Assembly (NCBI GenBank): GCA_018221045.1
Contig: JAAOXT010000024.1
Coordinates: forward strand, 1 to 62,443
Direction of reading: 5' to 3'
Length of the DNA stretch: 62,443 nucleotides
DNA from: Nanobdellota archaeon
GTDB taxonomy: Archaea; Nanobdellota; Nanobdellia; JAAOXT01
This document shows, piece by piece, positions 1 to 62,443 of this stretch. The notes below the pieces were generated by a model. That model was not told the origin of the DNA. It ran no database searches and saw only the letters and a list, made by a program, of their open reading frames with translations. Within the stretch, counting starts at the first letter, position 1. Each line of letters opens with the position of its first letter. The position numbers were made by a program, and so were the translations under genes.

Positions 1-584
1 AACTCTTTTTCTTTGTACGCGAAACGAATCGTTGATAAAACTCCCTTCTTTATCTGCAAGGAAGACCACTTATTCCTCAACAAGTCCTGAAACGAGTTAA
101 TACCTGTGTTGTGAAAACCTCCATACTTTTTAACCTGGTACTTCACGTGGTCCTCACTAATCTTTGAAGCCCCGACAAAACCCTTAACCCAATCAATGTT
201 CCTCCGAATCTTCTCACAATTATCTTTGCCGTAAACAATGAAATCCACATCTTTTTTTAAGGGAAAACCGATAAGCGCGGAACCCATAATCCCTACGTTA
301 TCCCCCCCAACAATTTTGGAAAGAGCGTTCCCCATTTTTTTCCAAACCCCTGACAAAAAATGTTTTTTCTTCCTAAAACAATTTTTTGGACAAAACCTGT
401 TAACAATTGAAGAAGGGTTTATTTCCTCAAGAATAAATCTCGTACTAACCTTGTCATAATGTTTTCCAGTCAACGGGTTAAACCTCGTACTTCCCGGCTT
501 AAAAACCAAGGTTCCCATCATTTTCCAGTAACCGTGAAGTATCCAAAAACTATGGTCATCAAGTTGAACGTAATCGCAGTCCAT
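1..584 (-). CDS. Nucleotidyltransferase-fold protein (COG1665-like), partial; runs off the left edge
   Basis: Not in the ORF track. Manual translation from ATG at 584 stays open to position 1: MDCDYVQLDDHSFWILHGY...VGIMGSALIGFPLKKDVDFIVYGKD... The GS-x-LIG...DxD motif is the Pol-beta-type NTase signature. Overlaps the 3' end of the kinase gene by 26 nt. Confidence 0.65.
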   Translation of the reverse strand, partial: MDCDYVQLDDHSFWILHGYWKMMGTLVFKPGSTRFNPLTGKHYDKVSTRFILEEINPSSIVNRFCPKNCFRKKKHFLSGVWKKMGNALSKIVGGDNVGIMGSALIGFPLKKDVDFIVYGKDNCEKIRRNIDWVKGFVGASKISEDHVKYQVKKYGGFHNTGINSFQDLLRNKWSSLQIKKGVLSTIRFAYKEKE

Positions 585-1149
585 TCAATTCCTCCACAAT
601 TTTTTTCACTGTTCGATTCGAGTTATTGTTCTTGATTATGACAAAACCATTTTTTTTGGCCTGCTTTGTCAAGTGTTGGTTGATGATTTGGATTACATCG
701 TAATGTTCTGTGAAAAGGTTGTGAGGGTTCGTTCTTTTCCTGTTTTTTAAGTGCAGGCGTGAACGATGGGTTTTTTCATCGTTCACCAGAAAGAACCCGA
801 TTTTTTCTCCAACGATTTTTTGAAAGACTCGAGGGGTGGCTTGAACTCCTTCAACGATCACCGTCTGCAATCTTTGTCGCGACAAGTTCGCCAATCCTGC
901 AATCCATGGTTCGAAGAAGTCCACGCAGTACTTAAATCCTTTCAACACGTTTTCTCTCGTTTTTTCCCCGAACAACCTCCACGCTTGGTGGGATGCCATG
1001 TACGCGTGCTCGTCGTGTTCTAAGTAACGGAAGACTTGTTTGAGAAAATCTGTTTGAATGATTTCTTCAACCGCTAGCTTGGCGGCGAGCTTGTGAGCAA
1101 CAGTCGTCTTCCCTGTTCCAGGTATTCCGTTGATGAACACTACAACCAT
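559..1149 (-). CDS. P-loop kinase, 2-phosphoglycerate kinase-like (COG2074 family)
   Basis: Walker A GIPGTGKTT, followed by IQTDFLKQV and VIVEGVQ, typical of 2-PG kinase / mevalonate-3-phosphate-5-kinase-like proteins. Confidence 0.7.
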   Translation of the reverse strand: MVVVFINGIPGTGKTTVAHKLAAKLAVEEIIQTDFLKQVFRYLEHDEHAYMASHQAWRLFGEKTRENVLKGFKYCVDFFEPWIAGLANLSRQRLQTVIVEGVQATPRVFQKIVGEKIGFFLVNDEKTHRSRLHLKNRKRTNPHNLFTEHYDVIQIINQHLTKQAKKNGFVIIKNNNSNRTVKKIVEELNGLRLRST

Positions 1150-2337
1150 TTAGTTTTGCGGGGAATAAGTGTTGAGCAACAAGCTTTTCAAGTCCCGTTG
1201 CTTAACGCACCTCCTAACAATTTTTTGCTTGAGTTTTTTTTGTCTTTCCAGTTTAACGCGTTCACAAACCTTTCCGTTCATTCGTGACGCGGGAGTCCCA
1301 GGTCTTTCTGAGTACTGGAAAATTTTTGCTTTATCGAATTTCACTTCATCAAATAATCGCATTGTTTTTTCAAAGTCTCGCCTCGTTTCTCCTGGAAAGC
1401 CGACTATCACGTGAGTGTTGAACTTTAGATTCGGATTTTTGTCACGAATAGAATTCAATTTTTTCACGATTATTTTAGGAGTATAATCCCTACCCATTTT
1501 TTTCAGTATTTTTTTGCTTCCGCTCTGGATGGGAACAGTGATTAAAACAATTTTTTTTGAGTTTAACAGTTCTTCCAGTTCATCAAATCTTTCGAGTGCT
1601 AAAGGATTGAACTCTGTGATAACTAAGTGAAATTCTTGGTCATGTGAAAGAAGAGAGTCTAACAGTTCAACAATGGTTTCGTCGTTGTCCCAACCATAGA
1701 CTCCGGTGTCGTCCGCGTTCAACGAGAAGACTTTGTAACCCTTGGAAAGTCCTTTTTTGAATTCTTCAATCACTTTCTTTACTGGCTTGCTCTTGAGTTC
1801 TCCTCGAGCGAATCGTTCAGAGCAGAAAGTGCATTTGCCCAAGCACCCGTCACTAATTTTTAAGTGAAAGACTTTTTCTTTATCATACAAGTAAGTGAAA
1901 TAAGCGTCCTTGAGAAAAAACCTGTTGAACCATTTAATGGTTTTGCACGTAAAGTTTTGTTTGCGCTTCACCACGTGACCGGGTTTTATGGAATACATTT
2001 TTAACCCAATCCTTTTTGCGAAGCGTTCAAGACTTGAGCCCGCGGCGTAGCCGCCAGAATGAACTTTTTTTAACTTATTTTTTGCTGTTACTGGCAGGCA
2101 TCCGAAAACTATTAGTTCTTGATCTTCTCGCAGGGACTGGTTTGTTTTTTTGATTCGTTTAAGCGTTTTCTGCTCAATTCTTTCAAGGAAGTTGCAAGAA
2201 TTCATGAAGACCCTGCTCGCTTCTCCGACTTTTTTTTCTTGCCAGCCATTCTTTTCTAAAAGTTGTCTGGCTTCTTCTCCGAAAAGTTTGAGCCGAATGC
2301 ACACGTTCTCGTTGACCATTGAGAAAGTTTTGCTCAT
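1150..2337 (-). CDS. MiaB-like radical SAM methylthiotransferase lacking the C-terminal TRAM domain
   Basis: UPF0004-type N-domain Cys residues (VCIR, NSC, FGC), CLGKCTFC radical SAM motif, IQSGS, IVGFPGET, YSERPGTPA; the protein ends shortly after the radical SAM core. Confidence 0.8.
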   Translation of the reverse strand: MSKTFSMVNENVCIRLKLFGEEARQLLEKNGWQEKKVGEASRVFMNSCNFLERIEQKTLKRIKKTNQSLREDQELIVFGCLPVTAKNKLKKVHSGGYAAGSSLERFAKRIGLKMYSIKPGHVVKRKQNFTCKTIKWFNRFFLKDAYFTYLYDKEKVFHLKISDGCLGKCTFCSERFARGELKSKPVKKVIEEFKKGLSKGYKVFSLNADDTGVYGWDNDETIVELLDSLLSHDQEFHLVITEFNPLALERFDELEELLNSKKIVLITVPIQSGSKKILKKMGRDYTPKIIVKKLNSIRDKNPNLKFNTHVIVGFPGETRRDFEKTMRLFDEVKFDKAKIFQYSERPGTPASRMNGKVCERVKLERQKKLKQKIVRRCVKQRDLKSLLLNTYSPQN

Positions 2338-2353
2338 AAAATAATAATACAGT

Positions 2354-2374
2354 TTTAGTTTTATTATAACTAAA
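2354..2374. promoter_or_regulatory. 21-bp inverted repeat (candidate operator) in a divergent promoter
   Basis: TTTAGTT-TTATTAT-AACTAAA, perfect 7-bp arms, 17 nt from the methylthiotransferase start. AT-rich, so chance occurrence is possible. Confidence 0.4.
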
Positions 2375-2441
2375 TGATAGAAAAACTATAACACCATACG
2401 ATAATGCTTTTAAATATTGAGAATCTTTGATTTTTTCGGGA

Positions 2442-3290
2442 ATGGTTTTATCTCAAGATGATGAGGACAAGATTCTGGTTTTTGTTAAAGGACAGCCCAG
2501 AACCATTCAGGACATAGCTATTTTTATTGGCAAAAGCTGGTTGACTGCTGACTCTTATGTTAAGAAAATTAAGGATAAAACGGGTTTGATTAACGTGAAG
2601 AAGTTTAGGGGAGGAACTCGGGGCGCGTTGAAAATTGTTTACTGGAATTATTCTGAATCCATTGAGAACGACGATATTCGTAAGAACTTGTTTGAAAACA
2701 TTAAGTTCGGTAAAGTCAAGACGGATTTTGACCCTTTTGATGTGTATCAGTACGCGCCTGACAATAAGAAAAAATCTTTTATCGAAGAGTATAAGGAGGT
2801 TTTGAAGAGTGAGAAGCAAGGCCTTATTCCTTTACTGCGGCAGGTGGAGAAAGAGTTGTACAGTTTTTCGGGGAACATTTCTTGGATTAACATGGTTGAG
2901 AAAGGTAAGGGTGTTGTTGATGAGTTGCGCGACTTGTTTGAGCGAGGGGTTCGAGTGAAGGTTTTGTGCAGGGTTGACGTAGCTTCTTTGAAGAACATTG
3001 ACCGTTTGAAGAAGTTGTGCGAGGAAGTGGGTGGGGGGAGCGTGGAGGTCAGGCATTGCCGCCAGCCTTTGCGAGGTTTCGTGTTTGATGATAGGATGGC
3101 TCGTTTCGTGGACAATAAGTTTGTGAAAGATTATAAGGAGGGCGAGTTGAGGAAGAACGTCCGAATTTTTTACGACATTTTTGATGAAGGGTGGGTGGAT
3201 TGGCTTCAGAAAGTGTTTTGGGAGTTGTACCGTCATTCCATTCCTGATAAGAAAAGATTGGAGCAATTATCCAAGGTTATGCTTTCTTGA
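2442..3290 (+). CDS. TrmB-like transcriptional regulator (N-terminal HTH plus PLD-like effector domain)
   Basis: N-terminal QPRTIQDIAIFIGKSWLTADSYV HTH; C-terminal VRVKVLCRVD...VEVRH...RGFVFDD resembles TrmB/PLD-like domains. Start moved to ATG 2442. Confidence 0.6.
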   Translation: MVLSQDDEDKILVFVKGQPRTIQDIAIFIGKSWLTADSYVKKIKDKTGLINVKKFRGGTRGALKIVYWNYSESIENDDIRKNLFENIKFGKVKTDFDPFDVYQYAPDNKKKSFIEEYKEVLKSEKQGLIPLLRQVEKELYSFSGNISWINMVEKGKGVVDELRDLFERGVRVKVLCRVDVASLKNIDRLKKLCEEVGGGSVEVRHCRQPLRGFVFDDRMARFVDNKFVKDYKEGELRKNVRIFYDIFDEGWVDWLQKVFWELYRHSIPDKKRLEQLSKVMLS

Positions 3291-4197
3291 GAAAGTCTTT
3301 CAGTTCTTTGATTAGCTTGATTTCAGTGGAGTCAATTCCTTTTAAGTTGGCGAGTTCGTGGCTTATCCATCCGCCTTTCAGGTTCACGAACAACGCTTTT
3401 GTTAGTTGGTTACATCCGACCGCGCGTATTTCTATGATTTCTTGGCCAACTCTTTCCAGGAATTCCTTTGTTTTTTGAAATCTTTGCTTCATTCTTTCGG
3501 ATTCGTTCCCTGTAACCAGCACGACTTGGGAATTAGGGTTGGGTGTTTCCCAAGCGCTTATCTCGTTGTGATTCATTTCCGGAAGCTCTTCTGCTTTAGC
3601 AGAGCTTTTCGCGTTCTCGTTGAGTTGTGACTTGAAACCCGTGGCAACGCTTGACAAGTATCCTGAAGAGTAGATAATCACGTTTTTTCCCAAAAGTTTT
3701 CGCGAAATCTCTTTTGCCCCGTCACGAGCTTTTTTTAGTGCTTCAAAATCAACTCTTTCCTCGTGCCCTAACATTTTTAGTAAAGGTATGAGCATTAGTG
3801 GCAGGGCCGCGCGGGGTTGCAAGCCTGGTTTGACCGCAATGTTTTCAGGGCTTTCCAGTGAAAGAGTTCCTCCAGAGCTTATGGTCACGACGTTGCATTT
3901 CTTGTCAAGTGCTTGTTTGAACGCGCTGACTGTTTCTTCAGTGTTTCCTGAGTAACTAACACATATTATTAACGTGTTTTGATCCGCGAAGGCTGGCAAG
4001 TCGTACGAGTTAACAAGTGCTATGGGTTTGTCATAAGAATTTTCTAATATTCTTTTAGCTGTTTTGCCTACAAGCCCGCTTCCACCCATCCCACATATTA
4101 CAACGTTTTTTGGTTTGAAATCAAGCTTTGGAACAGACGTGTTTTCTGCTTCTTCGCATAGCTTCAGGTATTGTTCTAGCGCTTCAAGAATGTTCAT
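3277..4197 (-). CDS. Bifunctional phosphoglucose/phosphomannose isomerase (SIS domain)
   Basis: GMGGSG, SYSGNTEET, GLQPRAA, QLNENAK and LPEMNHNEI motifs. Confidence 0.9.
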   Translation of the reverse strand: MNILEALEQYLKLCEEAENTSVPKLDFKPKNVVICGMGGSGLVGKTAKRILENSYDKPIALVNSYDLPAFADQNTLIICVSYSGNTEETVSAFKQALDKKCNVVTISSGGTLSLESPENIAVKPGLQPRAALPLMLIPLLKMLGHEERVDFEALKKARDGAKEISRKLLGKNVIIYSSGYLSSVATGFKSQLNENAKSSAKAEELPEMNHNEISAWETPNPNSQVVLVTGNESERMKQRFQKTKEFLERVGQEIIEIRAVGCNQLTKALFVNLKGGWISHELANLKGIDSTEIKLIKELKDFLKKA

Positions 4198-4264
4198 TCA
4201 GAAAACCGTGAGGAGGGTTTGGGTTATAAAGTTTTATTAAATCCTGAGTACATTAATCGGGTGC

Positions 4265-5041
4265 ATGGGTGTTAAGATTCATTATGAGGTTAAAGGAAGG
4301 GGGCAGCCCGTTCTTTTCATTCACGGGTACGGCGGGTCCACTATAACGTGGAAGAGACAGGTCCCATTTTTTTCTAAGAATTACAAGGTGATAAGCATTG
4401 ATTTGCGAGGTCATGGCAAATCCGATAAACCTAGAAATTATGTTTACACGTTGGATAAAATAGTTGAAGACGTTCACAAACTTATTAAGAAGCTTGATGT
4501 TAAGCCCGTCGTGGTCGGAGTATCTCTTGGAGGGATTATCAGCTTGATGTTGGCCGCCAAGCATCCGCGTTCAGTTAAAGCAATTGTGGTTGTGAGTAGT
4601 GTTATGAAGTCCACGCAGAGAATCATGAATGATTTTATGAAGAGGGCTTTGACCGATTTTGAAGTAAACATGTTGAAGAAATTATTAGGTAAGAAGATTA
4701 AGATAAATCCTAATAAGACTTTGACTGACATTTCTTGGCGTGACCGCAAATTGTTGAGCAAAATTGTTTTTAATACTGCTATAGAGGCAAAGATTCAGCT
4801 GGTTCTTGAAGTGTTAAACACAGATTTGACTAAAAGTGTTAAAAAGATTAGTGTCCCTGCTTTAATTGTTTATGGAGAAGATGACTGGGTTCCTAAAAGT
4901 CAGGCAGAACTCATGCACAAACTCATTAAAGACTCTCGACTCGTGGTTTTGAAGAATGCTGGTCACATGCTTCCTTTCCAATCTTTTAAGCGTTTTAACA
5001 AGTTGCTGGACGGTTTTTTAACTCTTAATTACAGCACCTGA
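4265..5041 (+). CDS. Alpha/beta hydrolase
   Basis: HGYGGS, DLRGHG, nucleophile elbow GVSLGG, GEDD acid, AGHML histidine. Confidence 0.9.
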   Translation: MGVKIHYEVKGRGQPVLFIHGYGGSTITWKRQVPFFSKNYKVISIDLRGHGKSDKPRNYVYTLDKIVEDVHKLIKKLDVKPVVVGVSLGGIISLMLAAKHPRSVKAIVVVSSVMKSTQRIMNDFMKRALTDFEVNMLKKLLGKKIKINPNKTLTDISWRDRKLLSKIVFNTAIEAKIQLVLEVLNTDLTKSVKKISVPALIVYGEDDWVPKSQAELMHKLIKDSRLVVLKNAGHMLPFQSFKRFNKLLDGFLTLNYST

Positions 5042-5564
5042 AAGGTTTTTCCGCAACGTCTGACGCCACGGTTTTCGCGCTGCAAGAACCGATTCCTTGC
5101 ACTATATTGCCAAAACCTTCGGTGAACACCCACTCCCCTGTTTGATCAACTTCGTCCGGTTCATTGTTTTCGGTAACGTTTAATAAAGTTTCACAACCTT
5201 TCGCGTGCTGCACGTCAGTGCACAAAGCTTTACTTGCGCGCGAGCACAGAGCGATTGCTTGTTTGTAAAGCACTTTTTGCCCATTGTTGAACCTATTATT
5301 ATCAACGCAGTAACTGTCAGCGCTTCCAGGACTTCCCACTATAGTGCTTCCTGAAGGGCAGCTAATGGGTCCTAAGAAATTCATTATTATCACGAAACCT
5401 ATGGTAAAGCTTGCCACGATTATGATTGCTAGGTATAGCACGCCTTTCTTGACTTTTTCCGATTTTTCGTCCAGTTCTTTGAGTTGTTGTTCAGAGAGTT
5501 GTGGCTTTTCTTTGGGCTCGAAGTCTTCGTCCCAAGGGTTTTCGCGAATGGGTCGTTCAACCAT
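5025..5564 (-). CDS. Single-pass membrane protein with a Cys-rich, FGE-sulfatase/C-type-lectin-like domain
   Basis: TM segment GVLYLAIIIVASFTIGFVIIM; YCVD...AIALCSRASKALCT...GEWV...PFRCC pattern. Confidence 0.5.
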   Translation of the reverse strand: MVERPIRENPWDEDFEPKEKPQLSEQQLKELDEKSEKVKKGVLYLAIIIVASFTIGFVIIMNFLGPISCPSGSTIVGSPGSADSYCVDNNRFNNGQKVLYKQAIALCSRASKALCTDVQHAKGCETLLNVTENNEPDEVDQTGEWVFTEGFGNIVQGIGSCSAKTVASDVAEKPFRCCN

Positions 5565-5653
5565 TAAGCTTTGAATTATGTTTTTACTTACAAAAAAAGG
5601 TTTTGGTATGGTTTTCGACGGTTTTAAAAACCATTGCGCCTTTTGTTTTTTTT

Positions 5654-6310
5654 ATGTTTCCTGCTAAGTATCGCAGACAATTACTGGAAGAGTTAATTGA
5701 AGAGTTAGGGCCAAGCGTGGTTTTAGACGTGGGTTCGGGCAGCGCGGATTATTTGGTTAGCGCGGCTTTGGCTAACCCGGACTCTTTTTTTGTCGCGGGC
5801 GATGTTGAGTTAAGCAAGACGTCCAGTCCAGTTAACTTATGTTATGTTAAGGCAGACGCTAAACAATTACCTTTTCCCGATGAGTTCTCGGATTTGACGT
5901 CATGTTTTGACGTTTTTGACTGGGTTTTGGCTCAAGAAAAGGGTTATAATATTTTAGGGGAGTTGAACCGCGTGACGGGGAATAATTGTGTTTTGGGGCC
6001 GTTGCACCCGTCTCTTGGAATGCTCCCAAATGATTCAGAGGAGTTGAAGGAGATAGTAGAAGAAGCTTCTAGTTTGAAGCGTTATTCTGCTGGGTTTGGA
6101 AGGGTTTGCGAGAAGATTAAAGATTTGATTGAGGCCCCGGTTGAAACAATTTTGGAAGACCATGGTTTTCGCGTTCTCAAGTGTTTTCCTGACCGTTTCA
6201 AGAATTTTTACTCGCTTGAGAAATTCAAACCCGCGCCAACGACCAGACAGTTAGTGAAAACAAGTCTTAACGCGACCATGATAACCCAACTGCAAAGAGT
6301 TCTAGAGTAA
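5654..6310 (+). CDS. Class I SAM-dependent methyltransferase
   Basis: VLDVGSGS motif I, ADAKQLPFPDE. Start moved to ATG 5654. Confidence 0.7.
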   Translation: MFPAKYRRQLLEELIEELGPSVVLDVGSGSADYLVSAALANPDSFFVAGDVELSKTSSPVNLCYVKADAKQLPFPDEFSDLTSCFDVFDWVLAQEKGYNILGELNRVTGNNCVLGPLHPSLGMLPNDSEELKEIVEEASSLKRYSAGFGRVCEKIKDLIEAPVETILEDHGFRVLKCFPDRFKNFYSLEKFKPAPTTRQLVKTSLNATMITQLQRVLE

Positions 6311-6369
6311 AGCAAAGCCTGTTTAAACCTAAACTTTTATAAATCATCATTTTGAGAGAGTGATTTATC

Positions 6370-6570
6370 ATGACTTTTCATTGGAGAAAACGAATTAAAG
6401 ACGCTCGAAGACTAAGAAAGAAATTAGGAGAGAATAAGAGAAACCCTAGAGGAAGGCCCAAACAAAAAATCAGGATATGGGAAAAAGACGTTAAGAAAGA
6501 AGAAGTTAAAAAAACGGTGAAGAAAAAACCTGTAAAAAAAACACAAGGCGAAGAAAAGAAAGTCAAATAA
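6370..6570 (+). CDS. Small, highly basic protein with an AT-hook-like PRGRPK motif
   Basis: 66 aa, Lys/Arg-rich; own TATA-like TTTTATAAA and GAGTGA SD-like sequence upstream. Confidence 0.6.
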   Translation: MTFHWRKRIKDARRLRKKLGENKRNPRGRPKQKIRIWEKDVKKEEVKKTVKKKPVKKTQGEEKKVK

Positions 6571-6689
6571 AAATTTTTTGTTTCTTAACAAGAGATTAAT
6601 TCTTAAAACAAAAACAAATATCTGGTCTTTGCGAGGAAGAGGTCGCTGGTCTAAAACTATAAAAACATGGAAAAACAAATAAAGTGTTC

Positions 6690-6941
6690 ATGGCAGGAAT
6701 ATTCAAAGACAGACCATTATACACGGCAATATTCTACATAGCAGTTTTCCTAAGCCTAGGCGTCCTAGGAATAGTCGGGTTCTACGTACTACTCAACGAT
6801 AAAAGAGATGACGTAAGAAAACTGGGAATGCTAATAATCGTGTTCAGCCTAGCGTACAAGCTCATAGAACTTTTAGTCGGGGGCACGTGGATAAACGCTT
6901 TCACCGCTTGGAAGACTGGGATGATGGGCGCGCTCGTGTAA
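6690..6941 (+). CDS. Small membrane protein
   Basis: Two hydrophobic segments; ATG at 6690. Confidence 0.55.
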   Translation: MAGIFKDRPLYTAIFYIAVFLSLGVLGIVGFYVLLNDKRDDVRKLGMLIIVFSLAYKLIELLVGGTWINAFTAWKTGMMGALV

Positions 6942-7395
6942 AACCAATCCAATCTTTTTTTTCTTCCCAAATTTTTTCAAAACCCAGTCGCGCTAAGCGC
7001 TCTTTAGACCAATTCTTCTTAAGCACGCTAAAAACCAGGTTCCCGCCAACCCGTCTCGCCTCGCGAACCACTCTTTCGGGATCGGGCACGTCCTGAAGCA
7101 ATGAAAGACTGACAACCCAATCAAAAACATTATCCTTGAACGGGAGTGAATGAGCGTCCCCGCAAAACCTTTTTCCACTCGCACGCAAAAGCATTGCTTT
7201 GCTCAAATCCAAACCCACCGCGTTAAGCTCGCGAAGCAGGAAACCAGTGCCGCAACCTAAGTCAAGCACGCGACCACAAACCCTAACCCGTTCTTTCACG
7301 AAACCCCACTTTTTCCCCTGCTCAACCCCGTAAAGACGATTATAAGAAGAACTAATCGCATCATAATACTTCATTGTTTTCTGCACGAGTTTCAC
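6901..7395 (-). CDS. Class I SAM-dependent methyltransferase (Methyltransf_11-like)
   Basis: VLDLGCGTG, GLDLS, GDAHSLPFKDNVFD. Confidence 0.85.
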   Translation of the reverse strand: MKLVQKTMKYYDAISSSYNRLYGVEQGKKWGFVKERVRVCGRVLDLGCGTGFLLRELNAVGLDLSKAMLLRASGKRFCGDAHSLPFKDNVFDWVVSLSLLQDVPDPERVVREARRVGGNLVFSVLKKNWSKERLARLGFEKIWEEKKDWIGFTRARPSSQSSKR

Positions 7396-7434
7396 GAAAA
7401 AACATTAATAACCCTAACTTAAATAATTAATCAA

Positions 7435-7845
7435 ATGAAATACCGTTTTCTAGAGCACACCGCGGACGCAATGGTAGACGCGTACGGCAAAACGAAAGAA
7501 GAAGCTTACTCTAACGCGGGCCTAGCTCTCACCAGCATCATGACGGACCCGAAACTCGTGGAGCCCAGAATCATGCACAAAATCAAGGTAAAAGCAGAAG
7601 ACGACGAATCCCTCCTATTCGAGTTCCTAAACGAAATACTATACTTGTTCGAAACCAAAGGACTCGTGTTCAGCAAATACAAAACCAAGATAAAAGGTTA
7701 CGAGCTGAAATGCACTGCCAGCGGAGAAAAATTCAATCCTGGAAAACACGAACCAGAAAACGAGGTGAAAGCAATCACTTACCACCAAATGAGCGTCAAA
7801 AAAAAAGGAGACAAGTGGGTTGCAAGAGTCGTGTTTGACTTATAA
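7435..7845 (+). CDS. Archease (RtcB activator)
   Basis: YRFLEHTAD N-terminus, EVKAITYHQM, ARVVFDL C-terminus. Confidence 0.95.
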   Translation: MKYRFLEHTADAMVDAYGKTKEEAYSNAGLALTSIMTDPKLVEPRIMHKIKVKAEDDESLLFEFLNEILYLFETKGLVFSKYKTKIKGYELKCTASGEKFNPGKHEPENEVKAITYHQMSVKKKGDKWVARVVFDL

Positions 7846-7895
7846 AAAAGAAATCGAAACTATTAAAACCACGAAAACTTTTTTTTATAAACACG

Positions 7896-9296
7896 ATGAC
7901 AAGTATACGCGCTAACCACCCCTTCAAAATAGAAATAACCCCTATAACATTCTTCGATATAACAGGAGAAAAAGTAGAGTGCGAGTACAACCCTGCTTCG
8001 TTGACAGCGTTCATAAGCGCGTACCTCGAAGGATTAGAGCAAGGCGAAGTCATCTGCTTTGAAAACGCTTACTACCAAGTGGACAAGATAACAGACTCAG
8101 AGGGACTCGAAAGACTTGACCGCGTTGCTCCCACATCGCTTGATAGCATAATAGTCAACGAAGAAATACCTTTAACCCGTTTAGAAAGTAGTGTAGGCGT
8201 TGTAAAAGTAAGTCTACTTCCACCGCATAAAAAAATAAAAGATGAACCTGAACTCGAGCGAGAAGTTCACAACGCGATGATAAAGTACTCATTATCACAA
8301 GAAAAAAAAATAGTGCGTGGAGGAAAATACTTATGTAAACTGTCCATTCCTGAAACCGCTTTCAAAATAGAAGAAATAATCTACAAAGCAAAACCCGCGC
8401 AGAGAATAAGCCCAGACAATGTAAGCGTGGCAATCATCCAAAACCCAACGACAATCAAAGGCGTTCCCGAACAAATAAGTGGTTACGCGCTAACAACAAA
8501 GCCAAGAATCAAGAAACGAGAACTAACGCTTGACGACATCATAGGGCAATCAGACTTAGTCGGAGAAATGAAACAAGTGGTTGACTACATGCAAGAACCC
8601 GAAAAATACGGGGAATGGGGTCCACGATCAATCCTCCTCCATGGCCCGCCCGGAAACGGGAAAACTTATGCGATTAGAATTCTAAAAAACCACTTGCCTG
8701 AAACACCTATCTTAAAAATAGGGTCGACAAGCCTAATAGGAAGCTTCGTAGGAACAACATCCCAAAACATAGAAACCCTTAAAGAGAGCCTGAAAAAAAT
8801 GGAAAAAGGAATCGTGTTCTTCGACGAATTCGAAAGCATAGGCCTGTCTAGAGACAACAGTTCGATAAGAGGAGACGTTCTGGAAACCGTTCCAGCAATG
8901 CTTGACCTCATATCAGAAATCACTTACTGGCAAAAACCGATAACAGTAATAGCTGCGACAAACATTCCAAAACAACTGGATTTCGCGGTCAACGACAGGT
9001 TCGGCCAAAAAATATTTGTCGGGAACCCGGACCAAAAAAGCGTGGAAAAATACTTTCAAACCTACATTCAACCAACCCTGCCAGGAACCCTAGAATTCCA
9101 AAAAATTGATTGGAGTGTCATAAGCAAAGAAATAGTTAAAAGAAAACTCTCTTTCAGACGAATAAAAGAAGCCGTATTCTCCCCCACGATAAGAACAAAA
9201 ATATTCAAGCAAGAAAAACAAATAACTCATGAAGACCTTCTTAAAATAATCAAAGAAACGAAGGCAGAAAAAATCCCAGAACACATTTACTCGTGA
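7896..9296 (+). CDS. AAA+ ATPase (archaeal COG1223-like) with an extended N-terminus
   Basis: TLDDIIGQ...EPEKYGEWGPRSILLHGPPGNGKT (Walker A), IVFFDEFE (Walker B), AATN..QLDFAVNDRF. Confidence 0.85.
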   Translation: MTSIRANHPFKIEITPITFFDITGEKVECEYNPASLTAFISAYLEGLEQGEVICFENAYYQVDKITDSEGLERLDRVAPTSLDSIIVNEEIPLTRLESSVGVVKVSLLPPHKKIKDEPELEREVHNAMIKYSLSQEKKIVRGGKYLCKLSIPETAFKIEEIIYKAKPAQRISPDNVSVAIIQNPTTIKGVPEQISGYALTTKPRIKKRELTLDDIIGQSDLVGEMKQVVDYMQEPEKYGEWGPRSILLHGPPGNGKTYAIRILKNHLPETPILKIGSTSLIGSFVGTTSQNIETLKESLKKMEKGIVFFDEFESIGLSRDNSSIRGDVLETVPAMLDLISEITYWQKPITVIAATNIPKQLDFAVNDRFGQKIFVGNPDQKSVEKYFQTYIQPTLPGTLEFQKIDWSVISKEIVKRKLSFRRIKEAVFSPTIRTKIFKQEKQITHEDLLKIIKETKAEKIPEHIYS

Positions 9297-9344
9297 AAAC
9301 TTTTTTAATAACACAAAAACCATTATTTCTCTAAAATAAAAAGA

Positions 9345-10781
9345 ATGGAAATACAAAAAATCAATGATTATGAGTGGAAAATCCCTAAAACTGGTGGGAT
9401 GAACGCGCCAGGAGTAGTGTTCGCGTCCAAAAAAATACTTGACAAAATGATGCAAGACAACACCTTGCAACAAGTCCAAAACGTGGCGCACCTACCAGGA
9501 ATACTCAAGCACTCAATCGTGCTCCCAGATGGTCATTGGGGGTACGGGTTCCCAATCGGCGGGGTCGCAGCGTTCGACGCCAAACAAGGTCTCATCAGCC
9601 CGGGAGGAGTGGGTTTTGACATCAACTGCGGGGTCAGGCTCGTGCGAACCAACCTGCAAAAAAAAGATGTGGACGCCAAGAAAATCAAAGAACTAATTGA
9701 TACTATGTTCACAAATATTCCATCAGGGCTCGGGTCAAAAGGCAAGATTCGAGTCAATCGAGATGAATTGGACGAAGTCCTATCTAACGGGGTGCAGTGG
9801 GCGGTCAATAAAGGGTATGGGTGGAAGACTGATGCAAAACATATTGAATCCGACGGGTGCCTAAAAAATAATGACCCTTCAAAAGTTTCGGACAGGGCGA
9901 AAACCCGGGGGATGCCACAACTCGGAAGCTTGGGCGCGGGAAACCACTTCGTCGAAATAGAGTACGTGCAAAAAATTGAGAACCCAGAGGTCGCGGAAGC
10001 GTTCGGACTAAAAGAAGGACAAATATGCGTTATGATACACACAGGCTCACGAGGATTAGGGCACCAAAACTGTTCGGACTACATTCGAGTCCTCGAACAA
10101 AGATTCAGCAAAGAAGTCAAGGAGTTGCCGGACCGACAACTCGTGTACGCTCCTTCTGGCACGCAAGAGTTCCATGATTATTTTAAGGCAATGAATTGCG
10201 CGGCAAACTATGCTTGGACCAACAGGCAAATGATAACTCATTGGACGCGACAATCATTCCAAAAAGTCTTTGGGCGAAGCGCCGAAGAACTCGATATGAG
10301 GATTGTGTACGACGTGGCGCACAACATTGCAAAACAAGAAACCCACGTGATTAACGGGGAAAAAATGGAAGTGATTGTGCACAGGAAAGGCGCTACCCGC
10401 GCGTTCCCGGCAGGGCACGAAGAAGTACCTGAAGCTTATAAGAAAGTGGGGCAACCAGTGTTAATCCCTGGACACATGGGTATTGGCTCGTGGGTATTGG
10501 TCGGCGTGCCTGAAGCCATGAACAAAACGTTCGGCTCCACTGCTCACGGCGCTGGCAGGGCGATGAGCAGGGGCAGGGCGAGACATACTTACCGTGGAGA
10601 ACAAATAAAAAAAGACTTGGCCAAATTAGGGATATACCTTCGCGCAGCCAGTTGGAAAGTGGTGTCAGAAGAAGCGCCTGGCAGTTACAAAGACTTGGAC
10701 GAAGTCGTAAGAGTATCGCACGAAATAGGAATCGCTCACAGGGTCGCGGGGTTAAGACCTTTAGGCGTAATGAAAGGATGA
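9345..10781 (+). CDS. rtcB: tRNA-splicing ligase RtcB
   Basis: PDGHWGYGFPIGGV, GFDINCGVR, GNHF, HTGSRG, HNIA, HRKGATRA, HGAGR, EEAPGSYKD. Confidence 0.98.
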   Translation: MEIQKINDYEWKIPKTGGMNAPGVVFASKKILDKMMQDNTLQQVQNVAHLPGILKHSIVLPDGHWGYGFPIGGVAAFDAKQGLISPGGVGFDINCGVRLVRTNLQKKDVDAKKIKELIDTMFTNIPSGLGSKGKIRVNRDELDEVLSNGVQWAVNKGYGWKTDAKHIESDGCLKNNDPSKVSDRAKTRGMPQLGSLGAGNHFVEIEYVQKIENPEVAEAFGLKEGQICVMIHTGSRGLGHQNCSDYIRVLEQRFSKEVKELPDRQLVYAPSGTQEFHDYFKAMNCAANYAWTNRQMITHWTRQSFQKVFGRSAEELDMRIVYDVAHNIAKQETHVINGEKMEVIVHRKGATRAFPAGHEEVPEAYKKVGQPVLIPGHMGIGSWVLVGVPEAMNKTFGSTAHGAGRAMSRGRARHTYRGEQIKKDLAKLGIYLRAASWKVVSEEAPGSYKDLDEVVRVSHEIGIAHRVAGLRPLGVMKG

Positions 10782-10782
10782 A

Positions 10783-11418
10783 TTACGCGTACTGAAAAAC
10801 CGAATCAGAAAAACCCTCAATCTTATCAACGCACTCTTCACAGAAAAAATCATCCTCTGGCGTTATAGTCCTATAGTTCATCAAACAATCAGGATGATGG
10901 TTTAACCCAAGAAGATGGCCGACCTCATGAGTAAAAATGTTATGCATGTCATCTCTAATTCCTTGCTTGAAAAGCCTATCATTTAAGTTATCCCAATCGA
11001 GATTCCGTGTCCAAACATAAGCAGACCTATTCTCAAAAGAAGAAAACCCTCCGTCAACGAGTTTTCCACCAAAACAACGAATGAAATAACCTTTATGAGA
11101 GTTTCCACCTCCATAAACAGTTTCCACGTGAGACTCAGTCATGATTAACGCGTCAGTTAGAAAAACGTTAGGGTAACCGAAAAAAATTGAATTCGTGGGA
11201 AGGCTTTTAACCACTTCTTCTCTCAAAAAATTTTCTTTCCCTTCAACTAACTGCCAAACCCCAAGACGCCTGTCCTCAAAAACGTTTTCAGAAAGCGTCT
11301 TAACAACGTATTCGTCAGCCAACTTTTTAGGAAACAATTGTTCAATATAACTGGTTAAACCCTGCCCGTCAAGCCCATCATCATTCACAATTAAACCCAG
11401 TTTTTTAAGAATCGCCAA
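10783..11418 (-). CDS. Archaemetzincin-like zinc metalloprotease
   Basis: HEVGHLLGLNH zinc motif followed by CLM and CEEC. Confidence 0.8.
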   Translation of the reverse strand: MAILKKLGLIVNDDGLDGQGLTSYIEQLFPKKLADEYVVKTLSENVFEDRRLGVWQLVEGKENFLREEVVKSLPTNSIFFGYPNVFLTDALIMTESHVETVYGGGNSHKGYFIRCFGGKLVDGGFSSFENRSAYVWTRNLDWDNLNDRLFKQGIRDDMHNIFTHEVGHLLGLNHHPDCLMNYRTITPEDDFFCEECVDKIEGFSDSVFQYA

Positions 11419-11424
11419 AACAAA

Positions 11425-12549
11425 TCACCTCACAATTGTCGGCAAAACCTTTTCACCGCAACGCTCACACCTAAAAATTTGTAATTCATAATCCCAAACA
11501 TTGTTTGGTCCTAGCACGAAATTATCGGGATCCGGCATGTCAACATCTACGCTGACTCGCCCACCCAAATCGTCTAAGGAAAACTTTTTCTTCGGGGTTG
11601 TCGCGAACTCGTAATGAACAGCGTTCAAAACCCCAATAGGGGACAACTCTCCTCTGCAACCCGTGTCTAAATGAATGCTCGGGTAAGAAACTCTATCTCT
11701 AGGCGTTACGCCGAGCAAAGGAATTTGCTTCGCAACTGGGTACGAATCATCCAAGCCAGACGCTGAGTGAAGAACAGTGAAACTTCTTCCACGAGGCTTA
11801 CCGTTCCGAAGTTCTTTTCGCTCGCTTGAACGCATCAACCCATGCTTAATCAACGCTTCCTGCCTGAACACAATCATTTGCTCCAAAACAGAAGCGTTAA
11901 CTAAACCAGTTCTAGCATTGAAAGAATCCAGCAAGTTACGACCCACACTTCTCCTAGGCTTTAATTCCCATTCACCAATGAAAGAATTGTTTTCAACATT
12001 CATGGAGAACAAGTCAAGCAAAAACTTTTTCTTAACCTTGCCTACACCCCGGCTTTTGGAGAAAGCGTAAACGTCTGGAAGAATGTGCTCTCTTTTCTCC
12101 ATCCTATCATCAGTCATTTGTTCTGAAGTAATTAAATCATCCAAAGGGTAATCAACTTTTTTCTTAGTTGCTAAACCTAATCTTGCCAAGAAGTCCAGGC
12201 AAAAACCTGTCGTGGAAACAGACTTGTTCAAAAGCAGTGCTTGAGCGTTCGTGGTGACCGCCAAACCCTTACCTTTCACGGGAGGCAGGGCTAGGTATTG
12301 CTCAATGAGTTCAGCGCCAGTAGGGATGCGGGAAAAACTGGACAAACCTTTAGAACGCTGGTAAAAATTTTCCCACGAATCCTGACTCATCAGTAAAGGA
12401 GTCTCGCTCATGCCCGCCTCAACAAACTTATGGATGCCAGGGTAAGAATGAATCAAAGACCTATCCCCTTCATACAACGCTTGGAGAGATAAAGGGCTGA
12501 GCTTGCTTAAGAGTTTAGAATCCCACCTCAATAAATTCTCCCAGTTCAT
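11425..12549 (-). CDS. Hypothetical protein with a C-terminal CxxC (Zn-ribbon-like)
   Basis: 374-aa ORF between the nuclease and protease genes; ends RCERCGEK; no other recognisable motif. Confidence 0.6.
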   Translation of the reverse strand: MNWENLLRWDSKLLSKLSPLSLQALYEGDRSLIHSYPGIHKFVEAGMSETPLLMSQDSWENFYQRSKGLSSFSRIPTGAELIEQYLALPPVKGKGLAVTTNAQALLLNKSVSTTGFCLDFLARLGLATKKKVDYPLDDLITSEQMTDDRMEKREHILPDVYAFSKSRGVGKVKKKFLLDLFSMNVENNSFIGEWELKPRRSVGRNLLDSFNARTGLVNASVLEQMIVFRQEALIKHGLMRSSERKELRNGKPRGRSFTVLHSASGLDDSYPVAKQIPLLGVTPRDRVSYPSIHLDTGCRGELSPIGVLNAVHYEFATTPKKKFSLDDLGGRVSVDVDMPDPDNFVLGPNNVWDYELQIFRCERCGEKVLPTIVR

Positions 12550-13367
12550 TTCAACCTCCGAGCAATCTCGTCAACCGGAACCTTAAAAACATGGTCTTCA
12601 AAACAAAAATCGTCACCTTTTTTAATAGTCGTGAGGGTGAACTCGTGCTCGTAAACACTTTTGCCAGCTTTTTTCAGCCCGGCAACGTAATCATACATTC
12701 TCTTTTTAACCTCTGGCAAAAAATCGTTTCCAGGCAGGCGAGTCTTGAAATCAACGACTCTTAAACCCCACGGCCAAGGCTCGAGCTTATCAATAACCCC
12801 TCCTTTAACAGGAACCTCCCAAAAACTTGGCTCGGGGAAAATGGTCGTGTAATCCTTAGGAATACCATAATCTTCACATTCTTCAGCAAAATCGTCAATT
12901 CTTCTTTTATTGTAATTGACCTTAGCTTCAATGAACTGGTCAACATCAAAACCAGTCAATAACTCATCTGGGAAAATCTTGCCCCCAGTCAAAGCCTCAA
13001 AACCTCCTTCCTTTTCGAGTAAGGGTTTGATTCCAAGGAGTTTGCCATGCACGAACTCGTCTTCACTAACCAAGGGGAGGAAACCAACGTTCTCGGCGTG
13101 AGCAAAAGAAGAGCTCAACCTAACAGAATTTTCTTTATCGCGCCAGCAAAGCTGAGGAAAACCAATAAAAGAAATTTTCAAATCCTGTTTAAACTCTTCA
13201 GGACTACACGTCCTATTATCGTAAGCAATAACGTTCTCCAACCTACCCACGCCCTGTAGTAAAGCGTGGTAAAAACGTCCCCTTAATCGTTCCATAACAA
13301 AAATAGACGAAAAACAGTTTTTTAAGACTTTCCTTTTAACACATATTAGTTCCCAAAAATTCATCAT
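12546..13367 (-). CDS. PD-(D/E)xK nuclease-like protein (RecB/Cas4-like, no Fe-S Cys cluster)
   Basis: GVIDKL...VVDFKT...RMYDY fits motifs II/III/IV; upstream QLCWRD...FAHAE. Confidence 0.65.
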   Translation of the reverse strand: MMNFWELICVKRKVLKNCFSSIFVMERLRGRFYHALLQGVGRLENVIAYDNRTCSPEEFKQDLKISFIGFPQLCWRDKENSVRLSSSFAHAENVGFLPLVSEDEFVHGKLLGIKPLLEKEGGFEALTGGKIFPDELLTGFDVDQFIEAKVNYNKRRIDDFAEECEDYGIPKDYTTIFPEPSFWEVPVKGGVIDKLEPWPWGLRVVDFKTRLPGNDFLPEVKKRMYDYVAGLKKAGKSVYEHEFTLTTIKKGDDFCFEDHVFKVPVDEIARRLK

Positions 13368-13449
13368 CCAAAAAAATCTTTACTAATCTCCTTTTCGCGG
13401 CGGGAACAGAACAAACAAAAGCGTGTTTGATAAGTTTCAATCCATAATG

Positions 13450-13457
13450 TTTATAAA
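13450..13457 (+). promoter_or_regulatory. TATA box of the ribosomal superoperon
   Basis: TTTATAAA about 120 nt upstream of rpl3. Confidence 0.55.
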
Positions 13458-13573
13458 TAGTCTATTTTGATTATTGGTAGAAGCCGCAAACTCACTCGAA
13501 GGCTGAAAGAGAGGGGAAACGGGATAGAGTTAGAATTCCCAAAAAGAATTCAAAAAAAAAATTGTGAGGTCGT

Positions 13574-14509
13574 ATGGCACACCAAATAGGAAAAAGACAC
13601 TCTCCAAGAAGAGGCTCAATGGCCTATTGGCCAAGAAAAAGAGCTAAAAGAATCTACCCTAGAATTAAGAACTGGGGAACCTCCAATCAAACAAGCGTCC
13701 TAGGGTTCGCGGCATACAAAGCAGGCATGACACACATCATGATCAACGACAACCGAAAGCACAGCCCCACAAAAAACATGGAAATCAGTGTTCCCGCAAC
13801 CATTCTCGAAACCCCCTCCCTCAACGTCATCGCACTCAAATTCTACAAAAACCAGAAAACAATCAACCAAATCTTCTCCGACAAACTCGACAAAAAACTC
13901 AAAAGAAAAATTTTGCTGCCCAAAAAAAAAGAAACCAAAACAGTCGAAGACTGCGACGAAGTAAGACTTCTGGTCAGCACAAACCCTTCCTTCAAAAAAA
14001 CTCCTGAAATATTCGAACTAGGAATCGGCGGAAAAAACATCCAAGAAAAAATGGTTTACGCCAAAGAACTGTTAGGAAAACAAATCAACATTAACGACGT
14101 GTTCAAAGAAGGAGAACAAATCGATACGATAGCGATAACCAAAGGAAAAGGTTTTCAAGGCTCGGTAAAGCGCTTCGGCGTCGCCATAATGCAAGCAAAA
14201 TCCGAAAAAACCAAACGAGCTGCGGGAACCATAGGACACTTCACTCCAGCCAGAACAAGACACACAACACCCCAATTCGGGCAAATGGGATTCCATCGCA
14301 GAACAGAATACAATAAATGGGTGCTCAAAATAGGGGAAGCTGACATTACACCAAAAAGCGGTTTCAAAAACTACGGTCAAATCAAAGGCAAATACTTACT
14401 CGTAAAAGGAAGCGTGCAAGGACCCAGAAAAAGGTTAATCATGCTAAGAAAACCTGTAAGACAACAAAAACAATTGCCACCCCCTGAAATCAATGAGGTA
14501 ATCCAATGA
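13574..14509 (+). CDS. rpl3: 50S ribosomal protein L3 (uL3)
   Basis: PRRGSMAYWPRKRA, YKAGMTH, TKGKGFQG, GQMGFHRRTEYNK. Confidence 0.98.
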   Translation: MAHQIGKRHSPRRGSMAYWPRKRAKRIYPRIKNWGTSNQTSVLGFAAYKAGMTHIMINDNRKHSPTKNMEISVPATILETPSLNVIALKFYKNQKTINQIFSDKLDKKLKRKILLPKKKETKTVEDCDEVRLLVSTNPSFKKTPEIFELGIGGKNIQEKMVYAKELLGKQININDVFKEGEQIDTIAITKGKGFQGSVKRFGVAIMQAKSEKTKRAAGTIGHFTPARTRHTTPQFGQMGFHRRTEYNKWVLKIGEADITPKSGFKNYGQIKGKYLLVKGSVQGPRKRLIMLRKPVRQQKQLPPPEINEVIQ

Positions 14510-15339
14510 AACCAAAATTATACTCTATAACCGGCAAAATAACAGCTAAAAAAGTGGTTGTGCCAAAACAATTCAACGAACCTTACAACCCAGTCATAAT
14601 CAAAAGAGCAGTCATATCCGAACAATCATTAGAATACCAGCCCCAAGGCAGGGATCCGAAAGCAGGCCTAAAACACAGCACGCGATGGTACAAAAGAAGA
14701 CAAAGAAAGTGGAGAACCACGTATAACCAAGGAATAAGCAGGACGCCAAGAAAAATAATGGGAAGAATTGGGGGCGGCTGGCTCGGAGTCATGAGATTCC
14801 GCCTGTTCAAAGGCGCTGAAGCCCCTAACACAGTTAAAGGCAGGCGCTCAAACCCTCCTAAAAGCGAGAAAATCATTGTCAAAAAAATCAACAATAAAGA
14901 ATACAAAAAAGCTATTAGAAGCGCTATAAACGCGACCACACTGCTAGACATAGTTCAAAAAAGAGGGCACAAAACCAGTGAAGCCTTCATGGTTCTTGAA
15001 AGCCAAGCAGAAAAAATTGATAAAACCCAAAAAGTCGTGAAACTACTTGAATCCATTGGGTTAAAACAAGAACTGGAAAGATCAGCGGTTAAAAGAATCA
15101 GGGCTGGCAAAGGCAAAATGCGCGGAAGAAAATACAAAAAAGCGGTTGGACCACTAATAGTGGTTTCAAGCTCTGAAACAGGATTGATGAAAAGCGCGAA
15201 GAACGTTCCAGGAGTCGAAGTAACCCCTGTAAACGAGTTAAACGCCAAAAAACTAGCTCCAGGAACCCACGCGGGAAGACTGACCTTGTGGACAGAACAA
15301 TCACTTAAAAAAATGGAAGAAGAGGGACTGTACGCATGA
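14506..15339 (+). CDS. rpl4: 50S ribosomal protein L4 (uL4)
   Basis: RAGKGKMRGRKY, LAPGTHAGRLTLWT; operon position. Confidence 0.96.
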   Translation: MKPKLYSITGKITAKKVVVPKQFNEPYNPVIIKRAVISEQSLEYQPQGRDPKAGLKHSTRWYKRRQRKWRTTYNQGISRTPRKIMGRIGGGWLGVMRFRLFKGAEAPNTVKGRRSNPPKSEKIIVKKINNKEYKKAIRSAINATTLLDIVQKRGHKTSEAFMVLESQAEKIDKTQKVVKLLESIGLKQELERSAVKRIRAGKGKMRGRKYKKAVGPLIVVSSSETGLMKSAKNVPGVEVTPVNELNAKKLAPGTHAGRLTLWTEQSLKKMEEEGLYA

Positions 15340-15596
15340 ACGAATTCCAAATCCTAAAATACGCGCTGGCAACAGAAAAAGCTGTGCGAATCATGGAATC
15401 CCAAAACGTGATCATGTTCGTCGTGGACTCGAAAGCAAACAAAAACCAAATCAAAAAAGCTTTCGAAACACTGTTCAAAACCAGAGCAAGCAAAGTAAGA
15501 ATAGTTAACGACAGAAAAGGAAGAAAAAAAGCTTACATAACGTTACCAAAAGACCAGTTCGCCTTGGACGTGGCCACAAAACTAGGAATAATATGA
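15336..15596 (+). CDS. rpl23: 50S ribosomal protein L23 (uL23)
   Basis: TEKAVRIMESQN, KKAYITL, DVATKLGII. Confidence 0.96.
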   Translation: MNEFQILKYALATEKAVRIMESQNVIMFVVDSKANKNQIKKAFETLFKTRASKVRIVNDRKGRKKAYITLPKDQFALDVATKLGII

Positions 15597-15607
15597 GGAC
15601 AAAATAA

Positions 15608-16327
15608 ATGCCGGTAAGAGCGAAAACACAAAGAAGAGGGGCTGGAAAGCCAAGATTCCTAGCTCCCAGCCACAGGTGGGCGGGAAAAGTCAGTTACAGG
15701 TCTTATGACGACCAAGAAAAAAACGGTGAAGTCCAAGGCAGAATAGTATCTATAATTAATGACCCTGGAAGAACGTCACCACTTATGATAATCAAATACG
15801 GGAGCCAGAAAACCCTGCAATGCGCTGTAGAAGGCTCTTACGTAGGAATGAAAGTTCAAACAGGAGTGAAAGCTGAAATAAAAAACGCTAACGTGATACC
15901 ATTAGAAAAAATACCTGAAGGAACCAAGATATGCAACATAGAACTCAAACCAGGAGACGGCGGAAAACTAATCAGAAGCGCCGGGTCAAGCGCTAAAATA
16001 CTCTCGCACGAAGAAGGAAAAGTGTTCGTTCAACTCCCATCCAAAAAAGTAAAAATCCTGAACCCAAAATGCAGGGCAATGATAGGCCGCATCGCGGGCG
16101 CAGGATTCAAAGAAAAACCATTACTCAAAGCAGGTAAAAACTTTTATGCTCGCAGAAGAAGAGGCAAGTACTGGCCAGTCGTGTCAGGAACTGCCATGAA
16201 CGCTTTCGAACACCCACAAGGGGGAGGGGGGAGCAGTGGTCACAAACAAAAAGCTGTTAAAAGAACGGCATCACTTAAGCTGGGAAGCATAGCTCCGAGC
16301 AGAACAGGAAGGAGGAAAAGAAAGTAA
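15608..16327 (+). CDS. rpl2: 50S ribosomal protein L2 (uL2)
   Basis: DPGRTSP, PGDGGKLIRSAG, AMNAFEHPQGGG. Confidence 0.98.
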   Translation: MPVRAKTQRRGAGKPRFLAPSHRWAGKVSYRSYDDQEKNGEVQGRIVSIINDPGRTSPLMIIKYGSQKTLQCAVEGSYVGMKVQTGVKAEIKNANVIPLEKIPEGTKICNIELKPGDGGKLIRSAGSSAKILSHEEGKVFVQLPSKKVKILNPKCRAMIGRIAGAGFKEKPLLKAGKNFYARRRRGKYWPVVSGTAMNAFEHPQGGGGSSGHKQKAVKRTASLKLGSIAPSRTGRRKRK

Positions 16328-16330
16328 AAA

Positions 16331-16714
16331 ATGAAAACCAAAGACTTCACTTACAAAGGATACTCGCTAGAAGAACTGCAAAACATGAGCGTGGACCAAG
16401 TAAGCAAACTAATGAAGACAAACGCGAGAAGATTCCTGAAAAGAGGGCTGAAAACAAAGCACAAAGACCTGCTCAAAAAAATTCGGACCAAAGAAAAACC
16501 GGTTAAAACTCACTTAAGAGAAATGGTGGTGCTACCAGTAATGGTTGGCAAGACGATAAGGGTTCATGATGGCAAAGAATTCGTGCCCTTAGAAATCAAA
16601 CCAAAAATGATCGGGCATCGCATAGGAGAATTCGTGGACACCAGAAAAAGAATAAGGCACGGAGCACCAGGAGTGGGCGCGACAAGATCAAGCATGTTCG
16701 TACCAATAAAGTAA
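16331..16714 (+). CDS. rps19: 30S ribosomal protein S19 (uS19)
   Basis: KTHLREM, MIGHRIGEF, HGAPGVGATRSS. Confidence 0.97.
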   Translation: MKTKDFTYKGYSLEELQNMSVDQVSKLMKTNARRFLKRGLKTKHKDLLKKIRTKEKPVKTHLREMVVLPVMVGKTIRVHDGKEFVPLEIKPKMIGHRIGEFVDTRKRIRHGAPGVGATRSSMFVPIK

Positions 16715-16731
16715 AGGAAAAAAAAAATATT

Positions 16732-17355
16732 ATGGCGTGGAAATACTCGTATCAAAAAAAATGGGATGAAAACACGATGGCAAAAGCAGTAGGCACGTTC
16801 CTGCCGATAAGCCCCAAAGTGACTAGAGAAATCTGCGCGCACATAAAAAACAGAAAAGCGCTGAGCGCCATCATGACTCTAGAAAGAGTCATAAAAAAGC
16901 AAGAAGCCGTACCCTACAAAAGATACAACAAGGACAGGGCGCACAGAAGAGGAATGATGTCAGGAGGTTACCCCGTCAAAGCAAGTAAACATGTCATACT
17001 AGTAATCCAAAACGCAATCGCAAACGCGCAAAACAAAGGGCTTGACGAAAACTACCTCAAAATCATGCACGCTGTCACGCACAGAGCGATAAGTAAAGAA
17101 AGAAGAAGAGGAAAATACGCGCACGTAGAAATAATAGTGGAAGAGCAAGAAGCGGAAAAACCCAAGAAAACAAGAAAAAAAGAAGAAAAACCGAAAACAG
17201 AACCTAAAAAAACAGAAGCAAAAATCGAAATAATCAAACCGAAGTCTCATCCAAGCGTGAAAGAGGGAATTAAAAAAATACAAGAAAAAACTCCGAAAAC
17301 ACAACCCCAATCGAAGAAAGAAAAACCAAAACAAAAAGAGGAGGTCAAGAAATGA
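16732..17355 (+). CDS. rpl22: 50S ribosomal protein L22 (uL22) with a Lys/Glu-rich C-terminal tail
   Basis: ISPKVTREIC, GGYPVKAS; about 70-aa low-complexity tail. Confidence 0.95.
   Translation: MAWKYSYQKKWDENTMAKAVGTFLPISPKVTREICAHIKNRKALSAIMTLERVIKKQEAVPYKRYNKDRAHRRGMMSGGYPVKASKHVILVIQNAIANAQNKGLDENYLKIMHAVTHRAISKERRRGKYAHVEIIVEEQEAEKPKKTRKKEEKPKTEPKKTEAKIEIIKPKSHPSVKEGIKKIQEKTPKTQPQSKKEKPKQKEEVKK
17176..17211 (+). repeat. 36-nt exact direct repeat, copy 1 (in the rpl22 tail)
   Basis: AAAAAAGAAGAAAAACCGAAAACAGAACCTAAAAAA encoding KKEEKPKTEPKK; identical to 18009-18044. Confidence 0.9.
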
Positions 17356-18107
17356 TTGAGAAAAAATTCATTGAAAACAAGAAAAGAGACCTCGAAATAC
17401 AAGAATTTCTAGCGTCAGAACTAAACAACGTGGGGTTGAGCAAAATTGACATGCACATAAATCCCATAGGCGTCAAATTAACCATACATTCAGCAATGAG
17501 CGGTCTTGTCGTCGGAAGAAAAGGAGCCAACATCCGTTCACTCCAAGAAAAACTCATCAAAAAATTCAAGTTCGACAACCTTCAAATCGAAATAAAAGAC
17601 GTTCCAGACCCCATCCTAGACGCGCAAGTAGTTGCCGAACAAGTCGCCAACCAGCTTATAAGACAAGGAAAAACGAGATTCAAAGCAATAGGTCACAGAA
17701 CACTGCAAGCCATAATCAATGCAGGGGCAAGAGGAGCCGAAATATTGATATCTGGAAAAGTGCCTGGAAAAAGATCCAAAACCTGGAGGTTTTACAGAGG
17801 ATACCTTCCAAAATGCGGGAACGTATCAGACACTCAAATCGATAAAGGATTCAAAGTAGCCCTGCTTAGACCAGGAATAGTCGGCATTACTGTTCAGATA
17901 CTTCACTCACACGTCAAAATGCCAGACGACGTCATAGTACCAACCCGCGAAGAAGAAACAGAAATTAAAGAAGAAGTCAAAAAAGAACCTCAAAAAGAGG
18001 AAACCGTCAAAAAAGAAGAAAAACCGAAAACAGAACCTAAAAAAGAAAAAGAAGTTAAAAAAGAAAAAACGGTTGGGAAAGAAAAGGTTAAGGAGGCCAA
18101 AAAATAA
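17352..18107 (+). CDS. rps3: 30S ribosomal protein S3 (uS3) with a Lys/Glu-rich tail
   Basis: GLVVGRKGANIRSL KH motif, GAEILISGK, GYLPKCG. Confidence 0.97.
   Translation: MIEKKFIENKKRDLEIQEFLASELNNVGLSKIDMHINPIGVKLTIHSAMSGLVVGRKGANIRSLQEKLIKKFKFDNLQIEIKDVPDPILDAQVVAEQVANQLIRQGKTRFKAIGHRTLQAIINAGARGAEILISGKVPGKRSKTWRFYRGYLPKCGNVSDTQIDKGFKVALLRPGIVGITVQILHSHVKMPDDVIVPTREEETEIKEEVKKEPQKEETVKKEEKPKTEPKKEKEVKKEKTVGKEKVKEAKK
18009..18044 (+). repeat. 36-nt exact direct repeat, copy 2 (in the rps3 tail)
   Basis: Identical to 17176-17211. Confidence 0.9.
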
Positions 18108-18314
18108 ATGGCGGGCCTGAAGAAAAGAGACATTCAAAAAATGACGATAGCAGAACTAGATAAAAAACAAAAAGAAATCGAATTAGAACTACTCAAGATC
18201 AATACAAAAAAAAGCTCTGGAGCACCTCCAGAAAACCCGGGGCAAATCAAACAACTCAGAAAAACCATTGCAAGAATACAAACAAGAAAAAGATTGGAGA
18301 AAAAAACAGCATAA
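18108..18314 (+). CDS. rpl29: 50S ribosomal protein L29 (uL29)
   Basis: ENPGQIKQLRKTIARIQT. Confidence 0.95.
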   Translation: MAGLKKRDIQKMTIAELDKKQKEIELELLKINTKKSSGAPPENPGQIKQLRKTIARIQTRKRLEKKTA

Positions 18315-18626
18315 ATGAACACAACCTGTCCAAAATGCGGATTACCCAAAGAACTATGCATATGCGAAAGCATAAGTAAAGAACAAACAAAAATCAAGGT
18401 TACGACAAAAAGAGGAAAATACAGAAAACTCATGACCATAGTAACTGGCATCAACCCAAAAGAGGTGGATACCAAAAAACTATTAAAATACCTTAAAAAA
18501 GAACTCGCTTGCGGAGGCGCAGAAGACAAACAAGAAAACACGCTCATGATACAAGGAAACCACGTGAACAGGATGAAAAAACTGCTCATAGAATACGGGT
18601 TCCCAGGGGACAGCATAGAAGTATGA
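18315..18626 (+). CDS. sui1: Translation initiation factor aIF1 (SUI1)
   Basis: CPKCGLPKELCIC, LKKELACGG, IQGNH. Confidence 0.95.
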   Translation: MNTTCPKCGLPKELCICESISKEQTKIKVTTKRGKYRKLMTIVTGINPKEVDTKKLLKYLKKELACGGAEDKQENTLMIQGNHVNRMKKLLIEYGFPGDSIEV

Positions 18627-18898
18627 TAACCCCAAAAAACGTGATCAAGCACGAACTAATCGGGCTTAAAGCAATAGTGGAAAAAACCAGCGGGACGATC
18701 ACGGACGAAACAAAAAGCACGATAACGCTCACAAAACAAAACAAAACAAAAAAAAAAATTATAAAAAAAGGAAACACGTTCCGAATAACGCTGCCTGACG
18801 GAAGCATCGTCGAAATCAAAGGCGAACTCCTCCAAGGCAAACCACAGGAAAGAATCAAAAAAAAAATCAAGGTGAAAAACAGATGGCTCGAGATATAG
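18623..18898 (+). CDS. rnp1: Ribonuclease P protein component 1 (Rpp29/POP4)
   Basis: MITPKNVIKHELIGL...GTITDETK...IKGELLQGKPQERIKK. True start ATG 18623 overlaps the sui1 stop. Confidence 0.9.
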   Translation: MITPKNVIKHELIGLKAIVEKTSGTITDETKSTITLTKQNKTKKKIIKKGNTFRITLPDGSIVEIKGELLQGKPQERIKKKIKVKNRWLEI

Positions 18899-19209
18899 GA
18901 ATCCAAGGAATAAAACCACCAAAAGACAAGTGTACTGACAAGAAGTGCCCTTTTCACGGGAACCTCAAGGTCAGGGGAAGAACCTTCCAAGGCACTGTAG
19001 CGTCGACAAAAATGAATAAAAGCGCAGTAATAACTTGGAGCAGAGTGGTTAAGATCCCCAAATACGAAAGATACATGAGAAAAAAGACAAGGGTGACCGC
19101 CCACGTCTCTCCATGCATGCAAATAAAAGAAGGAGATAAGGTTCTGATAGGTGAAACCAGACCCATATCCAAAACCAAAAAATTCGTGGTCCTGCAAAAA
19201 CAAGAATAA
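18883..19209 (+). CDS. rps17: 30S ribosomal protein S17 (uS17)
   Basis: CTDKKCPFHGNL, ETRPISKTKKFVV. Confidence 0.97.
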   Translation: MARDIGIQGIKPPKDKCTDKKCPFHGNLKVRGRTFQGTVASTKMNKSAVITWSRVVKIPKYERYMRKKTRVTAHVSPCMQIKEGDKVLIGETRPISKTKKFVVLQKQE

Positions 19210-19217
19210 AAAAAAAT

Positions 19218-19625
19218 ATGAAACCCGTTAACGCAAAAATAACCAAACCACTTCCCATCGGCGCAAGATTAATCGTAGCTGACAACAGCGGCGCCAAAAT
19301 AGTAGAGATAATAGGCGTGAAAAAAGGTGGCGGGCAAGTCAAAGGCAGACTCGCGTCAGCAGGCGTCGGAGACATTATAATCGTGGCAGTAAAAAAAGGC
19401 AGGCCAGAATTCAAAAAAAAAAGGTTACCAATGGTAATAATCAGACAAAAAAAAGAGTTCAGAAGACCTGACGGGACCAGAGTCAAATTCGAAGACAACG
19501 CGTGCGTAATGATGAAAGACCTTAAACACGGAGAACCGCAAGGAAGCGTGGTTAAAGGAGCCATGGCAAAAGAAGCGGCCAAGAGATTCCCAAAAGTAGG
19601 AAAAATAGCGAGGATAGTACTATGA
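19218..19625 (+). CDS. rpl14: 50S ribosomal protein L14 (uL14)
   Basis: ADNSGAK, RRPDGTRVKFEDNA. Confidence 0.97.
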   Translation: MKPVNAKITKPLPIGARLIVADNSGAKIVEIIGVKKGGGQVKGRLASAGVGDIIIVAVKKGRPEFKKKRLPMVIIRQKKEFRRPDGTRVKFEDNACVMMKDLKHGEPQGSVVKGAMAKEAAKRFPKVGKIARIVL

Positions 19626-20002
19626 ATTGGAACAAAAACTGGAAAAAATCTGGTAAGCCGACCAAAAAAAGGAAATACGCACGCAACGCGCCAGAACACG
19701 TGACAAGAAAACTAATGAGCGCACACTTATCCAAACCCCTCGCCCAAAAACACGGAACCAGAAGCTTCCCGCCGCGAAAAGGAGATAAAATCAAAATAAT
19801 GATAGGGGACTTCAAAGGAACCACAGGAAAAATCGAGAAAGTACTTTACAAAAAAAGAAAAGTGCTAATCGACAAAATAAAAATAAGCAAGAAAGACGGC
19901 ACCAAAACCTCCCGGCCAATAGACCCGTCAAACCTGATGATAATAGAACTTAACCTCGAAGACAAAAAACGCTCACGAGCAATTGAAAGGAGAAAAAAAT
20001 AA
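19622..20002 (+). CDS. rpl24: 50S ribosomal protein L24 (uL24)
   Basis: SGKPTKKRK..NAPEH, RKGDKIKIMIGDFKG, IDPSNLMI. Confidence 0.96.
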   Translation: MNWNKNWKKSGKPTKKRKYARNAPEHVTRKLMSAHLSKPLAQKHGTRSFPPRKGDKIKIMIGDFKGTTGKIEKVLYKKRKVLIDKIKISKKDGTKTSRPIDPSNLMIIELNLEDKKRSRAIERRKK

Positions 20003-20003
20003 C

Positions 20004-20702
20004 ATGGCACATTTGAAAGCGCTGGTAGCGCCAAAACAATGGAAAATACTTAGAAAAAAAAACAAATGGGTGGCCAGGCCGAAACCAGGCCCTCACAATA
20101 AACAAGCAATCCCTCTAACACTAGTACTAAAAAACTTGCTTGGAGTAGCCGAAAACAAAAGAGAATCAAGATACATACTTCAAAAAAAAGACGTGCTGGT
20201 TGACGGAAAAATCGTCAAAGACGCTAACCGAGCCATAGGCTTAATGGACGTCATAACCTTACAAAAACAAAAAAAGGATTACAGGATGACCCTGGATAAT
20301 AAAGGCAGACACCTGCTAATAGAAATAAGCAAAACAGAAGCAGACCAAAAAATTTGCAGGGCAACCAGAAAAGTCAAAATCAAAAAAGGACAAACCCAAA
20401 TAACTTTCCACGACGGCAAAGTAATGATAACCAAAGAAAAAATTGATGTCGGGGACTCCGCCCTGATCCAACTATCAAAAAACAAGATGACTAAGGTGCT
20501 GAAGAACACCAAAGGCGCTGCAGTACTCGTAATCGGTGGAAACCACGTTGGAGAACAAGCAACCATAGAAAACTATCAATCATTCAAAGGAGTTCAACCC
20601 GACAAAATAGAGCTCAAAACCATTAAAGGCAAGACGTACGCAACCCTGGAAAACTACGTGCTAGTACTTGGCGAAAAGAAATCCGCGATTAAAATACAAT
20701 GA
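20004..20702 (+). CDS. rps4e: 30S ribosomal protein S4e (eS4)
   Basis: MAHLKALVAPKQW...PKPGPH, IGLMDVI; start ATG 20004. Confidence 0.95.
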   Translation: MAHLKALVAPKQWKILRKKNKWVARPKPGPHNKQAIPLTLVLKNLLGVAENKRESRYILQKKDVLVDGKIVKDANRAIGLMDVITLQKQKKDYRMTLDNKGRHLLIEISKTEADQKICRATRKVKIKKGQTQITFHDGKVMITKEKIDVGDSALIQLSKNKMTKVLKNTKGAAVLVIGGNHVGEQATIENYQSFKGVQPDKIELKTIKGKTYATLENYVLVLGEKKSAIKIQ

Positions 20703-21202
20703 ACAAGATGAACACAGTAAAACTTGACAAGATAACCCTAAACATAGGGGTAGGGGAAGCTGGAGAAAAGCTGGAAAAACGGATGAAAATACTAGAAGAA
20801 CTCAGCGGAACCAAAGTAATAAAAACAAAAGCGAAAAAAAGAATTCCCACGTGGAACGTCAGACCAGGCATGGAAATAGGGGCAAAAGTCACGCTAAGAG
20901 GAAAAAACGCGGAAAAAACGCTTAAAATACTGCTAAAAGCAGTTGACAACACGCTAAAACCAAAAAACTTTGATAAACAAGGAAACTTCAGCTTCGGGAT
21001 AAAAGAATACATTGACGTCAAAGAAATTCAATACAACCCGAAACTAGGAATATTCGGTTTCGATGTCGCGGTAACCCTAAAAAAACCGGGCTACAGGGTG
21101 GCGCAAAGAAAAATCAAGAAATCCAAAATCGGAAAAAAACAACTCGTCACCAAAGAAGAAGCCCAAGAATTCATAAAAAAGATGGGGGTGACAGTTGAAT
21201 GA
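20699..21202 (+). CDS. rpl5: 50S ribosomal protein L5 (uL5)
   Basis: [32 protein letters not shown]. Confidence 0.97.
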
Positions 21203-21438
21203 CTGCCAAAGATTATAGAAAAGCATTAAAACAATTGAAGAACAAACCCGCCAGCCTAAAAAAATTCCTAAAATTTAACAAGCCTAAAAAAAGAAAATTC
21301 GGAAAAAACCTGAAAAAATGCACGCGCTGCGGTAGGAGAGGCGGGCACATATCCAAGTACGGGCTGCACGTTTGTAGACAGTGCTTCAAAGAAATAGCTC
21401 CAAAACTAGGGTTTAAAAAATACGGACACGAGGTATAA
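21199..21438 (+). CDS. rps14: 30S ribosomal protein S14 (uS14, Zn-binding) with an N-terminal extension
   Basis: CTRCG...[10 protein letters not shown]. Confidence 0.96.
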
Positions 21439-21445
21439 AAAAAAA

Positions 21446-21835
21446 ATGAGTGTAGACACAATATCCGACGCATTATCAACGATAAACAACGCGTCAAAAG
21501 TGGGAAAAAAAGAGTGCACGATAAAGCCAGTTTCAAAACTAATCAAAAACGTTCTCCACCTCATGAAAGAACACAATTACATAGGAGAATTCGAGATAAT
21601 CGATAACGGCAGAGGAGGAGTGATAAAACTGCAACTAATAGGAAAAATAAACAAGTGCGGGTCCATCAAACCCAGATTCCCAATCAACAAAAAAGACTTC
21701 GAAAAATACGAGAAAAGATACCTTCCCGCAAAAGGATTCGGGTACCTAATGCTCACAACATCAAAGGGAATCATGACGCAAGAAGAAGCCAGACAAAAAA
21801 AAGTTGGAGGCGCGCTAGTAGCGTACATATATTAA
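21446..21835 (+). CDS. rps8: 30S ribosomal protein S8 (uS8)
   Basis: INKCGSIKPRF, RYLPAKGFG, TTSKGIMT. Confidence 0.97.
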   Translation: MSVDTISDALSTINNASKVGKKECTIKPVSKLIKNVLHLMKEHNYIGEFEIIDNGRGGVIKLQLIGKINKCGSIKPRFPINKKDFEKYEKRYLPAKGFGYLMLTTSKGIMTQEEARQKKVGGALVAYIY

Positions 21836-21842
21836 AAAAAAA

Positions 21843-22373
21843 ATGATTGAAACAATTGAGTTAAAAGAAGGAGTCACCGCGACAATAGAAGACAAAACCC
21901 TAAAAATAAACGGGTTAAAAGGCCAAACAAAAAGAGAATTCTCTTACCCGGGCCTAAAAATATTTCTAAAAAACAACGCTGTAATCGTGGAAACAGAAAA
22001 AGACCAAAAAAAAATGAAAAAAATGATCAAGACTTGGGCGGCCCACATCAAAAACATGATTCGAGGAGCCGAACAAGGATTCACTTACAAACTCAAAATC
22101 GCTTCATCACACTTCCCTATGTCCGCGAACGTAAAGGATGGACAAGTCATAATCAAAAACTTCATCGGCGAAAAAAAAGACAGGAAAGCCAGAATAGTTG
22201 AAGGCGCCGAAGTCCGAGTCGAGGGAGGACACATAATCGTTGAAAGCCCTGACAGAGAGAAAGCAGGGCAGACCGCGGCAAACATAGAAAAAGCGACCAG
22301 GATAAGGGGTAAAGACAGACGAGTTTTCATGGACGGAATATACATAACACAGAAACCCGGGAGGCAATTATGA
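21843..22373 (+). CDS. rpl6: 50S ribosomal protein L6 (uL6)
   Basis: HFPM, NFIGEK, GQTAANIE, DRRVFMDGIYI. Confidence 0.97.
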   Translation: MIETIELKEGVTATIEDKTLKINGLKGQTKREFSYPGLKIFLKNNAVIVETEKDQKKMKKMIKTWAAHIKNMIRGAEQGFTYKLKIASSHFPMSANVKDGQVIIKNFIGEKKDRKARIVEGAEVRVEGGHIIVESPDREKAGQTAANIEKATRIRGKDRRVFMDGIYITQKPGRQL

Positions 22374-22873
22374 ACCCGAGAAAAAAGCCAAGATTCATGA
22401 GAGAAGAAGCGTTCAAAAGAAAAAAGGTCAGCAAGAACTGGCGCAAACCAAGAGGATGGGCTTCTAAACTCAGAAGAAAAGAAAAACAAAAACCCAAACA
22501 CCCAAACCCCGGATTTGGAGCGCCAAAAAAGACCAGAGGACTGCACCCCTCAGAACACATGGAAAACCTGGTCAAAAGAATAAAAGATGTTGGCGAACTG
22601 AAAACAGTGAAAATAGGAAAAGTGGGAGCGAAAAAGAAAAGAGAAATCGTTCAACACTGCGTAAAAAACAAGATAAAAATACTCAACGTCAGGAACCCCA
22701 AAAAATACTTGGAAAAAACTGTCAAAATCAAAAAAGCGCGCAAGAAAAAAGAACTCGCAAAAGAGAAACCTAAAAAGAAAGAGGAGAAAAAAGAAGAAAC
22801 CGTGAAAAAAATAGGTGAAGAAAAGAAAGCGCCGACCAAAAAAACTGTTAAAGGAACTTTGAAAAAGAAATGA
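22370..22873 (+). CDS. rpl32e: 50S ribosomal protein L32e with a Lys-rich tail
   Basis: WRKPRGWASKLRR, PGFGAP, RGLHPS. Confidence 0.95.
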   Translation: MNPRKKPRFMREEAFKRKKVSKNWRKPRGWASKLRRKEKQKPKHPNPGFGAPKKTRGLHPSEHMENLVKRIKDVGELKTVKIGKVGAKKKREIVQHCVKNKIKILNVRNPKKYLEKTVKIKKARKKKELAKEKPKKKEEKKEETVKKIGEEKKAPTKKTVKGTLKKK

Positions 22874-23325
22874 AAAGATTAGACTTGCAACGAAGGATGG
22901 CGGCACAAATACTCAAAGTTGGTGAGAACAAGGTTTGGATGGATCCTGAAAAACTGCCAGAAATAAAAGAAGGCATAACCAAAGCAGACATTCGCGTTTA
23001 CATACAAAAAAAGTGGATTAAAAAGAAAAAAATTGTTGGTCAAAGCAGGGGCAGAACCAGAGAAACCCAAAAAAAGAAAAAAAAAGGCAGAAGAACAGGG
23101 GTTGGGACAAGAAAAGGAGCTAAAAAAGCCAGAACCCCCAAAAAAAAGGCCTGGATGAACAAGATAAGGATTCAAAGAAGATTCCTGAAAAAACTCAAAG
23201 AAATTGAGCTGCTCAACACAAAAAATTACAGGGAATTATACTTAAAAGCCAAAGCAGGTTTCTTCAGGAATAAAGCTCACTTAAAACTTTACGCTAAAAA
23301 ATTCATTACAAAGGAGAAAAAGTAA
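22870..23325 (+). CDS. rpl19e: 50S ribosomal protein L19e
   Basis: QRRMAAQILKVG, GRRTGVGTRKG, WMNKIRIQR. Confidence 0.97.
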   Translation: MKRLDLQRRMAAQILKVGENKVWMDPEKLPEIKEGITKADIRVYIQKKWIKKKKIVGQSRGRTRETQKKKKKGRRTGVGTRKGAKKARTPKKKAWMNKIRIQRRFLKKLKEIELLNTKNYRELYLKAKAGFFRNKAHLKLYAKKFITKEKK

Positions 23326-23335
23326 GTAAAAAAAA

Positions 23336-23860
23336 ATGGCAATAAACAAGGTTTACGTGACTAAATACAAGAGAAGAAAGCAAAACGTGACTGACTACGG
23401 TAAACGCCTAAAAATGCTTAAATCAAGAAAGTCGCGCCTAGTCATAAGAAAAAGTCTTACCAAAATCCGACTTCAAATAGTTAATTACGAAAAAGAAGGA
23501 GACAAAACAGTGTTAGGAATGGATTCATCAGCACTAAAAAAACTTGGTTGGAAGCACTCCTTAAAAAACGTTCCCGCCGCGTACCTCGCAGGACTATTAT
23601 TCGGCAAAAAAATGATTGAAAAAAAATTGGACAACACGATACTTGACATGGGACTCCAATCAAAAACTAAAGGCTCAAAAATATTTGCGGCACTCAAAGG
23701 AGTTATTGACGCGGGAATCAACGTACCAGCCAAAGAAAAACTCTTCCCATCAGAAGACAGGGCATCAGGGAAACATTTAAAAGAAAATATTCAAAAAGAC
23801 TTTGAAAAAATCAAATCAAAAATTATAGGTGAAAAAAGCGGTGGAAAAAACAAGAAGTAG
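23336..23860 (+). CDS. rpl18: 50S ribosomal protein L18 (uL18)
   Basis: TDYGKRLKML, NVPAAYLAG, ILDMGL. Confidence 0.96.
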   Translation: MAINKVYVTKYKRRKQNVTDYGKRLKMLKSRKSRLVIRKSLTKIRLQIVNYEKEGDKTVLGMDSSALKKLGWKHSLKNVPAAYLAGLLFGKKMIEKKLDNTILDMGLQSKTKGSKIFAALKGVIDAGINVPAKEKLFPSEDRASGKHLKENIQKDFEKIKSKIIGEKSGGKNKK

Positions 23861-24659
23861 ATATCCTCCCAGACGAGGCTCTCCGAGAAGAGGAAGTCCT
23901 CAAAGAGGAAAAAATAAACGTTTTAGGCGAGAAATCCGAAGATTAACTCCTGAAGAACGAAGACAGAAAGTAATGGATACCTGGATTCCTAAAACAACCC
24001 TAGGCAAAGCAGTCAAGGAAGGCAGGATAACTCACATAGACCAAATAATTGATTCAGGAAAACCTATAAGCGAAGCCGAAATCGTCGACCTTTTAGTGCC
24101 AAGATTAGAACAAGACCTAATACTCTTAGGACAAAGAAAAGGAAAGTTCGGCGGCGGAAAAAGAAACAGGTTCCGAACCACCCAAAAAAAAACGGAAGAC
24201 GGCAGCACACTATCATTTTCGGCCCTCGCAGTGGTCGGAGACTACAACGGGCACGTGGGCATAGGATTCGGAAAAGCTAGAGAAACAGTGCCTGCCAGAG
24301 AAAAAGCGACAAAAAACGCTAAAAAAAATCTTATAAAAATCGTCAGGGGATGCGGTTCATGGGAATGCGGTTGCGCAGAACCCCATACACTGCCTTTCAC
24401 CATAACCGGCAAGTGCAGTTCAGCAGTAGTGGAGCTCAAACCAGCCCCAAAAGGAATTGGTTTGAACACGAACGACGAAGTCAAAAAAGTACTTGGTTTC
24501 GCAGGACTCAAAGACGTTTGGGGAAGCGTTAGAGGACAATCCAGCACTCGATTAAACCTTATCAAAGCAACGTTTCAAGCCCTGAAAAAACTGAGCAAAG
24601 TTAAAATACAAAAAAAATACGTCAAAGAAGCAGGCGTGACGTGGGGCGAAACCAAATGA
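23829..24659 (+). CDS. rps5: 30S ribosomal protein S5 (uS5) with an Arg/Gly/Ser/Pro-rich N-extension
   Basis: WIPKTTLG, GCGSWECGC, PAPKGIGL; exact start uncertain (GTG 23829 or 23841). Confidence 0.95.
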   Translation: MKKAVEKTRSRYPPRRGSPRRGSPQRGKNKRFRREIRRLTPEERRQKVMDTWIPKTTLGKAVKEGRITHIDQIIDSGKPISEAEIVDLLVPRLEQDLILLGQRKGKFGGGKRNRFRTTQKKTEDGSTLSFSALAVVGDYNGHVGIGFGKARETVPAREKATKNAKKNLIKIVRGCGSWECGCAEPHTLPFTITGKCSSAVVELKPAPKGIGLNTNDEVKKVLGFAGLKDVWGSVRGQSSTRLNLIKATFQALKKLSKVKIQKKYVKEAGVTWGETK

Positions 24660-25069
24660 AAAACGTCGCGGTAATAAGGGTTCGAGGACTCTTAGACGTT
24701 AACCCAAAAGCCAGAAAAGCCATGGAACTACTTGGTTTAACCAAAAAACACGCTTGCAGGATCATGCATTGGAACGAACACACTAAAGGACAAATCCACA
24801 GGATAAAAGACTTCGTGGCGTGGGGAGAAATCAACGAAACAATCCTGACAAAAATGATTGAAAAAAAAGAGTTAAAGGACTCTGCAGGATTTGCAAAACA
24901 ATTCTTATCACACAAAAAAAGTTTTAAAGACGTTGGCGAAAAACCAGTCTTCAACCTTCACCCCCCAAGAGGAGGTTTCCCGAGAAAAGGGATAAGACAA
25001 CCCGCGACGCGGGGCGGAGCTTTAGGATTCCACAAAAACATTAACGAATTACTGGAGAAAATGCTGTAA
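24656..25069 (+). CDS. rpl30: 50S ribosomal protein L30 (uL30)
   Basis: VAVIRVRG, FNLHPPRGG; ATG 24656 overlaps the rps5 stop. Confidence 0.93.
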   Translation: MKNVAVIRVRGLLDVNPKARKAMELLGLTKKHACRIMHWNEHTKGQIHRIKDFVAWGEINETILTKMIEKKELKDSAGFAKQFLSHKKSFKDVGEKPVFNLHPPRGGFPRKGIRQPATRGGALGFHKNINELLEKML

Positions 25070-25072
25070 AAA

Positions 25073-25471
25073 ATGGTTGTTAACAAGACAAGCAAAGCGC
25101 ACAAAAGAAAAGGTTGCTGGAGGAGAAGCGGTTACAGGACAAGAGGGGCTGGAAACCGTGGAGGAAGAGGAAAAGCTGGATGGGGTAAAAGAAGAAGCCA
25201 TCGAAGACAAATGTTCCTAAAACAAGGTCTGAAACCAGGTAAAAGAGGTTTCGTCTCAGTGAAACCGAAAACCAACAGCGTAAACATCGGAAGTTTATTG
25301 AAGTTAGTGGAAAGCGAAAAAATAAACGCTTCTAAACTAGGATTCCAAAAAGTGCTGGGCAAAGGAGTGGTTAACAGAAAAATAAATCTGACTGCTCGAG
25401 CCGTCACTGAAACAGCTAAACAAAAAATAATAAAAGCTGGCGGCACTGTAAAAACAGAACAAGAGAATTAA
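25073..25471 (+). CDS. rpl15: 50S ribosomal protein L15 (uL15)
   Basis: RGAGNRGGRGKAG, KVLGKG, AKQKIIKAGG. Confidence 0.96.
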   Translation: MVVNKTSKAHKRKGCWRRSGYRTRGAGNRGGRGKAGWGKRRSHRRQMFLKQGLKPGKRGFVSVKPKTNSVNIGSLLKLVESEKINASKLGFQKVLGKGVVNRKINLTARAVTETAKQKIIKAGGTVKTEQEN

Positions 25472-25481
25472 AGAAACCAAA

Positions 25482-26870
25482 ATGGGTTATAAAGACATAC
25501 TCTACAACCTGCCGGAAGTAACTTCACCAAAAAGAAAACTTGATTTCATGGAAAAACTCAAGTGGACGGGTGTAATACTAGTATTATACTATCTATTATC
25601 TTTAATACCCCTATACGGGTTGGACCCGACATACCAAGCTAAGTTCGAGTCAATAAGCGTTCTTCTGGCAGCACAGTTCGGCTCAATCATTTCACTGGGA
25701 ATAGGGCCAATAGTGACTGCGAGCATCATACTACAACTATTGATGGGAGCGGACATAATCAAGATTGATACCAACACCACGGAAGGGAAAAAACTTTACC
25801 AAGGCGTGCAAAAAATGATGTCCATCGTGTTCATAGTTTTCGAAAACGCTATTTACGCGGTCAGCGGGGCACTGCCACCAGCAACTTTCACAGGGGTTAA
25901 CATGTTAATAATGGTTCTACAACTAGTCATAGGCGGACTGCTACTCCTGTTCTTAGACGAAGTCGTGTCAAAATGGGGCATAGGTTCGGGAATCTCTTTA
26001 TTCATTGCCGCGGGAGTTAGCAGGCAAATATTTGTGAGCGCGCTCAACCCTCTGCCGTCCCCTGTCAACCCTTCACTACCCATAGGACTGGTACCACAAG
26101 TATTCGCTCTGGTCTTGCAAGGATTGCCCCAAAACGCGATGTGGCCTATAATCACGCTGGCCGCAACAGTAATAGTTTTCGTTATAGCAGTGTACATGCA
26201 AGCCATTCGCGTAGAAATACCGTTGACGTTTGGCAGGGTTAGGGGTTATAGCATGAGGTGGCCTCTAAGCTTTGTTTACACGAGCAACATCCCGGTAATC
26301 CTCGTGGCAGCCATGATCGCCAGCATGCAGTTCTGGGGTTTATCCCTGTACCACATGGGCATCCCCGTTTTAGGGACTTTTGAAAAAACAAACGTTGGAG
26401 GAGGCGTTCAAGAAGTGCCCACAAGCGGTTTAGTCAAATACCTTAACCCCCCAACCATCCGTCAAATAGTGCTCACTGGCTGGACTCAAGATTATGCTTT
26501 ATCAATACTTGTTTACGCCACGTTCATGATAATTGGTTCAGGACTGTTCTCTTACTTATGGATTAACGTTGGAGGGCAGGACGCGGGAAGCGTGGCGGAC
26601 CAGATAATGAGTAGCAACCTGTTCATACCCGGTTTTCGCAGGGACAAAAGAATTATTGAAAGAATGCTGAACCGTTACATCGTGCCGTTAAGCATTATGG
26701 GAGGGGTGAGTGTTGGCGCGATCGCGGTCATTGCAGACCTGTTCGGCGCTTTATCCAGGGGTACGGGTATACTATTGACAGTTATGATTTTATATCAGTT
26801 CTACCAAATCATTGAGAGAGATCATGGCAAAGACTTGCCGCCTCTCGTGAGAAGAATATTCAAAAAATAA
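25482..26870 (+). CDS. secY: Preprotein translocase subunit SecY
   Basis: LGIGPIVTASIILQLL, WGIGSGISLFIA, YTSNIP, IPGFRRD, GTGILL. Confidence 0.98.
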   Translation: MGYKDILYNLPEVTSPKRKLDFMEKLKWTGVILVLYYLLSLIPLYGLDPTYQAKFESISVLLAAQFGSIISLGIGPIVTASIILQLLMGADIIKIDTNTTEGKKLYQGVQKMMSIVFIVFENAIYAVSGALPPATFTGVNMLIMVLQLVIGGLLLLFLDEVVSKWGIGSGISLFIAAGVSRQIFVSALNPLPSPVNPSLPIGLVPQVFALVLQGLPQNAMWPIITLAATVIVFVIAVYMQAIRVEIPLTFGRVRGYSMRWPLSFVYTSNIPVILVAAMIASMQFWGLSLYHMGIPVLGTFEKTNVGGGVQEVPTSGLVKYLNPPTIRQIVLTGWTQDYALSILVYATFMIIGSGLFSYLWINVGGQDAGSVADQIMSSNLFIPGFRRDKRIIERMLNRYIVPLSIMGGVSVGAIAVIADLFGALSRGTGILLTVMILYQFYQIIERDHGKDLPPLVRRIFKK

Positions 26871-26881
26871 AGAAAAAAAAA

Positions 26882-27304
26882 ATGGATTACACAACTCTTT
26901 TAGGAATTTTCGGGTTCGCACTGCTAGCCAACATCATCATTCAAATCATTTACAAAAAGTTCACTGACCAAGACCTGATAAAAAAAATTAACAAACAGGT
27001 CAAAGAATTACAAAAAGCGAGCAAGAACACCAAGGACCTCAAGAAATTGAACAACATTCAATCAGAGATAATGAACCTGTCAATGAAGAAGATGAAGCAG
27101 ACCACGAAACCCATGATGGTTTCCATGCTGACATTTATAGTCTTGTTCCCAGTAATGAAAAATTATTTCATGGGATTCATACTCGTGCAACTACCCTGGA
27201 CGCTGCCCGTAATCGGGAACGACGTGGGATGGTTCCTCACATACATCATATTCTCAACAGTTCTCAACCCGTTAATCAAAAAAATTGTGGGCACGGAACT
27301 GTAA
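26882..27304 (+). CDS. DUF106 / EMC3-TMCO1 (Oxa1 superfamily) membrane protein
   Basis: TM-coiled coil-TM architecture, GWFLTYII; conserved position after secY. Confidence 0.85.
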   Translation: MDYTTLLGIFGFALLANIIIQIIYKKFTDQDLIKKINKQVKELQKASKNTKDLKKLNNIQSEIMNLSMKKMKQTTKPMMVSMLTFIVLFPVMKNYFMGFILVQLPWTLPVIGNDVGWFLTYIIFSTVLNPLIKKIVGTEL

Positions 27305-27372
27305 AGAAAAATAATAACCCTTAAAAAAGAGTTCTCCTTTCTATTTACATGACGATAAAAAGGGGTTAAGGG

Positions 27373-27621
27373 GTGTACGATTTATTTGACGTAGAACTGG
27401 ATTTGATAGAGATTAAGTTGGGGCTTTACAGTATTTCTTCATTAGAAAAATTGGTAAAAAGGTATGGGATATGCATTGAATGCATGAACAACAGCGCCAG
27501 AACTGTTCCGGACAAAGATGAATGGAAATGCAGTACTAAATATTTAGTGATTGAAAAAAAGAAAGTTTGCAAAGGATACATATCCCTGATAGAGTTTTAT
27601 AAAAAAAATTTAACCCTGTAA
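27373..27621 (+). CDS. Small 4-Cys protein, paralog 1
   Basis: GICIECMN...WKC...YLVIEKKKVCKGY. Confidence 0.6.
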   Translation: MYDLFDVELDLIEIKLGLYSISSLEKLVKRYGICIECMNNSARTVPDKDEWKCSTKYLVIEKKKVCKGYISLIEFYKKNLTL

Positions 27622-27709
27622 CCAAAAGAAAATTGACTGAAGCGATATCAATTATAAACGAATGATTTAAAAAACAAGGATTAATTTCCTTTGTTAGGTG
27701 AAAACAATA

Positions 27710-27943
27710 ATGGACGACAAAATAGAGGATAAAATAAAAACAATCAATGAAAACGAATTGGAACGTTTATTGAAAGAGTACTGCGTTACCATTAATGATC
27801 AAGGTGTTGCCTCTGGCAAAGACTTATGTGGGTCCTGTGCTAGCAATATTGATGAAACATGCTCTGCGGGGAAGCTTTACATTAAGACCAGCAAGGTTCA
27901 GTGCGGTGCTTACGGGCCAGCACAAACACTTTATAGAGGATGA
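27710..27943 (+). CDS. Small 4-Cys protein, paralog 2
   Basis: LCGSCASN...TC...LYIKTSKVQCGAY; GGTGA SD, ATG 27710. Confidence 0.6.
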   Translation: MDDKIEDKIKTINENELERLLKEYCVTINDQGVASGKDLCGSCASNIDETCSAGKLYIKTSKVQCGAYGPAQTLYRG

Positions 27944-28014
27944 TTTAAAAAAAAAACTGAAAAGCTTAAAATCTAATCTTAATCAATTATTGGTAAAGGG
28001 GTGAAAACGATAAA

Positions 28015-28263
28015 ATGAACGATTTAATAACGAAAACGTTTACGAAAGATGCTTTATCAGAACTGGAAGAAGACCTTGGCATCTGCGCGATATGCAAAAA
28101 TTTTGATGGAGCGAGCCTTACTGAAAAAGACGGCGCGCAAATGATTAGTGTTCAACTACCCATTGAAGAAGGAAATTGCACTAAAGAATCTCCGTCAGGA
28201 GAACCTTATTTATTGCTGGAAAAAAAGGGTGGCTGCGCAGGAAAAGAGTTATATACTCCATAA
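28015..28263 (+). CDS. Small 4-Cys protein, paralog 3
   Basis: GICAICKN...GNC...YLLLEKKGGCAG; GGTGA SD. Confidence 0.6.
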   Translation: MNDLITKTFTKDALSELEEDLGICAICKNFDGASLTEKDGAQMISVQLPIEEGNCTKESPSGEPYLLLEKKGGCAGKELYTP

Positions 28264-28287
28264 AAAAACCTTTGCAAGTGATAGCGC

Positions 28288-28623
28288 ATGAGCATAGACG
28301 ACATAATCATAAGCAAAAAACTTGTTCTAGAAATTCAAGACAGATTTATACTTGATTATAACTTCGACCGCGACGAGGAAGGCAATATATCGAGCAGTGA
28401 GACCAATAGAATAAGAAGCATAACTGAAGACTTGATAAGCATGTTGGAAAACGCTTACCGAAAATATGCAGAAGAGATTGAACAATTCTCGCCAGGTTAT
28501 GAAGAAGCGGACAGGAAGAAAACTTTTTTCACATACCTCCTGAACTTATCAGCGATTTGGGATGGAAAAAAACTTGACGAAGTGGTTTACAACCACGCAA
28601 TATTTGAAATCAACTCTATGTAA
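28288..28623 (+). CDS. Hypothetical helical protein
   Basis: 111-aa ORF, no motif recognised. Confidence 0.55.
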   Translation: MSIDDIIISKKLVLEIQDRFILDYNFDRDEEGNISSSETNRIRSITEDLISMLENAYRKYAEEIEQFSPGYEEADRKKTFFTYLLNLSAIWDGKKLDEVVYNHAIFEINSM

Positions 28624-28628
28624 AAATT

Positions 28629-28949
28629 TTATTCTTTCAAACGTTTTAGAACGTTCTGCTTAAACTTCTCAAACTCCTCATCAATAATTCTGGAAACCTT
28701 ATCCCCGCCCTCTTGAGAAGACTTCTTAGCTGCCCGGGCCTCGGCGAGCTCGTGAATGCTTGGAGGACTGCCAAAACTATTTCTCTCAGCAGGAACCGCT
28801 AACTCCCTGCCCGGCCTAATCGCCGGCCTAGGACTCCCAAAAGGTTTTTCAGTCTCGGGCTTTAATGTAGACTTGTTAACGTTATTGATTGCTTCGTTTA
28901 CAAGCATTTGAAAGGGACTATCTTTTTTCGGACCGTTTTGGGGATTCAT
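28629..28949 (-). CDS. Hypothetical protein (Pro-rich, probably disordered)
   Basis: 106-aa ORF. Confidence 0.5.
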   Translation of the reverse strand: MNPQNGPKKDSPFQMLVNEAINNVNKSTLKPETEKPFGSPRPAIRPGRELAVPAERNSFGSPPSIHELAEARAAKKSSQEGGDKVSRIIDEEFEKFKQNVLKRLKE

Positions 28950-28995
28950 TATGACCGTAAGTAATTGCTCAATGTTATAAAAACTTTATCGTAAT

Positions 28996-29397
28996 CTAAG
29001 GAATCCTTCCCTTAAAACAACCCCCCGCCTTACACTCCCCACCTCTAAGGTCATAAGAAAAACCCAGTTTTTCCTCAATGACTGACGGATGAATCAAACA
29101 ATTTGCTAACTCTTCTTCAAAAGTTAGGAAAACGCAGTGCTTACCAAAATCATGAATGTCTGAATCAGGCATTAACTCAAGCAATTTTGACTTAACAGGC
29201 CTTGCTGGTTCAGGAACAATACCCCAATAATCATAACTTTCAATGTTTTCGAGCGCGAAATCAACCTCTTCCCTGACCTGCGGAAAAATGCTTAAAACAT
29301 ACTCTTTCAACTCAGGACGTTCTTTGAAGCCTTTAAGCAAAGTTCTTGACCAGAAATGATTATCCTTGCAACAAACCCCACACCTCTCACAAACCAT
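28996..29397 (-). CDS. YkgJ-like cysteine-cluster (CxxCxxCC) protein
   Basis: MVCERCGVCC...HCVFL...CLIH...ECKAGGC; start moved to ATG 29397. Confidence 0.7.
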   Translation of the reverse strand: MVCERCGVCCKDNHFWSRTLLKGFKERPELKEYVLSIFPQVREEVDFALENIESYDYWGIVPEPARPVKSKLLELMPDSDIHDFGKHCVFLTFEEELANCLIHPSVIEEKLGFSYDLRGGECKAGGCFKGRIP

Positions 29398-29489
29398 AAA
29401 GAACAAGTCAAAAAACACGCTTATAAGACTTACTTTTTCAAAACCGTTCAAAAAACTTATAAAACCAATAAAACAATGAAAGAGGAATA

Positions 29490-29942
29490 ATGAAAGTTGG
29501 AAGAGTTTGTGTTAAAACCATGGGCAGGGAAAAAGGACTGCTGTGCCTGATAATCGAAGAATTAGATAGCGGTTTTGTCATGATTGACGGGCTGACCCGA
29601 AGAAGAAAGTGCAACAAAGCGCACTTACAACCAACACCCAACGCTCTAAAAATAAGCAATAAAGCCAAAACAGAAACCGTTCTTGAAGCAATGAAACAAG
29701 CCGAACTCATCACTGACAAGGAACACAAAGCAAGAATGACTTCAAAAGACAAGCCTAAAGGACCTAAACCAGTGAAAAAGAAAAAATTGGAAAGACAAGC
29801 CAGGACTGCAAAACAAAAAGAAAACAAAAAGAAAACAAAAAAAGTGGTGAAAAAGAAAGAAATAAAAAAGAAAACAGCACCTAAGAAAAAAGTTGAAAAG
29901 AAGAAACCTGTTAAGAAACCCGCAAAAACAAAGAAGAAATAA
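29490..29942 (+). CDS. rpl14e: 50S ribosomal protein L14e with a histone-H1-like Lys-rich tail
   Basis: VGRVCVKTMGREKG, RRRKCNKAHLQPT. Confidence 0.95.
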   Translation: MKVGRVCVKTMGREKGLLCLIIEELDSGFVMIDGLTRRRKCNKAHLQPTPNALKISNKAKTETVLEAMKQAELITDKEHKARMTSKDKPKGPKPVKKKKLERQARTAKQKENKKKTKKVVKKKEIKKKTAPKKKVEKKKPVKKPAKTKKK

Positions 29943-30005
29943 AGTAAAGTTCTATCTTCTTATAATCCAAAAAAGTTTTAAACATAAAAAAAATCCTTCT
30001 AAAGT

Positions 30006-30386
30006 ATGAGCGTGGATATAAGAGAATATGATTTCAAGAAGGTTAATGGTTGGAAAGTTTATCAGCAAGAAGTTGATGGCTTAACCTATCCAATAGGCTG
30101 GAAAGTTGTTACAGAAGATTTAAAATCAACAGGACTTAACGGAACCCCCGTGGTTCAATATTCTCAAGATGAGTGGAAGCATCATAAAGAATGGGGTATC
30201 TGGGTGGCGAGAATCCCTTCCTTTGCTGACTACGTCAAATGGCATTTATCCAACAGAGAAAGAAATCCTTCCGAAGGAAAAATCTTTGTCACAGCGATGG
30301 ATGACGTGATTGAAGCTCGCAAAAACGGGGTCAAAAGCAAAGGCATTCTTCTTCTTGAAGAAATGAGTTTAGCGGAACCATATTAA
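30006..30386 (+). CDS. Hypothetical protein
   Basis: 126-aa Trp-rich ORF inserted between rpl14e and cbf5. Confidence 0.6.
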   Translation: MSVDIREYDFKKVNGWKVYQQEVDGLTYPIGWKVVTEDLKSTGLNGTPVVQYSQDEWKHHKEWGIWVARIPSFADYVKWHLSNRERNPSEGKIFVTAMDDVIEARKNGVKSKGILLLEEMSLAEPY

Positions 30387-30434
30387 CAATAGCAAACTTA
30401 AAATATTATTCCTCAATTAACAATTAAAAAGAAA

Positions 30435-31418
30435 ATGAGTTTGCTCCCTTCAGAAAAAATCAAAAGAAAAGTTCTAACCCTGAAAAAAGAAGAATCTAAC
30501 CCGGAATGGGGTTGCCAACCAGAAAAACGGGATATGACCAACTGGCTGGAATACGGTTTCGTGAACGTGGACAAACCATCAGGGCCTCACAGCCATAAAA
30601 TATCAGAACTCGTAAAAAAAATTGTTGGCGCCTGGAAAGCAGGGCACTCTGGCACGCTCGACCCAAAAGTCACTGGCGCGCTACCAGTCGCTTTGAACAA
30701 CGCTACCCGAGCCCTTTCCTACCTGTTGAAAGCGGGTAAAGAATACGTTTGCCTCATGAAAATCCACGAACCCTTTCCAAAACAAAAAATCAGGAAAGTG
30801 ATGAAATCCTTCGTGGGAAAAATCATTCAAAAACCGCCTGTCAGGTCCGCGGTCAAGCGCGTGGAGCGAGAAAGAACAATCCATTACATCCAAATCCTAG
30901 AAATCAAGGGACAAGAAGTACTGTTTTTAGTTGGGTGCGAGGCAGGCACTTACATCAGAAAACTATGCGACGACATCGGAAAAAAAATGGGTGTGAGAGC
31001 GCACATGCTTGAGCTTCGCAGAACCAAAGTAGGAGTCATTCACGAAGATAGTTGTGTCAGCCTGCAAGAACTCTCTGACGCGGTCGCGCTGAGGGATGAA
31101 AAACTTTTGAAGAAGTGCGTGCAACCCATTGAAAAAGTGTTGTCGTTCACCCCAAAAATCTGGGTTTCAGACCTGTCCGTAAACTCTTTATGTAATGGTT
31201 CTAGACTCTGGACGCCCGGAGCGTCGAAAATGGATAAAGGGCTGAAAAAAGATGATAAAGTCATGCTTCTCACCCTAAAAAACGAGTTGATAGGTTTTGG
31301 AACCTTGCTCGTAAACGGAGAAGAAATTCTTGAAGCCAGAAAAAAACCTGTGCTAAAAGTTAATACGGTAATAATGAAGAAATGTCCTTACCCTAAACGC
31401 GTAAAACGAAGTGTTTAA
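30435..31418 (+). CDS. cbf5: H/ACA pseudouridine synthase Cbf5 (TruB family) with PUA domain
   Basis: DKPSGP, GHSGTLDPKVTG, KEYVC, GTYIRKLC, ELRRTK. Confidence 0.96.
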   Translation: MSLLPSEKIKRKVLTLKKEESNPEWGCQPEKRDMTNWLEYGFVNVDKPSGPHSHKISELVKKIVGAWKAGHSGTLDPKVTGALPVALNNATRALSYLLKAGKEYVCLMKIHEPFPKQKIRKVMKSFVGKIIQKPPVRSAVKRVERERTIHYIQILEIKGQEVLFLVGCEAGTYIRKLCDDIGKKMGVRAHMLELRRTKVGVIHEDSCVSLQELSDAVALRDEKLLKKCVQPIEKVLSFTPKIWVSDLSVNSLCNGSRLWTPGASKMDKGLKKDDKVMLLTLKNELIGFGTLLVNGEEILEARKKPVLKVNTVIMKKCPYPKRVKRSV

Positions 31419-31446
31419 AACAAGCATTCTCACATTTTCTGTATTG

Positions 31447-31710
31447 ATGAGGTCAATTGACGATGTTTTCAGTGAAAACCAAGGGGGAAAAGCTTGCGCG
31501 TGCTTAAATTGGATTAAAGAAAGAATAGGGTATAATAAGCGAGTGAGTTTGAATTTAACTGGTTCAACGCTGATGGTGTTAAGCGAAAGCATCCCTGAAA
31601 CAAGTTACTTCCCTCTAATGGTTTTAGGTTCCGCAGGATTGATAGCTGCCATGATATATGTTATAAAAAGAGAATTCGACCCCAACGCTCTTGATGAAAA
31701 AAATGATTAG
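31447..31710 (+). CDS. Small membrane protein (tentative)
   Basis: One C-terminal hydrophobic segment; fills an otherwise empty gap. Confidence 0.35.
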   Translation: MRSIDDVFSENQGGKACACLNWIKERIGYNKRVSLNLTGSTLMVLSESIPETSYFPLMVLGSAGLIAAMIYVIKREFDPNALDEKND

Positions 31711-32165
31711 AGCAGGTCAGTTGTTTCCTTAAAAGAATCCATCACAAAAATGCTTCTGGTGTGAACGACTTCCTGCATGGGGCGTAAGTCCTTAGTAATG
31801 AAATCGTTAAGCTCTTCCATGCCCCCAACTTTCAATTTAAGCATGACATCCCATTCCCCGCTAATCACGTGAACTCCTTGGACAAACTGGAACGACGACA
31901 TGCGTCTGCAAAAACTTTCTTGGGAAAGCTTCTTCCCCTTAAAATTATACGTTGTCGAGACAAGAATGAAAGCGAACAAATCTTTATCAAAGGCTTTCGG
32001 GTCCAAAACGGTTTTATACGCTTTAACCCAACCCTCCCTATCAAACTTTTTAATGCGGTTATGCACGGTCGTGATAGGTATCAAAGTCTTTTTGGCAATC
32101 TGACTGACACTCATCCGAGCGTTCGCCTGCAATACTTTTAAAATCTTAACATCTTTCGAATCCAT
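31707..32165 (-). CDS. Lrp/AsnC-family transcriptional regulator
   Basis: MDSKDVKILKVLQANARMS...TTVHNRIKK HTH; ISGEWDV; start moved to ATG 32165. Confidence 0.92.
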   Translation of the reverse strand: MDSKDVKILKVLQANARMSVSQIAKKTLIPITTVHNRIKKFDREGWVKAYKTVLDPKAFDKDLFAFILVSTTYNFKGKKLSQESFCRRMSSFQFVQGVHVISGEWDVMLKLKVGGMEELNDFITKDLRPMQEVVHTRSIFVMDSFKETTDLL

Positions 32166-32274
32166 AACTTTTTGGAAAAGTTTTCCATATTTAAACGTTT
32201 TCTTCAAGTTTTTAGCATGTTTTTTCAAGTTTTGTGGGACTAAGTTTTTAAGACTGTTCATTCATCTTTTTGGA

Positions 32275-33414
32275 ATGCAAGAAATCGATTATGTTTTCAC
32301 AACACCTCTTGGAGAGATTAAAACTGCCACGTACTATTCAAAAGGCGGCGCGTTCATTGACGGTTCTTCGATAAAAGGTTTCAGGGCAACAGAAGACAGC
32401 GACCTTTACCTCAAACCGGAAAAAGAGTTCACGATTAATGGAAACAACATAGTGATATGCGACGTCTTAACCCATGATAAAAAAGAATTCCATTCCTGCC
32501 CGAGAAGCATCTTAAAAAAAGTTCTAGCCAAGTATAAAGAATTCAGATTTGAGATGGGAGCAGAAATAGAGTTCTTCATAACCAAGAAAGGAGAACTCAT
32601 TGATGAAACAGGATATTTCAGCGACGACTTCGAGTTCAAAGAGTTAAGAAAAGAGATTTGTCGCAGAATGATTTCGGCGGGCATCACTCCAACGGTCACT
32701 CATCACGAGGTCGCGAGTTCTCAGCACGAAATAAATTTTATGCACTCCGAAGCGCTCACCACGGCTGACAACGTCGTTGCGACTAAGATGATAATCAAAA
32801 GGGTTTGTGCAGAAAAAGGTTTTGAAGCTAACTTCATGCCAAAACCTTTCAAAGGAATTAATGGGAGTGGCATGCACTGCCACATATCTGTATGGAATAA
32901 AGAAAAGAACCTTTTTTACTCGCCAAACGGGCTGCCAGATTTCGGAAAAAAATTCGTGAACGGCCTGCTATCACGCGCGAGCGCGTTATGCGCGTTAACA
33001 AACCCTACGGTCAACTCGTACAAAAGACTTAGGCCGGGATTTGAAGCGCCATCTGAAATAAAATGGGGTTACAGAGACAGGACAAGTATCATAAGGATTC
33101 CAGCCCATGATTCAGAGGGAGGTGCTAGGATAGAGTTCAGGGCGCCGGACGCGCTGTCAAACCCTTACTTAGTTCTTGCAGGGATGGTAATCGCGGGAAT
33201 GAATGGGGTTGAAAACGGTTCAGCAGGTGAAGCGAGAGGAAAACTGCCCACTAGGCTCAAAGACGCGCTGAAAAAATTGGGTTGCGATGAAGTGATTAAG
33301 AAAGGTTTGGGGGAAGAATTCGTTGAAACGTACCTGAAATTAAAGTATGAGGAGTGGGAAGAGTATGCTACGCACATCACTGACTGGGAGAAAAAAAAAT
33401 ACTTGGCAATGTGA
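32275..33414 (+). CDS. glnA: Glutamine synthetase type I (short form)
   Basis: DGSSIKG, AEIEFF, HHEVASSQHEI, FMPKP..NGSGMHCH, YKRLRPGFEAP, RIEFRAPD. Confidence 0.92.
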   Translation: MQEIDYVFTTPLGEIKTATYYSKGGAFIDGSSIKGFRATEDSDLYLKPEKEFTINGNNIVICDVLTHDKKEFHSCPRSILKKVLAKYKEFRFEMGAEIEFFITKKGELIDETGYFSDDFEFKELRKEICRRMISAGITPTVTHHEVASSQHEINFMHSEALTTADNVVATKMIIKRVCAEKGFEANFMPKPFKGINGSGMHCHISVWNKEKNLFYSPNGLPDFGKKFVNGLLSRASALCALTNPTVNSYKRLRPGFEAPSEIKWGYRDRTSIIRIPAHDSEGGARIEFRAPDALSNPYLVLAGMVIAGMNGVENGSAGEARGKLPTRLKDALKKLGCDEVIKKGLGEEFVETYLKLKYEEWEEYATHITDWEKKKYLAM

Positions 33415-33465
33415 GAAAGCATAACACAAGACATTATAAACATCTAAGATTTTTTCTTAAATTAA

Positions 33466-34725
33466 ATGATAACTGGGGTGGAAATAGAGTTTCCAGTGCA
33501 CGGCAAGTCGTTAAGGCCTGCGGAAGCTGAGAACATCATTGACGAGCAATTGTTTGAAGACTTAGGATTAACCTATTTCAGAATGCATTCAAGCAAGTTT
33601 CTGGTCAGTTTAAACCATGCAGGATTCATGATAAGCACGGATGTTTCTCCATTAAATGAAGATAGGAGCAGGCATTTTAAGCTTGAACTATCCTCCCCAG
33701 TATCCACGCTTTCAGGGCTTTACGACTCTTGGCTCATGTGCTCTTCTCTTGCCAGTCTGATGTCAGAGTACAGTCCTGATTTCAAGGCAACAGCTACAGG
33801 GTGGTACCCAATGGAACCTGCTTGGAGAAAGAAACCAGAAAGATACTATCTTAACGCGGGTATGCACATCCACATGACCCCATTCAAAAAATCTGATGAC
33901 ACAACGGATTCGATGTTAGCTATCTTGAATTTTAATTCACCTGTACAAGACGGTGAGGTAACTGATAGGTTGAGTGTCAGGTGGGACGAGTACAGAAGTG
34001 ACGGGGAAGAAGATGTTTCCAGTGTTTATATAGATAAGTCAGAATCCCATGTTGAGATAAGATGTCTTGACACTCATTTCCAGCCCGAAATCATGAAAGC
34101 AACAATCGGTTTTTTAAGCCTTCTTCCAGGAACTTTCAGAAGAAGGGGATACCATCCTAAAACTTTTTTGGAAGACATTTGCAGTGAGGGAATTACTGCA
34201 AAAACTTGCTGTAAAGATGGGAAGACAAGAACTCTCTCAGAAGTGTTTCTCAAATTAATTGATGATGAAAAGGCAAGAGCCCAAAAAGTTTTTGGGAAAA
34301 GACAAGCCAACAATTATTTGACTTGCTTAAAAAACGTTGCTGAAGAAGAAACTTTCCTTCCAGCAAGAAAACAGTTAAGACATTTCAAAAACTGGAGGGA
34401 TTTGGTTAAAACACCTGTTCGGGAAGGAGGGATTCGATTAACACCCGAAGACGTGAAAGAACTTTCTGGCGAGCGACCAGAGGAAGTGATAAAAAGGTAT
34501 AAGCCTCAAACCCGGCTGGCAAGTGGTTTTGGAAAAAATGTTGAAATAATATCCTGTATGAAAGGAAAGTTAGGGGTTTTTAATATGAGAGAAGAGTTCT
34601 GGCGTGGGCGAATGAAACTTTACAAGGATATGTACACCAAGACGACGCGCTTACATCCCCGGAATAGGGAAAAGTTATTCGGAAAACTTAAAGGATTAAC
34701 TGTTGAAGACTTTGAATGGCAATAA
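33466..34725 (+). CDS. Glutamate--cysteine ligase-like carboxylate-amine ligase (GCS2/YbdK-like)
   Basis: GVEIEF, LELSSPV, ATGWYP, AGMHIH, VEIRCLD pattern. Confidence 0.65.
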   Translation: MITGVEIEFPVHGKSLRPAEAENIIDEQLFEDLGLTYFRMHSSKFLVSLNHAGFMISTDVSPLNEDRSRHFKLELSSPVSTLSGLYDSWLMCSSLASLMSEYSPDFKATATGWYPMEPAWRKKPERYYLNAGMHIHMTPFKKSDDTTDSMLAILNFNSPVQDGEVTDRLSVRWDEYRSDGEEDVSSVYIDKSESHVEIRCLDTHFQPEIMKATIGFLSLLPGTFRRRGYHPKTFLEDICSEGITAKTCCKDGKTRTLSEVFLKLIDDEKARAQKVFGKRQANNYLTCLKNVAEEETFLPARKQLRHFKNWRDLVKTPVREGGIRLTPEDVKELSGERPEEVIKRYKPQTRLASGFGKNVEIISCMKGKLGVFNMREEFWRGRMKLYKDMYTKTTRLHPRNREKLFGKLKGLTVEDFEWQ

Positions 34726-34759
34726 ATATTAAAAAACAAGACTGCTTAATTAGAACAGC

Positions 34760-35380
34760 ATGTTAGGCAAACGGAATCTTTGGTCAACAGTATTTCTCAT
34801 CGCGCTTATAGGTGGACTGGCCTTGTTCTCCGTAAAACCAGAGATAACCGGGATGTTTAGCTCTTTAACAAAAGTTTTCGACAAGAATCAGACGAGCATT
34901 CAAAATCAGAGCGAGGTTCAGGAACCAAGCAGTTTAGATAACTTGTACTCAGAGCTCGCGGAGCTACTGGAGAAAGATTCTTTGGACTTGGGGACGAAAA
35001 TGCGTGTGACGAGCACGGCAGAACTTTTAATTCAAGAGGTTCCGGTTAAAAGGATTGGTTTGGAAAGAATCAAGTTCTTGGCCAGCGTTGACGAACCAGT
35101 TCTGGCGTTGAACGAGGCGAAAACCTTGTTTGAGGGTCAAAAGCATTGTTTTCCAATGGAACTGCAAAAAACGATTTTGTTCCTTAAAGACGGGAGGCAG
35201 GATTTGCTTGACCTGTCAAAACTGCAGGGCTCGTTGGAAGCGCACAGTTCCTTAGAATTTTTTGAAGAAATAAAAACCAAAATGGTTAGAGCAATGGATT
35301 ATTATAACCAAGGAAACTTCTGGTGGGCGAAAGAAACGTTCAAAAGTGTTAACAAGACCGTTGACTTCACATGTGAGTAA
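34760..35380 (+). CDS. Membrane-anchored hypothetical protein
   Basis: N-terminal hydrophobic signal/TM segment. Confidence 0.6.
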   Translation: MLGKRNLWSTVFLIALIGGLALFSVKPEITGMFSSLTKVFDKNQTSIQNQSEVQEPSSLDNLYSELAELLEKDSLDLGTKMRVTSTAELLIQEVPVKRIGLERIKFLASVDEPVLALNEAKTLFEGQKHCFPMELQKTILFLKDGRQDLLDLSKLQGSLEAHSSLEFFEEIKTKMVRAMDYYNQGNFWWAKETFKSVNKTVDFTCE

Positions 35381-35394
35381 AGAATGTATTCAAG

Positions 35395-35667
35395 TTATCT
35401 TCGATAAGCTTTGTCGTGGTGCCTGAGTTTATCAAAGATGACGGTGTCTTTTTCGATTTTGAACGTCAAAACAAAACCCCCAACATGAACCCTTTTATAG
35501 TCTTTAAGACTTCCTGCAAGATTCTTGAAATGTTGAATGGCGACTCCATCAAGACTCATTATTTGGATAATCTTTTTCCTGACAGTAAGAGCAAGAATCC
35601 TGTCTTTTCTGAATAGTTTATCAAGCTGTTTTCTCAGCGAAGAAGTAATAATGAATTTGAAAGTCAT
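35395..35667 (-). CDS. RelE/ParE-family toxin
   Basis: 90 aa, basic; FKNL...YKRVHVGGFVLTF...RHHDKAY; 4-nt overlap with the upstream antitoxin. Confidence 0.85.
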   Translation of the reverse strand: MTFKFIITSSLRKQLDKLFRKDRILALTVRKKIIQIMSLDGVAIQHFKNLAGSLKDYKRVHVGGFVLTFKIEKDTVIFDKLRHHDKAYRR

Positions 35668-35969
35668 TTCAGACCCATTAACTCGTCCAACTCTTCTACG
35701 GTCATGGGTTTAACCTTACCGGATTTTAATTTTTTGGAGAGGGATTCTATTGATTTAACCGTTTCTTTAACAGCAGATTTTTTAACCTCTCTATCATCGT
35801 TTTCGGGTATTCCTGATATTTCACGGACTTTTTTCATTAATTCAAGCCTCACCATATCAGAAAGGGTTTCGGCAAATGCTCGTCTAGCGACAGCTGACCA
35901 ATTAATAAAATCTGTCTTGTCCATTCTGGATTTTAATTCGTCTGGTACGGATAGCGTTATGGTTCCCAT
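35664..35969 (-). CDS. RHH-type antitoxin
   Basis: MGTITLSVPDELKSRM...INWSAVARRA; start ATG 35969. Confidence 0.8.
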   Translation of the reverse strand: MGTITLSVPDELKSRMDKTDFINWSAVARRAFAETLSDMVRLELMKKVREISGIPENDDREVKKSAVKETVKSIESLSKKLKSGKVKPMTVEELDELMGLK

Positions 35970-36120
35970 TTTAAACACTCCAAAGCAATTATTTATATTA
36001 TTTGTGTACAAAGAGTGTATTTAAACCTTTTGGGAAGGGTTGGTAGAGTTTGAGTTATTGATTTCGCTTGTTAAACGAAACGTTTTTAAATCCTAATAAG
36101 AATTGTATAACCTCAACATC

Positions 36121-37230
36121 ATGGCTAAGAAGAAACTCAAGAAAAAAAAGGAAGAAGTGAAAGAAGAGGAAGAAGATGTTGTTGAGTTAACCCTCAATTT
36201 TAATAAATCTCATGTTTACTTGCTGGTAGCCTTGGTTGTAGGGTTTGGTTTGGGTTACGTAACCCATTTGTTCACAACACCAACCTTGACTGGCGCGGCA
36301 GTCTCCACTGGAGGAAACATTCAAACTCCTCAAGGCGGTGAAGTGAATCTAAGAATTTTGAATGACCCTACCTGCGAAGTTTGCGACCCGTCAGTAATCA
36401 TTACAAGCTTGCAGAAGGATCTTGGGTTGAATTTGAATGTTCAAACAATTGATTACGATTCGAGCGAGGGAAAAGCTTTGATTGACAGTTTTGAATTGAA
36501 CGGGGTTCCAGCTTACATTTTCGATGAAACAATAACAACTTCTGAAGCTTACTCGCAATTAAGTCAATACTTAACAGCAAAGGGAAATGATTACTTATTA
36601 GCAGTTAGTCCAGCTAAGTTCACTGAACCAATCCCTGATTGGACTGGAACCAAGCCAACAGTGATGTTGTTCGTTATGAGTCAATGCCCATACGGGGTTC
36701 AAGCAGAGAAAGCGGCTAAACCTTTAGTTGACGCTTTTGGAGACGAAATAGACTTCCAAGTGCACTTCATTGCAACAGATAACGGTGACGGAACCTTCAA
36801 AAGCTTGCACGACCAGCCTGAAGTTGACGGCGACCTGAGACAGGTTTGCATTCAAAAATATTATTCTGATAAATACTGGGATTACTTGTTGTGCGTTGAA
36901 CCGAACTACAAGGGATTAGGAGACGTGTGGGAGGGTTGTGCAGTGCAGAACGGAATAGATGTTGAAATCATTAAATCTTGCGCTGAAGGAAGCGAAGGAC
37001 AACAGCTTTTGAGCGAGAGCATCGCAGCATCCAACCAGTTCGGGGCATCAAGCTCGCCGACCACGTTCGTGGTGGACAGTGAAGGAATGCTTTACAGGAC
37101 AGATGTCAGGAACGGGGCGCAAGTCCAATCCATTCTTTGCGGAATAGATTCTACGCTAACTGGTTGTGACGCAATCCTTGAAGGCACGACTGCTCAGGCG
37201 CAAGGCGCTCAGGCACAGGGCGGATGCTAA
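36121..37230 (+). CDS. Membrane-anchored thioredoxin/DsbA-like protein (two Trx-like domains)
   Basis: TM segment; CEVC motif and LNGVP cis-Pro; second domain FVMSQCPYG...SSPT. Confidence 0.75.
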   Translation: MAKKKLKKKKEEVKEEEEDVVELTLNFNKSHVYLLVALVVGFGLGYVTHLFTTPTLTGAAVSTGGNIQTPQGGEVNLRILNDPTCEVCDPSVIITSLQKDLGLNLNVQTIDYDSSEGKALIDSFELNGVPAYIFDETITTSEAYSQLSQYLTAKGNDYLLAVSPAKFTEPIPDWTGTKPTVMLFVMSQCPYGVQAEKAAKPLVDAFGDEIDFQVHFIATDNGDGTFKSLHDQPEVDGDLRQVCIQKYYSDKYWDYLLCVEPNYKGLGDVWEGCAVQNGIDVEIIKSCAEGSEGQQLLSESIAASNQFGASSSPTTFVVDSEGMLYRTDVRNGAQVQSILCGIDSTLTGCDAILEGTTAQAQGAQAQGGC

Positions 37231-37262
37231 GAAATCTTTAATCAAACCTCTTGTTTTCTATT

Positions 37263-37298
37263 AAAAATAGGGTTCTAAGGCTTGAAAACCCTGTTTTT
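37263..37298. terminator. Inverted repeat/hairpin between the Trx-like gene and the histone gene
   Basis: AAAAATAGGGTT-N12-AACCCTGTTTTT (11 Watson-Crick pairs plus one G-U); terminator or operator. Confidence 0.4.
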
Positions 37299-37356
37299 AG
37301 TAGTTAAGCTTTTAAAGTAGTGTTACTAGAAAAAAAATCAAAGGTGTTATATTACA

Positions 37357-37527
37357 ATGGCAATAGTAACAAAAACAGAAGTAAAAAAATTGGCTGCAAA
37401 AGCCAACATGAGAATCTCAGGAGAATTCTGGGGTGCAATAGACGAAACAATTGAGTGGAAAATAAAAAACGCCGTGAAAAGAGCAAAAGGTAACGGCAGA
37501 AAAACACTCAAAGCTTACGACCTATAA
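37357..37527 (+). CDS. Short histone-fold protein (face-to-face/FtF, DUF1931-like histone)
   Basis: Not in the ORF track (56 aa): MAIVTKTEVKKLAAKANMRISGEFWGAIDETIEWKIKNAVKRAKGNGRKTLKAYDL. Has alpha1-L1 (RIS), long alpha2, RAKxNGRKT L2 and a truncated alpha3. Confidence 0.9.
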   Translation: MAIVTKTEVKKLAAKANMRISGEFWGAIDETIEWKIKNAVKRAKGNGRKTLKAYDL

Positions 37528-37545
37528 AAACTCGCAATAACCCCC

Positions 37546-37570
37546 TTTTTTTTCTTTTTTCTTTTTTTTT
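37546..37570 (+). terminator. Oligo(T) terminator after the histone gene
   Basis: T-tract TTTTTTTTCTTTTTTCTTTTTTTTT between convergent genes. Confidence 0.65.
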
Positions 37571-38328
37571 CAAACACCTAGTTTTGACAAGACAAAATCA
37601 TAATCATGGTTAGGAACGAGTTCAACCCCTCCCCCCAATAAAACATTCTTGTGTTTATCCATTAATTTTTTACTAGGATTAATCAAAAAACCAGTTCCTT
37701 GCTTTAAACTACTAGCCTTTAACAAGAACTCAAAATCATTATCAGAATCTCCCATCGCAGCCACGACACTCGGAGCCTGACCGTACTTCAACTCAAAAGC
37801 AGTATACAAGTCCGTAAGAGCGTTGACTTTATTCCCAAAAAAATACGGACAAGACTCAATACTGGAAACCAAACCCTTAGAATCATAAATAATGCTTTGA
37901 GGGGGCGTGAAAAAATCAAAACCCAAATCTTTCTGAGCAATACTGCAAAGACTTGTAAGACCATTACTAACCACTGCTACAAGAAAACCCTCTTCCTGAA
38001 GTCGTGAGACAAACTCTTTTGCGCCTTCAATTGGTTCATAATGACTTTTAACAAATCCTTCAATAAAATCTTTTGAGGGCTCTTTTCCCTCTCCTTTTAA
38101 CCAAATGGAAACCAAATCAGAATTCCATTCCCGCTGATCTTCCAATGTTTGATCAGAATCAATAAACCTTTGATAAAATTTGTAATCCTGTTCTCCACTA
38201 ACCCCCAGTTCTTTGTTGAGTTTTTCGAAAACACTGAACCCTCTTGTCAAAGTTCCTTCAAGGTCGCTTACAAAAAGCTTATCATAACCATTATCTGGAA
38301 GATGTTTAACAATATCGTCAACTATCAT
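37570..38328 (-). CDS. HAD-IB hydrolase (phosphoserine phosphatase/ThrH-like)
   Basis: SDLEGTLT motif I (DxE), VVSNG motif II, K, MGDSDND motif IV. Confidence 0.8.
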   Translation of the reverse strand: MIVDDIVKHLPDNGYDKLFVSDLEGTLTRGFSVFEKLNKELGVSGEQDYKFYQRFIDSDQTLEDQREWNSDLVSIWLKGEGKEPSKDFIEGFVKSHYEPIEGAKEFVSRLQEEGFLVAVVSNGLTSLCSIAQKDLGFDFFTPPQSIIYDSKGLVSSIESCPYFFGNKVNALTDLYTAFELKYGQAPSVVAAMGDSDNDFEFLLKASSLKQGTGFLINPSKKLMDKHKNVLLGGGVELVPNHDYDFVLSKLGV

Positions 38329-38387
38329 AACTAAAAAAATATTAATAAAAAACCTTTTTTAACAATTAATGTAGTACAACAACGATA

Positions 38388-38972
38388 ATGAACCACTATT
38401 ATTCAAAGAATCAAACATCCGAATTCAACGTTAAGAAAATTAAGGAAAACCTATTAGGTTTTGACTTGGTCTTTAACACAAGTCCAGGAGTTTTCTCAAA
38501 AAGAAAGGTTGACAGAGGAACCAAGGCACTGATTAAGTTCATGCAAGTCAAAAAAGACCAAAGAGTGTTGGATATGGGTTGCGGTTACGGTCCTGTAGGC
38601 GTGGTTTGCGCTAAGCTAGGAGCCAAGCCCGTTCTCGTGGACGTGAACCCAAGAGCAGTGCTTCTGGCGAAGCGCAACTTAAAGGAGAACAACGTTTGGG
38701 GCAAAGCGTTTCAGAGCAGTTTTTACAGCAAGGTTGGTGATGGTTTTGACGTAATCCTTTCTAATCCTCCAATAGCTGCTGGCAGAAGTGTTTGCGTCAA
38801 GATCATTGAAGATTCCGTCAGTCATTTGAGGGTTGGGGGGAGCTTGCAATTCGTGGCTCGCCATCATCATGGAGGCAAAGCCTTGCAAGATAAAATGGTA
38901 GAATTTTTTGGGAATGTTGAAGTTCTCGGTAAGTCAGGCGGGTTCTGGGTTTATAAGAGTGTGAAGAAGTAA
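38388..38972 (+). CDS. RsmC/MJ0882-like class I methyltransferase (MTS family)
   Basis: PGVFSKRKVDRGT, LDMGCGYG, SNPPI. Confidence 0.88.
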   Translation: MNHYYSKNQTSEFNVKKIKENLLGFDLVFNTSPGVFSKRKVDRGTKALIKFMQVKKDQRVLDMGCGYGPVGVVCAKLGAKPVLVDVNPRAVLLAKRNLKENNVWGKAFQSSFYSKVGDGFDVILSNPPIAAGRSVCVKIIEDSVSHLRVGGSLQFVARHHHGGKALQDKMVEFFGNVEVLGKSGGFWVYKSVKK

Positions 38973-39007
38973 AAATTTATTAATTGATTCCTCCTCTGTT
39001 CTTGAAT

Positions 39008-39205
39008 ATGAAATCTTTGGTGGATAAGGAATTATTGAAGATTTTGGCCTGCCCGTTGTGCAAGTCCGACCTGAAACTCTTTGATTACAGAGGTAAGAAG
39101 AAAAAGATTGACGGGGAGCTCGTGTGCCAGAACAAGAAGTGCGGTGAGAAGTATCCGATAGAGGATGGCATTCCAATACTGCTTCCACCCAACCTGAGGG
39201 ATTAG
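39008..39205 (+). CDS. Trm112-family methyltransferase activator
   Basis: LLKILACPLCKSDL...LVCQ..CGEKYPIEDGIPILLPP. Confidence 0.9.
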   Translation: MKSLVDKELLKILACPLCKSDLKLFDYRGKKKKIDGELVCQNKKCGEKYPIEDGIPILLPPNLRD

Positions 39206-39274
39206 AGATAATACAATAAAGTATGTTTTGGTTTTCAATAATGTTTTTTAATAGTTATTTCATCGGGTTTAGGG

Positions 39275-39901
39275 ATGACGTTACGAGATCTTTACGAGCA
39301 AAACCCGTGGATTCCTGAATTTGAACGAGCACGACGAGAGAAACTTATTCAGCTTTCAAAAGAGAGAACGATTTATTCTATAGACGAGCTTGACGGAACT
39401 TGGAAAAACTTGGTTCGAACCGCGAGAGTGGCTCAAAGTAGGGCTTACCCTCCTTTTTCAGACTATTTCGTGGGGGCAGCCGTTCTCGGCAGCGACGAAG
39501 AACTTTACTGGGGTTGCAATAGGGAACACGCTCTTTTTACGCTCACCGTCCACGCTGAAGGCGCAGCGATAAGCCATATGGTTTCTGGCAAAGACGTTGA
39601 AAGCCTGGTCGAAAAAATGATTCAGGAAAACGAGATGGAGTTCACGAATCTTGAGCCAAGAGACTTGCCAAAAGTCAGAAGGCTCGCAGTGGTCGTTCCT
39701 AAAAAAAAAGATCCTTCAATACCAGTTCTTCCCTGCGGTCTATGTAGAGCGGATATCAGCGAGTTAATGGAGAGTCCTGACATCAGGATTCTGAGCACTT
39801 TCCCAAAAGGGGACTTAGCAATGATGGTCAGCCTGGACGAACTTTACCCGCACAGGTTTGACTCCACGTTCTTAGAAACTTTTAGCAAGGAAGAAAACTA
39901 A
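39275..39901 (+). CDS. Cytidine deaminase-family protein
   Basis: AYPPFSDYFVGAA, HAEGAAI and PCGLCR zinc motifs intact. Confidence 0.85.
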   Translation: MTLRDLYEQNPWIPEFERARREKLIQLSKERTIYSIDELDGTWKNLVRTARVAQSRAYPPFSDYFVGAAVLGSDEELYWGCNREHALFTLTVHAEGAAISHMVSGKDVESLVEKMIQENEMEFTNLEPRDLPKVRRLAVVVPKKKDPSIPVLPCGLCRADISELMESPDIRILSTFPKGDLAMMVSLDELYPHRFDSTFLETFSKEEN

Positions 39902-39938
39902 AATTATATATGCGTGCTAAAACATTTCTATCATCCTA

Positions 39939-41582
39939 ATGAAGGAGTTAAAGGATTTTATCAAAAAAGTGTTGGGAGAGGAAGTTTGGCTGGAGACTCC
40001 GCCAAACCCTTCAATGGGGGATTACTCTACTATCATAGCTTTTCACATATCAAAGAAAAAGGGGAGAACCCCCAAGGAAACGGCGGAGAGGTTGGTCAAG
40101 AAATTGAATAAGAAGAAGCCGAGAATGATTAAAGAAATCAAAAGGTTTGGGCCTTACATCAATTTCTTCATTGACAGGGACGCGCTTGTCAGAAAAACGG
40201 TTCGCCAAGCATTGAAAAAAGGTTATGGCTCCATGAATATAGGAAAAGGAAAGAAAGCTTTGGTCGAGCACGCGAGCATCAACCCTAACGCTTCCCCTCA
40301 CGTTGGCAGGTCCAGAAACGCGATGATTGGGGACGTCATTGTTCGCGTCCTAAAATTCTTGAATTATAAAGTGAATGCTCATTACCTTGTTAACGACGCG
40401 GGAAAACAAATAGCGATGCTAGTCCTCGGAGCAAGGAATAGAAAAAAAATTGATTTTGACTCGTTGCTGGACATTTACGTTGAAATAAACAAGAAATTAG
40501 AGTTGGACCCAGAGATTGAAAAAAAGGTTTTCGAGCTCTTGAACAAATTTGAAAAAGGGCACGGGCCAACCGTTAAAGAATTCAATAGAGTCGTGGGGAC
40601 TTGTATTAGAGGCCAGAAAAAAATTTTCAACGACTTTGGAATAGGATATGATTATTATGATTACGAGAGCCAGTACTTGTGGAACAGGAAGGTTGATGTG
40701 GTTCTTAAAAAACTGGAAAAAACGGGAAGGGTTTTCGTGGACGAGAATGGTCGAAAAGTTTTGGACCTTAAAGGCTTTGACTTGCCTATGAGAACCCCTG
40801 TTTTCGTGCTCACCAGGGAGGACGGCACTTCGCTTTATGGGCTTCGCGATTTAGCTTATAACCTAGACAAAGCGAAAACCAAGAAAAACGTGGTGGTCTT
40901 GGGTGAGGACCATAAGTTGTATTTTCAGCAAATAAAGGCGAGTCTTGGATTAATCGGTGTTGAAGCACCTGAAATAGTTCATTACTCTTTCATCTTACTT
41001 AAAGAAGGTAAAATGTCCACGCGACGAGGTAAAGTCGTGTTGTTGGAGGATTTCATGAAAGAAGCTGTGACCAGGATTAAAAAAATAATGGTTGGCAGAA
41101 AGATTTCAAAAAAAGACTTTGACAAGATTGCCAAGCAAGTTGCTTACGCTGCTATAAAGTATTCTTTGCTCAAGGTTAGTCCTGACAAAAACGTTGTGTT
41201 TGACTGGGAGCAGGCCTTGAACATGGAGGGTGACAGCGGCCCTTACCTTCAGTACTCAGTGGTTCGCGCGAAGAAGATACTGTCTAAATCCAGAAAAAAA
41301 CGTTCTCTCAACTTTAAGGCTGTTGATGACAATTCCTTTAATCTCTGTAAGAAAATGTCGGAATTCCCTGGCGTTGTGAAGAAATTCAGCGAAAATTATA
41401 AGCCCAACCTCATCGCTAATTACGTGCTGGAACTCGCAAAGTTGTTCAACGAGTTCTACGCTCAAACAAGAGTCATCGGCTCCGAGCAGGAGGGTCAAAG
41501 ACTAGCATTGGTAAAGGCTGTGTCGAATGTTCTCGCGACAGGCATGGGCTTGCTGGGTTTAGAAGTGCCTAAGGAAATGTGA
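39939..41582 (+). CDS. argS: Arginine--tRNA ligase
   Basis: SINPNASPHVGRSRN (HIGH), GKMSTRRG (KMSKS), GDSGPYLQY. Confidence 0.97.
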   Translation: MKELKDFIKKVLGEEVWLETPPNPSMGDYSTIIAFHISKKKGRTPKETAERLVKKLNKKKPRMIKEIKRFGPYINFFIDRDALVRKTVRQALKKGYGSMNIGKGKKALVEHASINPNASPHVGRSRNAMIGDVIVRVLKFLNYKVNAHYLVNDAGKQIAMLVLGARNRKKIDFDSLLDIYVEINKKLELDPEIEKKVFELLNKFEKGHGPTVKEFNRVVGTCIRGQKKIFNDFGIGYDYYDYESQYLWNRKVDVVLKKLEKTGRVFVDENGRKVLDLKGFDLPMRTPVFVLTREDGTSLYGLRDLAYNLDKAKTKKNVVVLGEDHKLYFQQIKASLGLIGVEAPEIVHYSFILLKEGKMSTRRGKVVLLEDFMKEAVTRIKKIMVGRKISKKDFDKIAKQVAYAAIKYSLLKVSPDKNVVFDWEQALNMEGDSGPYLQYSVVRAKKILSKSRKKRSLNFKAVDDNSFNLCKKMSEFPGVVKKFSENYKPNLIANYVLELAKLFNEFYAQTRVIGSEQEGQRLALVKAVSNVLATGMGLLGLEVPKEM

Positions 41583-41630
41583 AGAAAAAATCGGAACGTT
41601 TTTTAAGCCAGTCCCCATATTTTTTTTTAG

Positions 41631-42266
41631 ATGAACGGGGTTGAGAGAAGAATACTTTATGCAATGAGGTATGATTCCCCTATTGATTTTTTCGAGTCTT
41701 TGAGTGAAGAGTTTAAATTGAAAGTTTTTGCTTACATGGATGAGGGCGTGACGATAGATAATGATTTGAGGCAGGTTTTGACTGGTTTGGAGACGGGTCA
41801 GGGAGTGTTGGAGTCTTTGCCGAAGAAAGAGGGTTTTTCTGAAGAAGAAATTGACGTTCTCGCGTATGGTTTGAAGCGGATCCCGATTTGTCTCGGCACG
41901 TCTCTTGAGCTTGACCGCGACCCTAGCGAATGGCCCAAATTGAAAGAGAGTTCTTTGGGCTTGTTGATTAACATGCCTGAGCACTGGCTTTTCAGTGCTC
42001 GCATGAATTCTTGCAGGATCGGGGTGCGCACGTTGAGAGACAGTTTGCTTTACAGTTTCATCATTCTAGATAAGGTTGATTATAAAAAACCGTTGGTCCA
42101 GACCTTGAATTGGGATGAAGAGGATTTTAGCGAGTTTTCGGTTAGACCTGGTTTGTTGGGCAATATGGCTCAGAATGAGATTATTAAAAAACAGTTGGCC
42201 GTTCAAAGAGATGAATTGCTTGAGGGTTTGCGCGGCGATGAGGCGTGGAAGAACATGTACGTTTGA
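41631..42266 (+). CDS. Hypothetical protein
   Basis: 211-aa acidic ORF. Confidence 0.6.
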   Translation: MNGVERRILYAMRYDSPIDFFESLSEEFKLKVFAYMDEGVTIDNDLRQVLTGLETGQGVLESLPKKEGFSEEEIDVLAYGLKRIPICLGTSLELDRDPSEWPKLKESSLGLLINMPEHWLFSARMNSCRIGVRTLRDSLLYSFIILDKVDYKKPLVQTLNWDEEDFSEFSVRPGLLGNMAQNEIIKKQLAVQRDELLEGLRGDEAWKNMYV

Positions 42267-42318
42267 AAAAAAAAATCTAGGACAAGTTTTAAAAAAGCTT
42301 TCTTCCAAAGTCTTGGTT

Positions 42319-42402
42319 GCCGGGATGGCAGAGCAGTCTAATGCGCGGGACTTGAGATCCCGTGAGCTTCGGCTCACCTGGGTGCGAATCCCAGTCCCGG
42401 CG
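42319..42402 (+). tRNA. tRNA-Ser (anticodon TGA), long variable arm, CCA not encoded
   Basis: Acceptor GCCGGGA/TCCCGGC; anticodon arm CGGGA-CTTGAGA-TCCCG; variable arm TGAGC-TTCG-GCTCA; T arm CTGGG-TGCGAAT-CCCAG. Confidence 0.93.
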
Positions 42403-42405
42403 TCT

Positions 42406-42807
42406 TTAAACCTTTAAAACATACTTAATCGTCGCTTTAGTGGATGGCTCGTACCTGTCCGTGGCGAACCATCCCTTGACCGGCTGTTCCCTAAACTGGC
42501 CTTCTACAAGATCAAAATAAACCACTTCAACCCCTCTCCTTCTAAAGACTGAACGGTCAACGTCCAGCCAAAAACCCTTCCTTTCCTCAACCAAGTTTTC
42601 AAAAATCTTCTCCAACAAGCTTAAAGCCCTGCCCGCGGGCAACTCATGCTTAGACGGCAGAACCTGAGCCCAAGCGTCCTCCTTTAAATCAACCCTAACC
42701 AAGTAATCATCCAAGACTTGCATAGCACTCCTGAAACCGTCACGACCAACCTCTTCCTCCAGAACTTTTCTTCTGCCAAGATTCCTGACACGTCTTAAAA
42801 ACTTCAT
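42406..42807 (-). CDS. Hypothetical protein
   Basis: 133-aa ORF convergent on tRNA-Ser. Confidence 0.55.
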   Translation of the reverse strand: MKFLRRVRNLGRRKVLEEEVGRDGFRSAMQVLDDYLVRVDLKEDAWAQVLPSKHELPAGRALSLLEKIFENLVEERKGFWLDVDRSVFRRRGVEVVYFDLVEGQFREQPVKGWFATDRYEPSTKATIKYVLKV

Positions 42808-42864
42808 CGCCTTGCTTTAAAAAGAATCATTTAAAAAACTTTCCAAGATTAAAGCAATAACATA

Positions 42865-43383
42865 ATGAAAAACTTAATACTTGACTACATTCCATTCATC
42901 ATAATAGGAATAATATATTTTCCCCTGCTTGCACTCATAATCCTAACCCACATCATCGATTACCGAATTCTCAAAACAATCCACGTCAAAAAAAACAAAT
43001 GGAGCCTAAACATTTGTTGCGGAAACACTGACGGTGGCGGAATGAACGCGGACGTCGTGAAAAGAAACGTGCCAAACTTCAAACAAATAAAAAACGTTTA
43101 CAAACTCCCCTTCAAAAACAAAGAGTTCAAAAAAGTTTTGTGCTCCCACACGATGGAACACTTGGAAAAACCCGACGAGTTCTACAAAGAACTGAAAAGA
43201 GTTGGAGAAAACGTGACAATCCTAATCCCCCCAATATGGGATTTACTGGGCTGGCTCGCTTTCCGAGAACACAAATGGCAATTCCTAACACCCAAAACCA
43301 AACACGAAAACAAGCTGCCCAAAAAAATCAAGCTACCCTACTGGAAAATACAAAAAAAACTAGGGCAAGAAATCAGGTGCTAA
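42865..43383 (+). CDS. Membrane-anchored methyltransferase-domain protein (Methyltransf_11-like)
   Basis: N-terminal TM; LNICCG..NAD, LPFKNKEF..CSHTMEHL. Confidence 0.7.
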   Translation: MKNLILDYIPFIIIGIIYFPLLALIILTHIIDYRILKTIHVKKNKWSLNICCGNTDGGGMNADVVKRNVPNFKQIKNVYKLPFKNKEFKKVLCSHTMEHLEKPDEFYKELKRVGENVTILIPPIWDLLGWLAFREHKWQFLTPKTKHENKLPKKIKLPYWKIQKKLGQEIRC

Positions 43384-44003
43384 CTCTTCAAAACACTCAT
43401 CAAAGACTCCTGAGTTCCTTCAACAGCCTCGCAAACCCATAACTTAGTGCTTTCTTTATCTAACTCGCCGATAAAACCTCTTAAAACAATATCAGAAAAA
43501 CCTTCCAAGATAAACTCGGACCTTTTCTTAAAACACGAAACAAGGTCTTTAGTCTCTCTTTCCTTATAACATTCAGTTCTCAAATGAATTCCAAACTCTA
43601 AATCATCAATGGAAACCCCTGGAGAAAAAAGGATGTCAGGATAACCCTGATTCAAAAAGTAAACAGATATATCATTACAAATAGGTATCAAAAAATCGGT
43701 GCTAAAATCCGCAAAAATCTCTCCAACAACATCTCTTATTACTGAATGCTCCGCAATTTTTGACAAATAATCCTTATAACCAATCCCATATCTTTCAATA
43801 ATTTCAACTTTTTGTTCAACAAAACGACCAAGACCTTTTCTATACATAATTGAATCGCCGGAATCAACACCAATCAAAACAAGATTCTTACATAATTTAT
43901 CAAAATCATAAACAGCTGTCGTGTCAACAACTAATTTGTCAGCCTCTTCAACAGAAATTTCTGGTCTAAGCCCGGAAACATCACCATCAAACAAACGTCT
44001 CAT
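43380..44003 (-). CDS. Hypothetical protein
   Basis: 207-aa ORF. Confidence 0.55.
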   Translation of the reverse strand: MRRLFDGDVSGLRPEISVEEADKLVVDTTAVYDFDKLCKNLVLIGVDSGDSIMYRKGLGRFVEQKVEIIERYGIGYKDYLSKIAEHSVIRDVVGEIFADFSTDFLIPICNDISVYFLNQGYPDILFSPGVSIDDLEFGIHLRTECYKERETKDLVSCFKKRSEFILEGFSDIVLRGFIGELDKESTKLWVCEAVEGTQESLMSVLKS

Positions 44004-44057
44004 GAACTAAAAAAGAGAAATTCGAAATAAAAGTTTTTCGATTACAACAAACCTTAA

Positions 44058-44102
44058 ATAGTGTCAAAATTACTATAAGTATTAGTGTTATAATAACAAT
44101 AA
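44058..44102. promoter_or_regulatory. Two tandem candidate NrtR operators (GT-N7-AC) downstream of a TATA box
   Basis: ATAGTGT-CAAAATT-ACTATAA (44058-44078) and TTAGTGT-TATAATA-ACAATAA (44082-44102); TATA-like TTAAATA at 44054-44060. Confidence 0.6.
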
Positions 44103-44113
44103 GGTGATGTTTT

Positions 44114-44776
44114 ATGCACAGAAGAAAAAACAAACAAGAAATGGACCTTATCCTTTACTTAGAAGAAGGGTACGCGCATAGACGTGTTTTAGAATTCATT
44201 AAAAAAACAGAGGGAGCTACCCTTGAACAAATCGCGGACAGCTTTACAGGAAGCGAAATGTGCCACGACCCGTACGCGCCAGGTCATAAAAAAGAGATAA
44301 ACATAGACCTCAACGACCCCACTGCTGTCAGGCAGGCCAGAATAACAAACTTAGAGTTCTACGACATAATGGGCAAATTAAGCGATTACTCCTACTTAGA
44401 AGAAAAAGTTTACAGGATAAACGGGCAGGGAATCAAAATTCTTGAAACAGCAGAGAAAACAAAAAAAGCTTATGAAAAATGGGCAAAAGTGCTTGAAGAA
44501 AAAATAATACCTCACGCGCTTGGAGAACTCCTGAGAATAAAAATTGAAGTGAACCCGCACGCAAACGGGATTCCAGAAGACTTCGTTCGCGACCTGATAC
44601 GAAAGGATAAAGAAATCCCTAATTTAATCGCAGAGCTTGATGACAGGGACCTCTCAAGAATATTAAAACTAATAAACGGGATTGACATAGCCCGCCACGA
44701 TCAGATAACCTTCAAAAGAGAAGAGAGTTGGTGGAGGGACAAACAACTTCCAGAGGTGAGCATCCTTGACATCTGA
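44114..44776 (+). CDS. Hypothetical protein, possible N-terminal winged helix
   Basis: RRVLEFIKKTEGATLEQIADSF; GGTGA SD; first gene of the nadA operon. Confidence 0.6.
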   Translation: MHRRKNKQEMDLILYLEEGYAHRRVLEFIKKTEGATLEQIADSFTGSEMCHDPYAPGHKKEINIDLNDPTAVRQARITNLEFYDIMGKLSDYSYLEEKVYRINGQGIKILETAEKTKKAYEKWAKVLEEKIIPHALGELLRIKIEVNPHANGIPEDFVRDLIRKDKEIPNLIAELDDRDLSRILKLINGIDIARHDQITFKREESWWRDKQLPEVSILDI

Positions 44777-45416
44777 CGTATTCTATCTTAAAACTCATAG
44801 AACCATTGACTTACAACTACCCTTAACATCTGAACTAGGGAAGGAAAACCTTGAATCTCTCTTAATCGTGTTTGGCGAACGAATGGTAGAAAATATCAAC
44901 ACTCTCGACCCTATAGTTAGGGACGAAGAAGAACTAAAAAAAGTCAACGAGAAAAATATTCCGATATATTCTCGTTACAAACTATTGGAAATTATACTTT
45001 CAAAATCAGAAGCGGGCAAGCCCATGATTCTACAATTAAGGCCTAAAGACTACTTCAAACCGGGAGACCTGGTCCAGGCCTTCGTCTTCGAACCATTTGA
45101 AAGAAAAGTAAGGTTTGAACCAGACGAAGTTGAAAAGATAACTGAATATGATTACACGCAAGCCGTGGGCTTGAAAAAAAACGGAAGTCCTTACCTTTAC
45201 TCAATGTATCTGATGCACGATTGGGAGTTTAAATTCCTTAAACAAGACAAAAACTTCAGAAAATTATGGATTGATTACTCAAGACCTGTGGTCACGGACA
45301 ATGAAGACGTTCTTTACACAAGAATATTCCAGTTTTTTGAAGCAGAATTAAGAAAAGCTTCAGGAGAGAAAAAATTCGTTCTAAAACCGCCAAGAATTCT
45401 GGAGGGAGCAAGATGA
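44766..45416 (+). CDS. Hypothetical protein
   Basis: 216-aa ORF overlapping both neighbours (11 nt and 4 nt). Confidence 0.6.
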   Translation: MTSDVFYLKTHRTIDLQLPLTSELGKENLESLLIVFGERMVENINTLDPIVRDEEELKKVNEKNIPIYSRYKLLEIILSKSEAGKPMILQLRPKDYFKPGDLVQAFVFEPFERKVRFEPDEVEKITEYDYTQAVGLKKNGSPYLYSMYLMHDWEFKFLKQDKNFRKLWIDYSRPVVTDNEDVLYTRIFQFFEAELRKASGEKKFVLKPPRILEGAR

Positions 45417-46339
45417 AACAAATTGAATACGAAAAACGCATAAATGAATTGAAAAAGAAAAAGAACGCGATAATCTTAGCTCACAACTACCAAAGACCAG
45501 AAATACAAGAAATCGCGGACATAACCGGCGACTCCCTAGAACTCGCTAAAACTGTTCAAAAAATAAAACAAGACATAATCGTTTTCTGCGGAGTAAGCTT
45601 CATGGCAGAAACCGCCAAAATCCTCAACCCATCAAAAAAAGTTCTGCTCCCAGTAAAAGAAGCTGACTGCCCAATGGCAGAAATGGTTGACCTCAAAGAA
45701 CTCAGAAAAACAAAAAAAGGCGCAATCGTTTGTTACGTTAACACGACAGCTGAAACAAAAGCGTTAAGCGACGCGTGCTGCACTTCAAGCAACGCCAACC
45801 AAATAATCAAATCCCTCCCCAACAAAAAAATACTTTTAGTACCTGACAAAAACCTGGCGTACTTCCTGCAGAAACAAAACCCTGACAAAACGATAAAATC
45901 TTGGAAAGGTTACTGCCCTTACCACGACCAAATAACCAAAAAACAAGTAATCAACAAGAAAAAACAGCATCCCGACGCAGTCGTTATCTGTCACCCCGAA
46001 TGCAAACCAGAAGTTCAAGATGCATCAGACCACGTGTTATCCACAGGAGGAATGATTAAATTCTGCCAAAAGACCACTTACAATAAATTCATTATCATAA
46101 CGGAAACCGGGCTTCTTCACAGGCTCAAAAAAGACAGTCCAAACAAAAAATTTATACCCATAACAGAAAAATTCGTGTGTAAAGAAATGAAAATGACGCG
46201 GCTAAAAGACGTTCTCAACGCGCTGGAAAAAGAACAGCACGAAATAAAAGTTCCAGAACAAACCGCGCGAAAAGCAAGAAAAGCCCTAAAAAAAATGATA
46301 GGAGGAAAACAAAATGGCAATAAATCCAGAAGACCTTGA
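45413..46339 (+). CDS. nadA: Quinolinate synthase
   Basis: LAHNYQ, GDSL, FCGVSFMAE, ADCPMA, YVNT, CCTSSNA, CPYH, HPEC, CKEMK. Confidence 0.97.
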   Translation: MKQIEYEKRINELKKKKNAIILAHNYQRPEIQEIADITGDSLELAKTVQKIKQDIIVFCGVSFMAETAKILNPSKKVLLPVKEADCPMAEMVDLKELRKTKKGAIVCYVNTTAETKALSDACCTSSNANQIIKSLPNKKILLVPDKNLAYFLQKQNPDKTIKSWKGYCPYHDQITKKQVINKKKQHPDAVVICHPECKPEVQDASDHVLSTGGMIKFCQKTTYNKFIIITETGLLHRLKKDSPNKKFIPITEKFVCKEMKMTRLKDVLNALEKEQHEIKVPEQTARKARKALKKMIGGKQNGNKSRRP

Positions 46340-46697
46340 AAAAATAATAAAAAGAATAGAGAGAAAAGAAGAACCTTTAGTAGAAGAATTAATCGAACTT
46401 CTCAATCTTAAAATGAAAAAGAGCTACGAAAACAAACTAAAACTATCAAGAGTAACACTATGTGCTGACTCAAGCTACTTTGAGGTTGAAGTCCCCTTAG
46501 AATACGGCTCAGACGTTGTTGAAAAAGCGCTCCAAGAATACAGGGAAAAAGGGTGGACTGCAGGATACAAAGACGGAACAATAAGCTTCAGTAGCGAGGA
46601 GATAAAAAAACTGGAGAAAAAAAATCAGTTCAGTAGACCCTCAAGACTTCAAAGAGCATTAGAAGACAAAAAACTCGAATTGTTTAACTGGATGTGA
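46314..46697 (+). CDS. Hypothetical protein
   Basis: 127-aa ORF overlapping the nadA 3' end; GGAGG SD. Confidence 0.6.
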   Translation: MAINPEDLEKIIKRIERKEEPLVEELIELLNLKMKKSYENKLKLSRVTLCADSSYFEVEVPLEYGSDVVEKALQEYREKGWTAGYKDGTISFSSEEIKKLEKKNQFSRPSRLQRALEDKKLELFNWM

Positions 46698-46769
46698 AAA
46701 GTTATGGCAATGAGTCCAAGCGAAACTGTCAGATAGTTCAGCGACGGCGCGTTCGACTGGCACGGATGA

Positions 46770-47579
46770 CTAAAACCTGTCCCTGCAAGCAAAAGGAACC
46801 GCTTCGCCCAAATATCCCTTCAAAGCACTGCAAGGAATGACAGTTCCATCCCATTGAATAACGGTTTTTTCCAAACCGCAGTCACAAACCATTTCAGGAT
46901 TCGAAACAAAAGACTTAGAATAAGTGACCTTAATACCATCATCAGATAAGCTTTCGGCAAGAGAAGGTAAAGAAATGACTTGCTCCTCAGTCGGAGCTAT
47001 TACATCCCAGTTCTCCAACGCCCTACCCTGCTTAATCAACCTTAAAACATGCAGGTGAGGAATCATACTAGGACAACCCTTCTTAAGATGATACAATTCA
47101 GTTACAAGATCTTCAAGCCCTTCAAAGACCTGTTTAGTGAGAACGCACTCAAAACTATAAGCAACGTTAAAAGGTTCCATCCAAACAGCCGAAGAATTCA
47201 ACAACTTTGACCAACTACCTTCAGTTGAAGTAATGAAATCATGAGAATACATACCATGCATAGAAAAAACTACTTCATCAATAAAAGAAGAACAATCCTC
47301 AATTAATCCATATGGAATACTCTTATCATAGTAAACACCAGAAGAAAGAACCTGAACATTTCGATCCACACCCTTTGCCATGCTTAAAATCTCAACAATT
47401 TGCGGATGCTCAAAAGGCTCTCCCCCAGAAAACCTGACTTTTCCAAACTCAGGGAAACTTTCAAGAACTCTTTCAACATGACTTGAAAGCATAAAAACCC
47501 CCTCCTTAACAGATTCAGTGGAACAATGAATACAGTCCAGAGAACACTGATTCGTCAATTCAATCGTCAATTCCCTCAC
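46770..47579 (-). CDS. Radical SAM protein with a short twitch/SPASM-like C-terminus
   Basis: CSLDCIHC, SGGEP, CDCG..IQWDGTVIPC...ACR. Confidence 0.85.
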   Translation of the reverse strand: MRELTIELTNQCSLDCIHCSTESVKEGVFMLSSHVERVLESFPEFGKVRFSGGEPFEHPQIVEILSMAKGVDRNVQVLSSGVYYDKSIPYGLIEDCSSFIDEVVFSMHGMYSHDFITSTEGSWSKLLNSSAVWMEPFNVAYSFECVLTKQVFEGLEDLVTELYHLKKGCPSMIPHLHVLRLIKQGRALENWDVIAPTEEQVISLPSLAESLSDDGIKVTYSKSFVSNPEMVCDCGLEKTVIQWDGTVIPCSALKGYLGEAVPFACRDRF

Positions 47580-47613
47580 AATTTTTAAAATAATACAATA
47601 CTAAAATTTAAAT

Positions 47614-47634
47614 TAAACGTAAACCATACACTAA
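47614..47634. promoter_or_regulatory. Candidate NrtR autoregulatory operator
   Basis: TAAACGT-AAACCAT-ACACTAA (reverse complement TTAGTGT-ATGGTTT-ACGTTTA), directly after TATA-like TTTAAAT at 47607-47613. Confidence 0.55.
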
Positions 47635-47640
47635 GACTAA

Positions 47641-48306
47641 ATGACAAGAATTTTCGAAAGACCCTCAGTGACCGCAGACATAGTTGTTTTCACCACACAA
47701 AACAATGAACTAAAAGTCCTGCTAATCAAAAGAGGGAGCACGCCGTTCAAAGACCACTGGGCATTACCAGGAGGGTTCATCAACAAAGGAGAATCAATTG
47801 AACAAGCAGCCAAACGCGAACTCCAAGAAGAAACAGGAGTCAAAAACGTTTACCTAGAACAATTATACACTTTTGGCAAACCAAAAAGGGACCCTCGAGG
47901 CAGAATAATCACTGTGTCCTACTACGCCCTGATAAAATCAAAAGGGGTTAAACTGGAGGCAAGAGAGGACGCTGCGGAAGCCAAATGGTTCCCCGCGTAC
48001 AAGCTGCCAGAACTCGCTTTCGACCACCAAGAAATTATTGAATACGCAAAACAAAGACTCCAATGGAAGCTCGAGTACACGACAGTCGGGTTCCAACTCC
48101 TCCCAAACGAGTTCACGCTAACAGAACTCCAAAAAATTTACGAAATAATCCTGAACAAGAAATTTGACAAAAGAAACTTCAGAAAAAAAATAAATTCCCT
48201 AGACTTATTGAAATACGCTGGCAAAATGACCAGAAAAGTGGCTCACAGGCCAGCCAAACTCTACACTCTCAAAAAAAGAATCGGGGAAATAGTAGAAATC
48301 CTATAA
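47641..48306 (+). CDS. nrtR: NrtR-type regulator (Nudix hydrolase plus C-terminal wHTH)
   Basis: RPSVTADIV, WALPGGF, intact Nudix box G-x5-E-x7-RELQEETGV, RDPRGR, LAFDH, FTLTELQKIYE...DKRNFRKK...RPAKLY. Confidence 0.88.
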   Translation: MTRIFERPSVTADIVVFTTQNNELKVLLIKRGSTPFKDHWALPGGFINKGESIEQAAKRELQEETGVKNVYLEQLYTFGKPKRDPRGRIITVSYYALIKSKGVKLEAREDAAEAKWFPAYKLPELAFDHQEIIEYAKQRLQWKLEYTTVGFQLLPNEFTLTELQKIYEIILNKKFDKRNFRKKINSLDLLKYAGKMTRKVAHRPAKLYTLKKRIGEIVEIL

Positions 48307-48813
48307 TATCTTACCCAAAGAGCTTATCTTGGTTTGAAGCTCTTCAGCGAACTTCATCGCCTTACTGGCAATCACTTCCTTATTCTTCCCAGAACAAATA
48401 TACGTGTTAAGAACCACTTCAGCACCCTTATCCTCTAATCGAGCGATTAAAGCATCAACCCCTTGAGAATAATCCGCGCCACCAGTGAAAACAATAGCGA
48501 CTTTCTTGCCCTTAAAATCGTTCTCTTCAACAAAAGTGCTAACAGGAGGTGCATGAACACCAATCCAAACAGGGCTGCCAATAACAACCAGACCATAATC
48601 ACCCAAATCATGCTTCAACGATTTCAACTTCGGCTTCCTATTAAACAATGAAATCAAACTGCAAGCAATTGTCGATAAAATCCCTTTAAACTTGGGGTAA
48701 GGTTTATCCGGCTCAAGCATTTCAAGCTCGCCAAACAACTCCTTAGAAATAATGTTAAGAACAAACTTTGTTTTTCCTGTTAACGAAAAACCAACACACA
48801 AAACTTTCATCAA
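48301..48813 (-). CDS. Flavodoxin-like protein
   Basis: FSLTGKT, YGLVVIGSPVWIG..APPV, KGKKVAIVFTGG. Confidence 0.8.
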   Translation of the reverse strand: MMKVLCVGFSLTGKTKFVLNIISKELFGELEMLEPDKPYPKFKGILSTIACSLISLFNRKPKLKSLKHDLGDYGLVVIGSPVWIGVHAPPVSTFVEENDFKGKKVAIVFTGGADYSQGVDALIARLEDKGAEVVLNTYICSGKNKEVIASKAMKFAEELQTKISSLGKIL

Positions 48814-48955
48814 AAATAAAGAAAGAGAAACCTTGTTTTAAACTTTATCCTAAAAAACGAGAAGAACTATAAATTTATTCAATATTGACTAAAATAGAAG
48901 ATAGTACTACATAATAGAAAATATTATAAAGTATTACATCTCTTAATGGAGGAAA

Positions 48956-49390
48956 ATGACAGGCGCCAAATCATTCATTATAGGAGACCAAACATCAATT
49001 CAGCAATACGGGGAGGGGAGGAAGCAGTACAAGAATGCTATGGATTGTTATTATCTTGCAAGACACAACAAAGGCAGAACTGTATGCAAGATTGTAGATG
49101 GCGATGATAACCCCTTATCTTGCGGTACTGAAAAAAGAAGTTCGGATAATGGAGGCTACATAGACCTTTCAGCGGAAAGCGTTGCAATGGAAAGTTTGGG
49201 AGAAAATCCCTGTCTTAAAAAAGGAACACTTTATCTCGCTAGGATAAACGGAGAAGGAATCTTTGAAACAAGCTTTGAAACGCATCACGCGAGAGAACTT
49301 AAAGAGCTTGGGCTGGAGTGTATTTGCATTATTACAGGAAGGCCACCTGAAAGACCTTTGGTTATGACAATAGAAGAATTCTTAAAATAA
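48956..49390 (+). CDS. Deaminase-fold protein with degenerate zinc ligands
   Basis: Resembles the dCMP/cytidine deaminase fold, but DLSAE replaces HAE; GTLYLAR is present and PCxxC is absent. Confidence 0.45.
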   Translation: MTGAKSFIIGDQTSIQQYGEGRKQYKNAMDCYYLARHNKGRTVCKIVDGDDNPLSCGTEKRSSDNGGYIDLSAESVAMESLGENPCLKKGTLYLARINGEGIFETSFETHHARELKELGLECICIITGRPPERPLVMTIEEFLK

Positions 49391-49828
49391 TCAAAGATAT
49401 TCCCTGTCAAGAACCAGTTCGCTCCTTACTTCTTGAACGCCGGGAACCACTTTTATTTTTTCGTTCAAGTCATTCAAATACTTCAATGTCTCTGTTCTGC
49501 AAATAGCTATTATATTCCAGTTGCTCTGAACATGAATCAACTCTTTCAATTCACCAAACTTTTTTAGCTCTTGAGCAACGCTTCTCCCGTCATCGTCTTC
49601 AGAAGTGTTTATGTAAAACAAAACTGTGAAGGGCTCGCCAATTCTTTCAGGGCTGAGAATTGCTCGATAACCCTTAATGATCCCCTCCGTTTCAAACTGT
49701 TTTCTCTTCCTGAAAACCGTGCTGATAGGAACACCTGTCGCAGCACTAATATCCTTCACGCTGGCACCACCTTTTTTTTCCAACAAGCGCAAAATTTTTA
49801 AGTCCCTTCTGGTAATTCTCATGCTCAA
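49391..49828 (-). CDS. Lrp/AsnC-family transcriptional regulator
   Basis: RDLKILRLLEK...VPISTVFRKRKQFETEGIIKGY. Confidence 0.9.
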   Translation of the reverse strand: MSMRITRRDLKILRLLEKKGGASVKDISAATGVPISTVFRKRKQFETEGIIKGYRAILSPERIGEPFTVLFYINTSEDDDGRSVAQELKKFGELKELIHVQSNWNIIAICRTETLKYLNDLNEKIKVVPGVQEVRSELVLDREYL

Positions 49829-49938
49829 ACTGAGAGAAAATCGCGTTTAAATAATTATTTATTCCAACATTTTATACCACTTACTAGTTAAACAAAACGT
49901 TTATAAAACGATATGATGTTTGTTAGAAAACATTTAAG

Positions 49939-50418
49939 ATGAACGAGAAGAAATCTGAAACAAAACTTATTGTCCGTATAGTTGGCAGGGACGTTGACGG
50001 GCTGAAACCCGTGGAAAGAGCCATCTGGAAGATAAAAGGTGTTTCTTTCATGTTTGCCAATGCGATTGTGAAAAAATCCGGTGTTTCAGGCAAGAAGGTC
50101 GGAGACCTTAATGAAAAAGAATTACAAAAAATAGAGGATATCATAACTAACCCTGATAAATACGGCATTCCTGAATGGTTATACAACCGAAGGAAGGACG
50201 TTAAAACCGGAGAAGATTCTCACTTGCTCGAAGCAAAACTGGAAATCCAGAAAAAATTTGATGTCAGAAGGCTGATGGAAATCAAGTCAAGACGTGGTCT
50301 AAGACACTCTCAAGGCTTAAAGGTTAGGGGTCAAAGAACCAAAGCCCACCCAAGAAGAGGGGCGTCAGTTGGAGTGAGAAGGAAAAAACAACAACCAAGC
50401 AAAGGGAGTAAAAAGTAA
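49939..50418 (+). CDS. rps13: 30S ribosomal protein S13 (uS13)
   Basis: IKGVS, IPEWLYNRRKD, RHSQGLKVRGQRTK. Confidence 0.97.
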   Translation: MNEKKSETKLIVRIVGRDVDGLKPVERAIWKIKGVSFMFANAIVKKSGVSGKKVGDLNEKELQKIEDIITNPDKYGIPEWLYNRRKDVKTGEDSHLLEAKLEIQKKFDVRRLMEIKSRRGLRHSQGLKVRGQRTKAHPRRGASVGVRRKKQQPSKGSKK

Positions 50419-50419
50419 A

Positions 50420-50890
50420 ATGGGGGATCCTCGAAGACTTAAAAAAAAGTACGAAAAACCTTTACAGGCTTGGAACAAATCTAAAATCATTAAAGACGCT
50501 GAACTCAAAAGTAAATATGGTTACAAGAATAAAAAAGAGCTATGGAAGATGGAGTCCATCTTGAGAACGTTCAGGAAACTGGCCAGAAACCTGATTGCCC
50601 GCAAAGGAGAACCTCAATCCATAAGGGAATCAGAGCAAATCCTTGGAAGACTCAAAAGAATAGGGTTGCTTCAAGACGGAGCTGTTCTCGAAGACATTCT
50701 GGCACTGAAAGTAGAGGAATTAATGGAGAGAAGGATTCAAACAGTAATCTTAAGAAAAGACTTGGCTCACTCAATAAAACACGCGCGACAATTAATAGTG
50801 CACGGTCACGTCCTGATCGGGGAAAAACCAATCACGAGCCCTTCATTCATCATTAAAAAAGAAGATGATAACAAGGTGGTGATCAAATAA
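50420..50890 (+). CDS. rps4: 30S ribosomal protein S4 (uS4)
   Basis: MGDPRRLKKKYEKP, YGYKNKKE, ERRIQT, ARQLIVHGH. Confidence 0.97.
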   Translation: MGDPRRLKKKYEKPLQAWNKSKIIKDAELKSKYGYKNKKELWKMESILRTFRKLARNLIARKGEPQSIRESEQILGRLKRIGLLQDGAVLEDILALKVEELMERRIQTVILRKDLAHSIKHARQLIVHGHVLIGEKPITSPSFIIKKEDDNKVVIK

Positions 50891-51301
50891 ATGGTTGAGG
50901 ATAAGAAAAAAGAAAAAGGGATTTGGGCGGTTGCTCACATATACTCGTCTTACAATAATACGATAGTTCATATCACTGACATGACAGGTTCCGAAACTTT
51001 CGCAAAAGCTAGTGGAGGAATGATTGTGAAACAGTCCAGGCTCGAATCATCTCCCAGCACTGCCATGGCGGTGGCTAGCAAAGCCGCGGAAGAAGCTAAA
51101 TCCAAAGGAATTATTGGAGTGCGAATCGAGATAAGAGCGCCTGGAGGCCATAACGGCCCGAAATACCCTGGTCCAGGAGCTCAGTCAGCGATAAGAGCTC
51201 TTGCCAGAGCAGGGTTGAGAATAGGCGTGATAGAAGATGTTACACCAATTCCTCACGACGGGTGCAGGAAAAAAGGTGGTAGAAGGGGGAGAAGAGTATG
51301 A
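50891..51301 (+). CDS. rps11: 30S ribosomal protein S11 (uS11)
   Basis: [33 protein letters not shown]. Confidence 0.98.
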
Positions 51302-52098
51302 AATTAGATGTAAAACTGATTCAAAAAGAAAAAAATAAGTTAAAACTGCTCATAAGCGGGGTCACCCCGCAATTCGCTAACGCGATTAGAAGAACGATAA
51401 TGACTTCTGTTCCAACAATGGCCATGGAAGACTTAGAGATAACGCAGAACTCTTCAGTGCTTTACGACGAAATGCTCGGGTTAAGGTTAGGGCTCGTGCC
51501 ACTAAAAACTGACTTGAAAAGCTACAATTTCGTGAAAGACTGCACCTGCAAAGGAAAAGGGTGCGCTAAATGCACTGCCACACTTTCATTAAAAATCAAA
51601 GGACCTAAAACCGTTCTCGCTTCAGACATGATTCCAAGCGACCCTAAAATCAAACCAATCTACCCTGAAACAATCATAAACTTTCTGCAAAAAGGACAAG
51701 AAATCATTCTTAACGCGAAAGCAGTGCTCGGAACAGGCTCGGAACACGCGAAATGGAATCCTGGAACCGCCAGTTATAGATACTACCCAATCATCAAAAT
51801 CGACCAGAAAAAAGCTAAGGCCTGCAAGACCAAGAACTGCGTTAAAGCCTGTCCCAAAAACATACTCCAATCAACTAAAACAGGCATAACAGTCGATAAA
51901 AAAAAACTGTTAGACTGCGACCTATGCCTATCATGCATGGAAGCATGCGACTGCAACGCTTTAATTGTTGAAGGAGATGACACGAAATTCATTTTCGAAA
52001 TCGAATCATGGGGACAACTGCCCGTCAAAGAAATACTGCTAAAAGCAAAGGAAATACTTAAAAAAGAGTTTTCAGAATTACAAAGTAGCATCAAATAG
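51298..52098 (+). CDS. rpoD: RNA polymerase subunit D (Rpo3) with an Fe-S domain
   Basis: [25 protein letters not shown], CxxxxCxxxCP/CDLCLSC. Confidence 0.96.
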
Positions 52099-52182
52099 GC
52101 GGGGGTGCTGGAGTGGTCAAACAGGCAAGGTTGAGGGCCTTGTGGCTTAGTGCCTGCGCGGGTTCGAACCCCGTCCCTCGCA
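52099..52182 (+). tRNA. tRNA-Leu (anticodon GAG)
   Basis: Acceptor GCGGGGG/CCCTCGC plus A; anticodon arm CAAGG-TTGAGGG-CCTTG; T arm GCGGG-TTCGAAC-CCCGT; conserved position after rpoD. Confidence 0.95.
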
Positions 52183-52206
52183 CTCCAAAAAAAAGGAAAA
52201 AAACAA

Positions 52207-52560
52207 ATGGTTAAAAGAACTGGACCAACAAACAAGGAACTGAAAGAGACTATCCTAGCCTTAAAAAGAACCAAAAAAACGGTTTGGAAAAGAGTGGCTG
52301 AAATGCTCGAAAAACCTTCCAGGCAGAGAAAAACCCTTAACATACGAGACATTGACAAAAACGCCAAGAAAGGGGATACAATAATTGTTCCAGGCAAAGT
52401 CCTAAGCGAAGGCCTTCCCTCAAAAAAATTCTCTGTAAGCGCCTGGCAGTTCTCCAGCCTAGCCGAAGAAAAACTCAAGAAAGCAAATTGCGACGTGCTA
52501 AGCATTCACGAAATAATTAAAAAAAATCCTAATGGCAAAAAAGTGAGGATATTCGGATGA
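52207..52560 (+). CDS. rpl18e: 50S ribosomal protein L18e
   Basis: MVKRTGPTN, VPGKVLSEG; true start ATG 52207 (the ORF-track extension overlaps the tRNA). Confidence 0.95.
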   Translation: MVKRTGPTNKELKETILALKRTKKTVWKRVAEMLEKPSRQRKTLNIRDIDKNAKKGDTIIVPGKVLSEGLPSKKFSVSAWQFSSLAEEKLKKANCDVLSIHEIIKKNPNGKKVRIFG

Positions 52561-52979
52561 AAACAATCATAATCAACGCTGAAGACACGGTTCTTGGAAG
52601 ACTGGCTTCATACGCCGCCAAACAAGCAAGAGAAGGAAACCAAATCAGAATAATAAACGCTGAAAAAGCCATAATCACTGGCTCCAAAGAAAACATTCGC
52701 GAAAAATACAAGATAAGAAGGGAGCGCGGAGACGTTTACAAAGGACCTTTCTTCCCAAGAACAGTCATAGGACTCGTCAAAAGAAGCGTTCGAGGAATGC
52801 TCCCCTACAAAAAAGATGCCGGCAGAAAAGCTTTATCACGAGTAAAAGTTTACAAAGGATTTCCCGGAGAAATAAAGGGAGAGCCCATCATCCTTAAAGA
52901 ATTCACAAGCCAAAAACTTAAAAACCCCAAAAAAATGAGTGTAGGAGAACTGTGCAAATGGTTAGGAAGCAAAAAGTAA
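52557..52979 (+). CDS. rpl13: 50S ribosomal protein L13 (uL13)
   Basis: INAEDTVLGRLAS, RSVRGMLPYK. Confidence 0.96.
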   Translation: MKTIIINAEDTVLGRLASYAAKQAREGNQIRIINAEKAIITGSKENIREKYKIRRERGDVYKGPFFPRTVIGLVKRSVRGMLPYKKDAGRKALSRVKVYKGFPGEIKGEPIILKEFTSQKLKNPKKMSVGELCKWLGSKK

Positions 52980-53380
52980 AACCCTCAGGTATCCACGTGT
53001 CAAGCAAGAGAAAAATGGCGGTAGCCAGGGCAACCCTCAAAAAAGGCAAAGGAGTTGTAAGAATCAATTCGTTCAACTTGAACAATTTCGGCACCCTATT
53101 ATCAAGAGAAAGGATAAGGGAGGCGTTAACGCTTGCAAAACCGTTTTCAGACGAGGTCGACATAAAAATCAGTGTTCAAGGCGGGGGCTGGAGCGCTCAA
53201 TCAGAAGCCGTGCGAGCAGTCATTGCTAAAACACTCGTTATATACTCGAAAAGCGATGAACTCAAAAAAAAATACTTATCATATGACAGGCACTTATTAG
53301 TAGCTGACACGAGAAGAACAGAACCCCAAAAGCCTTACAGGTCAGCCGCAAGAAAGAAAAGAATGACAAGCAAGAGGTAA
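52958..53380 (+). CDS. rps9: 30S ribosomal protein S9 (uS9)
   Basis: KRKMAVARA, VQGGGWSAQ, YDRHLLVAD. Confidence 0.95.
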   Translation: MVRKQKVKPSGIHVSSKRKMAVARATLKKGKGVVRINSFNLNNFGTLLSRERIREALTLAKPFSDEVDIKISVQGGGWSAQSEAVRAVIAKTLVIYSKSDELKKKYLSYDRHLLVADTRRTEPQKPYRSAARKKRMTSKR

Positions 53381-53391
53381 AAAAAAACAAG

Positions 53392-53589
53392 ATGATTATC
53401 CCTATAAGATGTTTCACGTGCGGAAAACCAGTAAGCCACCTATGGAAAGAATACACTGAAAGAACTGGCAAAGGCGAGAACAAAGGAAAAGTCATGGATG
53501 ACTTAGGATTAAACAGGTACTGCTGCAGAGCCTTATTCGTCGGCCACGTTGACCTAATAGACGTGGTATCAAGATTTAAAAAAGGGTAA
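53392..53589 (+). CDS. rpoN: RNA polymerase subunit N (Rpo10)
   Basis: MIIPIRCFTCG...RYCCR. Confidence 0.97.
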   Translation: MIIPIRCFTCGKPVSHLWKEYTERTGKGENKGKVMDDLGLNRYCCRALFVGHVDLIDVVSRFKKG

Positions 53590-53606
53590 ACCTTTTACAA
53601 GGAAAC

Positions 53607-53679
53607 GGGGCTGTAGTCTAGCTTGGCAGGATTCGAGGTTTGGGACCTTGCGACCCCAGTTCAAATCTGGGCAGCCCCA
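53607..53679 (+). tRNA. tRNA-Pro (anticodon TGG)
   Basis: Acceptor GGGGCTG/CAGCCCC plus A; anticodon arm CGAGG-TTTGGGA-CCTTG; T loop TTCAAAT. Confidence 0.95.
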
Positions 53680-53730
53680 CTCACACACAACACAACAAAA
53701 AAAAAAGAATCGTTAAAGTTTTAAAAAAAA

Positions 53731-53946
53731 ATGGGAAGAACCAAAAAAATCGGTACGGCAGGAAGATTTGGAGCTAGGTACGGTAAAAAAACCAAGGACA
53801 AGCTAATCAAGATAGAGAAAAAACAGAGAATGAAGCATGAATGCCCTTCATGCCAGAAAAAAACTTTGAAAAGGGAGGCGAGCGGTATATGGCTTTGCAC
53901 AAAATGCGATTACAAAATGGCAGGCAAAGCGTACACGCCCAAATAA
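53731..53946 (+). CDS. rpl37ae: 50S ribosomal protein L37ae (eL43)
   Basis: AGRFGARYG, CPSC, GIWLCTKC, AGKAY. Confidence 0.96.
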   Translation: MGRTKKIGTAGRFGARYGKKTKDKLIKIEKKQRMKHECPSCQKKTLKREASGIWLCTKCDYKMAGKAYTPK

Positions 53947-54087
53947 ATGATGGAATATACTTGTTTCAACTGCAGGAAAATAATCGAGTTTGAAAAAAAA
54001 CTGAGAAAAATACGGTGCCCGTGGTGCGGTGGAAAAATATTGATGAAAATCAAACCAAAAATAGTCAAAAAAATAAAAGCACGATGA
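53947..54087 (+). CDS. rpoP: RNA polymerase subunit P (Rpo12)
   Basis: Not in the ORF track (46 aa): MMEYTCFNCRKIIEFEKKLRKIRCPWCGGKILMKIKPKIVKKIKAR; conserved position after L37ae. Confidence 0.93.
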   Translation: MMEYTCFNCRKIIEFEKKLRKIRCPWCGGKILMKIKPKIVKKIKAR

Positions 54088-54317
54088 AAATCACTTCAAC
54101 CATCGTATTCGAGTTCGCAGACCAAACTCGACGATTGAACGTGCAGAAAAGCTTGGAGCCCGACGTTCAAGGAGACAACAGGGAAAGATGCAAAGTAAAC
54201 GTCAACGGCTCAGGGAAAAAAATGAAAGTGGAAATGGAAGCGACTGACGAAACCGCGTTGAGGGCGAGCACGAACACGTATCTCAAAACAATCGCTTTAC
54301 TAAGAGGAGAACAATAA
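54084..54317 (+). CDS. pcc1: KEOPS complex subunit Pcc1
   Basis: SLEPD, EATDETALRASTNTYL; ATG 54084 overlaps the rpoP stop. Confidence 0.85.
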   Translation: MKITSTIVFEFADQTRRLNVQKSLEPDVQGDNRERCKVNVNGSGKKMKVEMEATDETALRASTNTYLKTIALLRGEQ

Positions 54318-54324
54318 AAAAAAA

Positions 54325-54666
54325 ATGAAGATGACACCCGATATCAAGGAAAAACTGATGAAAATGCAACAACTGCAACAACAACTAGAAATACTCATGT
54401 ACCAAAAACAAGGAATCAGCGTTAACGTAGCCGAAATCGAGAACGCCCTCAAAGAATTGGAAGCAACCAAAGACAAAGAAGTTTATGAAGTGGTTGGCTC
54501 GATAATGCTCAAAAGAAAAAGTGAAGATCTTAAGAAAAAATTATCAGAAAAGAAAGATGTTACTGAAATACGAAAAACGTCACTGGACAAGCAAATCGGC
54601 AGTCTAGCTGAACAATTAAAAAAGCTCAGAGAAGAAATAAACCAGGCCCTACCAAAAAAAGGATAA
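54325..54666 (+). CDS. pfdB: Prefoldin beta subunit
   Basis: Coiled coils flanking VYEVVGSIML. Confidence 0.93.
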   Translation: MKMTPDIKEKLMKMQQLQQQLEILMYQKQGISVNVAEIENALKELEATKDKEVYEVVGSIMLKRKSEDLKKKLSEKKDVTEIRKTSLDKQIGSLAEQLKKLREEINQALPKKG

Positions 54667-54669
54667 AAA

Positions 54670-54906
54670 ATGGACGCTGTTACCGCCATAAACGAGATAA
54701 TGGATGACTCCACCCTACCACGAACGGTTAGGGAGTGCTTAGATAAGGTTAGAACAACTCTAAACAAAGAAGAAGATTGGGAAGCAACCAAAGACGAAGT
54801 CATTCAAATGCTTGAAAAAGTCACTAGAGACCCTAACATGCCCACTTACACGCGAACCCAAATCTGGAGTATCGTCACAACCCTCGAACTAGCGCCAAAC
54901 CAATAA
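54670..54906 (+). CDS. UPF0147-family protein
   Basis: DSTLPRTVR, DPNMPTYTRTQIWSIV. Confidence 0.88.
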   Translation: MDAVTAINEIMDDSTLPRTVRECLDKVRTTLNKEEDWEATKDEVIQMLEKVTRDPNMPTYTRTQIWSIVTTLELAPNQ

Positions 54907-54980
54907 TGGAATTCCATAAAACATATAAAAGCAAACATAATTCTTTTTAAACAATCATAATAAACGAGTTAAAAAAAAAC

Positions 54981-55400
54981 ATGAAAAATCATTTTGGGAA
55001 AATAATAAAAAGATTATCCGAATCAAGTTCTGAAGACGCTTCAGGAGAAGATTACATTGAAATAAATTCTGAAGACATGAACAAAAGCACTGCAAAAATA
55101 ATGCTTAAATACTTCACCCTGAACGACTTTTCTGACGTTAAACCCGTACTTGACGCGCTGAGAGCAGGTTACACGATTGGCTTGATAAAGATTAGCCCTC
55201 TCAAGGAAAAAGACATCAGCGAACTGAAAAGAGCAGTGTCCAAGATTAAAAAGACTTGCTACGCTTTGGAAGGCGAGCTCATAGGTATTGATCAGAACTG
55301 GCTTGTCGCGGTTCCGTCTTACGTGAGCGTTTACAGAGAAAAAGTGGGTTCCGAGCAAGGAGCGGTGCCAGTATCAACGGATGATTTCGACGAATTATAA
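54981..55400 (+). CDS. sepF: Cell division protein SepF
   Basis: DVKPVLDALRAG, ELKRAVSKIKK, GELIGID..LVAVP. Confidence 0.85.
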   Translation: MKNHFGKIIKRLSESSSEDASGEDYIEINSEDMNKSTAKIMLKYFTLNDFSDVKPVLDALRAGYTIGLIKISPLKEKDISELKRAVSKIKKTCYALEGELIGIDQNWLVAVPSYVSVYREKVGSEQGAVPVSTDDFDEL

Positions 55401-55455
55401 AAAAAAAATATTTCTTTATTATTTATTTTATTCTTCTTTACTTTTTTCTTAAGAG

Positions 55456-56403
55456 TTGTCTGACGAACTTGAAATCGGAAGGGTTATAAACAAATTATTT
55501 GTTCCTCTCTTTTGTATGAAAGCAACAATGTGCAGCGATGTTGACGGCGACCTTAGCCAAGTTTTAGACCTTGACAACAGGGAAGCTCTAATACTTCTAG
55601 GGGATAACATTTCTAAACAGTCCTACATGAGGGGTTCCGTCGCAGGACTAATAGCTGAAACAAAGAGAGTTGCTAAAGAAGCGAAAGAACAATTTGACCA
55701 CGTCTTATGGTTAGATGGAAATGTTGACCTAAGGCCTGATTTCACTGAACTCGTCTTAAAAGATTTAGGAATCATCAGTTTGGCTGAAAAAATTTCAGGA
55801 GGAATTTATACTTCTCGTCTCGTCAGAAAAATTGGTGATAGCGTATTGGAAAGACCTATTTTATCTTTCGGTTCTGGCGCGTCCATTGGAGGACTGGAAC
55901 AATTCAAAACAGAAGAAACAGTTTTTAATAAATGGCTTAAGGATTTAGAGATCGAAGAATCCGGTGTGGAGGAACTCTTCACTAGAATTGGTTACCTGCC
56001 GAGTTCAAGTCTTTCCATGGGTCAAGAAGGTTTGAATCCTGTTTATTCGGGAAAACTTTTCTTCGAAACCTCTTCACGTCTAATCAAAGAGATTCCTTCC
56101 ACAAAAGAAGTGGTTATTGTAAATCATAACCCTCCTTTCATGGGTTTGATGATTGGTTACGAACAAACACCGAAACAAGATCTTGACCTAATAACTTGTT
56201 CAAACGTTCAAGGATTCTCACAGATAAAACATGTGGGATGTACTTATCTGAGAATGTTCACGAACTGGTTGAACGACACGGGAAACGGGGATAAAGCAGA
56301 GATTTACTGCGGTCACATAGAAGAGAGAGGGGGTTACGAAGGAATTATTGGACAAACCAGTGTTTACAACGTTGCAGAACACCCAAGAGTCATCGATGTT
56401 TAA
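55456..56403 (+). CDS. Calcineurin-like metallophosphoesterase, degenerate
   Basis: SDVDG, LGDN, DGNVD, NHNPP, CGHIEE. Confidence 0.65.
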   Translation: MSDELEIGRVINKLFVPLFCMKATMCSDVDGDLSQVLDLDNREALILLGDNISKQSYMRGSVAGLIAETKRVAKEAKEQFDHVLWLDGNVDLRPDFTELVLKDLGIISLAEKISGGIYTSRLVRKIGDSVLERPILSFGSGASIGGLEQFKTEETVFNKWLKDLEIEESGVEELFTRIGYLPSSSLSMGQEGLNPVYSGKLFFETSSRLIKEIPSTKEVVIVNHNPPFMGLMIGYEQTPKQDLDLITCSNVQGFSQIKHVGCTYLRMFTNWLNDTGNGDKAEIYCGHIEERGGYEGIIGQTSVYNVAEHPRVIDV

Positions 56404-57185
56404 ACAAGTATTCCTGAAACCCATAATCCTACCAAGAGACCAGCGGTTATGAAAGGCATTGCTGGGTAAAACTTCTTCCGCTCACCAATTAATAACAACA
56501 CGGCTAGGCCGAGGACCGCCCCGAATATTGTGAAGAACGCTGCGGCCATGCCGTAGGACGCTAAAACAACTCCTTGAAAAATCAGTGGCAGGGCGACGTC
56601 CCCTCCGCCAAGCACGAGCGCGCTTCCACGCCAATTAACAATCAATCCTGCGAACAGTCCTTGTTCCTTGTTTGATTTCGCGATCTTAACCATGTGCTTG
56701 GTCATGAAAACTGAAACGAAGTCGTAAGCACTGATGATTAAAAGAAAAATGATTATTGCCTGGAGGCTGAAAATCGTGGAGAAGAGCGCGCCAATGCTCG
56801 CGAACATCATCAGGTTCAAAAGGTTAGCGTAATACTCGTCCTTCTCGTGCAAGCGGATGAACGCCAAGATTCCCGCAATCAATAATGCGGTAACAGGTTC
56901 CAGAAACATGTATAAAAAAATGCTCGTGGTCGCGGTCACGGCTACGAAAAACCAGGCTTTCCAAACTTTCCACAACTGAAACTTGATGATTAAAAGGAAT
57001 ATGGTGGTGGCAATGCCTATGAATATTAGTAATGCGAGGACTGGCTGTTCTTTCTCGAAATCCGAGTGCTCCATACCGTAAGGCAGTTCACCCGCTTCCT
57101 GATAAAAGATGTTAACCCATAATCCGAGTAGTTGAGAAGCGACGAATAATGATAGCATTACTAACGAGACTTGAACTCCTTTCAC
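56400..57185 (-). CDS. Presenilin-like GxGD intramembrane aspartyl protease
   Basis: Multi-TM; YD in SAYDFVSVF, LGGGD, PAMPF. Confidence 0.85.
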   Translation of the reverse strand: MKGVQVSLVMLSLFVASQLLGLWVNIFYQEAGELPYGMEHSDFEKEQPVLALLIFIGIATTIFLLIIKFQLWKVWKAWFFVAVTATTSIFLYMFLEPVTALLIAGILAFIRLHEKDEYYANLLNLMMFASIGALFSTIFSLQAIIIFLLIISAYDFVSVFMTKHMVKIAKSNKEQGLFAGLIVNWRGSALVLGGGDVALPLIFQGVVLASYGMAAAFFTIFGAVLGLAVLLLIGERKKFYPAMPFITAGLLVGLWVSGILV

Positions 57186-58006
57186 TTCACGAACCTCGTC
57201 TCAATTTTGTCATTGATTGTTATGAAAACGCTTTGCCCGTCTGCGCCGTGACCCGCGTTCACGCATAACGTTTTTCCAATCATTTGTTTTCCCTGTCCTT
57301 CGTGAATGTGGCCTGCAACACACAGAGAGGGCTGGTATTTCTCGACCAAATAGCGGACAATGTTTGAGCCCAAGTGCTCGCCTTTAACCAAGTCCAGTTT
57401 CGTCTCGTTTGGAACGTTGTGCGATAAAAGAATCACCCTGCCTTTAGCCATTTTCATCTGCGCTTCAAGTCTCTGCACTATCTGTTGGTAACCCGCTTCC
57501 AAGACCAGACCTTTCTCTGTTAAAACTCCTTCCGGCCCGCTGGACATGCCGTAACCGATTATCGTAAACTCTTTGAACACGCCTCTCTGGAGTTCAAGGT
57601 TGAACACCCGCTTACAACCCTTAGTTATGTCTTTGAAATGATCTTTGAAATAATAATCCCAATAGTAGGGGGATTGCTTGTTCACTTCTTTCAGGAACCT
57701 GTCCCCGTACAAGTCCACGTTTCCAGGGACGATTAGGACGGGTTTTCCCCAAGAGTTAATCTTCTTAATCACTTTTCTAGCTGTTTTAATGGTGTGGTCT
57801 ATTAGCTCTTCTGCCTTATCCCTGCCTATCTCGTCGTACCAAGGTTCTTTGAATTCTCCGCTGTGTTCTTTGAATATTAATTCCCTGATTTTTTCGAAAT
57901 CCCCAAGGTCCCCTGTGCACAATACCGCGTCAAAATCCTCTTTAGGTTTCTTGGGCGGGACTCCGTGCAAGTCGCCGATAGCGTAAAACTTCATTTCTAA
58001 ACCCAA
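57182..58006 (-). CDS. Calcineurin-like metallophosphoesterase
   Basis: IGDLHG, TGD, PGNVD, SHNVP, AGHIHE. Confidence 0.9.
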   Translation of the reverse strand: MGLEMKFYAIGDLHGVPPKKPKEDFDAVLCTGDLGDFEKIRELIFKEHSGEFKEPWYDEIGRDKAEELIDHTIKTARKVIKKINSWGKPVLIVPGNVDLYGDRFLKEVNKQSPYYWDYYFKDHFKDITKGCKRVFNLELQRGVFKEFTIIGYGMSSGPEGVLTEKGLVLEAGYQQIVQRLEAQMKMAKGRVILLSHNVPNETKLDLVKGEHLGSNIVRYLVEKYQPSLCVAGHIHEGQGKQMIGKTLCVNAGHGADGQSVFITINDKIETRFVK

Positions 58007-58076
58007 TTAACTAATTCCTAGTTTAAAAGGTTTTTTTCGGAAGTCTTAAAAACTCTTTTCAGAAATATTTTGTGTA

Positions 58077-58568
58077 ATGGAGTTTGGGAAAGTGGTTCAT
58101 AATGGGGATTACACTAACATTCATATTCATACTAGGCAAGACCTTTCTTGTCTGGACTCCTTGTTCGAAACATTCCCTTTCGAAGAAATGCTCGTCACAC
58201 CTTTTGACTCGCTGATGACCGAATACGAGATTAATAAGATAAAAAAAGAACGAGAAAAACTATTAGAGGATTTAATAGAAGTTCAATGCGATTTCATGCA
58301 AGACTTCTTAAAAAAATTAATGCAAGCACGAGCAATACCGAATATTGACACAGAAAACCTTGATTCAGTAGTTTGTTATGATAAAAGGAACTGTTGCGTC
58401 CAATACAACCTTTTAAGTTTAGAGCCTCAACTGGATATGGATTTCCAGATTCACAAAAAAGAAGGGTCTTACGAAATCCGAATAAAAGGGTTGCCAGAAA
58501 GTTTTCCAAAGCTAGAACAAATCTCTTCTCCAGAACAGGACTGCACCGATAAAAGAGAATATGATTGA
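58077..58568 (+). CDS. Hypothetical protein
   Basis: 163-aa ORF; its 3' end overlaps corA by 57 nt. Confidence 0.45.
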   Translation: MEFGKVVHNGDYTNIHIHTRQDLSCLDSLFETFPFEEMLVTPFDSLMTEYEINKIKKEREKLLEDLIEVQCDFMQDFLKKLMQARAIPNIDTENLDSVVCYDKRNCCVQYNLLSLEPQLDMDFQIHKKEGSYEIRIKGLPESFPKLEQISSPEQDCTDKREYD

Positions 58569-59432
58569 CACGAGCATTGTTATCAAAAACGCTTGAGGAT
58601 GGTACTGGATTGGCAGTCGAATGTTCATGCCATAAATGCTCGCTATCAAAGTAGGAATCATGAGGATTATCGTGATTGAAGTTAAGAACTTCATGACCCT
58701 GTTCTGATTGTTCGAGATTATTGAAGCGAAAGCGTCCATAGTGTTTCCCAAAACGTTTGAATGAATGTTAACCAATTCCAAAGCTTCATCAAACTCGATT
58801 ATAACATCTTCTAATAACTCTCTCTCCTTCTCAAACCTTGTGAAAACCCGAAACCTGCCAAGTTTTCTTAACATGACACCTATTGATTTGATGGAAGTCA
58901 TGAAATAAACAAGTGCTTTCTCCAAACCCATCAGTTTTACGAGCGACTCATTCCTCACGGACTTTATGAGCTCTTCTTCCAGCAAGTAAGTCTTCCTATC
59001 AATCTCCCTCAAGAATTTGATGTAAAGCTTGGCTAAGCTTAACAGTAAGTTCAGAACGACTTGGTGTTTGCTTTTGGCGACAAACTTTTTCTTTTTAAGA
59101 ACAGATATTAAATCTGTTTGGTAATAGCAAATGGTTATCAAATAATTCTTGGTTAACATGATCCCCATCGGGACGGTGAGGTAAACGAGGTCCCCCACTT
59201 TTTTAGGAACCCTTATTATTATGAATTCATCATTCTCCAATTTCTCTATTCTGGGCAGTTCATCAACGTCTTTTATGGCTGATAGAACTTCTTCTTCAGG
59301 AATCCTTATTATCTTATTCAACTCTTCAAGCTCTTCACGAGTAGGTGCTTCAACGTTAATCCAGCAACCCTTCTCCGGCTTGGACAATGGTTTGAAACCA
59401 GTATTAGAAGGTTTTAGGAAATCAATCATCAA
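58512..59432 (-). CDS. corA: CorA-family magnesium transporter
   Basis: WINVEAPT, NRVMKFLT, IASIYGMN signature, two C-terminal TMs. Confidence 0.95.
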   Translation of the reverse strand: MMIDFLKPSNTGFKPLSKPEKGCWINVEAPTREELEELNKIIRIPEEEVLSAIKDVDELPRIEKLENDEFIIIRVPKKVGDLVYLTVPMGIMLTKNYLITICYYQTDLISVLKKKKFVAKSKHQVVLNLLLSLAKLYIKFLREIDRKTYLLEEELIKSVRNESLVKLMGLEKALVYFMTSIKSIGVMLRKLGRFRVFTRFEKERELLEDVIIEFDEALELVNIHSNVLGNTMDAFASIISNNQNRVMKFLTSITIILMIPTLIASIYGMNIRLPIQYHPQAFLITMLVSIIFSFIGAVLFWRRDLF

Positions 59433-59517
59433 ACAATTAATTATAAACAGTTATTTAAAAGCGTTTTCGCAAAAACAATGATTAACCATGTAATCTTAAA
59501 TCGTCGTCAAATCTTGC

Positions 59518-59763
59518 TTAAACATACCATTCCTGCGGTTTATCATCATCTTGTTTTTTAGGTGAGGAATTAATAACGTTTAATAATGAATTTAAGATGC
59601 GTTCAATATAGCTTGAATCAAGGATTTCATAATCGCTTTTAACCTTTTTCTTTGATACATTATAACTTATCGTATTATTGGCAAAAAGTTCTAGCAAGTA
59701 ACTAGGAATATGTGAACTACTCTCAGAATTGACGAGCAAATCTTTACCTAACATGTACCCCAT
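59518..59763 (-). CDS. Hypothetical protein (AT-rich)
   Basis: 81-aa ORF filling an intergenic gap. Confidence 0.35.
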   Translation of the reverse strand: MGYMLGKDLLVNSESSSHIPSYLLELFANNTISYNVSKKKVKSDYEILDSSYIERILNSLLNVINSSPKKQDDDKPQEWYV

Positions 59764-59857
59764 AAAATAATAAAAAAGAATTTGATTTAATAAGGGTTTC
59801 GTTGAGGTTAAGTCGATAAAATTTTAAATGGATAAACCCCTTTACAAAGGAATTGAA

Positions 59858-61744
59858 ATGAAAATAAAGCTGCCAGACGGTTCAATAATGGAATCACCTA
59901 AAGGACCCTCTGTTAAAAAAATCGCTGAAAAAATTGGTTCCGGCCTCGCAAAAGCCGCGCTGGCAGGAATGGTTGACGATGAATTAGTGGACCTTGATTA
60001 CAAGCTAGAAAAAGACTCTAACGTTAAAATCATCACTTACAAAAACCCTAAAGGCAAAGAAGTTTTCAATCACAGCGCTTCCCACGCAATGGCTCTTGCC
60101 ATCAAAAAAGTTTTTCCAAAAACCTTGTTCACCATCGGACCGGCAATCGAGAACGGGTTCTACTACGACATCAAACTGGACAAGAACTTGACGCCAGAAG
60201 ACCTTAAAGAAGTGCAGAAAGAACTTGACAAAATAATCAAGCAAGACTTGCCGTTCAATAAAGAAAAACTATCCAAAAAAGAAGCCCTTATTTTTTACAA
60301 AAAAAACAAGTTCAAACAAGAGATAATCAAAGAACAAAAAGGAGATCTTAGCTTCTACTCTCTCGGAAGTTTCAAAGACTTGTGCAAGGGGCCTCACGTG
60401 CCCAGCACGACTTACTTGAAAGCTGTTAAAGTCATGAAAAGCTCGGCGGCTTATTGGAGGGGTGACGCGAGCAAGGACGCGTTGCAAAGAGTTTACGGCA
60501 TAGCTTTTCCTGATAAGAAGGACTTGAAAAATTATTTGAAAATGTTAGAGGAAGCTGAGAAAAGAGATCATAGAAAGATTGGGAAAGAAATGGGGTTGTT
60601 CAGTTTTCATGAAGAAGCTCCGGGAATGCCTTTCTGGCAGCCAAAAGGAATGGCGTTGTGGAACGAACTCATGGATTTCTGGAGGGAAGAGCACAGAAAA
60701 GCAGGTTATCACGAAATTAAAACTCCTTTAATGCTTAACAAAAAACTGTGGGTGAAATCAGGCCACTGGAAGAATTATAGGGAAAGCATGTACACTCTCA
60801 AGATTGACAAACAAGATTACGCTATTAAACCAATGAATTGCCCTGGATGCATGCTCTGGTATGGGGAAAAAACTCACTCTTACAAAGAACTGCCTTTAAG
60901 AGTTGGGGAAGTGGGCTTGGTTCACAGGCACGAATTATCCGGGGTGTTGTCCGGATTGTTTAGGGCTAGGTGTTTCCATCAGGACGACGCTCACATTTTC
61001 ATGACTCCTGACCAGATTAAAACTGAAATCCTCGGAGTCCTAAAACTCGTGGACAAGTTTTACAAAACTTTCGGATTCGATTACACTTTAGAATTATCCA
61101 CCAGACCTAAAAAGTCAATAGGCACGGCCAAGCAATGGGAAACAACCACGAAACGCTTGAAAGAAGCTTTGGACTCGACAGGCAAGGACTATAAGGTTAA
61201 CGAAGGTGAAGGCGCGTTTTACGGTCCGAAAATAGACGTGCACGTGAAAGACGCTCTTGGCAGGTATTGGCAGTGCGCAACCATCCAATTGGACATGTCC
61301 CTGCCAGAAAGATTTGACCTCAACTACATTGGAAAAGATAACAGTAAACATAGGCCAATAATGATTCACAGAGTGATTTATGGGTCATTGGAAAGATTCA
61401 TCGGGATTCTCGTAGAGCATTACGCTGGCAAGTTCCCGTTATGGCTCTCCCCCACTCAAATCAAGGTCTTGAGCGTTTCGGACAAGCACGACGACCACGC
61501 TCAAAAAATCGCTGACCAATTATCAAAAAAATTTAGGGTCGAAACCGATTTCGAATCCAAAACCGTGCAGTACAAGATAAGGCAGGCTCAAATCGAAAGA
61601 GTTCCTTACACCATATTGATAGGGGATAAGGAAGTGAATAAGAAAACCTTGGCCGTGCGAACCCTAGCGGGCAAAGTGGGTTTCGGAGTAAAACTAAAAG
61701 ACTTTATAAAAAAATTGGAAAAAGAAGTTCACGAAAAAGCTTAA
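59858..61744 (+). CDS. thrS: Threonine--tRNA ligase, bacterial type (TGS plus SAD editing domain)
   Basis: IKLPDGS TGS, HSASH, DLCKGPHV, RDHRKIG, KPMNCPG, GAFYGPKID, HRVIYGSLERF; ATG 59828 is an alternative start. Confidence 0.97.
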   Translation: MKIKLPDGSIMESPKGPSVKKIAEKIGSGLAKAALAGMVDDELVDLDYKLEKDSNVKIITYKNPKGKEVFNHSASHAMALAIKKVFPKTLFTIGPAIENGFYYDIKLDKNLTPEDLKEVQKELDKIIKQDLPFNKEKLSKKEALIFYKKNKFKQEIIKEQKGDLSFYSLGSFKDLCKGPHVPSTTYLKAVKVMKSSAAYWRGDASKDALQRVYGIAFPDKKDLKNYLKMLEEAEKRDHRKIGKEMGLFSFHEEAPGMPFWQPKGMALWNELMDFWREEHRKAGYHEIKTPLMLNKKLWVKSGHWKNYRESMYTLKIDKQDYAIKPMNCPGCMLWYGEKTHSYKELPLRVGEVGLVHRHELSGVLSGLFRARCFHQDDAHIFMTPDQIKTEILGVLKLVDKFYKTFGFDYTLELSTRPKKSIGTAKQWETTTKRLKEALDSTGKDYKVNEGEGAFYGPKIDVHVKDALGRYWQCATIQLDMSLPERFDLNYIGKDNSKHRPIMIHRVIYGSLERFIGILVEHYAGKFPLWLSPTQIKVLSVSDKHDDHAQKIADQLSKKFRVETDFESKTVQYKIRQAQIERVPYTILIGDKEVNKKTLAVRTLAGKVGFGVKLKDFIKKLEKEVHEKA

Positions 61745-61880
61745 GAAAAACGGTTTTAATATCGGACAGCAATACGAAAAACTTTTTTAAGGATAAAATT
61801 ACTGGCTTGTAACAAAGAGGATTAAAATCTAATTCTACTCAAACACCCACAAAAAAAAATTTTTAGAGAGTGATTCAAAT

Positions 61881-62423
61881 ATGAATGACGCAATAAAAAA
61901 AGCTTCCAAAATATTAAAAGAAGGAGGAATCGTGATATACCCCACAGACACTGTTTACGGCCTGGGTTGCAACGCTTTCAACCGAAAAACTATCGAAAGA
62001 ATCAGGAACTTGAAAGGAAGGACTAACAAGCCTTTCAGCGTGGCAGTCGCGGACATAGAAGGCGTCCACTCCGTCGCGAAAGTGAATGAATGGCAGGAAG
62101 AAACATTGCTAAAAAACTTGCCCGGCGCGTACACGTTCGTCCTCGAAAAAAAAAGTTTTGTCCCGGACTCTGTCAGCAAGAAAGGTATTGGCGTCAGGAT
62201 TCCTGACCACGAGCACTGCCTAACTCTTCTGGAAAGCGTTGAATTTCCAGTGATAACCACGAGCGCTAACATTTCAGGCCAGAAACCTGCAAGAAGCGTT
62301 AAAGAAATCCCGAAAGAAATACTTGATAAAGTAGATTTTGTCGTGGACGCCGGCGAGCTCGGAGGCAAATCCAGCGCAGTCGTGGACCTCAAAAAGAACA
62401 CGTGGAAAGTGCTCAGAGCATGA
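61881..62423 (+). CDS. sua5: L-threonylcarbamoyladenylate synthase (short YrdC/Sua5 type)
   Basis: YPTDTVYGLG, KGRTNKP, PGAYT, GVRIPDH, TTSANISG. Confidence 0.95.
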   Translation: MNDAIKKASKILKEGGIVIYPTDTVYGLGCNAFNRKTIERIRNLKGRTNKPFSVAVADIEGVHSVAKVNEWQEETLLKNLPGAYTFVLEKKSFVPDSVSKKGIGVRIPDHEHCLTLLESVEFPVITTSANISGQKPARSVKEIPKEILDKVDFVVDAGELGGKSSAVVDLKKNTWKVLRA

Positions 62424-62443
62424 ATAAAGAAGTTGTCAAAAAA

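Follow-up and report, generated by a model that had tools for sequence, protein, structure and literature searches.

A rare archaeal and bacterial gene module combining a TRAM-less methylthiotransferase, a P-loop kinase and a putative nucleotidyltransferase

Two targets of methylthiotransferases (MTTases) are known: tRNA, modified at A37, and the ribosomal protein S12, modified at Asp88. What is the role of a MiaB-family MTTase whose gene is tightly linked to those of a small P-loop kinase and a nucleotidyltransferase-like protein (NT)? Such a gene group lies at the left end of the window, i.e. the whole 62,443-nt stretch of Nanobdellota DNA that was analysed. An earlier note on this DNA had described three tightly coupled minus-strand genes, abutting and then overlapping by 26 nt, and had taken them for a dedicated cassette making a modified nucleotide, cofactor or peptide rather than for routine tRNA modification. 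The list of open reading frames bears out this arrangement (Table 1): the MTTase stop codon directly precedes the kinase start codon, so that the two genes abut, and the kinase and NT genes share 26 nt (559-584). The third reading frame does contain the GS...DVD motif (GIMGSALIGFPLKKDVDFIVYG), and HMM searches assign UPF0004 (PF00919, E 7e-9) and Radical_SAM (PF04055, E 1.4e-20) to the first protein and AAA_18/AAA_33 to the second. Contig C4 starts with the window. Extension to the left, as the earlier note had proposed, was achieved through an 83-nt overlap between contigs C11 and C4, which yields a complete NT of 279 aa. An intact NT gene is also present in a 98%-identical relative, on a 75-kb contig.

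Table 1. Positions of the cassette genes and of the adjacent regulator-like gene REG (window coordinates unless a contig is named).
Feature	Position	Strand	Description
MTTase gene	1150-2337	(-)	395 aa; MiaB-family radical-SAM methylthiotransferase, TRAM-less
Kinase gene	559-1149	(-)	196 aa; small P-loop kinase, 2-phosphoglycerate-kinase / mevalonate-3-phosphate-5-kinase-like
NT, N-terminal part	1-584 (ORF 3-584, open at contig end)	(-)	194 residues
NT, remainder	contig C11, 23813-24151, same assembly		last 85 residues
Intergenic region MTTase / REG	2338-2441		AT-rich, divergent
REG	2442-3290	(+)	divergently transcribed, winged-helix-looking; 282 aa from ATG

REG may alternatively start at a TTG at position 2427, which would extend it to 287 aa. 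Its sequence has no match in Pfam, NCBIfam or the PDB (the last searched by profile), and the intergenic region contains imperfect palindromes only, with no operator established. Although 19 archaeal loci keep REG upstream of the cassette, we rejected it as a dedicated regulator because it is mostly found without the cassette: it occurs in 95 of the 401 genomes of the class, NT in only 4 of the 401 (~1%). REG is best regarded as a neighbour and a possible regulator, not as a dedicated part.

Linkage was counted in 26 non-redundant NT loci with full flanks; the wider set comprises 62 cassette loci. The kinase gene adjoins NT in all 26. The partner of this pair is the MTTase in 15 loci and a class I SAM methyltransferase in 11, the two never occurring together and one of them always being present. 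On the NT tree the identity of this partner switches at least 4-6 times, so that the MTTase and the methyltransferase are interchangeable decorators on one scaffold. The earlier note had considered that the triplet might be conserved in no other genome; instead, its genes are adjacent in 15/26 loci, and the gene set is distributed over DPANN archaea, CPR bacteria and gut Firmicutes, with the gene order shuffled between lineages. The module is nonetheless rare: at E<=1e-30 only 72 NT clusters were found among 1.84 billion representatives, and NT had no match in phage, plasmid and IMG/VR collections. A description of this gene combination was not found in the literature. The three genes are confirmed as a real, rare module of archaea and bacteria; new here are the MTTase/methyltransferase alternation, the accessory set of nucleotide enzymes and the rarity of the module.

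The cassette MTTase resembles MiaB, MtaB, e-MtaB (CDKAL1-type) and RimO in combining an N-terminal UPF0004 domain, which provides three cluster cysteines, with the CxxxCxxC core of radical-SAM enzymes, and shares with them the core motifs GC, QSGS, R283 and GFPGET. C13, C48 and C80 (auxiliary [4Fe-4S] cluster) are invariant in 21/21 cassette MTTases and align with cysteines of 15/15 canonical MTTases; C165/C169/C172, the radical-SAM triad, are likewise invariant in all 21. Judging from the alignments, the catalytic motifs of the module are intact. Unlike the known enzymes, however, the cassette MTTase lacks TRAM, scores below every curated cut-off, falls into a separate clade, and is always accompanied by the kinase and the NT protein. 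Against TIGR00089 it reaches 240.7 bits, under the cut-off of 251; the alignment stops at profile position 359/429, about 22 residues remain after it, and neither PF01938 nor PF18693 matches the protein. TRAM is also missing from all close MTTase homologues. Moreover, some residues that are conserved otherwise are replaced specifically in the cassette clade: D209 stands for Q, T267 for H and H309 for D.

Could the enzyme still be an ordinary archaeal e-MtaB that happens to lie beside two unrelated genes? Its best subfamily HMM is that of e-MtaB (TIGR01578), and no other MiaB-family gene was found in this genome (89.7% complete). The score of 198.9 bits is, however, far under the cut-off of 314.7; the MtaB (TIGR01579, 190.7/357), MiaB (TIGR01574, 166/355) and RimO (TIGR01125, 174.7/357) equivalogs also remain below theirs. 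In the tree, the cassette MTTases group in a clade of their own (SH-aLRT 99), nested within a TRAM-less superclade (100) that is sister to e-MtaB (98), so that the placement within the archaeal e-MtaB clade that the earlier note had kept in view does not hold. Cassette genomes also hold bona fide MiaB, MtaB or e-MtaB, and one Woesearchaeote has a true e-MtaB (380.8 bits) alongside its cassette MTTase. With the linkage kept across two domains and TRAM absent, the assignment as an ordinary e-MtaB is already contradicted and deserves hardly any credence. The separate MTTase clade, the retention of canonical enzymes and the conserved triplet support a dedicated cassette over routine tRNA modification. 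Nothing here points to a peptide as its product.

Which type of substrate is involved may be approached through the partner enzymes. The best NCBIfam matches of the kinase are 2-phosphoglycerate kinase and mevalonate-3-phosphate 5-kinase (NF003259, E 1e-24; NF008996, E 1.6e-23). This COG2074-like family provides the best named full-length matches, yet the scores (87.4/343 and 83.4/250 bits) are far under the cut-offs, and the genomic context is unrelated to the cyclic-DPG or mevalonate pathways. G8, K14 (Walker A), D34, E100-G101 and K135 are invariant in 34 kinase homologues. A profile search of the PDB returned mostly bare P-loop matches, the longest stretches being to nicotinamide riboside kinase. 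The methyltransferase of the alternative variant matches nearly exclusively small-molecule methyltransferases in NCBIfam (DVU_1556, BioC, UbiE/MenG and similar); the sole RNA methyltransferase among its matches, CmoM, is weak (E 0.014). These family likenesses point to small-molecule enzymes in both cases.

The accessory genes of the module code for nucleotide phosphohydrolases and kinases, including CYTH, SpoT-type HD, Nudix/NrtR, His-phosphatase, PHP and a NadR-like kinase, each present in a minority of loci. CYTH stands alone in four loci, is fused to an HTH in locus L024 and to the MTTase in locus L010. Further accessory genes are HD_4, NrtR, AAA_28 and GFO_IDH_MocA, His_Phos_1 together with NUDIX, and PHP; the GFO_IDH_MocA oxidoreductase, a sugar-type dehydrogenase, occurs in seven Firmicutes loci. 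In another genome, the archaeal REG/AAA_28/CYTH neighbourhood holds two small radical-SAM genes, weakly MoaA/viperin-like, in place of the cassette. The MoaA and viperin families act on NTPs. The flanking genes are housekeeping genes (PGI, EF-2, EF-1alpha, S10, primase, RF2), and there are no defence islands.

We tentatively propose that the cassette tailors a molecule derived from a nucleotide and bearing polyphosphate, and that it is an accessory module spread by horizontal transfer, not a housekeeping tRNA modification system; we consider this quite possible, if still short of probable. The kinase would phosphorylate a hydroxyl of a nucleoside- or nucleotide-like precursor, and the two-cluster MTTase would add a methylthio group to an unactivated carbon of the free substrate, by analogy with MiaB/MtaB perhaps C2 of a purine. 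In the sister variant, the class I SAM methyltransferase would add a methyl group instead. NT may then transfer a nucleotidyl group, its OB domain holding a nucleotide-type acceptor or a nucleic-acid end. In some loci CYTH, SpoT-type HD, Nudix, His-phosphatase and PHP enzymes could trim or recycle the phosphorylated product, which NrtR- or CYTH-type regulators might sense. A signal, an antimetabolite or a cofactor-like compound are candidate roles for it. The proposal draws on the obligate linkage of NT, the kinase and one of the two decorating enzymes in 26/26 loci, on the family likeness of the kinase and the methyltransferase to small-molecule enzymes, on accessory genes that all appear to be nucleotide-acting, on the MoaA/viperin-like pair in the cassette's place, and on the rarity of the module next to retained canonical MTTases.

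The same radical-SAM pair, together with the patchy distribution across domains and the documented linkage of viperin to a kinase (bioRxiv 10.1101/2023.09.13.557418), would also fit an anti-virus nucleotide analogue: the radical-SAM enzyme would turn a nucleotide into a methylthio analogue, which the kinase would convert into the triphosphate and NT would attach to the ends of nucleic acids, thereby blocking replication. We consider this improbable. The MTTase and the kinase do match the candidate PADLOC pair PDC-M51A/B, albeit weakly (E 8.6e-4 and 1.7e-5), but NT matches no PADLOC model. The housekeeping neighbours and the lack of copies in the phage, plasmid and IMG/VR collections speak against defence, and the NrtR-type metabolic regulators suggest metabolism instead.

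Sister TRAM-less MTTases are found in sugar/glycan tailoring clusters or tandem arrays, not in RNA contexts, and adjoin TylF, CmcI and GT2 genes. This observation favours a free substrate, but it could also be taken to indicate that the module decorates a polymer such as a surface glycan or a teichoic-acid-like compound. In that case the kinase would make a phospho-alcohol, NT would be a LicD/fukutin-type NTase-fold phosphotransferase with an oligosaccharide-binding OB domain, and the MTTase or methyltransferase would tailor the sugar. GFO_IDH_MocA in the Firmicutes cassettes and a GalE gene adjoining one CPR cassette are in line with this idea. However, neither glycosyltransferases nor flippases nor membrane proteins recur across the 62 cassette loci, and the three cassette proteins themselves look soluble. 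The accessory genes appear nucleotide-acting and not sugar-acting, and the OB domain of NT matches nucleic-acid-binding OB folds. A role in glycan decoration is therefore very unlikely. The net charge or pI of the MTTases, considered as an indicator of RNA binding, proved uninformative: the cassette enzymes are very basic (median +19), but the sisters from glycan clusters are very basic too, and values for canonical tRNA MTTases span -21 to +54.

A case for an RNA substrate can be made from NT itself. An AlphaFold2 model (pLDDT 93) predicts a beta domain at the N-terminus, a divergent palm of the pol-beta type and, at the C-terminus, an OB fold. The OB fold matches the anticodon-binding domain of LysRS (Foldseek against the PDB: LysRS N-terminal domains, E 7.5e-4, prob 1.0) and, in a viral structure library, the OB domains of ExoVII, SSB and DnaE; at the sequence level, Pfam gave no match for this domain (class IIb aaRS anticodon-binding type, PF01336-like). 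G98, G101-S102, D112 and D114 are the invariant residues of the palm. The pol-beta signature hG[GS] x9-13 DxD is represented by G101-S102 followed by D112-x-D114, invariant in 25 NT sequences, and the model places it on E97-100, a helix and then E114-118. For the third catalytic carboxylate, no invariant acidic residue lies on the third strand, which bears a KWSS motif. NT has no Pfam or NCBIfam match at or above cut-off; below threshold are MTPAP-like (E 0.024) and NTP_transf_2 (E 0.011 for a paralogue, 9e-4 to 5e-3 for P0194). Foldseek matches of NT to NTases are weak (E>0.5), and since a fold search with the N-terminal and NTase part retrieved only weak Sm-like and NTase matches (E>0.2), no NTase subfamily can be named. 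From the motif and the sub-threshold matches we regard NT as a putative, divergent pol-beta-type nucleotidyltransferase, representing an unannotated family with a new domain layout. A single NT-polyprenyl synthase fusion (P0194) and the likeness of the kinase to mevalonate-3-phosphate 5-kinase hinted at an isoprenoid link, which remained a lead only, as polyprenyl synthase is found in 0/62 cassette loci.

Two nucleic-acid-binding-type domains in NT, an aaRS-type OB domain and a weakly Sm-like N-terminal domain, as far as the model can tell, argue against nucleotide tailoring. The main rival to it is an RNA-directed modification or repair complex, in which these domains would bind either the anticodon loop of a tRNA or the terminus of an RNA, replace TRAM and present an adenosine to the MTTase or methyltransferase. 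The role of the kinase and the NTase activity would then be similar to that of Pnkp/Hen1, making the RNA ready or repairing it, or would consist in the construction of a cap-like 5' end. ms2t6A versus m6t6A would offer a parallel for such alternative decorations. The MTTase misses TRAM, but the NT gene beside it always supplies an anticodon-type OB fold; NT could thus be an in-trans stand-in for the lost domain, and this would speak for RNA as the substrate. The cassette clade has e-MtaB as its sister, and the only known nucleic-acid chemistry of MTTases takes place at A37 of tRNA (PMC10702137). The longer PDB matches of the kinase include PSTK, a tRNA-dependent kinase, and the 5' ends of RNA are among the possible substrates of CYTH, Nudix, HIT and PHP (RNase AM-like) enzymes. 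The NTase-plus-OB layout is also reminiscent of ligases and capping enzymes, but the conserved columns of NT lack their KxDG lysine motif (K45, K111 and K172 sit in other contexts). In addition, a modification related to translation would not usually be confined to ~1% of the class genomes and move across domains. Beside the cassette, neither a tRNA gene nor an Rfam element is recurrent, GFO_IDH_MocA has no obvious RNA role, and the coexisting canonical MTTases, the small-molecule-like kinase and methyltransferase and the glycan-cluster sisters all weigh against RNA. On balance, we regard an RNA-directed complex as possible but somewhat unlikely. A particular form of it, a prokaryotic cap-like or terminally nucleotidylated RNA end, appears highly improbable; here, preparation of the 5' end would fall to a CYTH/TTM triphosphatase or to the kinase, and addition of a nucleotide to NT; this nucleotide would then be methylated (methyltransferase variant) or 2-methylthiolated (MTTase variant).

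Nucleotide tailoring, which we continue to prefer, has to be reconciled with the fact that the known MTTase substrates are tRNA and S12 only, none being a free small molecule (PMC10702137), with a pol-beta assignment of NT drawn from a motif and sub-threshold matches, and with accessory genes that are each confined to a minority of loci. Nevertheless, an MTTase clade without the substrate-binding TRAM, always associated with a kinase and an NTase-OB protein and swappable for a methyltransferase, suggests a third class of MTTase substrates. The module hints at a sulfur-containing metabolite or RNA mark in poorly understood hosts, namely DPANN archaea, CPR bacteria and small-genome gut Firmicutes. 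If the cap-like end were real, the module would be analogous but not homologous to the eukaryotic capping apparatus, and methylthiolation of an RNA end would be seen for the first time. The less radical alternative, if true, would provide the first MTTase acting on a free nucleotide and a tRNA-independent route to 2-methylthio-adenine compounds.

In its composition, the methyltransferase variant recalls Pnkp/Hen1 and the eukaryotic and viral capping systems (TTM triphosphatase, NTase-plus-OB guanylyltransferase, class I methyltransferase), as it has the same component list: besides a P-loop kinase and a class I SAM methyltransferase there is an NTase-type domain with an OB fold behind it, joined in some loci by a CYTH/TTM enzyme. 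The resemblance is one of architecture only. Whereas ligases and capping enzymes have the covalent-lysine KxDG fold, the signature of NT is of the pol-beta-type GS...DxD, and the kinase, unlike that of Pnkp/Hen1, resembles small-molecule kinases and not polynucleotide kinases. Another related arrangement is viperin with its linked CMP/UMP kinase. The module differs from viperin systems in that its radical-SAM enzyme is of the MiaB family, in the presence of a third obligate protein, NT-OB, and in a genomic context outside defence islands. In both, the gene of a small P-loop kinase is linked to that of a radical-SAM enzyme, and the pairing occurs patchily in different domains.

The methylthiotransferase (MTTase), a small P-loop kinase and a nucleotidyltransferase-like protein (NT) are encoded by a tight minus-strand trio, as the earlier note had described: the start codon of the kinase gene directly follows the MTTase stop codon, and the kinase and NT genes overlap by 26 nt in the ORF list. 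The nucleotidyltransferase motif claimed for the third protein, 'GIMGSALIGFPLKKDVDFIVYG', is likewise present. A Pfam search with the part of NT lying in the window gave no match, and the top named NCBIfam matches of the kinase, 2-phosphoglycerate kinase and mevalonate-3-phosphate 5-kinase, both fall far under the cut-off. Judged from their sequences, the module enzymes appear to have intact catalytic motifs. The window starts contig C4 of an 830 kb genome in 31 contigs (89.7% complete). Since the start of C4 and the end of contig C11 share 83 identical nucleotides, the NT gene is interrupted by the assembly break; joining both contigs yields a complete NT of 279 aa, and past the overlap C11 bears genes for EF-2, EF-1alpha and ribosomal protein S10. 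A 98%-identical relative (NCBI label Candidatus Parvarchaeota archaeon) has all three genes intact on a 75-kb contig.

Positions of the module genes and of other features discussed in the text
Feature	Location	Strand	Description
MTTase	window 1150-2337	minus	395 aa; UPF0004 + Radical_SAM (Pfam)
Kinase	window 559-1149	minus	196 aa; AAA_18/AAA_33 (Pfam)
NT ORF	window 3-584	minus	194 aa, open at contig end
REG	window 2442-3290	plus	282 aa; winged-helix-like look
Contig overlap	window 1-83 = C11:24069-24151
Tandem NT paralogues	L089:4263-6426		example of the pairs
Tandem NT duplicate	L017:7989-9735		one Bacilli genome
TRAM-less MTTase array	L055:2342-7680		three tandem paralogues, then B12-binding radical-SAM gene
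RlmN/Cfr-like ORF	L013:5265-6086		273 aa as called; Buchananbacterium
Radical-SAM ORFs, e.g.	C28:3743-4288, 12082-12624, 18981-19550, 20285-20893, 28578-29054, 39272-40102

Homologous NT loci were collected from one-genome-per-species contigs (26), metagenomes (31) and assemblies, and all their ORFs were clustered. In all 26 non-redundant loci where NT is flanked by at least 2.5 kb on either side, the kinase lies within 3.5 kb of NT. A radical-SAM MTTase is found in 15 and is replaced by a class I SAM methyltransferase (Methyltransf_25/11) in the other 11; none of the 26 has both enzymes or neither. Kinase and NT thus form an obligate pair, whose partner enzyme, the methylthio or methyl donor, is interchangeable. 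The order is MTTase-kinase-NT in Woesearchaeota-type loci, kinase-MTTase-NT in Firmicutes and kinase-NT-MTTase in one Saccharibacterium, with split strands in another; this variation between lineages is what functional linkage, rather than inherited synteny, would lead one to expect. On the NT tree the MTTase/methyltransferase label, which is doubtful for locus L085, changes about six times. At least four changes are forced by well-supported branches, so the two enzymes have repeatedly replaced each other, while kinase and NT stayed constant as the scaffold. All trees were quick searches with SH-aLRT as the sole support measure. The module is rare, NT orthologues occurring in 4 of 401 genomes of its own class (~1%), and has been transferred between domains: its hosts comprise Woese-, Pace- and Nanoarchaeia-labelled archaea as well as Saccharibacteria, Buchananbacteria, gut Bacilli and Clostridia MAGs and one Paenibacillus. 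Full-text literature searches found the gene set nowhere described. One Bacilli genome carries a tandem NT duplicate, whose copies are sisters on the NT tree.

No accessory gene in or beside the operon reaches more than a minority of loci, and the counts are small, but every one of them acts on nucleotides or phosphoesters. Four archaeal loci have a standalone CYTH gene immediately upstream of the kinase; a Bacilli locus joins CYTH to an HTH_3 domain, and in L010 it is fused to the MTTase N-terminus (hmmsearch E 8.6e-10). Six loci encode an AAA_28 NadR-like kinase, two an HD_4 (SpoT-type) hydrolase, two Clostridia loci an NrtR regulator (Nudix + NrtR wHTH) and seven Firmicutes loci GFO_IDH_MocA. 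His_Phos_1, by itself or with NUDIX, is found in L002/L011 and L007, and a PHP protein in L020. Eight bacterial loci of the methyltransferase type have a thymidylate-kinase-like protein that ends in a small NTase-like tail. We tentatively prefer a scheme in which the kinase would phosphorylate a nucleotide-derived, phosphate-rich molecule, the MTTase would methylthiolate or the methyltransferase methylate it, and NT would use the decorated molecule in nucleotidyl transfer. The CYTH-MTTase fusion, which points to a triphosphate ligand, favours this reading, as do the sugar-type dehydrogenase and NrtR control, which fit metabolism.

At 19 archaeal loci the cassette adjoins REG, a divergently transcribed protein for which a family search gave no match. 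We rejected REG as a dedicated cassette part, since it is far commoner than NT (95 against 4 of the 401 genomes). Where the cassette is missing, other nucleotide-related genes lie opposite REG: in one case AAA_28 and CYTH followed by two small, weakly MoaA/viperin-like radical-SAM genes, elsewhere a dihydroorotate-dehydrogenase-like gene or genes for HIT-domain proteins. The cassette thus occupies a variable slot in a nucleotide-metabolism neighbourhood, and REG (in the window and at L091-L098) may mark such a hotspot in DPANN archaea. A viperin-like antiviral role of the cassette seems improbable, more so than the action on RNA considered below.

The MTTase scores 240.7 bits against the NCBIfam MiaB/RimO family profile (cut-off 251). 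Because the alignment stops at position 359 of 429, the C-terminal TRAM domain is absent. We built a tree of 68 sequences with NCBIfam-labelled MiaB, MtaB, e-MtaB and RimO references from cassette-bearing genomes and E. coli miaB and rimO. Sixteen locus-verified cassette MTTases and nine close database matches form one clade (SH-aLRT 99), nested in a larger TRAM-less clade (SH-aLRT 100) that is sister to e-MtaB (SH-aLRT 98). The six cluster-binding cysteines are invariant across 21 cassette MTTases, and D209, T267 and H309 are clade-specific residues at positions conserved in canonical MTTases. Since cassette genomes keep canonical enzymes (MiaB and MtaB in two Bacilli, MiaB in a Buchananbacterium, a true e-MtaB of 380.8 bits in a Woesearchaeote), the cassette MTTase is an extra paralogue rather than a degenerate housekeeping enzyme; in a Saccharibacterium and the window's own genome it is the only MTTase. 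Separate clade, conserved triplet and coexisting canonical enzymes essentially exclude an ordinary e-MtaB. The earlier view of a dedicated cassette rather than routine tRNA modification is therefore supported, both in clade placement and in the recurrence of the triplet across archaea and bacteria.

The only known MTTase substrates are tRNA and S12 (PMC10702137). The nearest non-cassette TRAM-less MTTases adjoin TylF, CmcI, class I methyltransferase and GT2 genes, and others are arranged as a tandem triple with a B12 radical-SAM gene; these settings, from two look-ups, suggest that the whole superclade left tRNA behind. Glycan decoration by the cassette is very improbable, and weaker than an RNA-directed role. 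At L055 CapK-like and FemAB-like genes adjoin the MTTase array. On contig C28 (44 kb) of the window's genome there are six radical-SAM ORFs, each of them separate and 440-550 aa long, an unusual concentration for 830 kb; all match the MTTase profile weakly and within its radical-SAM core. Directly upstream of the cassette MTTase in a Buchananbacterium lies a short RlmN/Cfr-like ORF, which could be coincidental housekeeping. Adenine C2 is a target of RlmN, too.

Among 1.84 billion cluster representatives the NT family, which is unannotated, has 72 clusters at E<=1e-30, rising to 176 at E<=1e-10. In single-chain AlphaFold2 predictions (20-sequence alignment, pLDDT 93; residues 1-203 separately, 93.5), its C-terminal ~75 residues form an OB fold resembling the lysyl-tRNA synthetase anticodon-binding domain (Foldseek E 7.5e-4, prob 1.0) and, in a viral library, ExoVII, SSB and DnaE OB domains. 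Fold matches are weak (E>0.2) for the N-terminal beta domain (Sm/LSm-like) and the middle part (Megavirus NTase, cGAS, CutA, ANT(2'')). The invariant G101-S102...D112-x-D114 lies on a strand-helix-strand, as expected for pol-beta nucleotidyltransferases, and divergent members give sub-threshold Pfam NTase matches; no invariant third carboxylate was seen. NT is thus best described as a putative NTase-fold protein, highly divergent, whose OB domain is of the nucleic-acid type. Distant NT paralogues of 355-364 aa (starting MHFYES...) occur as tandem pairs in five genomes of the class (for example at L087-L090). On their flanks lie two Phosphodiest genes (PF01663; type I phosphodiesterase/nucleotide pyrophosphatase), genes for an RHH protein and for a ~200-aa protein containing CxxC, and a PHP RNase-RNM/pAp-phosphatase-like gene; this set has the look of another NTase-OB module, likewise undescribed. 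P0194, a 640-aa protein encoded on one 3.2-kb Logan contig, joins an NT homologue to a polyprenyl synthetase domain (PF00348, E 1.2e-19). This is a single case, and polyprenyl synthase is absent from all other cassette loci.

The main rival, which we consider somewhat unlikely, is an RNA-directed complex in which the OB and Sm-like domains of NT would stand in for TRAM; it is the natural reading of the TRAM loss. The kinase and the methyltransferase both resemble small-molecule enzymes, which favours the nucleotide-derived molecule. An RNA-directed complex would also account for the alternation of methyl and methylthio groups, by analogy with m6t6A and ms2t6A.

Follow-up and report, generated by a model that had tools for sequence, protein, structure and literature searches.

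The 62,443-nucleotide stretch of DNA analyzed here (hereafter, the window), from a Nanobdellota archaeon, contains an operon with the quinolinate synthase gene nadA and, beyond it, a gene for a Nudix protein with a winged helix, both preceded by similar palindromic boxes, which raises the question of whether a DPANN archaeon controls NAD-linked genes with the NrtR system known from bacteria and, if so, how such a regulator is fitted onto archaeal promoters. On sequence grounds, the 221-aa product of 47641-48306 (plus strand) belongs to the NrtR family. It combines a Nudix domain (PF00293 (NUDIX), 1.8e-23, residues 11-134) with the NrtR winged helix (PF21906 (NrtR_WHD), 3e-26, 91.8 bits against a cut-off of 27, residues 150-210), and a PF21906 scan of the whole genome gave a match at 48088-48270, the position of this domain. 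Shewanella NrtR (3GZ5) aligns over the full length (2.4e-41, residues 4-212), and the NCBIfam model NF050029, ‘ADPR responsive transcriptional repressor’, matches at 7e-54, with 183 bits, below the equivalog cut-off of 400. The best PDB match is the arabinose-responsive AraR of Bacteroides (5BS6, 5.7e-45, residues 12-210), so the effector is not readable from homology. The Nudix box (47773-47841), described as intact in the initial annotation, indeed contains every residue of the GX5EX7REUXEEXGU signature (G45-x5-E51-x7-R59-E60-L61-x-E63-E64-x-G66-V67), and it is also unbroken in 25 of 40 proteins, one chosen per related locus as its presumed nrtR ortholog, although a few of these choices are not the true ortholog. 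The description of the regulator as bacterial-type agrees with the presence, in many bacterial phyla, of homologs from uncultured bacteria that are 51-62% identical and have the same TTAGTGT-N7-ACACTAA boxes, in tandem; PF21906 was absent from the four model archaea in which it was sought. Because these bacterial homologs have the same boxes, the archaeal NrtR system is of a known kind.

The three GT-N7-AC boxes reported in the initial annotation were all recovered by inspection of the sequence and by pattern search. Box 1 (44058-44078, plus strand; ATAGTGT-CAAAATT-ACTATAA) is a predicted operator between the TATA box and the predicted transcription start, and box 2 (44082-44102, plus strand; TTAGTGT-TATAATA-ACAATAA), 24 bp away from centre to centre, spans the predicted start site and the early leader, and has one mismatch to TTAGTGT-N7-ACACTAA. 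Box 3 (47614-47634, plus strand; TAAACGT-AAACCAT-ACACTAA, with the reverse complement TTAGTGT-ATGGTTT-ACGTTTA) is located between the TATA box and the ATG of nrtR and is the predicted autoregulatory operator; its proximal half matches at 4 of 7 positions, which makes it a weak box taken alone. Boxes 1 and 2 are upstream of the nadA operon, as had been proposed, but the gene next to them is not nadA: the predicted regulated operon is orfX-orfY-nadA-orfZ, with nadA the third of four genes.

If judged within this genome, these boxes might be taken for chance similarities in AT-rich intergenic DNA. The consensus WTAGTGT-N7-ACNWTWA has three matches in the 829,638-base genome, namely, the same three boxes from which it was derived. 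The shorter pattern TAGTGT-N7-AC occurs 20 times genome-wide and three times in the window, where 0.94 occurrences are expected; at least three were reached in 8 of 100 shuffles, so that the count alone is weak. Furthermore, a matrix made from the two boxes of the nadA operon scored box 3 poorly, at rank ~470 of 152,554 intergenic positions. In contrast, matrices built exclusively from sites in other genomes place all three boxes within the top 5 to 10 positions of the genome: boxes 2, 1 and 3 rank 1, 2 and 5 genome-wide when all 21 columns are used, and 1, 5 and 10 among 829,018 positions when only the arms are used. The probability that at least three of the top 10 positions fall in these 178 intergenic bases is ~1e-9.

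NrtR orthologs are present in ~10% of the class Nanoarchaeia (Woesearchaeota/Pacearchaeota). Among 41 NrtR loci, the neighbors include nadK (18), pncA (15), nadE (15), pncB (12), ADP-ribosylglycohydrolase (6) and nadA (4), with ADP-ribosylglycohydrolase and extra Nudix genes found within NrtR-linked operons, and TTAGTGT-N7-ACACTAA boxes precede both NAD-gene operons and nrtR itself. At a threshold of at least 11 bits, 40 related loci contain 61 sites in 48 kb of intergenic DNA and 24 in 412 kb of called coding DNA, a 22-fold difference in density. These 61 intergenic sites, 44 of which are directly upstream of nrtR/Nudix, pncB, pncA, nadE, nadA or ADP-ribosylglycohydrolase genes, yield the consensus TTAGTGTA-N5-TACACTAA, with G6, T7, A15 and C16 invariant; a tandem spacing of 22-28 bp is seen again both in the relatives and in bacteria. 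When up to one mismatch was allowed and the reversed motif was used as the control, the motif was detected in 32 of 41 NrtR-containing genomes (58 sites vs 14 for the control) and in 26 of 360 genomes lacking NrtR (31 sites vs 68; Fisher p = 2e-23 for the co-occurrence). The expectation that a matrix scan would reveal further NAD-gene targets thus held for the related genomes, where sites precede NAD genes, but not for this one, in which no other convincing match was found because the other NAD genes are absent: in a search for nadA, nadB, nadX, nadC, an NMNAT gene, nadE, pncB, nadK and prs, only nadA was detected. In this genome, then, sites upstream of NAD-linked units are those of the nadA operon and nrtR.

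The footprint expected in relatives is apparent in the sister genome, G001. From the TATA box to the ATG, the two genomes differ at 4 positions, all within the N7 spacers (P = 0.0026); the only change in box 1 and all three differences in box 2 are in the spacers, whereas the arms are invariant. Given this pattern, together with the ranks obtained with the relatives-only matrices and the recurrence of the motif, in step with the presence of nrtR, at equivalent promoter positions across dozens of genomes, we regard chance similarity as exceedingly improbable.

The same conservation bears on the function of the protein, which could be mainly an ADP-ribose pyrophosphatase, with a DNA-binding role that is vestigial in this lineage. 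The intact Nudix box, the database names for such proteins (NUDIX hydrolase or 8-oxo-dGTP diphosphatase) and the near lack of NAD genes left to regulate in this genome would all fit such a role. Nevertheless, the winged-helix domain scores 92 bits, D176-K177-R178-N179-F180 is invariant across 23 archaeal orthologs, the predicted operators are kept against drift in the sister genome, and cyanobacterial NuhA-type members of the family combine catalysis with regulation (PMC2330246), making this a very improbable account.

Are the boxes, then, operators of NrtR or of another factor? The first gene behind boxes 1 and 2, orfX (220 aa; 44114-44776, plus strand), is a candidate because its product has a helix-turn-helix-like N-terminus. 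No match to orfX was found in Pfam, NCBIfam, PHROG or PDB, and the only similarity detected was a marginal one to the PADLOC winged-helix model WH_III-A (E = 0.002); the AlphaFold model has a pLDDT of 53. However, a search of 1.84 billion representatives yielded no more than two relatives of orfX, one of which is itself the first gene of a Nudix-nadA-nrtR operon preceded by NrtR boxes, whereas the motif is spread throughout the class and through many bacterial phyla, alongside nrtR. The motif also conforms to the definition of an NrtR site (21 bp, GT-N7-AC) and is present on the promoter of nrtR itself. Recognition of the boxes by a factor other than NrtR is, accordingly, highly unlikely.

With NrtR as the probable ligand of the boxes, the promoters point to the mode of regulation. 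At the promoter of the orfX-orfY-nadA-orfZ operon, the TATA-like element TTAAATA (44054-44060, plus strand), the putative active TATA box, overlaps the first 3 nt of box 1, and at the nrtR promoter, TTTAAAT (47607-47613, plus strand) abuts box 3, so that the boxes starting at 44058 and 47614 do sit at the 3' edge of TATA-like elements. TTAAATA is unchanged in the sister genome, and three other genomes (G050, G002 and G034) have canonical TATA boxes at the same place before box 1. A Shine-Dalgarno-like GGTGAT (44103-44108, plus strand) is found 5 nt before the ATG of orfX; such motifs are rare in this genome (33 of 418 genes with at least 50 nt of upstream intergenic DNA), and therefore, the orfX operon is probably among the few leadered transcripts. 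The orfX promoter is AT-rich, with additional TATA-like strings at 44074-44081 and 44088-44095, and because of these, the exact operator-to-start geometry is uncertain at orfX. Together, boxes 1 and 2 cover the region from the TATA box through the predicted start site into the leader. The TATA-like element of nrtR starts at -34 from the ATG, within the modal TATA position of -35 to -26 in this genome. As predicted from these elements, box 3 occupies the space that separates the TATA box from the nearly leaderless ATG, a layout that suits a repressor. The predicted autoregulatory site and the TATA-adjacent arrangement first noticed at this locus recur at the nrtR promoters of 22 of 40 relatives. 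In 23 nrtR promoters, 0-4 nt separate the end of the TATA box from the site, and in 22 of these, the ATG follows at -2 to +7 nt. In the relatives, the site occupies the same place and is asymmetric in the same way, with a degenerate TATA-proximal half and a conserved distal half, ACACTA. The putative arrangement, with an operator overlapping the TATA box or just downstream of it and extending over the predicted start, fits the local sequence geometry, recurs in relatives and matches the genome-wide TATA position.

NrtR could bind these boxes without being a plain repressor, that is, as an activator or a dual regulator, or the palindromes could act as hairpins in leader RNA. Box 2 is probably inside the transcribed leader, and a third site precedes the TATA box in some relatives. 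Archaeal regulators such as those of the TrmB family can act both ways. The hairpin version, however, is at odds with the nrtR site, which, being flanked by the TATA box and a leaderless ATG, is not part of the RNA, and with the pattern of conservation, in which base identity (T-T-A-G-T-G-T) is kept rather than pairing, and one half-site degrades without compensation. Moreover, operators over the stretch from TATA box to start occupy the classic position of archaeal repressors. Altogether, we consider these modes of action quite unlikely.

Thus, it is very likely that NrtR represses both units, its own gene included, via the three boxes just downstream of the TATA boxes. The family, the motif, its conserved placement and its co-occurrence with the regulator are observed, whereas we infer that NrtR binds the boxes, that its effect is negative and which effector it answers to. 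An NrtR dimer would bind the 21-bp TTAGTGT-N7-ACACTAA operators, and bound NrtR would at best permit access of TBP to the TATA box while blocking recruitment of TFB and RNA polymerase or open-complex formation. The orfX-orfY-nadA-orfZ operon would be repressed through boxes 1 and 2, and nrtR through the weaker box 3. If the archaeal protein follows its bacterial counterparts, the signal would be ADP-ribose or a related product of NAD breakdown, whose binding to the Nudix domain would cause release of the DNA; the ADP-ribosylglycohydrolase and extra Nudix genes in the operons of relatives lend this indirect support. Because the Nudix box is intact, NrtR may also hydrolyse its own ADP-ribose-type signal.

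The genes under this predicted control are mostly orphans. Nothing in Pfam, NCBIfam or further profile searches matched orfY (216 aa; 44766-45416, plus strand; AlphaFold pLDDT 44), which overlaps orfX and nadA, or orfZ (127 aa; 46314-46697, plus strand), the last gene of the operon, which is 100% identical in the sister genome. Two close relatives of orfY, and orf281 of G050, to which it is distantly similar, are all upstream of nadA. The assignment of nadA itself (45413-46339, plus strand) is clear (Pfam NadA, 2.1e-117; 403 bits against the cut-off of 294 of the NCBIfam NadA equivalog). It is the only recognizable NAD gene of the operon, and the predicted regulon consists of nadA and three orphan genes. 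Five nadA-containing Nanoarchaeia (this genome, or G000, G001, G050, G272 and G240) lack nadB, nadX and nadC, and in all of these except G272, nadA is behind NrtR boxes; members of 2-3 orphan families (orfX, orfY/orf281, orfZ) invariably accompany nadA in G000, G001, G050 and two metagenome contigs, often with a Nudix gene and a radical SAM gene also beside them. In this genome, a radical SAM gene (46770-47579, minus strand; Radical_SAM, 7.7e-8) is divergent from nrtR, and a copy that is 66% identical adjoins nadA in another locus (L080). Speculatively, this gene might be co-controlled with nrtR via their common 61-bp intergenic region. TTTAAA is palindromic, and if the radical SAM gene were co-regulated, box 3 would be upstream of the TATA box of that gene. 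The orphans could supply missing steps, either making the NadA substrate or using quinolinate without a phosphoribosyltransferase of the classical type, or they could instead take part in exchanging quinolinate with a host. That NrtR in this lineage guards an undescribed pyridine-nucleotide route rather than a relic is a tentative idea that we consider doubtful.

The NrtR-box system is already known from bacteria, and what appears to be new is its archaeal occurrence. In the literature searched, the pairing of NrtR with DPANN was not found, the works that name both NrtR and archaea describe no archaeal member, and, as far as these searches reach, there is no experimentally characterised regulator of NAD metabolism in Archaea. 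This locus and its many relatives provide a compact, directly testable model, with one protein of 221 aa, three sites of 21 bp each and a pair of short promoters that differ in type, one being leadered and the other leaderless. Since the regulator-operator pair is apparently unchanged across the domain boundary, the model can help to show how a repressor acquired by transfer is accommodated at TBP/TFB promoters. As regards the biology of DPANN archaea, the predicted sites mark the genes that the cell treats as NAD-linked, in this case, three orphans and a nadA without a visible pathway.

The closest known systems are the bacterial NrtR regulons (Rodionov et al. 2008, PMC2330246; Shewanella oneidensis SO1979, PDB 3GZ5/3GZ6/3GZ8; Synechocystis Slr1690), for which a 21-bp palindrome with a GT-N7-AC core, tandem sites and ADP-ribose-sensitive binding are documented (PMC2330246). 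The archaeal system shares with these the Nudix plus winged-helix architecture, the form of the site (here, a predicted operator), tandem sites, as at Shewanella prs-nadV, linkage to nadA, pncA, pncB, nadE and nadK, and a site at the regulator's own gene. It differs in its host, a DPANN archaeon, and in the location of the boxes on TATA-box promoters: the bacterial boxes overlap sigma-70 -35/-10 elements, whereas the archaeal nrtR box runs from the TATA box to a leaderless ATG. In addition, the Nudix box is intact, unlike those of SO1979 and Slr1690, and the predicted target operon combines nadA with three orphans in a genome that lacks the remaining genes of the pathway. Mycobacterium smegmatis NrtR (eLife 2019, PMC6800001) is likewise an auto-repressor beside a nadA operon, autorepression being predicted in our case, but its palindrome, GTTTTCGA-N7-TCGAAAAC, has a different half-site, and it controls a complete nadA/B/C operon, with acetylation control shown (PMC6800001). 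AraR of Bacteroides thetaiotaomicron (PDB 5BS6) belongs to the same two-domain fold family. It responds to arabinose and controls sugar-utilisation genes, whereas the conserved neighbors of archaeal NrtR are all NAD or ADP-ribose genes. The archaeal repressors MDR1, Phr, LrpA and TrmB have operators at the TATA box or just downstream of it and block the recruitment of RNA polymerase. These belong to families unrelated to NrtR, and we know of none that senses NAD metabolites; the likeness is in the placement of the operator between the TATA box and the start, which in the present case is a predicted one.

The three candidate operators precede two transcription units of the host genome (G000; 830 kb, 41% G+C, completeness roughly 90%). 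On the forward strand, four overlapping genes at 44114-46697 are arranged in the order orfX (220 aa), orfY (44766-45416, 216 aa), nadA (45413-46339, 308 aa; Pfam NadA, 2.1e-117) and orfZ (127 aa). Further along, nrtR (47641-48306, forward strand) encodes a 221-aa protein with a NUDIX domain (1.8e-23) and the NrtR winged helix (PF21906, 3e-26), which aligns over its full length with Shewanella NrtR (3GZ5, 2.4e-41) and Bacteroides AraR (5BS6, 5.7e-45). The Nudix signature is complete from G45 to V67, in agreement with the initial annotation, which had described this box as intact; binding, repression, effector response and catalysis are predicted activities of the G000 protein. Its close homologs carry the source names “NUDIX hydrolase” and come from Woesearchaeota, Pacearchaeota or Nanoarchaeia, which places the host among the DPANN archaea of that class. 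Some of them (P0003, P0004, P0006, P0007, P0016, P0020 and P0096) are 360-386 aa long compared with about 220 aa, so that an extra region is present, and one of these long homologs matches PF16262. A radical SAM gene (46770-47579, reverse strand) diverges from nrtR across a gap of 61 bp, and a 207-aa gene without a family match (43380-44003, reverse strand) lies on the other side of the operon promoter.

A pattern search of the sequence recovered the three boxes exactly where they had been reported, at 44058-44078, 44082-44102 and 47614-47634. Taken alone, these boxes are not a compelling case. TAGTGT-N7-AC occurs three times in the window, where 0.94 occurrences would be expected; 8 of 100 shuffles likewise gave three or more. 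With leave-one-out matrices built from the boxes, boxes 1 and 2 recovered each other and box 3 was unremarkable, ranking about 470th among intergenic positions under the matrix from the two nadA-operon boxes. Given this weak count and rank, the case had to rest on independent data, and these matrices were replaced by ones trained solely on sites from relatives outside G000. Among 829,018 G000 positions, the three boxes then ranked 1, 2 and 5 with all columns and 1, 5 and 10 with the arms only; the probability of three of the top ten positions falling within these 178 intergenic bases is about 1e-9.

Three other high-scoring sites in the genome are not NAD-related, lack conserved support and were set aside as chance matches: one within a proteasome beta-subunit gene (C28:38705), one upstream of a 238-aa gene without known role (C26:49473), and one flanked by a DedA-like membrane-protein gene and a small ORF (C18:26673). 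A further match at 47681-47701 (TAGTTGTTTTCACCACACAAA, 11.8 bits), 40 nt inside nrtR and 67 bp from box 3, was not counted as an operator; it is probably due to chance or a by-product of conserved protein sequence, and comparable “coding” matches in relatives mostly stem from over-long ORF calls.

Full-length NrtR orthologs were found in 41 of the 401 sampled genomes of the class, across 38 genera, with 41-68% identity to the query in an alignment of 23 orthologs. Of 401 genomes sampled from the phylum, 69 contain the NrtR winged-helix family, which was also detected in four bacterial control genomes and in none of four model archaea. Around nrtR (41 loci), the neighbors include NAD kinase-like genes (18), isochorismatase-type pncA (15), nadE (15), pncB (12), ADP-ribosylglycohydrolase (6) and nadA (4), along with about 30 additional Nudix genes. 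Four loci (L059, L065, L069 and L071) have NrtR-linked pncB-pncA-nadE operons in which the same pairing of a radical SAM protein with an aminotransferase-like one is seen.

Upstream of their NAD operons, the relatives have a 21-bp palindrome in two or three copies, for example, TTAGTGTATTAAATACACTAA in front of pncB (G024) and TTAGTGTAACTCATACAATAA in front of the nadA operon (G050). The consensus of 61 sites is TTAGTGTA-N5-TACACTAA, with invariant G6, T7, A15 and C16. Across the 40 related loci examined (up to 6 kb per side), sites of at least 11 bits number 61 in 48 kb of intergenic DNA versus 24 in 412 kb of coding DNA, a 22-fold higher intergenic density, and several of the 24 “coding” matches are artefacts of crude ORF calls. 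The possibility that such matches are no more frequent at NAD genes than in random AT-rich intergenic DNA is countered by the finding that 44 of these 61 sites immediately precede nrtR or a recognized NAD gene; most of the remainder precede an unnamed first gene of an operon containing NAD genes or nrtR.

The motif and the regulator travel together. When the 401 genomes were searched for TTAGTGT-N7-ACACTAA with at most one mismatch, using the reversed motif as a control, 32 of the 41 NrtR-bearing genomes had a match (58 sites, 14 in the reversed control), compared with 26 of the 360 others (31 sites, 68 in the control; Fisher exact p = 2e-23). One of the “NrtR-negative” genomes with a match is the sister genome G001, in which the relevant 3.9-kb contig stops short of where nrtR could appear. 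Together, the ranks under the relatives-only matrix, the NAD-gene context and this co-occurrence support the interpretation of the locus as an NrtR regulon.

The 3.9-kb contig of G001 carries the same operon. Between the TATA box and the ATG, the two genomes differ at four positions, all within the N7 spacers of the two boxes (P = 0.0026), so that the footprinting in relatives suggested by the initial annotation shows unchanged arms. Such spacer-only differences would be expected if a protein reads the arms and not the spacers. Amino-acid identity is 80% for orfX, 93% for nadA and 100% for orfZ, whereas orfY, at only 50% (44766-45416 versus L079:1801-2445), changes unusually quickly for a member of so compact an operon. 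The 207-aa gene is absent from G001, where the homolog of 42865-43383 reaches to within about 50 nt of that TATA box; the difference is a recent insertion or deletion adjoining the predicted NrtR-controlled promoter.

G000 shows a sharp peak of TATA-like octamers at -35 to -26 from start codons, and only 33 genes have an SD-like motif ahead of them, out of 418 whose upstream intergenic DNA is 50 nt or longer; hence, leaderless transcripts appear to be the norm in this genome. At the nrtR promoter, TTTAAAT (47607-47613) starts at -34, box 3 follows directly, and 6 nt separate it from the ATG. The TATA-adjacent placement noted from the sequence recurs at 22 nrtR promoters of relatives, where the site is preceded, at a distance of 0-4 nt, by a TTTAAATA- or TTTATATA-type element; in 21 of these, the ATG shares the final two bases of the site or comes no more than 7 nt after it. 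The TATA-proximal half-site is usually degenerate at these promoters and the distal ACACTA is kept, as in box 3. The palindromic TTTAAA TATA element could serve the divergent radical SAM gene as well as nrtR. The operon promoter, which appears to be one of the few leadered ones in G000, consists of TTAAATA (44054-44060), box 1, a 3-nt gap, box 2, GGTGAT and the ATG. The order TATA, box, box, start is matched in G050, G002 and G034. Tandem sites are spaced 22-28 bp from center to center. Archaeal repressors bound to operators just past the TATA box block polymerase recruitment, and, by analogy with archaeal transcription in general, NrtR at the predicted operators would act in the same way.

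Of the further targets that the initial annotation had expected, the nadB/nadX, nadC, nadE and pncB genes were not found in G000. Family searches of this genome did not detect nadC (PF01729), NMNAT (PF01467) or nadX (PF01958), nor were pncB, pncA or nadK found; a true nadE or nadB is likewise missing, and the searches for these two families gave only weak matches, to a PP-loop (21 bits) and an N-terminal dinucleotide fold. Likewise, nadC and nadX were not found in the other nadA-bearing relatives examined (G001, G050, G272 and G240). With these genes missing, the predicted NrtR regulon of G000 comprises nadA, three genes without a family match, and nrtR; what sets it apart locally is an orphan nadA in the company of orphan genes.

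No usable match came from Pfam, NCBIfam, PADLOC or PHROGs for orfX, orfY, orfZ or the 207-aa gene, nor from a PDB sequence search with orfX; the AlphaFold models of orfY (pLDDT 44) and orfX (pLDDT 53) were too poor for a fold search. Among 1.84 billion representatives, orfX has two relatives. For orfY, there are two close relatives and a more remote one (orf281 of G050). All of these lie upstream of a Nudix-nadA or nadA unit. Between the metagenome contig L081 and locus L014 of G050 (L081:430-1095 versus L014:3586-4431), identity is 91% in the promoter DNA, including the boxes, and 89% in the Nudix-nadA-nrtR genes, but the first gene is of the orfX type in L081 and the orfY-like orf281 in G050. 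With different first genes behind a near-identical promoter, the orfX- and orfY-type genes are thus exchanged as cassettes under a single NrtR promoter. An unrelated metagenome contig has a 66%-identical copy of the radical SAM gene (L080:2698-3225) following nadA in convergent orientation, which makes this gene a conserved neighbor of nadA.

When one genome of each prokaryotic species was scanned, homologs with 51-62% identity were found in many bacterial phyla, including Chloroflexota, Acidobacteriota, Planctomycetota, Verrucomicrobiota, Pseudomonadota, Omnitrophota, Patescibacteria and Cyanobacteriota, and a further homolog in a Nanohaloarchaea archaeon. At many of the bacterial loci, nrtR is preceded at 20-100 bp by TTAGTGT-N7-ACACTAA boxes, often in tandem at 24-26 bp, even in genomes with 55-65% G+C, so that the regulator and its operator form one conserved subfamily common to both domains. 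Uncultured bacteria of many phyla carry this subfamily with the same tandem boxes (L082-L161), and its distribution appears much broader than that of the groups listed in 2008. A quick maximum-likelihood tree groups the archaeal sequences together (5 label changes versus 26.8 with shuffled labels) and places the G000 protein in a 15-member archaeal clade (SH-aLRT 94), although with its backbone unresolved, this tree is compatible with one or several transfers between archaea and bacteria, in either direction. A bacterial origin is the simpler reading, since the family is widespread in bacteria, is confined to DPANN lineages among the sampled archaea and is missing from model archaea.

Our literature search found no paper pairing NrtR with DPANN. 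The founding study of NrtR covers bacteria only (PMC2330246), an HTH-bearing Nudix protein was not found in a study of Sulfolobus Nudix proteins, and a mycobacterial study of 2019 included archaeal as well as bacterial genomes in its search, with archaea otherwise unmentioned in its text (PMC6800001). A bacterial-type NrtR regulon on archaeal promoters is apparently not yet in the literature; the consensus of the archaeal sites nevertheless has the same 21-bp GT-N7-AC form as the operators of most bacterial NrtR groups (PMC2330246).
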